A stretch of DNA of 32,000 bases, from the NCBI GenBank assembly GCA_964426185.1, contig CAYRPF010000009.1, forward strand, positions 2,602-34,601, given 5' to 3'. The position numbers and the translations under genes are program-made. Of the stretch, positions 1 through 32,000 are shown in pieces (the first letter of the stretch is position 1; the number at the start of each line of letters is the position of its first letter). Under the pieces are notes generated by a model. It made no database searches, was not told where the DNA came from, and was given only the letters and a program-made list of their open reading frames with translations. This stretch comes from an uncultured archaeon. Lineage in GTDB: Archaea; Asgardarchaeota; Lokiarchaeia; Sigyniarchaeales; Promethearchaeaceae.

Positions 1-2
1 GA

Positions 3-548
3 GAAGGTGCCCGAATGGTTCGAGAATTGTTCGAAATGGCTAGAAATCATTCACCCGCAATAATTTTTATAGATGAATTAGATGCAATAGGTTCAAAACG
101 ATTACAAGTGGCAACATCTGGGGATCGTGAAGTCCAACGAACTTTGATGCAGTTATTAAGTGAACTTGATGGATTTAACAATCGAGGAGATATTCGAATT
201 ATTGGTGCAACTAATCGTCCTGATATATTAGATCCTGCCCTTTTACGACCAGGTCGTTTCGATCGATTAATCGAGTTCCCTCCTCCAGATGAAGAAGCAC
301 GCATTAAAATCTTTCAAATCCATACAAAAAATATGAATTTAGAGAAAAAGGCTCGAAATTTCAAGCAATTTTCTCATTTGACAGAAAACGCTACTGGTGC
401 AGAAATTAAGGCTATTGTTATGGAAGCGGGAATGTTTGCTATTCGAGAAAACTGTGAAGAAATTAAAGTTTCTCATTTTAAGAAAGCAATTGCCAAAGTA
501 ATGAAAACTTCAAAGAAAACTCATGAAAAATTTGAAATGTATGCCTAA
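3..548 (+). CDS. pan: Proteasome-activating nucleotidase (AAA+ ATPase), C-terminal part; the gene begins before the window
   Basis: Frame is open from base 3 (EGARMVRELF); Walker B IIFIDELDAIG, SGDREVQRTLMQLL and ATNRPDILDPALLRPGRFDR are typical of PAN/Rpt. Confidence 0.95.
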   Translation, partial: EGARMVRELFEMARNHSPAIIFIDELDAIGSKRLQVATSGDREVQRTLMQLLSELDGFNNRGDIRIIGATNRPDILDPALLRPGRFDRLIEFPPPDEEARIKIFQIHTKNMNLEKKARNFKQFSHLTENATGAEIKAIVMEAGMFAIRENCEEIKVSHFKKAIAKVMKTSKKTHEKFEMYA

Positions 549-565
549 TATCCCGCTTAAATCTA

Positions 566-780
566 TCCCATAGTTAGTTGTGGTTATTTGTGAGTGATGT
601 CGAGGTTCCTGCTAACGGCTTAACGTGATGGTAGTGCTTGGTGCCTAACGGCACCATGACTGATTGTGCAATAGTAATTGACTAATTATGATATACTGTG
701 ACATAAGGTCGGCGTTTGGATATAACGGGATGAAAGTTGTTGTGCGAATCAACTATGGGAAAAGAAGAAAAAAATGTTAA
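566..780 (+). ncRNA. Candidate structured non-coding element, copy 1
   Basis: Terminal stem TCCCATAGTT (566-575) / AACTATGGGA (751-760); GATGTCGA (596-603) pairs with TCGGCGTT (709-716); hairpin TGGTGCC-TAAC-GGCACCA (639-656); G/T-skewed strand; T-tract follows; motifs shared with 13606-13790. Confidence 0.6.
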
Positions 781-908
781 TCTCTTTTTTTTTTACCCTT
801 TCTAATTTCTTTTCATTTATAATTTATTAATTATATCTTTGATATCATCTTTTTGGCTCTTTTTCAGAAAAATTCTATACTAATCATGTATTATTTTAAG
901 ATGATTCC

Positions 909-1409
909 ATGTGGTTAAATCAACGCAGTCGAGAAGAAATCCGCTCTTTTCTAATAGCAGTTTTTGGATTTCAATTTGATGATAAAATTGCTTCAATCTT
1001 GATAGAAGCATTTCCACAAATGAACTTTCAATTTTCAAGAAAAACCAAAAAAATAAAATATATTTTTTTAAACGAGGAAGTTTTTGCAGCATATCGCCCG
1101 CAAACGGGGAAATTTTCATTAGGTTTTGGGGCTGCAGAATATTTAATTGAGCATACTGAAACTCCCAGACTGCGTGCAGTAGTTCAGTCCGATATTCAAG
1201 ATTTTATAAAAAGCGGAAAATCTGTGTTCTCTCAACATGTAGTAAATATCGATCCTTTGTTGCACATTGGAGATGAAGTCATAATCGTTAATGAAAATGA
1301 CGAACTACTCGCTTTGGGGAAATTAACATACCCTCCATTTTATATAACTCAAAATGTTAAAGGTAGTTGCATTAAAGTCCGTAAAGGAATTAATGCAAGA
1401 TCGAAGTAA
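909..1409 (+). CDS. PUA-domain RNA-binding protein, resembling the C-terminal C2+PUA module of archaeosine tRNA-guanine transglycosylase
   Basis: GKSVFSQHVVNIDPLLHIGDEVIIVNENDELLALGK...IKVRKG is a PUA signature; next to NAC, as is common in archaea. Confidence 0.8.
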   Translation: MWLNQRSREEIRSFLIAVFGFQFDDKIASILIEAFPQMNFQFSRKTKKIKYIFLNEEVFAAYRPQTGKFSLGFGAAEYLIEHTETPRLRAVVQSDIQDFIKSGKSVFSQHVVNIDPLLHIGDEVIIVNENDELLALGKLTYPPFYITQNVKGSCIKVRKGINARSK

Positions 1410-1479
1410 ATTTTATTATTTTTCGGAATTTTACTAACTATAGAAAATATTATTCATTCAATTCGGTGACTAAAGAAAT

Positions 1480-2034
1480 ATGGGCAAACTACCCAAATCC
1501 ATGCAAAATCGTAACAAACAAATCAAAGAACTACGTGCCAAAGGTAGTTCTCATAGCAAAAGTAAGCATCGAGCACCTCCAGTAGCCCAAAATCGTCAAA
1601 TGCGGCGCAGATTGCAGAAACAAGGCATCGGTGACATGGAACAAATTGAAGCTCGACGCGTAATCATTCAAAAAGATGATGAAGATTTAATCATTGAAAA
1701 TCCTCAGATTATACGAGTCGCTCAACAAGGTATGAATGTTTATCAAGTAATCGGAGAAGCCGAACCTCACCCTTCTGGTAAATATGTGGGAGTCGGTACC
1801 GATTTTGCTACTGCGGATGAAATTGATGCATCAAATATTACCGCTGAATCAAGAGGTAATTTGCAGGAAGCGATAGCTGAAGAAGAGGAAATTTCATTAA
1901 ATGTTGAAATTACTGAGCAAGATATTCAATTAGTTGTGATGCAGACTAATGTGAGTCCAGAAGTTGCCAAACAAACACTTCAAGAAACAAATGGGGATTT
2001 GGCCAAAGCCATTATTAAATTAAAAACCCAATAA
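1480..2034 (+). CDS. nac: Nascent polypeptide-associated complex protein (NAC domain plus C-terminal UBA)
   Basis: RQMRRRLQKQGI..MEQIEARRVII...IIENPQI...YQVIGE NAC domain; EQDIQLVVMQTNVS..AKQTLQETNGDLAKAII UBA domain. Confidence 0.92.
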   Translation: MGKLPKSMQNRNKQIKELRAKGSSHSKSKHRAPPVAQNRQMRRRLQKQGIGDMEQIEARRVIIQKDDEDLIIENPQIIRVAQQGMNVYQVIGEAEPHPSGKYVGVGTDFATADEIDASNITAESRGNLQEAIAEEEEISLNVEITEQDIQLVVMQTNVSPEVAKQTLQETNGDLAKAIIKLKTQ

Positions 2035-2124
2035 AAAACAAAGTCAAAAATAATCACGGATAATCCCCTAATATCTGTTCCAAAATTATTTTTATTTTTC
2101 ACTCATTACCATGATTGAATTATT

Positions 2125-2436
2125 ATGTCAGCTATCGCCTCAAAAAAAGCGGAACAAGAAAAAGGTCCTGAACAAATCCTTTTTACTATGGGTTTTGTAT
2201 TTCTCGGCACAATAGTTGTAATTCTTATTCTTACGTTACTTTTCTCATGGAATTTCTTCTCTACAAACGTCCTGGGACCAATTATTTACTTTTTGCTCCT
2301 CTCGGGGCTTACCTTTGGATTTGGAAGTTTATTAAAAGAGACTTCATATTCTGAAAAAATAATTAAGAATTGGTTTTTTGGATTTTTCGGAATAAGCATT
2401 ATCATAGGAATTGTTTTAGGAGCGTATATGTGGTAA
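2125..2436 (+). CDS. Small membrane protein with about three TM helices, unknown function
   Basis: Three hydrophobic stretches; ATG start; T-rich tract downstream. Confidence 0.7.
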   Translation: MSAIASKKAEQEKGPEQILFTMGFVFLGTIVVILILTLLFSWNFFSTNVLGPIIYFLLLSGLTFGFGSLLKETSYSEKIIKNWFFGFFGISIIIGIVLGAYMW

Positions 2437-2644
2437 TTACTATTTGGTAAGGACTGAATTAGAGCATATAATAGTTATTATCGAAATCTCTTTTTTCTTT
2501 CTTTCTGCGATATTTTTCTATTGATTTCACTATCTTTTTTTGTGAATAAATGTCAAAGAATCTGAAAGAACCAGAATAAATTAGAGTGAAAAGTATAGAA
2601 AAAAAAATTTTAAGAATCGAAAGAATTCGAAAATAATCCGGTTT

Positions 2645-2965
2645 CTATTTACTCTGAAGCATTTGGTTTAATTCTGTAATTTTTTGATCGATTATCGCAG
2701 AAAATTCCCGATTATTGGAATCTTCGACAAATGAAAATGCTTGTAGATATTCTTCTAATGCTTTTTGGTGAAATCCCATTAGTTCCAATAAATTTGCCTT
2801 TTCGGCAATAGATTTAGCGATTCCGAACCGATTTGATAATTGTAGCTTTTTTTTAATAATTCTATTATAAATTTCCAACGCCAAAGTATAATTTCCTTGA
2901 TTTTTTGCTTGTTCTAAATTCTGAGCTAACCTATAAAGCTCAATAATATCTTTCATTTCTTTCAT
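2645..2965 (-). CDS. Small TPR-like helical protein
   Basis: AKNQGNYTLALEIYNRII and ANLLELMGFHQKALEEYLQAF resemble TPR helix pairs. Confidence 0.65.
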   Translation of the reverse strand: MKEMKDIIELYRLAQNLEQAKNQGNYTLALEIYNRIIKKKLQLSNRFGIAKSIAEKANLLELMGFHQKALEEYLQAFSFVEDSNNREFSAIIDQKITELNQMLQSK

Positions 2966-3036
2966 AAATTAAGCGATTCGTTTCCGCCTTTTGAAATTCT
3001 TTAATATACGCATCTTATCACAATATTTTCTTGATA

Positions 3037-3108
3037 GATGTACTGCGAAAAATATAAATGATGTACTGCGAAAAATATAAATGATGTACTGCGAAAAATA
3101 TAAATGAT
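3037..3108 (+). repeat. Three perfect tandem copies of 23-bp GATGTACTGCGAAAAATATAAAT plus a partial GAT
   Basis: Units at 3037-3059, 3060-3082 and 3083-3105; each contains a BRE/TATA-like CGAAAAA-TATAAAT. Confidence 0.97.
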
Positions 3109-3111
3109 TAT

Positions 3112-3855
3112 ATGGCTTTGCCTTCTGAATCTGTCCTAAATTTCATAAAAATCCGCGTTGTCTGCAAAGTTGCTCAACCATTGCGGAATTTTACTTGTTT
3201 TTTCTCAACCACCCCAACACAATCTTGGTCTTCTATTCCCATGTTGGCTACTAACGATTTTGAATATGTCGCCTATGTATCCGTTGAAAAATCTGATTCG
3301 CAAATTTATCTCTTTTTCTTATTGGAAACACCTAAAGGAGAACAAATTATTGACAGCAATAACGGAATTTTTTATCAGATTCCCATATATATTTTATCTT
3401 CTGAAAAATCGGTTGAAAAAACAAGCACTCTTTCCTCAAAACAAAGTCAACAGTTTGATATTCCTTCTCCTTTTTCTTCTTCTCCTTCTTCATCCTTATC
3501 CCCTTTTTTTCCCTCTGGAGTGGCGTCATCGGATGGATCTCTTGCGAACCCAAAACCATTAGTAGAAAACTCAAATAAAAACTTACCATCAATCAGCCAG
3601 TCTATGCCCCATTCTTTAATCTACGTAGAAAACCCATTTAGATATTCAAAGATAACAGATAAAAATTCCATATCTCATAAAATAATCAAATTTCAAGCAT
3701 CTCCTGTTTGTAATCTTACCAATTCCAAAATAAGAAAAAATTCATCACCATCTCAAAAAGAAATTTCCGATTATTCGGTTTGTTCCAATTGTCAAGGGCG
3801 ATACCCCAAAATTCTTCATATTTGCCCTTACTGTGGATATGATTTTTCTAAGTAA
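3112..3855 (+). CDS. Hypothetical protein: N-terminal beta-rich domain, Ser/Pro linker, C-terminal zinc ribbon
   Basis: C-terminal CSNC...CPYCG; low-complexity Ser-rich middle; start uncertain. Confidence 0.7.
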   Translation: MALPSESVLNFIKIRVVCKVAQPLRNFTCFFSTTPTQSWSSIPMLATNDFEYVAYVSVEKSDSQIYLFFLLETPKGEQIIDSNNGIFYQIPIYILSSEKSVEKTSTLSSKQSQQFDIPSPFSSSPSSSLSPFFPSGVASSDGSLANPKPLVENSNKNLPSISQSMPHSLIYVENPFRYSKITDKNSISHKIIKFQASPVCNLTNSKIRKNSSPSQKEISDYSVCSNCQGRYPKILHICPYCGYDFSK

Positions 3856-3985
3856 CTCTTAACGAAAGCTCGATTCGGGGATTTTTCCAAAAAAGTGAAA
3901 TTAATAGGGTCAGAGTTGTTAATTTAAGTGTAGAATAAAAAATCCTCCTTTGAAAAAAAATGCTCCATTAGGTTGCGAAATATAT

Positions 3986-5869
3986 ATGACAGATAATTAT
4001 GACTTCTTATTTAAATGTGTGATCCTCGGAGATGGCGGCGCTGGAAAAACTGCCATTGTTGTAAGGTTTTCTCAAGGATTTTTCAAGGAGCATTATAAAA
4101 TGACCATCGGTGTTGAATTCGCAGTAAAAAACATCCAAGTCAAAGCCGCTGAAAACCACACCTATAATGTCAAGTTACAAATTTGGGATACAGGTGGTCA
4201 AGATAGGTTCCAATACGTTCGTCCTCTTTACTACAAGGGTGCAATGGGTTGTATTGTTTTATTTGATATCACAAATCGTGAAAGTTTTGAGCATATTCCA
4301 CGGTGGGTTGAAGAAATACGCAAAGAAGCAGGGAAAATACCGACTTTGATTGTTGGGAATAAAAGCGATTTGAGTCTTCAACGAGTAGTTTCCCGGAAAG
4401 AAGCGGAGAAATTTGCCAAGAAATTAGGTTTTCTTTATGCAGAATCGAGTGCTAAAAGTGGAGCAGGAGTGGGAGATATTTTTGAGATTTTGGCTTTAAT
4501 GATGATTGGTGAAGAAGTTCCAAAAGAGTTGATTGAAGAGAACCTCGTTAAACAGTTGGAATCTTCACTAAAGCCTGTAGAGACAAGCACTTCAGTACCA
4601 AAACCATTGGGTATGTCTTCTTCTTCAAAATTAACGAGTCCACAGTTCTTAAATTCCCAAAAACAAGTTATTTCACCAAAAACAAGTGAAAAATTAGCTG
4701 GTGAATCTGGAATTTCTCCAGAGAAATCAACTAAATTTGAACCTTCGACAGTAAATCCTTTCAAAACCAGTCCCTTAGTCAGTTCAAAAGCCAGTCCATT
4801 TAAATCTTTAAAAAATAAACCCACTCAAGTGGAAGAACCCCAAAAAGTTTCAATCTCGGAGGAAAAACCTATTTTTGAGCCGATAAGAAGAAAAACATTT
4901 CCAACAGCTGCGAGACATGAAAAAAATTCTATGGATGATGAACTATTCATCCCCAAACCACCCCCCAATCCATTTGTTCCCAAAAAACCTATTCCCGCAA
5001 AAAAACATGTCTCAGTATCTGGAACTAAACCAAATTTTCATGAAGAAATAATACATGGAAAATCTACCACAGCAGAAACTTTAGAAAACTCACCTTTTGT
5101 GAAACAAACAAGTGATTCTGGAATTAATACTATTGTTCCTTTTGAAAAACAAGAAGTTAACCCATTCCTTGCCATTAAATCGGAAAAAATTGAACCAGAA
5201 AAACCTCAAGTAGATTCTATAAACTTTTTTATCCCAGACGTTCCACCAAAGCCTTCCTCAAAACCTAAGGAACAACCAGTAAAGCATTCATCACCGACCT
5301 CCTTGCTAAATCAATCTCCAATACCAAAATTATCTTCCATATCAGGTTCAACACCAAAGTCAACATCATTTTCTACCCAATCCAATATTAAGGCGGAAAA
5401 TTCTGCTTCTAATGGTAGTTCTAAGAGTTTCATTCCCTCAACTCCAAAACCATTTACAAATCCCCAATCAATATCAACACATACTGAAGATATATCTTCA
5501 AATAGTGCCATTCCATTTGTCGATTCCAAACCAGCATCGACTACCGTGAAAATCGATAACAAACTCAAACCTTTTATAGTAGGTGAAGAACCTTCTAAAC
5601 AAGAAAATGATGTAAACTTGAATCGTGAAATGATAGAACAAAATCTCCAATTAAAAATACAGACAAAGACCTTTACTGGAACTACAAACCCATTTTTAAC
5701 TCCGAAAATTACTGCAGTCCCACAAGTTCCTAAAAAACATGCTTCAAATCCTTTAATTAAAAAACCAGACAATAGTGAACCCAAACAAGTTGTATGTCCA
5801 AATTGTGGTCATGTTCTTCCCAGTAAATTTAAATTTTGCAATAAATGCGGCGCACAAATTAACAAATGA
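3986..5869 (+). CDS. Rab-like small GTPase with long Pro/Ser/Lys-rich disordered region and C-terminal zinc ribbon
   Basis: YDFLFKCVILGDGGAGKT (G1), MTIGVEF (G2/RabF1), KLQIWDTGGQDRF (RabF2/G3), YYKGA (RabF4), GNKSD (G4), ESSAK (G5); CPNCG...FCNKCG; ATG 3986 preferred over TTG 3950. Confidence 0.92.
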   Translation: MTDNYDFLFKCVILGDGGAGKTAIVVRFSQGFFKEHYKMTIGVEFAVKNIQVKAAENHTYNVKLQIWDTGGQDRFQYVRPLYYKGAMGCIVLFDITNRESFEHIPRWVEEIRKEAGKIPTLIVGNKSDLSLQRVVSRKEAEKFAKKLGFLYAESSAKSGAGVGDIFEILALMMIGEEVPKELIEENLVKQLESSLKPVETSTSVPKPLGMSSSSKLTSPQFLNSQKQVISPKTSEKLAGESGISPEKSTKFEPSTVNPFKTSPLVSSKASPFKSLKNKPTQVEEPQKVSISEEKPIFEPIRRKTFPTAARHEKNSMDDELFIPKPPPNPFVPKKPIPAKKHVSVSGTKPNFHEEIIHGKSTTAETLENSPFVKQTSDSGINTIVPFEKQEVNPFLAIKSEKIEPEKPQVDSINFFIPDVPPKPSSKPKEQPVKHSSPTSLLNQSPIPKLSSISGSTPKSTSFSTQSNIKAENSASNGSSKSFIPSTPKPFTNPQSISTHTEDISSNSAIPFVDSKPASTTVKIDNKLKPFIVGEEPSKQENDVNLNREMIEQNLQLKIQTKTFTGTTNPFLTPKITAVPQVPKKHASNPLIKKPDNSEPKQVVCPNCGHVLPSKFKFCNKCGAQINK

Positions 5870-5875
5870 GCAATT

Positions 5876-6277
5876 ATGAGTGAATTCAATCTTAGATTAT
5901 CAGAACTCCAAAAGCAAATCCACGAAATAATTATGGAATTTGGGGGATATTGGGATCCTCTGGTTATGTTAGCTGCAGTAGTGGAAGAAGTAGGGGAATT
6001 AAGTCGTGAAATAACCCACTTTACTGGAATTAAGCCAAAAAAAACCTCAGAATTTCACAAATCTGGTATCTTTCAAAATTCTCTTGTTTCTCATGATTCA
6101 CTTGATTATCATCAATCTATAACCGCGCTATCTGAAGAATTAGGTGATACAATGTTCAGCTTAATCTGTATTGCCAATTACTACAAAATTGATTTGGAGA
6201 AAATCATGCCTCAAATCTTACTGAAATATAAAAATAGAGATAAAAATCGATTTTCTTCACACGAGAAAATTCAATGA
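5876..6277 (+). CDS. MazG-like nucleotide pyrophosphohydrolase (YpjD-like)
   Basis: GYWDPL..LAAVVEEVGELSREI...EELGD..F.LIC.AN...RDKNR. Confidence 0.88.
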   Translation: MSEFNLRLSELQKQIHEIIMEFGGYWDPLVMLAAVVEEVGELSREITHFTGIKPKKTSEFHKSGIFQNSLVSHDSLDYHQSITALSEELGDTMFSLICIANYYKIDLEKIMPQILLKYKNRDKNRFSSHEKIQ

Positions 6278-6525
6278 TTCCATTCTTTAATAATAAGATG
6301 GCTGGAACTTTCAAAGATAGCGGGAATTTGATCGATTTCTTCCAGAAACTTTCGATTAATGGTTTCTGTATTATCTGCCGCCAAAATGAACATCAAATCG
6401 TATTCTCCAGTGATATAAGAGATTTGTTGAACCTCAGGAATCTTTTGCAGTTGGGCAATCACTTCCAAACTTTTTCCCACTTCAACTTTAACAAAAGTCA
6501 TAATCTTTACTATGGTTTTTCTCAT
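6271..6525 (-). CDS. Stand-alone Lrp/AsnC ligand-binding (RAM) domain protein
   Basis: IPEVQQISYITGEYDL motif, no HTH; start at 6525 makes an ATGA overlap with the upstream stop (6522-6524). Confidence 0.85.
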   Translation of the reverse strand: MRKTIVKIMTFVKVEVGKSLEVIAQLQKIPEVQQISYITGEYDLMFILAADNTETINRKFLEEIDQIPAIFESSSHLIIKEWNH

Positions 6526-6764
6526 TTCTGCCACACCTCCAATACAAAATGCGAATGAATCTCTTTTAAACCCGGAATTTTTTCAATATTTTCAAATATC
6601 GGAACCAAATCTTCGCTGCTGGGTACAGTGATTTCTATTAATAAATCAAAATAACCAGAAATCAATTGGATTTTTCGTATTTCTGAAATATTTTTCAAAG
6701 GGGCTAAAAAGTCCTTTTTATATTGCGGTTTAATTTTCAAAAAGCTGACAACATGAATTTCCAT
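6522..6764 (-). CDS. Stand-alone Lrp/AsnC ligand-binding (RAM) domain protein
   Basis: ISEIRKIQLISGYFDLLIEI...IEKIPGLKEIHSH, no HTH. Confidence 0.85.
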   Translation of the reverse strand: MEIHVVSFLKIKPQYKKDFLAPLKNISEIRKIQLISGYFDLLIEITVPSSEDLVPIFENIEKIPGLKEIHSHFVLEVWQK

Positions 6765-6804
6765 TTTTATTCACTTTTTCCTATTTTTTCATTGAATTTT
6801 GCTA

Positions 6805-8145
6805 TTATTTCTTGTTAATTGTAGGTAAGGATCGATCTACACTCTGATTTAAAACTAAAAGGATTTTATAATGTTTTAATCCAGGCAGTTTTGCAATTCT
6901 TTCTTGAATAACTGAGTTCATACTTTTAGAAGACAGAAATTGAAATTCAGCCATTACATCAAATTCTCCTACCAAAGAACGAACTTCTCGGGCAGATTTG
7001 ATGAGGTATAACTTCTTCATAACCTTTATGTGGGAGCGAGGTTCTATTTTCAAGAAGATATAGGCATGTATCTGGGCTTGAGTTTCACTAACAAACTTCG
7101 TCATAATTGAGATTACTAGCAAAAATATAATTATATACAACCATGAATAAGGAAAATGCTCATCTAGAAGAGTAACTCCCAGTATAATGTTAATTATTGG
7201 CTCGAGAAGTTGCAACACACCTACCCATAGATCGAATGATGCTTCTTTAGGCCAAGAAGTGGATAATGAATAATACAATAGATAAGGGCTAATGGTCAAA
7301 CCCAAAATTAAAAACATTCCATTTAGCGAAAATGTAATATCACCAATATTTGGTAATTCCAAGAAGAATTGTGAAATTTCATTTTGAATCAATTGATTTG
7401 TTATCAAAAATTTCGCCACTATCATTAAAGGGATGTAAGATATTACACAAAATAGGCTAAGTATGGCTAATTTCAAGAGAACACGAATTAATTTATAGTT
7501 TGGATTAGCATTTATAATATCAATTTCGTTTGCAGATATGCGATCCATACCGCTAGAAATTACGAAAAAGGTCAAAGCTAAACCATAAGCAATTATTAAG
7601 AGTAGAGATTGCCAAGTTAATTGTGAAACCGAGCCGATTGGTTGTGAATTAATTCCCATGATAACAGCAGCCGCTATCAAAGTAACTAAATAAATAAACT
7701 TGAAAGCCGACATTTCTTCCTTTCCCATCCCCCATTTAATCGCTGCTATAAAAATCAAACTTAGAATAACTCCAATAGCGGTAGTTATGGCTCCAATAGT
7801 TTTTAAACAATAAAAAAACAGCAGAGTCATTAGATTTAATCCTAATATAGATATAATTAGTAAATATGACCATTGGGGGATATTGAAAAACTCTCGATTT
7901 TTTGAGGTGAAGTATTTCACAATTTGAAAAAATTCAATTTTAGACGGATTATTTTTCTTGAAATAGCCAATTATCAATATTACAGTTGAAATAAGGAGTA
8001 ATGTTATTGCCATAGCTAAAAATCGAGTAAATATTATTATAAATGTAGAATATGTTTCAAATAATTGATGAGCTGGATAAGGAATTAACCCCCATAAGAT
8101 ATTGCAAGTGCTCAATAGTAATATTTTCCACGTTAATTCCTTCAT
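6805..8145 (-). CDS. DMT/EamA-family transporter (about 10 TM) fused to a C-terminal Lrp/AsnC (RAM) domain
   Basis: ILWG, IFTRF and LLEPIINIILGVTLLDE are EamA motifs; C-terminal AYIFLKIEP...REVRSLVGEFDV...IAKLPGL is a RAM fold. Confidence 0.8.
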   Translation of the reverse strand: MKELTWKILLLSTCNILWGLIPYPAHQLFETYSTFIIIFTRFLAMAITLLLISTVILIIGYFKKNNPSKIEFFQIVKYFTSKNREFFNIPQWSYLLIISILGLNLMTLLFFYCLKTIGAITTAIGVILSLIFIAAIKWGMGKEEMSAFKFIYLVTLIAAAVIMGINSQPIGSVSQLTWQSLLLIIAYGLALTFFVISSGMDRISANEIDIINANPNYKLIRVLLKLAILSLFCVISYIPLMIVAKFLITNQLIQNEISQFFLELPNIGDITFSLNGMFLILGLTISPYLLYYSLSTSWPKEASFDLWVGVLQLLEPIINIILGVTLLDEHFPYSWLYIIIFLLVISIMTKFVSETQAQIHAYIFLKIEPRSHIKVMKKLYLIKSAREVRSLVGEFDVMAEFQFLSSKSMNSVIQERIAKLPGLKHYKILLVLNQSVDRSLPTINKK

Positions 8146-8376
8146 AATAACTCCCTTTTATTAACGAAAGCTGGTAAATAAAATTATGCCCATAGATCAC
8201 TCTATCAAGGTATGAGGAAAAAATTTAAACAAAAATGTTTTTTTTTTCAAATTTACTCCGAAATAGTTTTAATTTGATGCCGCTACACAATTGATTATTT
8301 AAGAGAATACATAATATTACTAATTTTCTAGTGTGACAAAAGCTTTAATTTGATGATAAGCACTAATTAAACTGGT

Positions 8377-9978
8377 ATGGGTGTGAAAGCGATTTCAAAC
8401 AAAGAAATGAAATATATTTTGGCTTTTGATCACGGAACGTCTGGAATGAAAACGGCTCTTTGCTCCATTCATGGAGAAATTTTAAGTTTTGCATTTCAAA
8501 ACTATGATATGTATTATTTTGAACAAGGTTGTGCTGAACAAAACCCTGAAGATTGGTGGCAAGCTTTGTTAAAAACGAGTAAACAAGTTATTGATCAGAC
8601 TAATGTTGATCCTTCTCAAATAATCGCTATCTCCTCTAGCAACCAAATGGATGGTACCATACCTGTTGATGCAAATGGAAGCCTTCTTCATAATTGCATC
8701 ACATGGTTGGATAGTAGAGGTTCCACTGTCATTAAAGAAAAATTTGGGGGAATAATTGGGGGGTATAATTTCAAAACTATATCTAATTGGCTTTTTCGTA
8801 CTGGAGGCGTTCCTGGTCTTTCTGGCAAGGATATCATTGCTCACATTCTCTGGTTGAAAAAGAATTTTTTGGATATTTACGAACGAACGTGGAAATTTCT
8901 GGATTGTAAAGATTTTCTCAATTTTCGTTTAACTGGGAAAGTTGCCACTTCGTATGATTGTGGTATACTTACATGGCTGGTAAACGACACAGATATCAAT
9001 AATATTCATTATGATGATAAGTTAATTCGTTTAGCACAGTTAGATCGAGAGAAACTTCCAGAAATTTATCCAGCAACTCATATTTTAGGTCCTGTACTTC
9101 CTGAAGTCTCCCAAGAGATAGGAATTCCCAGAAACACTCAAGTTATCATTGGAGCTGGGGATATGGCAAGCGCAGCGATAGGATCTGGTGCTCTAAATCC
9201 AGGACAGGCACATGTATGTCTTGGTAGTTCATCTTGGATTATCACTCATACACCTCGTCGAAAGTTGGATATTGATCATTACATTGGATCAATTCCTTCA
9301 GCCATGCCATCTATGTATATGATTGTCGGCGAACAAGAAGCAGCAGGAATCACCTTATCTTGGTTAAAAGACAATATCTTATACCATAAGGATCAACTCC
9401 TACAGGAAGAACAAAAACCCGATGTTTACAAAATTTTTGACTCTTTGGTTGATGAAGTGCCCCCTGGTGCAAATAATCTGATCTTTACCCCTTGGTTGTA
9501 TGGGGAACGCAGTCCTATGGAGGATCATACTCTCAGGGGTGGATTATTTAATATCAGTTTGGATACCGATCGTCGCCATCTTTTACGTGCGATATTTGAG
9601 GGGGTGGCATTTAATTCCAGGTGGTTACTTCAATACGAAGAGCGATTGATTGGGCGAAAATTTTCAGAGATTTCGATGATTGGGGGCGGTGCATCTAGTG
9701 ATGTTTGGTGTCAAATATACGCTGATATTCTAAATCGAAAAATAAAGCAAGTAGAAGGCGGTAAAGAGGCAAATTCCATCGGAGCTTCCCTAATTGCTTC
9801 TGTGGCTTTAGGAAAAATAAAATGGGGTGATATTCCTAATTTGATTAAATTTAAAGCAGAATATACACCTCGCTTGGAATATAAAGAAACATATGATAAA
9901 TTATTTCAAGAATTTACCAATATTTACACGAATAACCGCAAGATGTATCAGCGGTTAAACCGGTTCAATACGTCCTAA
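8377..9978 (+). CDS. FGGY-family carbohydrate kinase (xylulokinase-like)
   Basis: AFDHGTSGMK, EQNPEDWW, WLDSR, GAGD, PWLYGERSP, RAIFEGVAF, IGGGA. Confidence 0.9.
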   Translation: MGVKAISNKEMKYILAFDHGTSGMKTALCSIHGEILSFAFQNYDMYYFEQGCAEQNPEDWWQALLKTSKQVIDQTNVDPSQIIAISSSNQMDGTIPVDANGSLLHNCITWLDSRGSTVIKEKFGGIIGGYNFKTISNWLFRTGGVPGLSGKDIIAHILWLKKNFLDIYERTWKFLDCKDFLNFRLTGKVATSYDCGILTWLVNDTDINNIHYDDKLIRLAQLDREKLPEIYPATHILGPVLPEVSQEIGIPRNTQVIIGAGDMASAAIGSGALNPGQAHVCLGSSSWIITHTPRRKLDIDHYIGSIPSAMPSMYMIVGEQEAAGITLSWLKDNILYHKDQLLQEEQKPDVYKIFDSLVDEVPPGANNLIFTPWLYGERSPMEDHTLRGGLFNISLDTDRRHLLRAIFEGVAFNSRWLLQYEERLIGRKFSEISMIGGGASSDVWCQIYADILNRKIKQVEGGKEANSIGASLIASVALGKIKWGDIPNLIKFKAEYTPRLEYKETYDKLFQEFTNIYTNNRKMYQRLNRFNTS

Positions 9979-9992
9979 GATCTCATAAGATA

Positions 9993-12032
9993 TCATTCTT
10001 CTTCCACAGTGACTTCTTCATAAACATTTTCTTGTTCAATTTCTTCCAAGAAACGCGATGGGCCGCTGATTTGATCGCTATCAAAACGGTGAATGATTTC
10101 TGGATACGTCAAATAAAGCACATCCTTTGCTCGAGTACATGCTACGTAGAATAATCGTCTTTCTTCTTCGATCTCCATAAGATCTCCGATAGAACGTGAA
10201 GAAGGCATTCGACCATCAACAAGATTAATTATATAAACCACTTTCCATTCCAATCCTTTAGCTTGATGCATTGTAGATAAAATTAAAGGACGTTCTTCTT
10301 CGGTACGATCTCCTTGAAGGATTGTTTCCCCTTTAAGATTATATTGGGTTAAAATATCTGCAAGAAATTCCCGAACGGAGTGATATTTAGCCGCGAAATT
10401 TTGTAATTCGTTGAGGTCTGCGATTCTTTCATCCGCATTAGGATATTTATTGGAAAAAAAGGGAGTTACATATTTTGTGAAGGTTTTTAATAGATTTGGT
10501 AATTTGGGCCATTTATCTTCAGGAAGCATATTTCTAGAGTGTGAGGAAAAAACGAGTTTTCGCAGAAGTTTCTGCAATTTCCCTAAATTTTCCAGCCCAA
10601 CTTTGCGCAATCGTTTGCCCTTGAATACCATAGGTAGATTGCAGAATACAAATGCACTAAGTAAATTGGAATCTTGGCTAATTTGGGTAATGATTTTCTG
10701 GGCTCCATTATTGGATATTCCTTCATGCATTGATAATACCCGAATCCACTGAATTGTATCCGCATGATTTACTAAAATACTCAGATATGCTAGTAAATCC
10801 TTAATGTGTGCTTGTTCAAAGAATCTTACCCCTGCTCGTAATTCATAGGGAATATTTTGTCGAACTAATTCATGTTCAAGTTCTAATGCATGGAATCTTG
10901 CTCTGAACAACACGGCTTGCTCATGTAGTGGAATTCCTTCATCACGATGGGTTAAAACTTGTTGACAAATCAATTGGGCTTCTTGTTCTAGTGAGATACA
11001 TGGAACAACCATTGGCATATCTTGATTTCCACGAACCGCACGGAGATTTTTTGGAAATCCTTTGGTATTTTTAGCAATGCTGGAATTAGCCATAGCCAAA
11101 ATTTCTGGAGTACTTCGGTAATTTGTTTCTAACTTGTAAATTTTACAATCAGGAAAATGCTTAGGAAAATGTAACATGTGCTCATAATTACCCCCACGGA
11201 AACGATAAATTGCTTGTGCATCATCGCCCACCACTGTTATAGAAGCTGCTTTTTTACCTAATTCGTAAACGATCTGTGCTTGAATGGCGTTTACATCTTG
11301 AAATTCATCCACTAAAACATGACGAATTTTTTGAGAATAATGAGGGCCTATTTCAGGGTGTTTAAGCAATTTCAAATAATTTACCATGAGATCATCGAAA
11401 TCCATCACATTATTTGCGCGCTTTTGCTTGGCGAAAATTTCTAAGGTTTCAGCAATTTCTTGTTTTAAATGTTCATAAGCAGGATAGGTCGTGGATATAA
11501 TTTCTGAAAGTGTTTTACCTAAATTAATCATTTTGGAGTAAATATCTAAAATTTGCTCTGCTTTGGGATGTCGTTGCTTGTTTTCTTGATTAAATCGATT
11601 AGAAATGATAAATTTCATAAATTGCTTTTGATCTCCAGAATCTAAAATTGTAAAATTAGGTGTATAACCGATGGATTTCGCATATTTTCTTAAGGCTAAA
11701 TTGGCAATATGATGAAAAGTCCCCGCTTTTAAGCCTCTAATTTGTTTACCGATAAGACCTTCTACTCGAGAAATCATTTCTTGGGCAGCTTTTTTTGTAA
11801 AAGTAACCAGAATGATGGATTCGGGAGCTACGTGATTCTCAATTAAATAAGCCACTCGATATGTTAACATCCGTGTTTTTCCTGATCCTGCTCCTGCAAT
11901 AACAAGTGCTGGGCCTTTAGGATGTAATACCGCTTCAAGTTGTTCGGAATTCAATTCTTGCTGGTATTTTGGTGGAATTTCGATTGTTGCTTTCTTTAAT
12001 TTGATAACTTTCTTTGTCATAAATTTTATCAC
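9993..12032 (-). CDS. UvrD/PcrA/Rep-family SF1 DNA helicase
   Basis: AGAGSGKT, TFTKKAA, VDEFQD, VGDDAQAIYRFRG, NYRST, STMHQAKGLEW, EEERRLFYVACTRA. Confidence 0.95.
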   Translation of the reverse strand: MIKFMTKKVIKLKKATIEIPPKYQQELNSEQLEAVLHPKGPALVIAGAGSGKTRMLTYRVAYLIENHVAPESIILVTFTKKAAQEMISRVEGLIGKQIRGLKAGTFHHIANLALRKYAKSIGYTPNFTILDSGDQKQFMKFIISNRFNQENKQRHPKAEQILDIYSKMINLGKTLSEIISTTYPAYEHLKQEIAETLEIFAKQKRANNVMDFDDLMVNYLKLLKHPEIGPHYSQKIRHVLVDEFQDVNAIQAQIVYELGKKAASITVVGDDAQAIYRFRGGNYEHMLHFPKHFPDCKIYKLETNYRSTPEILAMANSSIAKNTKGFPKNLRAVRGNQDMPMVVPCISLEQEAQLICQQVLTHRDEGIPLHEQAVLFRARFHALELEHELVRQNIPYELRAGVRFFEQAHIKDLLAYLSILVNHADTIQWIRVLSMHEGISNNGAQKIITQISQDSNLLSAFVFCNLPMVFKGKRLRKVGLENLGKLQKLLRKLVFSSHSRNMLPEDKWPKLPNLLKTFTKYVTPFFSNKYPNADERIADLNELQNFAAKYHSVREFLADILTQYNLKGETILQGDRTEEERPLILSTMHQAKGLEWKVVYIINLVDGRMPSSRSIGDLMEIEEERRLFYVACTRAKDVLYLTYPEIIHRFDSDQISGPSRFLEEIEQENVYEEVTVEEE

Positions 12033-12115
12033 GGAGAAAATTGCGTTTCAATTTAGGATATTTGCAAACCTTTTAAAGAATTCCTCTCCGTTATATTACT
12101 GATTTAGTACGAAAG

Positions 12116-13387
12116 TCAAAATCGCCGATTTAAAATTCCTCGTAAATCTGCAAGGAAAGCATCAATATGGCTTTGGGTGACATGTGGCATACTCACAAAT
12201 CTCAATAAAGACCACTGTTCGAAATATCCCAAATACCATCCATGCTCCCTTAAAATTTGGTTTAATTTGAAGATATTTCTCGGATTATCGTATTTATTGG
12301 TGAATTGGATGCCAAGAACATTGATTTGTGGGGATTGTGCGATTTGCAGATGTGGAATCTTCTGAATTTGATCTTCTAAATATTTCGTTAAATCCCAAGA
12401 TTGCTGCATGATTTTCAAAAATCCATCCATTCCTAATAAATGAATTAGACCCCAAAAAGCAATAGCTGGCGCTCCAGGTCGAGTTCCTAAAATATTGAAA
12501 CTCTTAAAACCACCTCCTGCCAAATAAGGAATTTGAAATCCATTTTCAATTTCAGTTTTCTGATTCCGAACTAAAATGATGCCAGATGGATTAACATTCA
12601 TTCCCATTTTATGGGGATCTACACTGAACGAAGAAATATAAGGAGAACGAAAATCATATGTCGGATATATATGCCCTAATTTCTCTAAAAATGGTAAAAC
12701 AAATCCGCCGAATGCACCATCTATATGTAGAAACTTACGGTGTTTTTTGGCTAATGATGAGATATTATCTATAGGATCTACCAATCCCAAAGAACTAGTG
12801 CCTGCTATCCCCACCAAGGAAATAGTATTTTCATCAATTAATGTTGCATAAATATCCATTTTTGGGCGATAATTATCATCTAAAGGTGCATATCTTAATT
12901 CAATATTCATCAATCGGGCTATTTTTTTAAAACTATAATGAGCCGCTTCAGACAGGACGATATTTGGTTGTTTTATTTCGGAATGAATTGATTTTGCTAA
13001 ATACATGGCTATAAGATTAGATTCAGTTCCTCCCGAAGTCATATTTCCTTCTATTGGTTGATTTGAAGTGTTTCCCAATAAATTTGCCATCATTTGGATT
13101 AATTGAGACTCAATCTTTGCAGTTCCGGGATTTAATCCTCTATCCCCTAGATTCTTTTCCAAATACTTTGAATACAATTCAGCAGCAAATGGATGAGGTT
13201 GGGTGGACATTGCTCCCAAAATTCGACCCGAATTATAAGAAACATCCGACACAAGTTTTTCATTTATTAAATTATACACAAACTCTGGATTTGAACCTGA
13301 AATCGGGAAATAATTAGTTAAAAATGCGTTTGGAGAAAAGAGGCTATCATAATCTATTAAAATTTTACTTTTTTGGCTTAATTCCAT
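12116..13387 (-). CDS. mfnA: PLP-dependent L-tyrosine/L-aspartate decarboxylase (MfnA family)
   Basis: GRILGAMSTQPHP, NLGD.GL.PGT, SGGTESN, HIDGAFGGF, DPHK (PLP lysine), GTRPG; ATG 13387 preferred over TTG 13450. Confidence 0.88.
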   Translation of the reverse strand: MELSQKSKILIDYDSLFSPNAFLTNYFPISGSNPEFVYNLINEKLVSDVSYNSGRILGAMSTQPHPFAAELYSKYLEKNLGDRGLNPGTAKIESQLIQMMANLLGNTSNQPIEGNMTSGGTESNLIAMYLAKSIHSEIKQPNIVLSEAAHYSFKKIARLMNIELRYAPLDDNYRPKMDIYATLIDENTISLVGIAGTSSLGLVDPIDNISSLAKKHRKFLHIDGAFGGFVLPFLEKLGHIYPTYDFRSPYISSFSVDPHKMGMNVNPSGIILVRNQKTEIENGFQIPYLAGGGFKSFNILGTRPGAPAIAFWGLIHLLGMDGFLKIMQQSWDLTKYLEDQIQKIPHLQIAQSPQINVLGIQFTNKYDNPRNIFKLNQILREHGWYLGYFEQWSLLRFVSMPHVTQSHIDAFLADLRGILNRRF

Positions 13388-13605
13388 TATTAAATCATCA
13401 ATTCTCCATATATGTTTTTTTATTACACACAAACAGACTGTGCATTTCAAGGTAGATACTATCTAAAAGTATACTGTCCAGGCCAAATATTTTTCCTTAG
13501 CTCATATCACGCTAAAATTGCCTTAAAATTTTAGAATGATCTAGTTTATACTATTAAATACGAGTAATTAAATCACAAAATTGATTTCCCATAATAATCA
13601 AAGAT

Positions 13606-13790
13606 TTAACATTTTTTTCCTACTTATCGCTTAGTCACTTACCATTCAATAATTAATCGCTATATGTCCAAACTCCGATCTTATACTTCACTTTTTCACA
13701 GTCATCAGATAACTAACACACCATCACATTAATACGTTAGTTCCCACCCTCAGATATTAGAAAAAGTTTAGAGAGATAATTGAAAATAAT
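13606..13790 (-). ncRNA. Candidate structured non-coding element, copy 2 (homologue of 566-780)
   Basis: Minus strand carries GAGG, ACTAACGTATTAATGTGATGGT, ATGACTG, ATAAGATCGGAGTTTGGA and GAAAAAAATGTTAA in the same order as copy 1; TCTAA..TCTGA can pair with TCGGA..TTGGA. Confidence 0.55.
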
Positions 13791-13875
13791 TATTTTTATT
13801 TTTCCCGGAGCATTGAGGAAGCTGATCAAAGGGTGATCAGTGGTTGATTGTTATTAATCTCCCTTTATTTCAGGA

Positions 13876-14499
13876 ATGGTAAATATGGGTGTAAAAAAAG
13901 AATGTGAACTTTGCGGTCGTGAAACCAATTCTCTTTTTCGGCGCGAAATTGAAGGCGTGTTGATGTATGTCTGCTCGGATTGTAAAGAATATGGCGAAGA
14001 ACCTCAAGTAGATCGCCAAATGCGGGCTAAACAAGTTCGACGTAGTAGAAATAGCGAAAAATTCCATGGCATGTATGGTTCGAAAACCAATTCATCTACA
14101 GGAACTACTCCTTCACGTTCAACTATGAGTTCTTCCTCACGTTCCCTTTCCCATTCACGAAAAAGAAAACCTCGGATTGCAAATCTTAAGGTAATTGATA
14201 ATGCCGCAGAGATTCTTAGAAAATGTCGAACTAAATTAGGGTTTTCATCGAAAGATTTCGCTCAATCAGTACTAATCAAGGAAAATTATTATAAACGTAT
14301 TGAAAAACAAACTACTCCTCTCCCAATTGATATTGCACGAAAATTTGAAAAAAAATATCACATTGACTTAATAAAAGAAGAAGAAGAAGATGGTGCTGAT
14401 CGTGAAATTTTATCACGCTTCATGGCCAAAGATTCTAAATCTTCAGAATCAGTGATTTATTTCAAAAAACGAGGTCAAAAACCCGAATACGATCAGTAA
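13876..14499 (+). CDS. mbf1: Archaeal multiprotein bridging factor aMBF1 (Zn ribbon plus Cro-type HTH)
   Basis: CELCG...IEGVLMYVCSDCKEYG N-terminus; HTH region ILRKCRTKLGFSSKDFA...KRIE...ARKFEK. Confidence 0.9.
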   Translation: MVNMGVKKECELCGRETNSLFRREIEGVLMYVCSDCKEYGEEPQVDRQMRAKQVRRSRNSEKFHGMYGSKTNSSTGTTPSRSTMSSSSRSLSHSRKRKPRIANLKVIDNAAEILRKCRTKLGFSSKDFAQSVLIKENYYKRIEKQTTPLPIDIARKFEKKYHIDLIKEEEEDGADREILSRFMAKDSKSSESVIYFKKRGQKPEYDQ

Positions 14500-14525
14500 T
14501 TTCATTAATCTAGGATCGCTTTATC

Positions 14526-15797
14526 GTGAAAAAATACGCAGTTATAATTCAAGTCTTTCATCCTCATCTACATCATTATTCCATAACAGAGATGGAAGGA
14601 TTGGCAGAAAGCGCAGGGTACGTTATTTGTGGACATGTTACTCAAACGGTAGGGCAGATAAACCCCACCTATTTTTTGGGAAAAGGCAAATTTCAAGCCT
14701 TGCAAGCTTTTCTGGATAAATTTTTCAAAGATTCTCAAAAAACGAAAGGAAAAGATACTCCAGAAAGAGATAATTTTATTTTACCATACTCAGAGTCAGA
14801 TTCTTCACTTGATAGCGGTCTCTATGAAGATGATGATACTTCTGGGATTGTTTTTCCTTCTGAGTTAGTTAATCGTTCTCAATTGACTCTAATTTTTAAT
14901 AATCGGCTGAGTTATTCGCAGATTTCGATCTTGGCGAAACAACTAGATGTATTGGTTAAAGATCGCGATGATATAATTTTAGAAATTTTCGAATTAAACT
15001 CCCGAACAAGAGAAAGTAAACTACAAATTGAATTAGCTCGCATGGCTTTACAAACAAATATCATCAAAAAAGAATTCGGAGCCCACATGTCAGAAAAACA
15101 AGGACGAGATTTTATGGGTAAAGGATTGCGAGGGTGGGAACCTCAACTACGGGCATTCAGACAGCGAAAAAAAAAAATCCAGCGCGAATTAGAAAATATT
15201 TCTCACCAACGAGCTTTGCGCCGCAAACGACGCCAAAAAATGTTCAATGTCGGAGTTGTGGGTTACACAAATGCAGGAAAATCTACTTTAATGAATACTT
15301 TGGCAAGAACTTCTTTAGAAACAGCTGATCATGAATTTACAACCATTTCTCCCGTCAGTCGTAAGGTAACTTTTCCTGAATTTGATTCTATGGGCCAATG
15401 GATCGGTGATGAAGTGATTTTAACCGATTCTGTTGGATTTATTATGGATATGTCTCCTATGTTAATTGATGCTTTTTTAAGCACCCTGGAAGAACTCCAA
15501 TTTTCCGATTTGCTGCTTATTCTGGTTGATGGTGCGGATGAACTCTCTTTAATTGAAATAAAAATTAGTACAACTCTTTCCATTCTTCAACGAATCCATA
15601 TTGATGAACTTCCCCGATTGTTTCTATTGAATAAAATCGATCTGTTAACACAAGATGAACTCTCAAAACGCTTGAAGGCTCTCTCCCAAATATATCCTCG
15701 AGAAAAATGGTTGCCAGTTTCTGCAAACGACAAATCTTCTTTACAAAATGTTATTAAAGCAATTCGGACTTATAAAGAGAAACATTTTCATCGTTAA
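14526..15797 (+). CDS. hflX: Ribosome-associated GTPase HflX
   Basis: EMEGLAESAGY, YFLGKGK, ILEIF...ESKLQIELA, VGYTNAGKST, DSVGFI, NKID; GTG start. Confidence 0.93.
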   Translation: MKKYAVIIQVFHPHLHHYSITEMEGLAESAGYVICGHVTQTVGQINPTYFLGKGKFQALQAFLDKFFKDSQKTKGKDTPERDNFILPYSESDSSLDSGLYEDDDTSGIVFPSELVNRSQLTLIFNNRLSYSQISILAKQLDVLVKDRDDIILEIFELNSRTRESKLQIELARMALQTNIIKKEFGAHMSEKQGRDFMGKGLRGWEPQLRAFRQRKKKIQRELENISHQRALRRKRRQKMFNVGVVGYTNAGKSTLMNTLARTSLETADHEFTTISPVSRKVTFPEFDSMGQWIGDEVILTDSVGFIMDMSPMLIDAFLSTLEELQFSDLLLILVDGADELSLIEIKISTTLSILQRIHIDELPRLFLLNKIDLLTQDELSKRLKALSQIYPREKWLPVSANDKSSLQNVIKAIRTYKEKHFHR

Positions 15798-15965
15798 GCA
15801 TTTTTGCAGAGTTTTAATCGTTTTTTTTTTACCACGAATTAAGTTAATTCTCTGATTTTACTCACAATTTCCTTATGCAATTGAATGTACTACGAAGAAG
15901 CCAAAATTTTTTTTGTTATGCGAAATTTTGTTAGGTATAATCTGATTTTTAATTGCAAGCTGAAT

Positions 15966-16048
15966 GCGGCGGTAATCAAGTGGTTAAGATGCTGGACTGC
16001 TAATCCAGTGCCTGTATGGGCGCGAGGGTTCAAATCCCTCCCGCCGCG
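15966..16048 (+). tRNA. tRNA-Ser (anticodon GCT), long variable arm, no intron, CCA not encoded
   Basis: Acceptor stem GCGGCGG/CCGCCGC with discriminator G; anticodon arm CTGGA-CTGCTAA-TCCAG; T arm GAGGG-TTCAAAT-CCCTC. Confidence 0.96.
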
Positions 16049-16307
16049 TTTCAGAGCTTATCTTACTTATTCTCTTTTATTGAAAATATTTTAATTTTTC
16101 AGCCATTGATGAAGAATCGGCATATTTTAATAAAAGTGTTCATAATCAATCTTGGAATCTTGAACTATGCAATTCTGATGTGAATTTTAAAATAATTCCG
16201 TGAATTTACGCGATTTACCTTCCTGTGTGAACTTACATAAAGCATCTGCATAGTAAGCAAAAAATTTATTACAAAATAGAGAAATTGAAAAGATTGGAGA
16301 GAGATAA

Positions 16308-17549
16308 ATGGTTCAACCGTTAAAATTAGATAAATCAAATTCTTTATATAAAGAAGCACTCGAATTAATTCCGGGCGCAATATTAGGAATTCGCCGTCCT
16401 TATAATTTTGTTGAAGGAGAATATCCCGTCTTTTTCGATCGAGCAAAGGGAGCTAAAGTATACGATGTCGATGGGAATGAATACATTGATTATCTCTGTG
16501 CTTATGGCCCCATTATTATCGGTCATCGTGAACCCGAAATTGATAATGCAGTAATTGCTCAAATTCAAGAAAAAGGATTTTGCATGTCATTAACTCAGCC
16601 TGTCCAGAACGAATTGGCTAAAAAGCTACGTTCTTTGATACCCTCTTGTGAAAAATGTGTTTTTGTAAAAACGGGTTCAGATGCAACTACTACTGCTATA
16701 AGAATTGCACGAGGTTATACTGGTCGCACTAAAATTCTACGATGTGGATATCATGGATGGCACGATTGGTGTGTCGAAGTGAAAGGTGGGATCCCTAAGA
16801 AATTATATGAAGATGTATTTGGATTTGAGTACAATAATTTAGAAGAGCTTGAAGCATTAATGAAACAACACGGACCTGAAGTGGCTGCAATTATTATTAC
16901 CCCAGTTGGTCATCCCTTAGGTCACAAAGTTCAAATGCCGAACCCTGGATATTTAGAAGCAGTCAAGAAATTGGCTCATGATTATGGAGCCATTTTGATC
17001 TTTGATGAAATTCGGACTGGATTTCGGGTAAATCTCGGAGGGGCCCAAAAGGAATTTGGAGTGACTCCAGATTTGGCCGTATTTGGAAAAGCGATTGCGA
17101 ATGGATACGCTATCTCTGTCGTGGTTGGAAAAGCAGAAATAATGGATGTGTTGGAACATGAAGTATTTTTGAGCTCAACGTTCTTTCCGAATAGTTTGGC
17201 ACAAGTGGCTGCGTTAAAAACAATTGAGATTTTGGAAAGAGATGATGTTTTAGGTGTTGTTCGGAAAAAAGGGACTAATTTTGCCAGAGGTGTGCAAGAA
17301 ATCATAGAAGATAGCGGTGTTCCGTGTGAATTTTCTGGCGGTCCTTGGATGCCTTTTATAACCTTCAAGCATGACCTGGAAAAGAAATATAAAAAGTTAC
17401 GTCCGGCTTTTTACACTAATTTAATCCGGCGAAAAGTCTTTTTACAACCCTATCATCACGGTTATATAGCCTATCGTCATACTGATGATGATTTGAGTTA
17501 TACATTAGAGGCAATTCAAGCAAGCTTGCACGAAATCAAAAATTTATAA
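16308..17549 (+). CDS. kat: Class III PLP aminotransferase, probable 3-aminobutyryl-CoA aminotransferase
   Basis: GSAM-like fold (DVDGNEYID, GYHGWHD, FDEIRTGFR, FGKAIANG); directly upstream of kce in a lysine fermentation cluster with no kal in the window. Confidence 0.75.
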   Translation: MVQPLKLDKSNSLYKEALELIPGAILGIRRPYNFVEGEYPVFFDRAKGAKVYDVDGNEYIDYLCAYGPIIIGHREPEIDNAVIAQIQEKGFCMSLTQPVQNELAKKLRSLIPSCEKCVFVKTGSDATTTAIRIARGYTGRTKILRCGYHGWHDWCVEVKGGIPKKLYEDVFGFEYNNLEELEALMKQHGPEVAAIIITPVGHPLGHKVQMPNPGYLEAVKKLAHDYGAILIFDEIRTGFRVNLGGAQKEFGVTPDLAVFGKAIANGYAISVVVGKAEIMDVLEHEVFLSSTFFPNSLAQVAALKTIEILERDDVLGVVRKKGTNFARGVQEIIEDSGVPCEFSGGPWMPFITFKHDLEKKYKKLRPAFYTNLIRRKVFLQPYHHGYIAYRHTDDDLSYTLEAIQASLHEIKNL

Positions 17550-17580
17550 TGATTTTTTATTCTAATACAGGTGAACATAA

Positions 17581-18405
17581 ATGGAGAAATTAATTATCAC
17601 TGCGGCCATCTGCGGAGCAGAAGTAACAAAAGAAAATAATCCTGCTGTGCCTTATTCCATTGAAGAAATAGGGATTCAAGCTGAAAGTGCATATAAGGCG
17701 GGAGCTAGCATTATTCATTTACATGTACGAGATGATGATGGAACTCCCACACAAGATAAAGATCGATTTGCTGCTGCCATGGAAGAAATAAAGCGGAGAT
17801 GCTCAGATGTAATAATTCAGCCATCTACTGGTGGTGCTGTGGGTATGACTGATGAAGAACGCTTGCAACCAACCGAGTTGAATCCAGAAATGGCTACTTT
17901 AGATTGTGGTACTTGTAATTTTGGTGGTGATGATATCTTTGTGAACACTGAAAACATGATCATTAAATTTGCTCAACGCATGAAAGAACGGGGTATTAAG
18001 CCAGAGTGTGAGGTCTTTGACAAAGGTATGATTGATATGGCCTTAAGATTACATAAAAAGGGTTATATTCCAGGTCCTGGCTCGTTGCATTTCAATATGG
18101 TCATGGGAGTTAATGGTGGGATCAGAGGCACTCCGAGGGATCTACTTTTTATGGTGGAAAGTATCCCCTCTGATGCAACTTTCACGGTATGTGGAGTAGG
18201 TAGGGCAGAATTTCCCATGATAACTCTTTCCATCTTATTGGGCGGTCATGTACGGGTTGGATTTGAAGATAACATATATTTATCCAAAGGAGTACTGGCT
18301 AAATCAAATGGAGAATTGGTCGAAAAAGCAGTCCGCATAGCCCGTGAATTGGGTCGAGAAATTGCCACTCCTGAAGAAGCTCGAAAAATTTTGGGTCTTA
18401 GATGA
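17581..18405 (+). CDS. kce: 3-keto-5-aminohexanoate cleavage enzyme (DUF849/BKACE)
   Basis: KLIITAAICGAE, IIHLHVR, STGG, LDCGTCNFG, RVGFEDN; GGTGA RBS upstream. Confidence 0.93.
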   Translation: MEKLIITAAICGAEVTKENNPAVPYSIEEIGIQAESAYKAGASIIHLHVRDDDGTPTQDKDRFAAAMEEIKRRCSDVIIQPSTGGAVGMTDEERLQPTELNPEMATLDCGTCNFGGDDIFVNTENMIIKFAQRMKERGIKPECEVFDKGMIDMALRLHKKGYIPGPGSLHFNMVMGVNGGIRGTPRDLLFMVESIPSDATFTVCGVGRAEFPMITLSILLGGHVRVGFEDNIYLSKGVLAKSNGELVEKAVRIARELGREIATPEEARKILGLR

Positions 18406-18437
18406 TATTTTTTCTTTTTTTCTATCTTCCATTTTCA

Positions 18438-18911
18438 TTATAAGAACCTGTGGAAATGATCTTCTTTAACAATTTGTGTGATAACCAATTCTTCCATATC
18501 TTCAATTAGATGGGAATTTAGGAGTTCTTGATGAACTTTTTCCATGAAAACTTGTTGATTCGGAGTTTTTGCAAATATTACAAAATTTTTAGTGCCTAAT
18601 GTTTCATAGATTCCCCATACTTCTGGAAGTGGAGAAAGAGCATCAGAAAATTCTTTCATAGAATTGGGGTGGATTTTTAATTTGACCAGCAAACATATAT
18701 TAAATTCATTTTGAATTTGTGAAAGATCTATATTCGCATGATAACCTTGAATGATTCCTTCTTGTTCCAACCGCTTTATACGGTAATTAATAGTGGATAG
18801 AGATACTTTCACCATTTCAGCGAGTTTAATTCGAGGGATTTGGCAGTTTTTCTGCAATTCAAACAAAATTCTCTTATCTATTTCATCCAAAAAACTTCTT
18901 CTTTCATTCAT
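18438..18911 (-). CDS. Lrp/AsnC-family transcriptional regulator (HTH plus RAM)
   Basis: LDEIDKRILFELQ...LAEMV..S.STINYRIKRLEQEGIIQGY; LPEVWGIYETLG. Confidence 0.93.
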   Translation of the reverse strand: MNERRSFLDEIDKRILFELQKNCQIPRIKLAEMVKVSLSTINYRIKRLEQEGIIQGYHANIDLSQIQNEFNICLLVKLKIHPNSMKEFSDALSPLPEVWGIYETLGTKNFVIFAKTPNQQVFMEKVHQELLNSHLIEDMEELVITQIVKEDHFHRFL

Positions 18912-18918
18912 ATTTGCT

Positions 18919-20427
18919 TCACTCCGAGATTTCCTTTAAGGAAGTCAGTAATGCTAGCGTAACATCATATAAAATTTGCACATCATTAACTTTCACCTTA
19001 TAATTCGCCGGAAAAACCCCAATTTCAGTTGGCCCAATAGAAACGACCTGCATTTTTGGGAATTTTTGTGCGATAATCCCTGGTTCTAGAACCCAATAAC
19101 TCCGATTCACTCGAACTGGATGATTGATTCGATCTTGATATATGTGCTTGACAAATTGTAAAAAGGAACCAGGAACTGCAGGTTCCCATACGGGGAAGTC
19201 ATAATCATTTATAACGTTCCAACCAAAATATCTGATACACGATAATGTTCGGTTAAAAGCTTGCAGCTCTGCTTGATCATCCCCACGAGATTTACATGAT
19301 AGTTCCACTCGATCCTCATAAAGTTGAATTTTTGCAAAATTGTTGGATATTTTACCCGCTTCATTTTCTACTGCAGTTTTACGAATTAATCCTTGAGGAA
19401 TCCATGCTGTTAAGCTTATAATTTCTGCAGAAGTCTTTGGATCAATTACTTTAAATTCTTGAGACTCTGTGAGTTGAATTTTCAGATCTGGTTCCAGATT
19501 TTGACCGTATTCACTGAATCTTTTATATTTTTTAATGATATGACGAATTTCCTCTCGGACCAATTCTTCAAGTTTTGCTGTATTTGTTTCAGGCGTTGCA
19601 AACCAGACTTCAGTCGATTGAGGAATGAATCTATAAGATTTTCCTCCCGTCCAATTATTTAAGTATAGAGGATTCTGTGATTGAATGCGAACTAAAATAC
19701 GGGAAGCGATTTTTAGAGCATTAGCTCGAAAAAAGTGAATTTCTGAACCCAATTCTCCTCCTTGTAACCCAGAAACTATCAAATGACAAAATTTTAATTT
19801 AGGCTGTGTACTTTGGTCTAAATATTTAATTTTCTTCCAAAAAGTAAATTCTGCACATCCCGCGGCGCCGTTTATAATTGAACCTATATCTACTGCATCA
19901 AAATTGAGCAGATATTGGCTTTGGATGTGTATCTCATTTGGATCCAAGTACAAAGCTCCAATAAATCTACCTTCTTTTTTTACCGTAAAAAGTGCTTCAA
20001 TAGGGCCATGTTGCACATCACCGGAAGTATCGGTTAATATGGATAAAATAATTCCTACACCCACCACAGAATCATCCAATAATGGAGTACCGATAATTTC
20101 AAACCATTTTCCTTCGGGATCAAGATTTATAGAAGATGTAAGCAAATCTTGCTTAGAGTCAAAATTACTGTTAGCTAAATCATAATGAGCTTGAAGCAAA
20201 ATTGAAGAAGATTGTTTAAAACCTGGGGTGGCTGATTTTGTAATAAAGATATTCCCTATAGAATCTTCTGATATTTGAAGATTTAAGTTAAATTTCTCAT
20301 TTTGTCTTACTATCCACTGCTTAATACGTTGAGGAATTGGGATTAGGGAACGATATTTTGATTTCCTTCCGTAAATTTCTTTCAAAATTGTCCAGACTCT
20401 TTTAGGGGAGAGATCTTGATATTTCAT
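18919..20427 (-). CDS. PepD-like M20 aminoacyl-histidine dipeptidase homologue with degenerate catalytic motifs
   Basis: DSIGNIFITKSATPG, LQAHYD, HGPIEALFTV, RANALK, SIGPT match the PepD layout; several metal and catalytic residues are substituted. Confidence 0.8.
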   Translation of the reverse strand: MKYQDLSPKRVWTILKEIYGRKSKYRSLIPIPQRIKQWIVRQNEKFNLNLQISEDSIGNIFITKSATPGFKQSSSILLQAHYDLANSNFDSKQDLLTSSINLDPEGKWFEIIGTPLLDDSVVGVGIILSILTDTSGDVQHGPIEALFTVKKEGRFIGALYLDPNEIHIQSQYLLNFDAVDIGSIINGAAGCAEFTFWKKIKYLDQSTQPKLKFCHLIVSGLQGGELGSEIHFFRANALKIASRILVRIQSQNPLYLNNWTGGKSYRFIPQSTEVWFATPETNTAKLEELVREEIRHIIKKYKRFSEYGQNLEPDLKIQLTESQEFKVIDPKTSAEIISLTAWIPQGLIRKTAVENEAGKISNNFAKIQLYEDRVELSCKSRGDDQAELQAFNRTLSCIRYFGWNVINDYDFPVWEPAVPGSFLQFVKHIYQDRINHPVRVNRSYWVLEPGIIAQKFPKMQVVSIGPTEIGVFPANYKVKVNDVQILYDVTLALLTSLKEISE

Positions 20428-20563
20428 ATATAATTTAACTATGTGAAAATATATTTAATTAGTTTTTCGTTATTTGAAGAAATCACAAATCCCTTATATA
20501 TTAAATTGAGTAAATTTGGAAAATAAGAAATGGTCCTTTTTAATGGGGGTTCGTTAATGATCT

Positions 20564-20585
20564 TGAACTTGATTTTTGAAGTTCA
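20564..20585. promoter_or_regulatory. Inverted repeat TGAACTT-N8-AAGTTCA upstream of kdd, candidate operator or leader hairpin
   Basis: Perfect 7-bp arms in the divergent pepD-like/kdd intergenic region; TGAAYT half-sites recur upstream of kat. Confidence 0.4.
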
Positions 20586-20637
20586 CACGTTTTCTTTTAA
20601 CCAGTATTGTTTAGATAATTAAAAAAGGTGTTCAAAA

Positions 20638-21681
20638 ATGGAAAAACCAGGGAATAAATTCGGTACTCATCGGGTAATTTCACCCAAAGGAAGCTTACCT
20701 CAAAACTGCGATAAACTCGATAATAACATGGATATTTTATACGACAATGAAATTTTAATTGATGTCCAATCATTAAATATAGATTCTGCTTCTTTTCATC
20801 AAATAAAAGAATCTTGCAATGCCGATGAAGAAAGAATGAAAGAGCGCATGTTAGAAATTGTAGCCACTCAAGGAAAACATAGAAATCCAGTCACAGGATC
20901 GGGTGGGATGCTCTTGGGAACAGTCGAACGAATTGGATCGAAATTACAAGACAAGATCGATCTAAAAGTGGGAGATAAAATTGCAACTTTGGTCTCACTC
21001 TCTTTGACACCTTTGCGAATTGATGAAATTCTGAAAATTAATATGAACATTGATCGAGTTGATATCAAAGGTAAAGCCATTTTATTTGAGAGTGGAATAT
21101 ATGCCAAAATTCCTGATGATTTTTCTGAAGCTGTCGCGTTAGCTGCTTTAGATGTCGCTGGAGCACCTGCGCAAACAGCGAAATTGGTTAAACCTGGTCA
21201 AAAAGTCTTAATTTTGGGAGCAACTGGAAAATCAGGTATGATGTGTGCATATGAAGCGCGAAAACGTGCTGGACCCACTGGTTTAATTCTTGGAAATGCA
21301 CGAAATGAAGCTCGAGCGGAATATTTAATGAAATATGATTTTTGCCATAAAGCAGTTATCGCTAATGCCCAAAATCCTGTGGAAGTTTATGAAAAAACAA
21401 TGGAAGCTACTGGAGGAGAAGAAGTAGATATAGTTATTAACTGTTTAAACGTTCCTGACGCCGAAATGTCTTGTATTTTACCATGTAAAGATGATGGAAT
21501 AGTTTACTTTTTCTCGATGGCTACTAGTTTTACTAAAGCTGCTTTAGGAGCAGAAGGTGTGGGAAAAGACGTAAATATGATTATTGGGAACGGATATACC
21601 CGAGATCATGCTGAAATCACCTTAGAAATTTTACGAGAGAGTCCTACTTTACGTAAGATGTTTGAAGAAAAATATACATAG
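20638..21681 (+). CDS. kdd: L-erythro-3,5-diaminohexanoate dehydrogenase
   Basis: GTHRVISPKG.LPQ, LNIDSASF, NPVTGSGGML, LDVAGAPAQ, FFSMATSFTKAALGAEG. Confidence 0.93.
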   Translation: MEKPGNKFGTHRVISPKGSLPQNCDKLDNNMDILYDNEILIDVQSLNIDSASFHQIKESCNADEERMKERMLEIVATQGKHRNPVTGSGGMLLGTVERIGSKLQDKIDLKVGDKIATLVSLSLTPLRIDEILKINMNIDRVDIKGKAILFESGIYAKIPDDFSEAVALAALDVAGAPAQTAKLVKPGQKVLILGATGKSGMMCAYEARKRAGPTGLILGNARNEARAEYLMKYDFCHKAVIANAQNPVEVYEKTMEATGGEEVDIVINCLNVPDAEMSCILPCKDDGIVYFFSMATSFTKAALGAEGVGKDVNMIIGNGYTRDHAEITLEILRESPTLRKMFEEKYT

Positions 21682-21762
21682 TTGAAGAAGCTTTGATTAT
21701 TTTGTATTTTTTTATTTTTCATTTATTATTTTTTATTTATAACCTATAGATGGGTGCTGTTA

Positions 21763-23049
21763 ATGCGGGTAAATAGACGAAAAGAGTTATTCGGAGACGT
21801 TCCTGATTCAGATTGGAACGACTGGAAATGGCAAGTTCGGAATCGAATTGAAACCGTTGAAGAATTAAAAAATTACTTGCCTCTAACTCCAGAAGAAGAA
21901 GAGAGTGCAAAGCAATGCGTGGCTAAATTTAGAATGGCTATTACGCCATATTATTTGAGTTTAATCGATCCTAATAATCCTCATGATCCAATTCGCCGTC
22001 AATCTGTACCTACGGCTGCTGAATTGATTCCTTGCAAAAATGATATCGTGGATCCCCTTCATGAAGATGAGGACTCCCCTGTTCCAGGATTGACTCATCG
22101 GTACCCCGATCGGGTCCTTTTCTTGATTACAGATATGTGTAGTATGTACTGTAGACATTGCACAAGAAGACGATTTGCTGGTGGTCAAGACAAGCCAGCC
22201 TCTCAAGAACGAATTGATGCTGGAATTGAATATATTCGGAATACTCCCCAAGTTCGAGATGTTCTCCTTTCAGGTGGTGATGCACTTCTAGTTTCCGATA
22301 AAAGATTGGAATATATCATTTCTCAATTACGGGCTATTGAACATGTTGAAATTATCAGGATTGGAAGTCGAACACCAGTAGTGATGCCCCAAAGAATTAC
22401 TCACGAATTGGTGGAAATGATTAAGAAATACCATCCGATTTGGTTGAATACACATTTCAATCATCCTCATGAAATAACCGAAGATTCAAAACGCGCTTGT
22501 GAAAGATTAGCTAATGCAGGAATCCCCTTGGGAAATCAATCCGTGTTATTAAAGGGCGTAAATGATAGTATTTTTACAATGAAAAAATTAGTTCACGAAT
22601 TGGTAAAGATCCGTGTGCGACCATATTATCTATATCAATGTGATTTATCAATGGGATTAGTTGATTTCAGAACAACTGTTTCTAAAGGTATTGACATTAT
22701 AGAAGGACTTAGAGGACACACAAGTGGATTTTGTGTACCAACATTTATTGTTGATGCACCGGGTGGAGGAGGAAAAATTCCCGTGCAGCCGAATTACGTT
22801 ATTTCTCATAGTGAAAATAAAGTGGTTTTGCGTAATTATGAAGGTGTCATTTGCCGTTATGATGAACCGGAAGATTATAAGCCAGGTATAATTCACGATG
22901 AATATGAAGAAGAAGAAAATAATTTGACTGGAGTTATTAAGCTAATCCATGGTGAAAGTGAGCATGGAAATAATATCACAATCGAACCCGCGAATTTAGA
23001 ACGGCATTTACGCAATCAAAGGCGATTAAAGAAAAACAAGAAAGATTAA
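21763..23049 (+). CDS. kamA: Lysine 2,3-aminomutase (radical SAM, PLP)
   Basis: WNDWKWQ, THRYPDRVL, CSMYCRHC radical SAM motif, LRGHTSG, DAPGGGGK; ATG 21763 or GTG 21754. Confidence 0.97.
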   Translation: MRVNRRKELFGDVPDSDWNDWKWQVRNRIETVEELKNYLPLTPEEEESAKQCVAKFRMAITPYYLSLIDPNNPHDPIRRQSVPTAAELIPCKNDIVDPLHEDEDSPVPGLTHRYPDRVLFLITDMCSMYCRHCTRRRFAGGQDKPASQERIDAGIEYIRNTPQVRDVLLSGGDALLVSDKRLEYIISQLRAIEHVEIIRIGSRTPVVMPQRITHELVEMIKKYHPIWLNTHFNHPHEITEDSKRACERLANAGIPLGNQSVLLKGVNDSIFTMKKLVHELVKIRVRPYYLYQCDLSMGLVDFRTTVSKGIDIIEGLRGHTSGFCVPTFIVDAPGGGGKIPVQPNYVISHSENKVVLRNYEGVICRYDEPEDYKPGIIHDEYEEEENNLTGVIKLIHGESEHGNNITIEPANLERHLRNQRRLKKNKKD

Positions 23050-23067
23050 ATTCTTTCACAAAGTAAT

Positions 23068-23098
23068 TGGGAATGGTAAAGATATTCCCACCTTTTTT
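23068..23098 (+). terminator. Hairpin TGGGAAT...ATTCCCA followed by a T-tract between kamA and kamB
   Basis: 7-bp stem (23068-23074 / 23084-23090), then CCTTTTTT. Confidence 0.35.
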
Positions 23099-23116
23099 CA
23101 ACCAAAAGGAGGCGGT

Positions 23117-24175
23117 TTGGTGACAACAATCTTTCCTTCATTTTCTGAAGAAAAACTTCTTGAACAAATACTTCATCATCAAATTATTTCAATTATTGGA
23201 TTAGGGAAAAATGTAGGAAAAACTACTACTCTAAATTATTTAATTAATTTACTTAGTCCTAATCAAAAAATTGCGGTTACCTCGATTGGAAGAGATGGAG
23301 AAAAATACGATGAAGTTTTTGGAACTCCTAAACCCAGAATTTATATTAATGAAGGAACTATTTTGGCTTTAGCCCGAAATTCTCTTGAAAATAGTGATAT
23401 CTCTATAGAAATTCTTGAATCCACTATGATCAATACTCCATTGGGAAATATTATAATTGTTCGTGCTTTAAGTGCAGGATATGTTGAACTTACTGGGCCT
23501 TCCACTAGTCATGAATTGAAAAAAGTCTTCAATATTTTTCAGCAATTTGGTTCAGAGATAATTTTGGTGGATGGTGCTGTTAATCGAAGGAGTTTTGCTT
23601 CGCCCATCATAACCAACGCAACCATTTTGGCTACAGGTGCTTCCATTTCCCCAAATTTTGATGAAATTATTCTTGAAACAGAGTTTTTTGCAAAAATTCT
23701 AACGATTCCTGCTTTAGAAAAGACAAGAATCAAAAAATTAGTAGATCAAATCCCGAAAATAGGCATTATAAACGAAGATAATAATGTAATCTCATTTTCG
23801 GTTCAAAGTTCACTGGATCTCCCGGATTCAATGTTAGAACTTATTGATGAAAAAACACGCTATTTCATTGTAAAGGGAGTATTTTCCAATTCCCTTTTAG
23901 ATAAACTATTCTCCACTATTTCGCCCCACCAACCACTTACGATTGTTATTCCAGATAGTACCAAAATCTTTTTGGATCGAAATCGTTTCAATCTCCTTCA
24001 AAAAACTAAATGGGAACTAAAAGTTTTAAAAGCTATAAGACTACTCTGTATTACCGTTAACCCCACGTCTCCTTTAGGTTATGAATTTAATCGAACATTG
24101 CTCTTGCAAGAACTTCGTAGAAGGATTTCCGTTCCTATTTTTGATGTATATCAAGGATTTGAAAATGAAAAATAA
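23117..24175 (+). CDS. kamB: KamB-like protein, putative lysine 5,6-aminomutase reactivase subunit (P-loop)
   Basis: GLGKNVGKTT, TSIGRDGE, PKPRI, VDGA.NR; position between kamA and the MutS-like gene; GGAGG RBS before a TTG/GTG start. Confidence 0.75.
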   Translation: MVTTIFPSFSEEKLLEQILHHQIISIIGLGKNVGKTTTLNYLINLLSPNQKIAVTSIGRDGEKYDEVFGTPKPRIYINEGTILALARNSLENSDISIEILESTMINTPLGNIIIVRALSAGYVELTGPSTSHELKKVFNIFQQFGSEIILVDGAVNRRSFASPIITNATILATGASISPNFDEIILETEFFAKILTIPALEKTRIKKLVDQIPKIGIINEDNNVISFSVQSSLDLPDSMLELIDEKTRYFIVKGVFSNSLLDKLFSTISPHQPLTIVIPDSTKIFLDRNRFNLLQKTKWELKVLKAIRLLCITVNPTSPLGYEFNRTLLLQELRRRISVPIFDVYQGFENEK

Positions 24176-24183
24176 CCAAAAAA

Positions 24184-25761
24184 TTGATTAATATGCCGAC
24201 TTTAACACCTATTCCGTTGAATCCCCGAGAAAAGCAAGTTATTGGGTGGAATTTTATAATGCAACAACTTTCACCTGAAACACCTTATGGAAATACACTA
24301 AAAGCAAATACAGGAATCTATTCATCGGAGGATCGACAAGAATTATTGGAGGAATTCGAGAATATCGCATATATGATTAAGAGTTTGCAAAATTCAGCAA
24401 GTATCCATGAAAAATTAGGATATGAGTTGATAAAACTTAAAGATATTCGACCCATATTGCGCAAGCTTCAAAGTAATCAAAATTTAGATGAAGTTGACTT
24501 TTACGAGTTAAAATATACGCTATTAGTTTCCCAACGAATCATAGGTTTGTATTCTCAACTTGATCTTTCCATCAAAAATATACAATTTTCTGACTTAAGT
24601 GAATCTCTTTCAATCTTAGATCCGCAGCACACACAGCTGCCTACATTTCAGTATTACCCAGAATATTCTGATAGGCTGCAAAACATTCAGAAAGAGAAAA
24701 AATCTCTAGAAAATACCATGTTTCAGCTTCAAAAAAAAAAAACTGTAGAAAAAAAAGTCAAAAACGCTGAATTTTTAGATGAATTAGAACACCTAAAGCA
24801 AAAACGCACCCTTCTGGTTCAACAAGAACAAGCCGAAATTGGGATTATTCGCAGAAATCTTTCCCATCAATTACTCTCTTATGTTCATAATTTTAAGTCA
24901 TTAATTACTTCGCTTGGAAATTTGGATTGGCTGCTTGAAAAAGCAAAATTGGCTCTGCAGTTCAGTGGATGTCGCCCTGATATCCAAAAATTCTCAAAAA
25001 AAAAGGAGAAAATTGCATTGAAGCTAGAGGAAATGCACAATCCCTATATTGCCTCACTTCTCGCAGCCCGAAATAGATCTTTCACTTCTCTTTCAGTGCA
25101 ATTCTCTCGAGGTGTTAACCTCATAACTGGGGCAAATATGGGCGGGAAAACAGTCTTACTTTACACTACCCTCTTGAATATTTTATTAGCCCATAGTGGA
25201 TTTTATGTTTTTGCAAAATCTGCAGACATACCACTAGGAGCGTTTTTCAGCAGTATTTTCACAGATAATCAAGATTTATCTCAAGGGCTCTCATCTTTCG
25301 GAGCAGAAATTGTTATGTTTAATCGTGTTCTTCTTGATCATGAGAATGAACCGGGGTTTTTATTTATTGATGAATTCGCCCGTGGAACTAATCCCTCTGA
25401 GGGTAGAATGATTTTTAAAGCCATTGTACGATATCTTCAATTTTTACCATGGATTTCGGTACTTACAACTCATTATGATATTAAACCAGAACCTAATGTA
25501 TCAAATTTTCAAGTTGTTGGGTTAAGAAACACCGATCTTTCTGCTCTCGCTCAAAAATTATCCAATATTCAAGACGATCCTTCTAGATCCGTAGCTTTAA
25601 TTCAAGATCACATGGATTATCATATAATTCCGGTGACATCTAATACCAGCATCCCTATGGATGCAATTAATATTGCCCAAATTTTAGGGTTAAAACCTGC
25701 AATAATTCAATTTGCGAAGGAATTTATTCAAAATGACCTTCATCAAAACGTGAAGGAGTAA
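24184..25761 (+). CDS. kamC: MutS-related ATPase KamC, putative lysine 5,6-aminomutase reactivase
   Basis: TPYG, ITGANMGGKT, GLSSFGAE, IDEFARGTNP.EG, TTHY; no mismatch-binding domain; directly upstream of kamDE; start may be ATG 24193. Confidence 0.8.
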   Translation: MINMPTLTPIPLNPREKQVIGWNFIMQQLSPETPYGNTLKANTGIYSSEDRQELLEEFENIAYMIKSLQNSASIHEKLGYELIKLKDIRPILRKLQSNQNLDEVDFYELKYTLLVSQRIIGLYSQLDLSIKNIQFSDLSESLSILDPQHTQLPTFQYYPEYSDRLQNIQKEKKSLENTMFQLQKKKTVEKKVKNAEFLDELEHLKQKRTLLVQQEQAEIGIIRRNLSHQLLSYVHNFKSLITSLGNLDWLLEKAKLALQFSGCRPDIQKFSKKKEKIALKLEEMHNPYIASLLAARNRSFTSLSVQFSRGVNLITGANMGGKTVLLYTTLLNILLAHSGFYVFAKSADIPLGAFFSSIFTDNQDLSQGLSSFGAEIVMFNRVLLDHENEPGFLFIDEFARGTNPSEGRMIFKAIVRYLQFLPWISVLTTHYDIKPEPNVSNFQVVGLRNTDLSALAQKLSNIQDDPSRSVALIQDHMDYHIIPVTSNTSIPMDAINIAQILGLKPAIIQFAKEFIQNDLHQNVKE

Positions 25762-25769
25762 TAAACACA

Positions 25770-27362
25770 ATGGAAAACAAAACCATCAATCATAAACTAC
25801 ATTTGAACTGGCAACAAGTTCAAGAAGCACGCGATTCTGCTAAAAACATAGCCAATCAAATGCAGTCATTTATTGACCGGCACACAACTGACAGTGTAGA
25901 AAGGACAGTCTGCCGATTACTCGGTATCGATGGCGTTAATAGTTTTGACGTCCCTTTACCTAATGTCGTGGTGGATAATATCAAACAAGGTAATGGATTA
26001 TCCATAGGTGCAGCCACTTACATCGGAAATGCAATGCTGGAAACCAACCTGTCTCCACAAGAAATTGCAGAACGGGTGGCTAACAATGAGTTGGATTTAA
26101 CCACATTACCCATGCATGACCAATTTGAAATTCATTTAGCTCTTCAAGAGGTTGTGCAGAAAATCCTAGACAAAATTTCCCAAAATCGCCAAAAACGGGA
26201 AGAATTGCTTCAAAAATACGGAGATAAAGAAGGGCCCTACATATATGTCATCGTTGCTACGGGAAATATTTATGAAGACGTAGTTCAGGCTGTGGCTGCT
26301 GCAAAACAAGGCGCAGATGTTATTGCAGTTATTCGGACGACTGGCCAGAGTTTAATAGATTATGTTCCTTATGGAGCCACTACAGAAGGTTTTGGAGGAA
26401 CATACGCTACCCAAGAAAATTTCCGAATTATGCGTGAAGCCTTGGATGAAGTTGGTGCAGAACTAAACCGTTATATTCGACTTTGTAACTACTGCTCTGG
26501 TTTGTGTATGCCCGAAATTGCTGCTATGGGTGCATTCGAACGCTTGGATTTTATGCTTAATGACGCCCTTTACGGGATCCTTTTTAGAGATATCAATATG
26601 AAGCGTACTATGATAGATCAGTATTTCTCCCGTATGATCAACTCCTATGCTGGTGTGGTCATCAATACCGGTGAAGATAACTATCTAACCACCTCAGATG
26701 CTTATGAAGAAGCCCATACAGTTCTTGCATCCCAGTTTATTAATGAGCAATTTGCCTTTTTGGCAGGTTTACCTTCAGAACAGATGGGTTTGGGTCATGC
26801 TTTTGAAATGAATCCCGGAATTGAAAACGGATTTCTGTATGAGCTGGCTCAAGCTCAGATGGCCAGAGAAATTTTTCCAAATGCACCGTTAAAATATATG
26901 CCTCCCACAAAATTTATGACTGGAAATATCTTTCGAGGTCACATTCAAGATGCACTCTTCAATGCCGTTACCATCATGACCCAACAACGCATTTGTCTTT
27001 TAGGGATGCTCACCGAAGCCATTCATACCCCTTTCATGCAAGATAGGTATTTATCTATCGAAAATGCCAAATATATCTTCAATAATATGAAGGATTTTGG
27101 GAATGAGATTACTTTCAAACCCAACGGCATCATCGAGCAACGCGCTCAATTTGTTCTGCAAAAAGCTCGAGATTTATTGAAAGAAATTGAGAAAAAGGGG
27201 TTATTCCAAGCTCTATCTGAAGGGATCTTTGCTGGTATTAAGCGGCCAATTGATGGTGGAAGGGGTTTAAACGGAGTGATTGTCAAGGATCCCAAGTATT
27301 ACAACCCATTCATTGATCGGATGAAAGATTACCTGCAATTAACCAACGAGGAGGCAAACTAA
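25770..27362 (+). CDS. kamD: Lysine 5,6-aminomutase alpha subunit
   Basis: HTT.SVERTVCRLLGIDG, YVIVATGNIYED, NYCSGLCMPE, KYMPPTK. Confidence 0.96.
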   Translation: MENKTINHKLHLNWQQVQEARDSAKNIANQMQSFIDRHTTDSVERTVCRLLGIDGVNSFDVPLPNVVVDNIKQGNGLSIGAATYIGNAMLETNLSPQEIAERVANNELDLTTLPMHDQFEIHLALQEVVQKILDKISQNRQKREELLQKYGDKEGPYIYVIVATGNIYEDVVQAVAAAKQGADVIAVIRTTGQSLIDYVPYGATTEGFGGTYATQENFRIMREALDEVGAELNRYIRLCNYCSGLCMPEIAAMGAFERLDFMLNDALYGILFRDINMKRTMIDQYFSRMINSYAGVVINTGEDNYLTTSDAYEEAHTVLASQFINEQFAFLAGLPSEQMGLGHAFEMNPGIENGFLYELAQAQMAREIFPNAPLKYMPPTKFMTGNIFRGHIQDALFNAVTIMTQQRICLLGMLTEAIHTPFMQDRYLSIENAKYIFNNMKDFGNEITFKPNGIIEQRAQFVLQKARDLLKEIEKKGLFQALSEGIFAGIKRPIDGGRGLNGVIVKDPKYYNPFIDRMKDYLQLTNEEAN

Positions 27363-27363
27363 A

Positions 27364-28179
27364 ATGGGCGGCGGATTATATTCTTCTCATAAAAAAGATT
27401 TCGATACCACTCGGGATGAAACTCGATTAAAACCTTATGGTGATACCATGAATGACGGAAAGGTTCAACTCAGTTTCACTCTACCCATCAAAGATGGTGA
27501 TCGTGCTGTAGAAACGGCTCGTCAATATGTAGAAAAACTTAATATGACCGACGTTCAAGTGGTATACCATCACTCTCTGGATAAAGAATTTACCTTCTTT
27601 GTAGTTTACGCATCTGCTATTCCCACTATAGATTATTCCAGTATCCAAGTAGAAGAATTGGAAATTGAGACCATGACCATGGAAGAAACCGATAAATTCA
27701 TCGAAGAAAAATTCGGAAGAAAAATCGTTGTAATTGGCGCAACAACTGGTACAGATGCACATACAGTCGGAATAGATGCAATTATGAATATGAAAGGTTA
27801 TATGGGACATTATGGATTGGAACGCTATCGGATGATAGACGCTTATAACTTAGGCTCTCAAGTGTCGAACGAGACCTTTGTGAAAAAAGCCATCGAACTC
27901 AATACCGATGTTTTATTAGTATCCCAAACCGTAACCCAGAAAAATGTACATATTCAGAATCTAACAGAGTTGGTCGAATTAGTGGAAGCAGAGGGCATTC
28001 GAAAAGATGTGGTTTTAATTGTGGGTGGTCCTCGAATTACAAATGATTTGGCTAAAGAGTTGGGATATGATGCAGGATTTGGACCTGGAAAATACGCCGA
28101 TGATGTAGCAACCTATTTTGTGAAAGAAATCGCCAAAAGACAGAGAAAATTTGAAAAAAGTAGAAGAATTGTGAAATAA
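27364..28179 (+). CDS. kamE: Lysine 5,6-aminomutase beta subunit (adenosylcobalamin and PLP binding)
   Basis: KPYGDTMNDGKVQLSFTLP; DAHTVG (DxHxxG); MNMKG PLP lysine; GYDAGFGPG. Confidence 0.96.
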   Translation: MGGGLYSSHKKDFDTTRDETRLKPYGDTMNDGKVQLSFTLPIKDGDRAVETARQYVEKLNMTDVQVVYHHSLDKEFTFFVVYASAIPTIDYSSIQVEELEIETMTMEETDKFIEEKFGRKIVVIGATTGTDAHTVGIDAIMNMKGYMGHYGLERYRMIDAYNLGSQVSNETFVKKAIELNTDVLLVSQTVTQKNVHIQNLTELVELVEAEGIRKDVVLIVGGPRITNDLAKELGYDAGFGPGKYADDVATYFVKEIAKRQRKFEKSRRIVK

Positions 28180-28203
28180 TTCTTTTTCTGGAATTTTTTA
28201 TTT

Positions 28204-28659
28204 TTATTCGTTGATGATTTCAAAAACCATCTTATCGATAATAGGCTTCTTAGTTTCTCTTTTATCAAAATACCAACCTACTATGTTGTTGGGTGTGATA
28301 ATTACCATTACACCGGTTGAAAGATAATTTAAAATTTGTAAATCCATATCATGTAATTCCTCTTTTCCATCAGGATGTGTGTGAAATTGCCAGACGATAT
28401 CAATCTGATCTTCTTCTTTATATTTCCTCATTTGGAATAATTTGCGTTTTTTCATGCGCATCCAAGATTTGGGTTTCTCATGTGCCTTAGCGGGATCCTT
28501 GGTTATCTCATATCCTTTGACTATCCCGAAATTTTCCTTGCGATCAGCAAATAACCATCCCGCAACAATTTTATTATTTTCTTCTTTTCCTTCTTTAGCT
28601 AAATCAATTAATTCATTATAAATTGGTTCTGGAATTAAGTATCTGAAATCAATGCTCAT
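28204..28659 (-). CDS. Divergent JAB/MPN (JAMM-like) domain protein
   Basis: IVAGWLFA beta strand; IVWQFHTHPDG....HDMD resembles HxHxxxxxxxSxxD. Confidence 0.7.
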   Translation of the reverse strand: MSIDFRYLIPEPIYNELIDLAKEGKEENNKIVAGWLFADRKENFGIVKGYEITKDPAKAHEKPKSWMRMKKRKLFQMRKYKEEDQIDIVWQFHTHPDGKEELHDMDLQILNYLSTGVMVIITPNNIVGWYFDKRETKKPIIDKMVFEIINE

Positions 28660-28754
28660 TTTTTTCTCCCAATAGTATATATATCCGATAAAAATTTAAT
28701 CTTATGATTCTGATAAAAAACTATCGTATTTAAGAAAAAAATAGAAGGAATTTT

Positions 28755-31736
28755 ATGAATAGCCAATTTAAGTTTTCTAAACCGGTTTGGGCCCAAGCTA
28801 AAGAAGAATTATTAAAAAATTTACAATCTAAACCTAAACATGGATTAAAATCAACCGATGCAAAAAGACGGTTAGAGATTGAAGGAGTAAATGAACTTCC
28901 CCCTCCGAAAGTAAATTTTTTCCGCATCTATCTCGCGCCCTTGTTTAACTGGTTGATAGTTGTCTATTTAATCGCGGCTTTGATCATGTTCATCTTTGGA
29001 ATTATTACAGGAGAGGGGAATATGACCATGATTTATACCACTTTGGCCATCGTAGGACTCAATTGCGTGGTTGCAGTCGTACAACAAGCTCGGGCAGTTA
29101 AAAAACTTCGGGTATTACAAGCTTTGGCGGCGCATACTTGTATAGTAATTCGGGATTCAGTTGAGCAAGAAATTTCTTCTTCAAAGTTGGTTCCAGGAGA
29201 TGTGGTATTATTGGAAACGGGAAATAGGGTTCCTGCTGATTGTCGGATATTAGAAGCGACTAATCTCCAAGTTGATGAATCCTCCCTAACAGGCGAAAGT
29301 GAACTCGTATCCAAAAATAGTGGTGAAGCACTCTCTCTTACTTTATTATCTTCGGATCTACCGCTACAGACTCAATATAATATTTTATTTTTTGGAACAT
29401 ATATCTCATCAGGTAGAGCTCGTGTATTAGTCTATGCAACTGGAGTGAATACTGAGTTAGGGAGGATATCCGAACAATTAAAACAACAACCGTTCCAAGA
29501 GATTCCCATCCAAAAGAAATTGAACAATATAGGAAAATGGTTTGCCCTCGGTGTTATTGGTTTTTGGGCAATGGTTTTGTTAATTCTCTGGATTTCGACC
29601 GGTAAGCTTGAAATTATCAAAAGTCTAAATTCTGCCATGGATATCATGCCGATTAATATTCCTTTGCTCACCACGGTTGTCATGTTAACTGGTACTCTTG
29701 CCATGGCCAACCACGGTGTAATTGTTCGTAATTTGACCTCGGTAGAAAGCTTAGGAAGGATAAGCGTATTGTGCACTGATAAAACAGGCACTTTGACCAG
29801 GGGAGAAATGTGTGTACAACATATCTGGACTCGTGGATCGCATTTTAAAGTTACTGGAAGTGGCTATATCCCTAAAGGAGAGATCTTTTTATTTGATAAT
29901 CCCCAAAATCCCCAAAAGCTTGAAGATATTCATAATTATCCCCATTTACAATTACTTCTAGCAAATTGCACTTGGAATAACAATGCGAAAATTCAATCAC
30001 CCAAGCTTCAATCTAAAAAAGAAACAGAAAGAAGATGGTCGATTATCGGCAGTCCTACTGAAGGTGCATTAGCCGTCTTGGTAAACAAACTAAAAAATAT
30101 TAGAAATTTTAGCGAAATGGAAAATTTTCTTGTGGAAAAGGTGCATGAATACGAATTTTCTTCTCAATTAAAAAGAATGAGCACCATTGTTCGGACAGAT
30201 TCTGATTCGTACTTATGTTTTACCAAGGGTGCCAGCGAAATTGTCATGGGGTGCTGTAATTGGCTGTTAGCGGAAGAAAATGAAGCCATTCCTCTAATTG
30301 ACGAGTTAAGATTGGTTATCCTAAATCGAATTACTGAATTTGAACAGCAAGGATATAGAGTTCTAAGTTTTGCTTACAAAAAATTAAAAAATATTGATTA
30401 TGAAAGTTTGGATACTGCTGAAATTCGCGATTCAATAGAATCAGACTTAATATTTATCGGGTTTGTTGCAATAATGGATTTACCTCGAGAAGGTGTTCAA
30501 GAAGCAATTCACACATGTTATCAAATGGGAATCGAAACAGTAGTAATTACCGGAGATAGTTTGCCCACTGCTACAGCTATAGGACAGCAAATTGGATTAA
30601 GACTGGAAGGTCCGAAAAGTTTACATTCTGGCAGACTTTCAAATTCAAAAGGTAAGGAAGAAATTCCTATTAACGAGAATATTGAGGACATCTCTTCAAT
30701 TAAAATATTTGCGCGTGTTTCCCCCTTGGATAAACAATTTATTGTGGAGAAGTATCATGAGCATTCTAAAATTGTTGCCATGACTGGAGATGGAGTAAAT
30801 GATGCACTGGCTTTACATGATGCGGATGTAGGTGTTGCTATGGGTATTCAAGGTACAGACATCGCAAAAGAAGCCGCAGATATGATACTTTCGGATGATA
30901 ATTTTGTCTCAATGGTCGAAGGTATAAAACAAGGACGTGGAATCTTTGCAAACATAAGGTCTTTAATCTTCTTCTTTGTATGCATAAATCTTTTTGAAGG
31001 GATTGTTCAATTCCTATTGGCAGTAATTTTAGATCTACCATATTTTTTAAGTGAAGATTTCTATTATCAATGGGTTTTTCTTTCGTTAACAGTACACATG
31101 TTTCCTGGCTTAATGTTGACTTTCGATAATGTCTCTAACGATGTGGTATACGAAAAACCTCGAAATTCTCAAGAAATAATCTCAAGAAATGTATTGATCT
31201 TACTTTTAGTCTATGGAATTTTGCTAATTTGCTCAATGTTAGCTGTTTATTTCCTTGTTTATTCGGAAACTTATTCAAAATTTCTTAAAAAAGTGTTTCC
31301 GTCTCTTTCTGGGCTTGATTTCGGAAATTTAAATCAATACTTCCTCTTTACTCCTGAAACACAAGATTTGTGGCAGAATTTGGATTTTACTACGGCTAAA
31401 ACTCTTACTATGTTAATGGTGGTTTTATTTCTATGCGAAACTTTCCTTGCGTTACAAATTAGGCGACCGAATAAGTCTCTTTGGAAAAGTATTAAACAAG
31501 ATTTAACTAAAACGGTTATTTTAGTGATTTCATTACTATATGGTTTGTTCCTTTTTATCTTATATATGCCGGGTTTCCAAATTTGGCTGATAAATCAAAG
31601 GGTTGCCTTAAATTTTGTAGCCTTGAATATTGTTGATTGGATGGTTTGTATAGTGATTTCCTTCACTTTATGTATATTACCTTTCGAAGGGGTGAAGTAC
31701 TTTTACCGAAGACACGCGGATGTAGGTGTTTTTTAA
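28755..31736 (+). CDS. P-type ATPase with a type IIA (SERCA/PMR1-like) scaffold and atypical transport-site residues
   Basis: VPADCR, DESSLTGES, CTDKTGTLT, GSPTEGAL, KRMS, KGASE, TGD, FARVSP, TGDGVND. Confidence 0.93.
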   Translation: MNSQFKFSKPVWAQAKEELLKNLQSKPKHGLKSTDAKRRLEIEGVNELPPPKVNFFRIYLAPLFNWLIVVYLIAALIMFIFGIITGEGNMTMIYTTLAIVGLNCVVAVVQQARAVKKLRVLQALAAHTCIVIRDSVEQEISSSKLVPGDVVLLETGNRVPADCRILEATNLQVDESSLTGESELVSKNSGEALSLTLLSSDLPLQTQYNILFFGTYISSGRARVLVYATGVNTELGRISEQLKQQPFQEIPIQKKLNNIGKWFALGVIGFWAMVLLILWISTGKLEIIKSLNSAMDIMPINIPLLTTVVMLTGTLAMANHGVIVRNLTSVESLGRISVLCTDKTGTLTRGEMCVQHIWTRGSHFKVTGSGYIPKGEIFLFDNPQNPQKLEDIHNYPHLQLLLANCTWNNNAKIQSPKLQSKKETERRWSIIGSPTEGALAVLVNKLKNIRNFSEMENFLVEKVHEYEFSSQLKRMSTIVRTDSDSYLCFTKGASEIVMGCCNWLLAEENEAIPLIDELRLVILNRITEFEQQGYRVLSFAYKKLKNIDYESLDTAEIRDSIESDLIFIGFVAIMDLPREGVQEAIHTCYQMGIETVVITGDSLPTATAIGQQIGLRLEGPKSLHSGRLSNSKGKEEIPINENIEDISSIKIFARVSPLDKQFIVEKYHEHSKIVAMTGDGVNDALALHDADVGVAMGIQGTDIAKEAADMILSDDNFVSMVEGIKQGRGIFANIRSLIFFFVCINLFEGIVQFLLAVILDLPYFLSEDFYYQWVFLSLTVHMFPGLMLTFDNVSNDVVYEKPRNSQEIISRNVLILLLVYGILLICSMLAVYFLVYSETYSKFLKKVFPSLSGLDFGNLNQYFLFTPETQDLWQNLDFTTAKTLTMLMVVLFLCETFLALQIRRPNKSLWKSIKQDLTKTVILVISLLYGLFLFILYMPGFQIWLINQRVALNFVALNIVDWMVCIVISFTLCILPFEGVKYFYRRHADVGVF

Positions 31737-31975
31737 TCAGAGAGATTATCGTGTTTAGGATCGAATAGTGGTATTAGCCGGATTTTTTTCAAATACCATG
31801 TATCAATCTCAAGTTCACTCTCTTGATTGAGTATTTGTTTTAACCGGGAATGGATGCAATACGCTGGAATAGGGATTTTCTTCTTAAATTGAGGGAATTC
31901 GACAATGGCCCGATTTCGTTGAATATCTCGAATTATTCCAGATAATTTAGTGTGAGTATTTCCATATGGCATCAT
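31733..31975 (-). CDS. Small hypothetical protein (80 aa)
   Basis: ATG-started ORF convergent with the ATPase, stops overlapping at TTAA; natural-looking composition. Confidence 0.55.
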   Translation of the reverse strand: MMPYGNTHTKLSGIIRDIQRNRAIVEFPQFKKKIPIPAYCIHSRLKQILNQESELEIDTWYLKKIRLIPLFDPKHDNLSD

Positions 31976-32000
31976 ATTTTAATTCACTCAAGATTATAAT

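Follow-up and report, generated by a model that had tools for sequence, protein, structure and literature searches.

Protein P0001 is a Lokiarchaeial Rab-like small GTPase that carries four NPF motifs on a long, predicted disordered tail and ends in a Cys4 zinc ribbon (Table 1). We favour, with a probability of roughly 0.6, the reading that it is a lineage-specific Rab-like switch whose tail NPF motifs dock a reader protein and whose end is formed by the ribbon. Three of the four motifs are conserved in congeners while the surrounding tail is not, and the same motif is kept in two unrelated proteins of the same genera.

Anatomy of P0001 and the long-tailed GTPase family

Coordinates refer to the window, the whole 32,000-nucleotide stretch of DNA that was analysed. 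Frame inspection finds a TTG codon at 3950, upstream of the ATG at 3986; the aligned orthologue N-termini all read M-[TA]-[DE]-x-Y-D-F-L-F-K and coincide with this ATG. T40 and the G1–G5 nucleotide-binding boxes of a Ras-superfamily small GTPase are legible in the translation, and Pfam Ras (PF00071) matches residues 10–170 with an E-value of 1.3e-52 (178 bits; cut-off 21.6). The closest solved structures are the Thorarchaeota Rab 7EZB (E 4e-42) followed by Rab43, Rab1, Rab30, Rab8 and Rab11 (E ~1e-41), and the domain is folded in the AlphaFold2 model. Five segments (IGVEF, KLQIW, RFQYVR, YYKGA and IVLFDIT) resemble what we take to be the RabF1–F5 consensus.

Beyond the GTPase domain the model has pLDDT values below 50 across almost all of residues 199–592, with a short helix (546–553) as the sole secondary structure, and the ribbon is predicted with a pLDDT of ~92; tail disorder and zinc site are both predictions. 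The C-terminus contains no CC, CxC or CaaX and its final cysteine lies 7 residues from the end, within the ribbon. These results bear out an earlier note on this DNA, which had described a Rab-like GTPase with a disordered tail of ~400 residues ending in a zinc ribbon and lacking a terminal CC, CxC or CaaX.

Table 1. Features of the P0001 locus (nucleotide positions in the window; aa, P0001 residues unless stated otherwise).
Feature	Position	Strand	Description
Upstream partner-like gene, P0121 (247 aa)	3112..3855	+	CBM-like beta-sandwich, disordered linker, NPF (nt 3631-3639), zinc ribbon (nt 3781-3834)
Whole CDS, P0001 (627 aa)	3986..5869	+	Rab-like GTPase, disordered tail, zinc ribbon; open frame, Pfam domains
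Rab-like small GTPase domain, aa 1-175	3986..4510	+	G1 GDGGAGKT, G3 DTGGQ, G4 NKSD, G5 SAK
Predicted disordered tail, aa 199-592	4580..5761	+	AlphaFold2 pLDDT <50; S/P/K-rich composition
NPF motif 1, aa 257-259	4754..4762	+	Congener identity 0.6-0.8; flanks 0.16-0.24
NPF motif 2, aa 328-330	4967..4975	+	Within conserved L-F-x-P-K-P-P-P-N-P block
NPF motif 3, aa 392-394, NPFL	5159..5167	+	Congener identity 0.8; flanks 0.08-0.16
Pre-ribbon conserved block, aa 547-583	5624..5734	+	Short helix, K-T-F, NPFLTP, hydrophobic-P-x-hydrophobic-P-K-K
NPF motif 4, aa 568-570, TNPFLTP	5687..5695	+	N568, P569 and F570 invariant in genus-level clade (alignment)
C-terminal Cys4 zinc ribbon, aa 604-624	5795..5857	+	C-x2-C-x10-C-x2-C; PF13240 (Zn_Ribbon_1) 27.6 bits, cut-off 25
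MazG-family gene	5876..6277	+	PF03819, E 1e-12; 7 nt downstream of the P0001 gene

At least 136 long-tailed homologues are present in Loki-, Hod-, Hel-, Thor-, Hermod- and Sigyn-type Asgard archaea, and about 100 of the 120 homologues listed are ribbon-terminated. The family is delimited by a Rab-like domain, a low-complexity tail of more than 150 residues, a terminal C-x2-C...C-x2-C ribbon, and synteny with a zinc-ribbon partner gene and a MazG gene; P0001 has the long tail, the terminal ribbon and the synteny, and MK-D1 itself has an orthologue (P0022). The ribbon cysteines C604, C607, C618 and C621 are invariant across 40 homologues, and the ribbon has a family signature, [FY]-K-F-C-N-K-C-G. 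In cysteine spacing and in its score above the PF13240 cut-off the ribbon is like generic archaeal and bacterial zinc ribbons (PF13240; PF12773, DZR), which terminate 34 proteins of the same genome and occur in more than 1000 representative proteins, often as arrays; it differs from them in being the invariant end of a GTPase tail and in its family-specific signature. An exhaustive HMMER search with the last 88 residues as query matched only generic zinc-ribbon arrays, and the NPF block matched only orthologues of its own clade and is therefore not a mobile module. A RanBP2/NZF-type ubiquitin-binding finger has the same cysteine spacing but was rejected, as there is no Pfam match and no T-F dipeptide (presumably a mark of that type) after the second cysteine.

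Enrichment and conservation of the NPF motifs

Phenylalanine, with 21 residues, is the only aromatic of the tail, which has neither Y nor W. Besides NPF, the tail contains SPF (aa 270 and 369), KPF (aa 488 and 528), VPF (aa 384), IPF (aa 509), three copies of FIP (aa 321, 415 and 482) and a PKPPPNPF run; all of these words are among those that the earlier note had listed, and the NPF codons start at 4754, 4967, 5159 and 5687, where it had read them. No DNA repeats were found in the tail sequence and a tandem-repeat origin of the motifs was rejected on that ground.

NPF is strongly over-represented. In 100,000 composition shuffles the tail is expected to contain a mean of 0.16 NPF, compared with the four seen (p ~2e-5), and 2.7 PF dipeptides, compared with ten (p 5e-5; 100,000 shuffles). 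Relative to the other low-complexity segments of the genome, the tail is ~40-fold denser in NPF (8.1 versus 0.21 per 1000 residues; Poisson 4e-6) and also rich in PF (20 versus 1.8 per 1000 residues; 5e-8), and P0001 has the highest NPF count among all ORFs of its genome. Within its own clade NPF is the top enriched tripeptide, with 37 observed and 1.2 expected in seven proteins (~30-fold). Asparagine precedes PF in 52% of cases (background 6%) and L, I, V or M follows in 57%.

Congener identity is 0.19 over the tail but 0.6–1.0 at three of the four NPFs, and the conserved form of the motif is N-P-F-[LIVM]. Motif 2 is the exception, with its N and P partly conserved and its F found in P0001 alone. 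Motif 4 is probably the counterpart of the single NPFLT in the Promethearchaeum orthologue, and NPFLTQ or NPFLAQ occurs in homologues P0022, P0026 and P0017. The pre-ribbon block that contains it has these invariant columns (R547, E548, L554, K561, T562, F563, N568–F570, P573, P579, P582 and K583).

The best-matching long-tailed homologues of 20 relatives, taken as orthologues, contain 5–6 NPFs within the genus and 2–5, 1–2 and 1 in three further genera, with 0.1–0.25 expected in each protein; counts across genera are not independent, since the relatives are kin. The genera other than its own include the cultured Lokiarchaeum and Promethearchaeum, whose orthologues P0017 and P0022 have two NPFs and one, respectively. 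Searches of three more genera in this family, and of other families, found homologues but no NPF in them, and the NPF-free tails have other aromatic-proline words (e.g. PYIP, FFAP, F-[VIT]-P-F and LRIIPN). NPF as such is thus not essential to the protein family; it is a trait of four genera of one family and no general Asgard feature. Conservation is not automatic either: another protein, used as a negative control, has an N/Q-rich linker whose three NPFs are lost even within the same genus.

These losses, the absence of NPF from most of the wider family and the one copy of four unique to P0001 are what would be expected if the motifs had no function and were a by-product of a low-complexity tail containing N, P and F together with a short divergence time. 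However, the motifs are ~30-fold over composition in the clade and ~40-fold over the low-complexity segments of the genome, they stay at 0.6–1.0 identity between flanks of 0.08–0.24, and two unrelated proteins of the same genera also conserve the motif (see below), so that this reading is already disfavoured and has a very low probability. Words that are kept while their flanks drift would instead be short linear motifs on which a reader protein docks.

Genes sharing the motif and the search for a reader

The gene upstream of P0001 encodes a partner-like protein, P0121, with a beta-sandwich at residues 11–91 in the AlphaFold2 model whose fold matches are of CBM type and weak. In all 12 orthologues its I170, N174, P175 and F176 are unchanged, although the linker around them varies. 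Homologue searches with the single sequence returned no matches, and those with an alignment as query returned eight relatives; the gene is syntenic in Lokiarchaeum ossiferum, Promethearchaeum syntrophicum and three closer genomes. A complex prediction for P0121 residues 1–100 with the Rab tail end (540–627) is neutral on binding (score 0.01, mark 0.32). The MazG-family gene downstream, possibly co-transcribed with the P0001 gene, is at the same position in three loci (L039, L040 and L044) and nearby in three others (L041, L043 and L045).

An unlinked Arf-like protein of 737 residues keeps [SN]-N-P-F-F in the same four genera (g1, g5, g6 and g7), and in many orthologues this NPFF is the only PF of the whole protein. 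With the same motif in P0121 and NPFF in the Arf-like protein, the GTPase-linked proteins appear to share a small docking network that is confined to this lineage. C133, which ranks second in the genome for NPF content, has three zinc ribbons, a coiled coil and a PH/GRAM-like domain and resembles Znr_PH_CC_SB, an ESCRT-I candidate (Makarova et al. 2024). It was rejected as a member of the network because all three of its NPFs are lost even within the genus.

Docking need not be the role of the tail phenylalanines. They are evenly spaced (coefficient of variation 0.60 versus 0.91 at random; 1.9% of permutations are equally even), mostly as P-F-hydrophobic, and could act as stickers between spacers that drive weak self-association or condensates with no dedicated reader. 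Phenylalanine being the sole tail aromatic, the different aromatic-proline words at similar density in other clades and the profile searches, which found no reader, all accord with such a role. Against it, asparagine is specifically kept (52% of PF versus 6% background, with N568 invariant), which points to stereospecific recognition, and P0121 and the Arf-like protein keep one NPF each, where a lone sticker cannot condense; we regard self-association as rather unlikely.

The placement of the motif allows a further alternative, in which the pre-ribbon NPF block folds onto the GTPase domain or ribbon of its own protein and is released according to nucleotide state. The invariant NPF of P0001 lies within a conserved block 34 residues ahead of the ribbon and that of P0121 lies 48 residues ahead of its own, which suggests a fixed NPF-to-ribbon unit. 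The AlphaFold2 model nonetheless leaves the block unpacked on either domain (pLDDT <50, one short helix), and three to six further copies along the tail would be left unexplained; intramolecular regulation is accordingly given little weight.

In eukaryotes the NPFs of adaptors and Rab effectors (epsin, rabenosyn-5 and Rab11-FIP2) are read by EH domains, such as those of Eps15 and EHD proteins, and the earlier note had proposed a GTPase–adaptor fusion with multivalent motifs and pointed to EH- or EF-hand-like readers. The fusion, the enrichment and the conservation stand; EH reading is not supported. Two outcomes that the note had named as refuting do not hold, since orthologues conserve the motifs and the tail is ~40 times denser in them than other low-complexity segments of the genome. 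Searched at E <= 1, the genome (92% complete) contains nothing that matches the EH profile (PF12763). Across 14 genomes of the family, of which three are single-contig assemblies, no EH match reaches the cut-off; one of the 14 has a sub-threshold match (20.8 bits) that contains an internal stop. The profiles Sec23_trunk (PF04811) and Alpha_adaptinC2 (PF02883) likewise drew a blank in the genome at E <= 1. No EF-hand pair was found there by profile search, and a single EF-hand_7 (PF13499) match with an E-value of 0.09 was rejected, as it falls within an E/K-rich coiled-coil-like stretch. A recognisable EH domain as reader is therefore not supported. A divergent EH- or EF-hand-like domain, homologous or analogous to that of the eukaryotic system, would suit the multivalent motifs in the disordered tail of a trafficking-type GTPase and the [ST]-x-NPF-[LF] context, which we take to resemble class I EH ligands. 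Set against these are the empty EH searches, the lone EF-hand_7 match in its coiled-coil-like setting and a structure-based survey of Asgard proteomes whose main text names neither EH nor Eps15, and we hold such a domain to be highly improbable. The genome encodes Vps28 and an MIT-domain Vps4, and one idea is that the hydrophobic-P-x-hydrophobic-P-K-K segment which follows motif 4 could be a MIM2-like ligand of MIT.

Proposed mechanism, relation to known systems and significance

P0001 is a Lokiarchaeial Rab-like GTP switch in which the short, prenylated hypervariable end of eukaryotic Rabs has been replaced by a flexible tether of ~400 residues and a Cys4 ribbon. N-P-F-[LIVM] and the weaker xPF words would be held by selection while the surrounding tether drifts; from this we infer that the NPF motifs dock a reader, which would not be a recognisable EH domain, and several evenly spaced copies may provide avidity. 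The ribbon and the conserved block ahead of it would form a terminal attachment or interaction module, with the ribbon the likely anchor. P0001 may be the 'proto-trafficking scaffold' that the earlier note had suggested. More tentatively, a subset of Lokiarchaeales may have its own NPF docking network, independent of or ancestral to that of eukaryotes, in which a non-EH reader gathers a multivalent Rab-like switch, an Arf-like protein and a glycan-module adaptor on long tethers; GTPase machinery would then be assembled through motifs in the closest archaeal relatives of eukaryotes.

Likeness to eukaryotic Rabs (Rab1, Rab8, Rab11, Rab30 and Rab43) extends from the domain match (E ~1e-41 to solved Rabs), the G boxes and words that look RabF-like (IGVEF, KLQIW and YYKGA) to the flexible C-terminal region between switch and terminal attachment element. 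The P0001 tail, however, has ten times the length, a zinc ribbon at its end where Rabs have a geranylgeranylated CC or CxC, and NPF docking motifs of its own, which in eukaryotes are on effectors. Eukaryotic NPF adaptors similarly combine several NPFs within disorder in a trafficking-type protein with a hydrophobic residue after NPF. In P0001, by contrast, the GTPase itself bears the motifs; profile searches of the genome and its family detected no EH domain, and the trait is confined to four genera. Homology with the NPF–EH system is less likely than an independent origin. The nearest relatives are the Asgard Rab-like or 'RasL' GTPases, such as the Thorarchaeota Rab and the sets of Lokiarchaeum and MK-D1, which share the GTPase domain (best solved match 7EZB), belong to the same phylum and also have no prenylation motif. 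To our knowledge, no lipid anchor or effector is known for Asgard Rab-like or Arf-like GTPases.

Archaeal Rab-like ('RasL') proteins are said to have a shorter C-terminus that lacks both an extended region and terminal cysteines (Surkont and Pereira-Leal 2016, PMC4915359; Tran et al. 2024, PMC10933270), whereas members of the P0001 family have tails of 200–450 residues that end in four cysteines. The long-tailed, ribbon-ended family is thus the opposite of what these papers describe, and they do not name it. BLAST searches in the Thor-Rab study detected neither REP nor Rab geranylgeranyl transferase homologues, and the two Asgard species isolated so far are reported to show no internal membranes (Tran et al. 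2024, PMC10933270).

The finding bears on a question of eukaryogenesis, namely what positions the Rab-like and Arf-like GTPases of Asgard archaea and what couples them to effectors. It offers handles in the form of the N-P-F-[LIVM] motif, the terminal zinc ribbon and the partner-like neighbour, with orthologues in both cultured Lokiarchaeia. Should there be a reader, the wiring of trafficking-type GTPases by short linear motifs would either be older than eukaryotes or have a parallel origin.

Domain layout of the Rab-like GTPase

The Rab-like GTPase gene encodes 627 residues in an open frame that starts with the ATG at 3986, where all orthologues begin; comparison with these indicates that a TTG upstream at 3950 is not used. 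Residues 10–170 are a Ras-family domain (Pfam, E 1.3e-52), residues 604–624 match Zn_Ribbon_1 above the curated cut-off, and the nearest solved structures are a Thorarchaeota Rab (7EZB) and the eukaryotic Rab43, Rab1, Rab30, Rab8 and Rab11 (E about 1e-41). In an AlphaFold2 model built from 40 homologues the GTPase domain is folded and there is a helix at residues 180–195; residues 199–592 have pLDDT below 50 nearly throughout and no structure except a short helix at 546–553, and the terminal zinc ribbon is modelled confidently (pLDDT about 92). The layout described in an earlier note, a Rab-like GTPase with a long tail and a Zn ribbon in place of a prenylation site, is confirmed; there is no CC, CxC or CaaX end.

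The 3.26-Mb assembly (92% complete), whose relatives are labelled Lokiarchaeota or Promethearchaeota by their sources, contains 44 Ras-family matches. Thirty-four of its ORFs (about 1.3%; e.g. contig C2:16089–16700) end in a C-x2-C...C-x2-C zinc ribbon, among them another Ras-family GTPase (203 aa) that has no long tail and carries the ribbon directly after its G domain. The ribbon appears to serve this organism as a general module for protein ends. Archaeal Rab-like proteins have been described as short-tailed (Surkont and Pereira-Leal, PMC4915359) and as lacking a C-terminal extension (Tran et al., PMC10933270), and no small GTPase with terminal cysteines was reported in Promethearchaeum syntrophicum MK-D1 (Tran et al., PMC10933270). 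A literature search found no account of NPF motifs in archaea or of this zinc-ribbon tail, which is not proof of absence.

Coordinates of the genes and NPF motifs discussed (window positions unless a contig is named)
Feature	Position	Strand	Remarks
Small conserved gene between NAC and upstream neighbour	2125–2436	+	No significant Pfam family
Small conserved gene between NAC and upstream neighbour	2645–2965	-	No significant Pfam family
Partner-like upstream neighbour	3112–3855	+	247 residues; co-directional with GTPase gene
Rab-like GTPase	3986–5869	+	627 residues
NPF, aa 257	4754 (codon start)	+	Identity to congeners 0.6–0.8
NPF, aa 328	4967 (codon start)	+	N and P partly conserved; Phe in this protein alone
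NPF, aa 392	5159 (codon start)	+	Identity to congeners 0.8
NPF, aa 568	5687 (codon start)	+	Identity to congeners 1.0
MazG-family pyrophosphohydrolase	5876–6277	+	Begins 7 nt past GTPase stop codon
Arf-like protein (L047), unlinked	C56:14857–17073	-	737 residues; weak Arf match
Three-NPF protein (L046)	C133:1559–3703	+	715 residues

Enrichment and conservation of NPF

The four NPF codon starts recorded in the earlier note are correct, and the SPF, KPF, VPF, IPF and FIP words and the PKPPPNPF run that it listed are all present in the tail. One rival reading of the NPF words is neutral composition; shuffled tails contain a mean of 0.16 NPF (p 2e-5) and 2.7 PF, compared with 10 PF observed (p 5e-5). 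The tail has 8.1 NPF per 1000 residues against 0.21 in 149,188 residues from other low-complexity segments of the genome (~40 times denser, Poisson 4e-6), and the GTPase gene has the highest NPF count of any ORF in the assembly. Spacing of Phe in the tail is also more even than at random (CV 0.60 vs 0.91).

Conservation is concentrated on the motifs, with identities to congeners of 0.6–1.0 at three of the four NPF sites and 0.19 for the tail overall; the invariant copy sits within a conserved block 34 residues ahead of the ribbon. Across the seven closest proteins no tripeptide is as over-represented as NPF (37 observed, 1.2 expected). Because Asn precedes 52% of PF (background 6%) and the next residue is Leu, Ile, Val or Met in 57%, we write the motif as N-P-F-[LIVM]; the Promethearchaeum and Lokiarchaeum orthologues also contain an NPFLT word.

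Orthologues, neighbours and other NPF proteins

At least 136 proteins of Loki-, Hod-, Hel-, Thor-, Hermod- and Sigyn-type Asgard archaea combine a Rab-like domain, a long tail and a terminal ribbon. Twenty relatives were sampled in a structured way; their best-matching long-tailed homologues have 5–6 NPFs each in the same genus and 2–5, 1–2 and 1 in three further genera. Those from another three genera of the family, and from two families besides, have none. NPF-free tails bear other aromatic-proline words (PYIP, FFAP, F-[VIT]-P-F, LRIIPN), and the tandem unit NPFITPE of one Promethearchaeum-like protein is KPYIPPE in its MK-D1 counterpart; the core is accordingly read as P-aromatic-aliphatic, and Asn as a lineage-specific refinement. 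Tails of Promethearchaeum-type orthologues (MK-D1 P0022, locus L044, and P0026) include tandem peptide repeats whose core varies by species (KPYIPPE or KPFIPPE vs NPFITPE), which looks like motif evolution through repeat turnover.

Positional orthologues of the GTPase gene occur in Lokiarchaeum ossiferum and P. syntrophicum, with the common order PAN, PUA protein, NAC, two small genes, zinc-ribbon gene, GTPase and MazG. At each of six inspected loci, one of them from a distant 2.27-Mb Promethearchaeota genome, the MazG gene adjoins the GTPase gene or is close to it. Nucleotide housekeeping by MazG might be functionally tied to the switch. Both small genes are syntenic in Lokiarchaeum and Promethearchaeum; one codes for a 103-aa protein, probably membrane-embedded, and the other for a helical one of 106 aa, whose TPR-like matches are faint and fall under Pfam cut-offs.

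The upstream zinc-ribbon gene product shares the tail layout of the Rab-like protein, an NPF-containing disordered linker and a C-terminal ribbon, behind a beta-sandwich (residues 11–91, AlphaFold2) with weak fold matches of carbohydrate-binding-module type; its Lokiarchaeum orthologue is annotated as CBM20-containing (UniRef). I-x3-N-P-F is invariant in 12 of 12 orthologues within an otherwise variable linker. The neighbour may connect a module that binds glycan or glycogen to the hub of the Rab-like protein.

The unlinked Arf-like protein has [SN]-N-P-F-F in its disordered middle, kept in the four genera with NPF-bearing Rab-like tails (g1, g5, g6 and g7) and in many orthologues the sole PF of the whole protein. 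In genus g4 it falls in an adjacent ORF, and it was not found in g3 or in the two other families with a match (f2 and f3); its distribution is that of the Rab-like tails, g4 excepted. As a negative control, the three NPFs of the C133 protein, all in an N/Q-rich linker, are lost even within the same genus. This protein carries three zinc ribbons at the N-terminus and a coiled coil at the C-terminus, besides the linker, a PH/GRAM-like domain and another coiled coil, and is similar to the Asgard Znr_PH_CC_SB ESCRT-I candidate (Makarova et al. 2024).

Candidate readers and a putative role

Profile searches of the genome gave no meaningful match to EH, an EF-hand pair, the Sec23 trunk or the alpha-adaptin C2 domain. 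EH was also sought more widely in the family, in 14 genomes of which three are single contigs, and none gave a match above cut-off. The earlier note's observation is confirmed and its interpretation stands in part: multivalent linear motifs are upheld, and their reading by EH domains is not, a cryptic EH-like reader being the rival form of that proposal. The genome encodes the ESCRT parts Vps28 and Vps4 with a MIT domain; a tie between these and the NPF motif is only an idea.

The protein is a Rab-like switch with a long, predicted-disordered tail that has conserved N-P-F-hydrophobic islands and a conserved Cys4 ribbon at its end, and its conserved neighbour has the same tail layout. We propose that the motifs would dock one shared reader, with avidity from several evenly spaced copies, and the ribbon would be an attachment module in place of the eukaryotic Rab prenyl group. 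Less probably, the same tail could act through sticker-type self-association or as an intramolecular latch. The NPF tail is a concrete, testable handle on the wiring of Asgard Rab-like switches.
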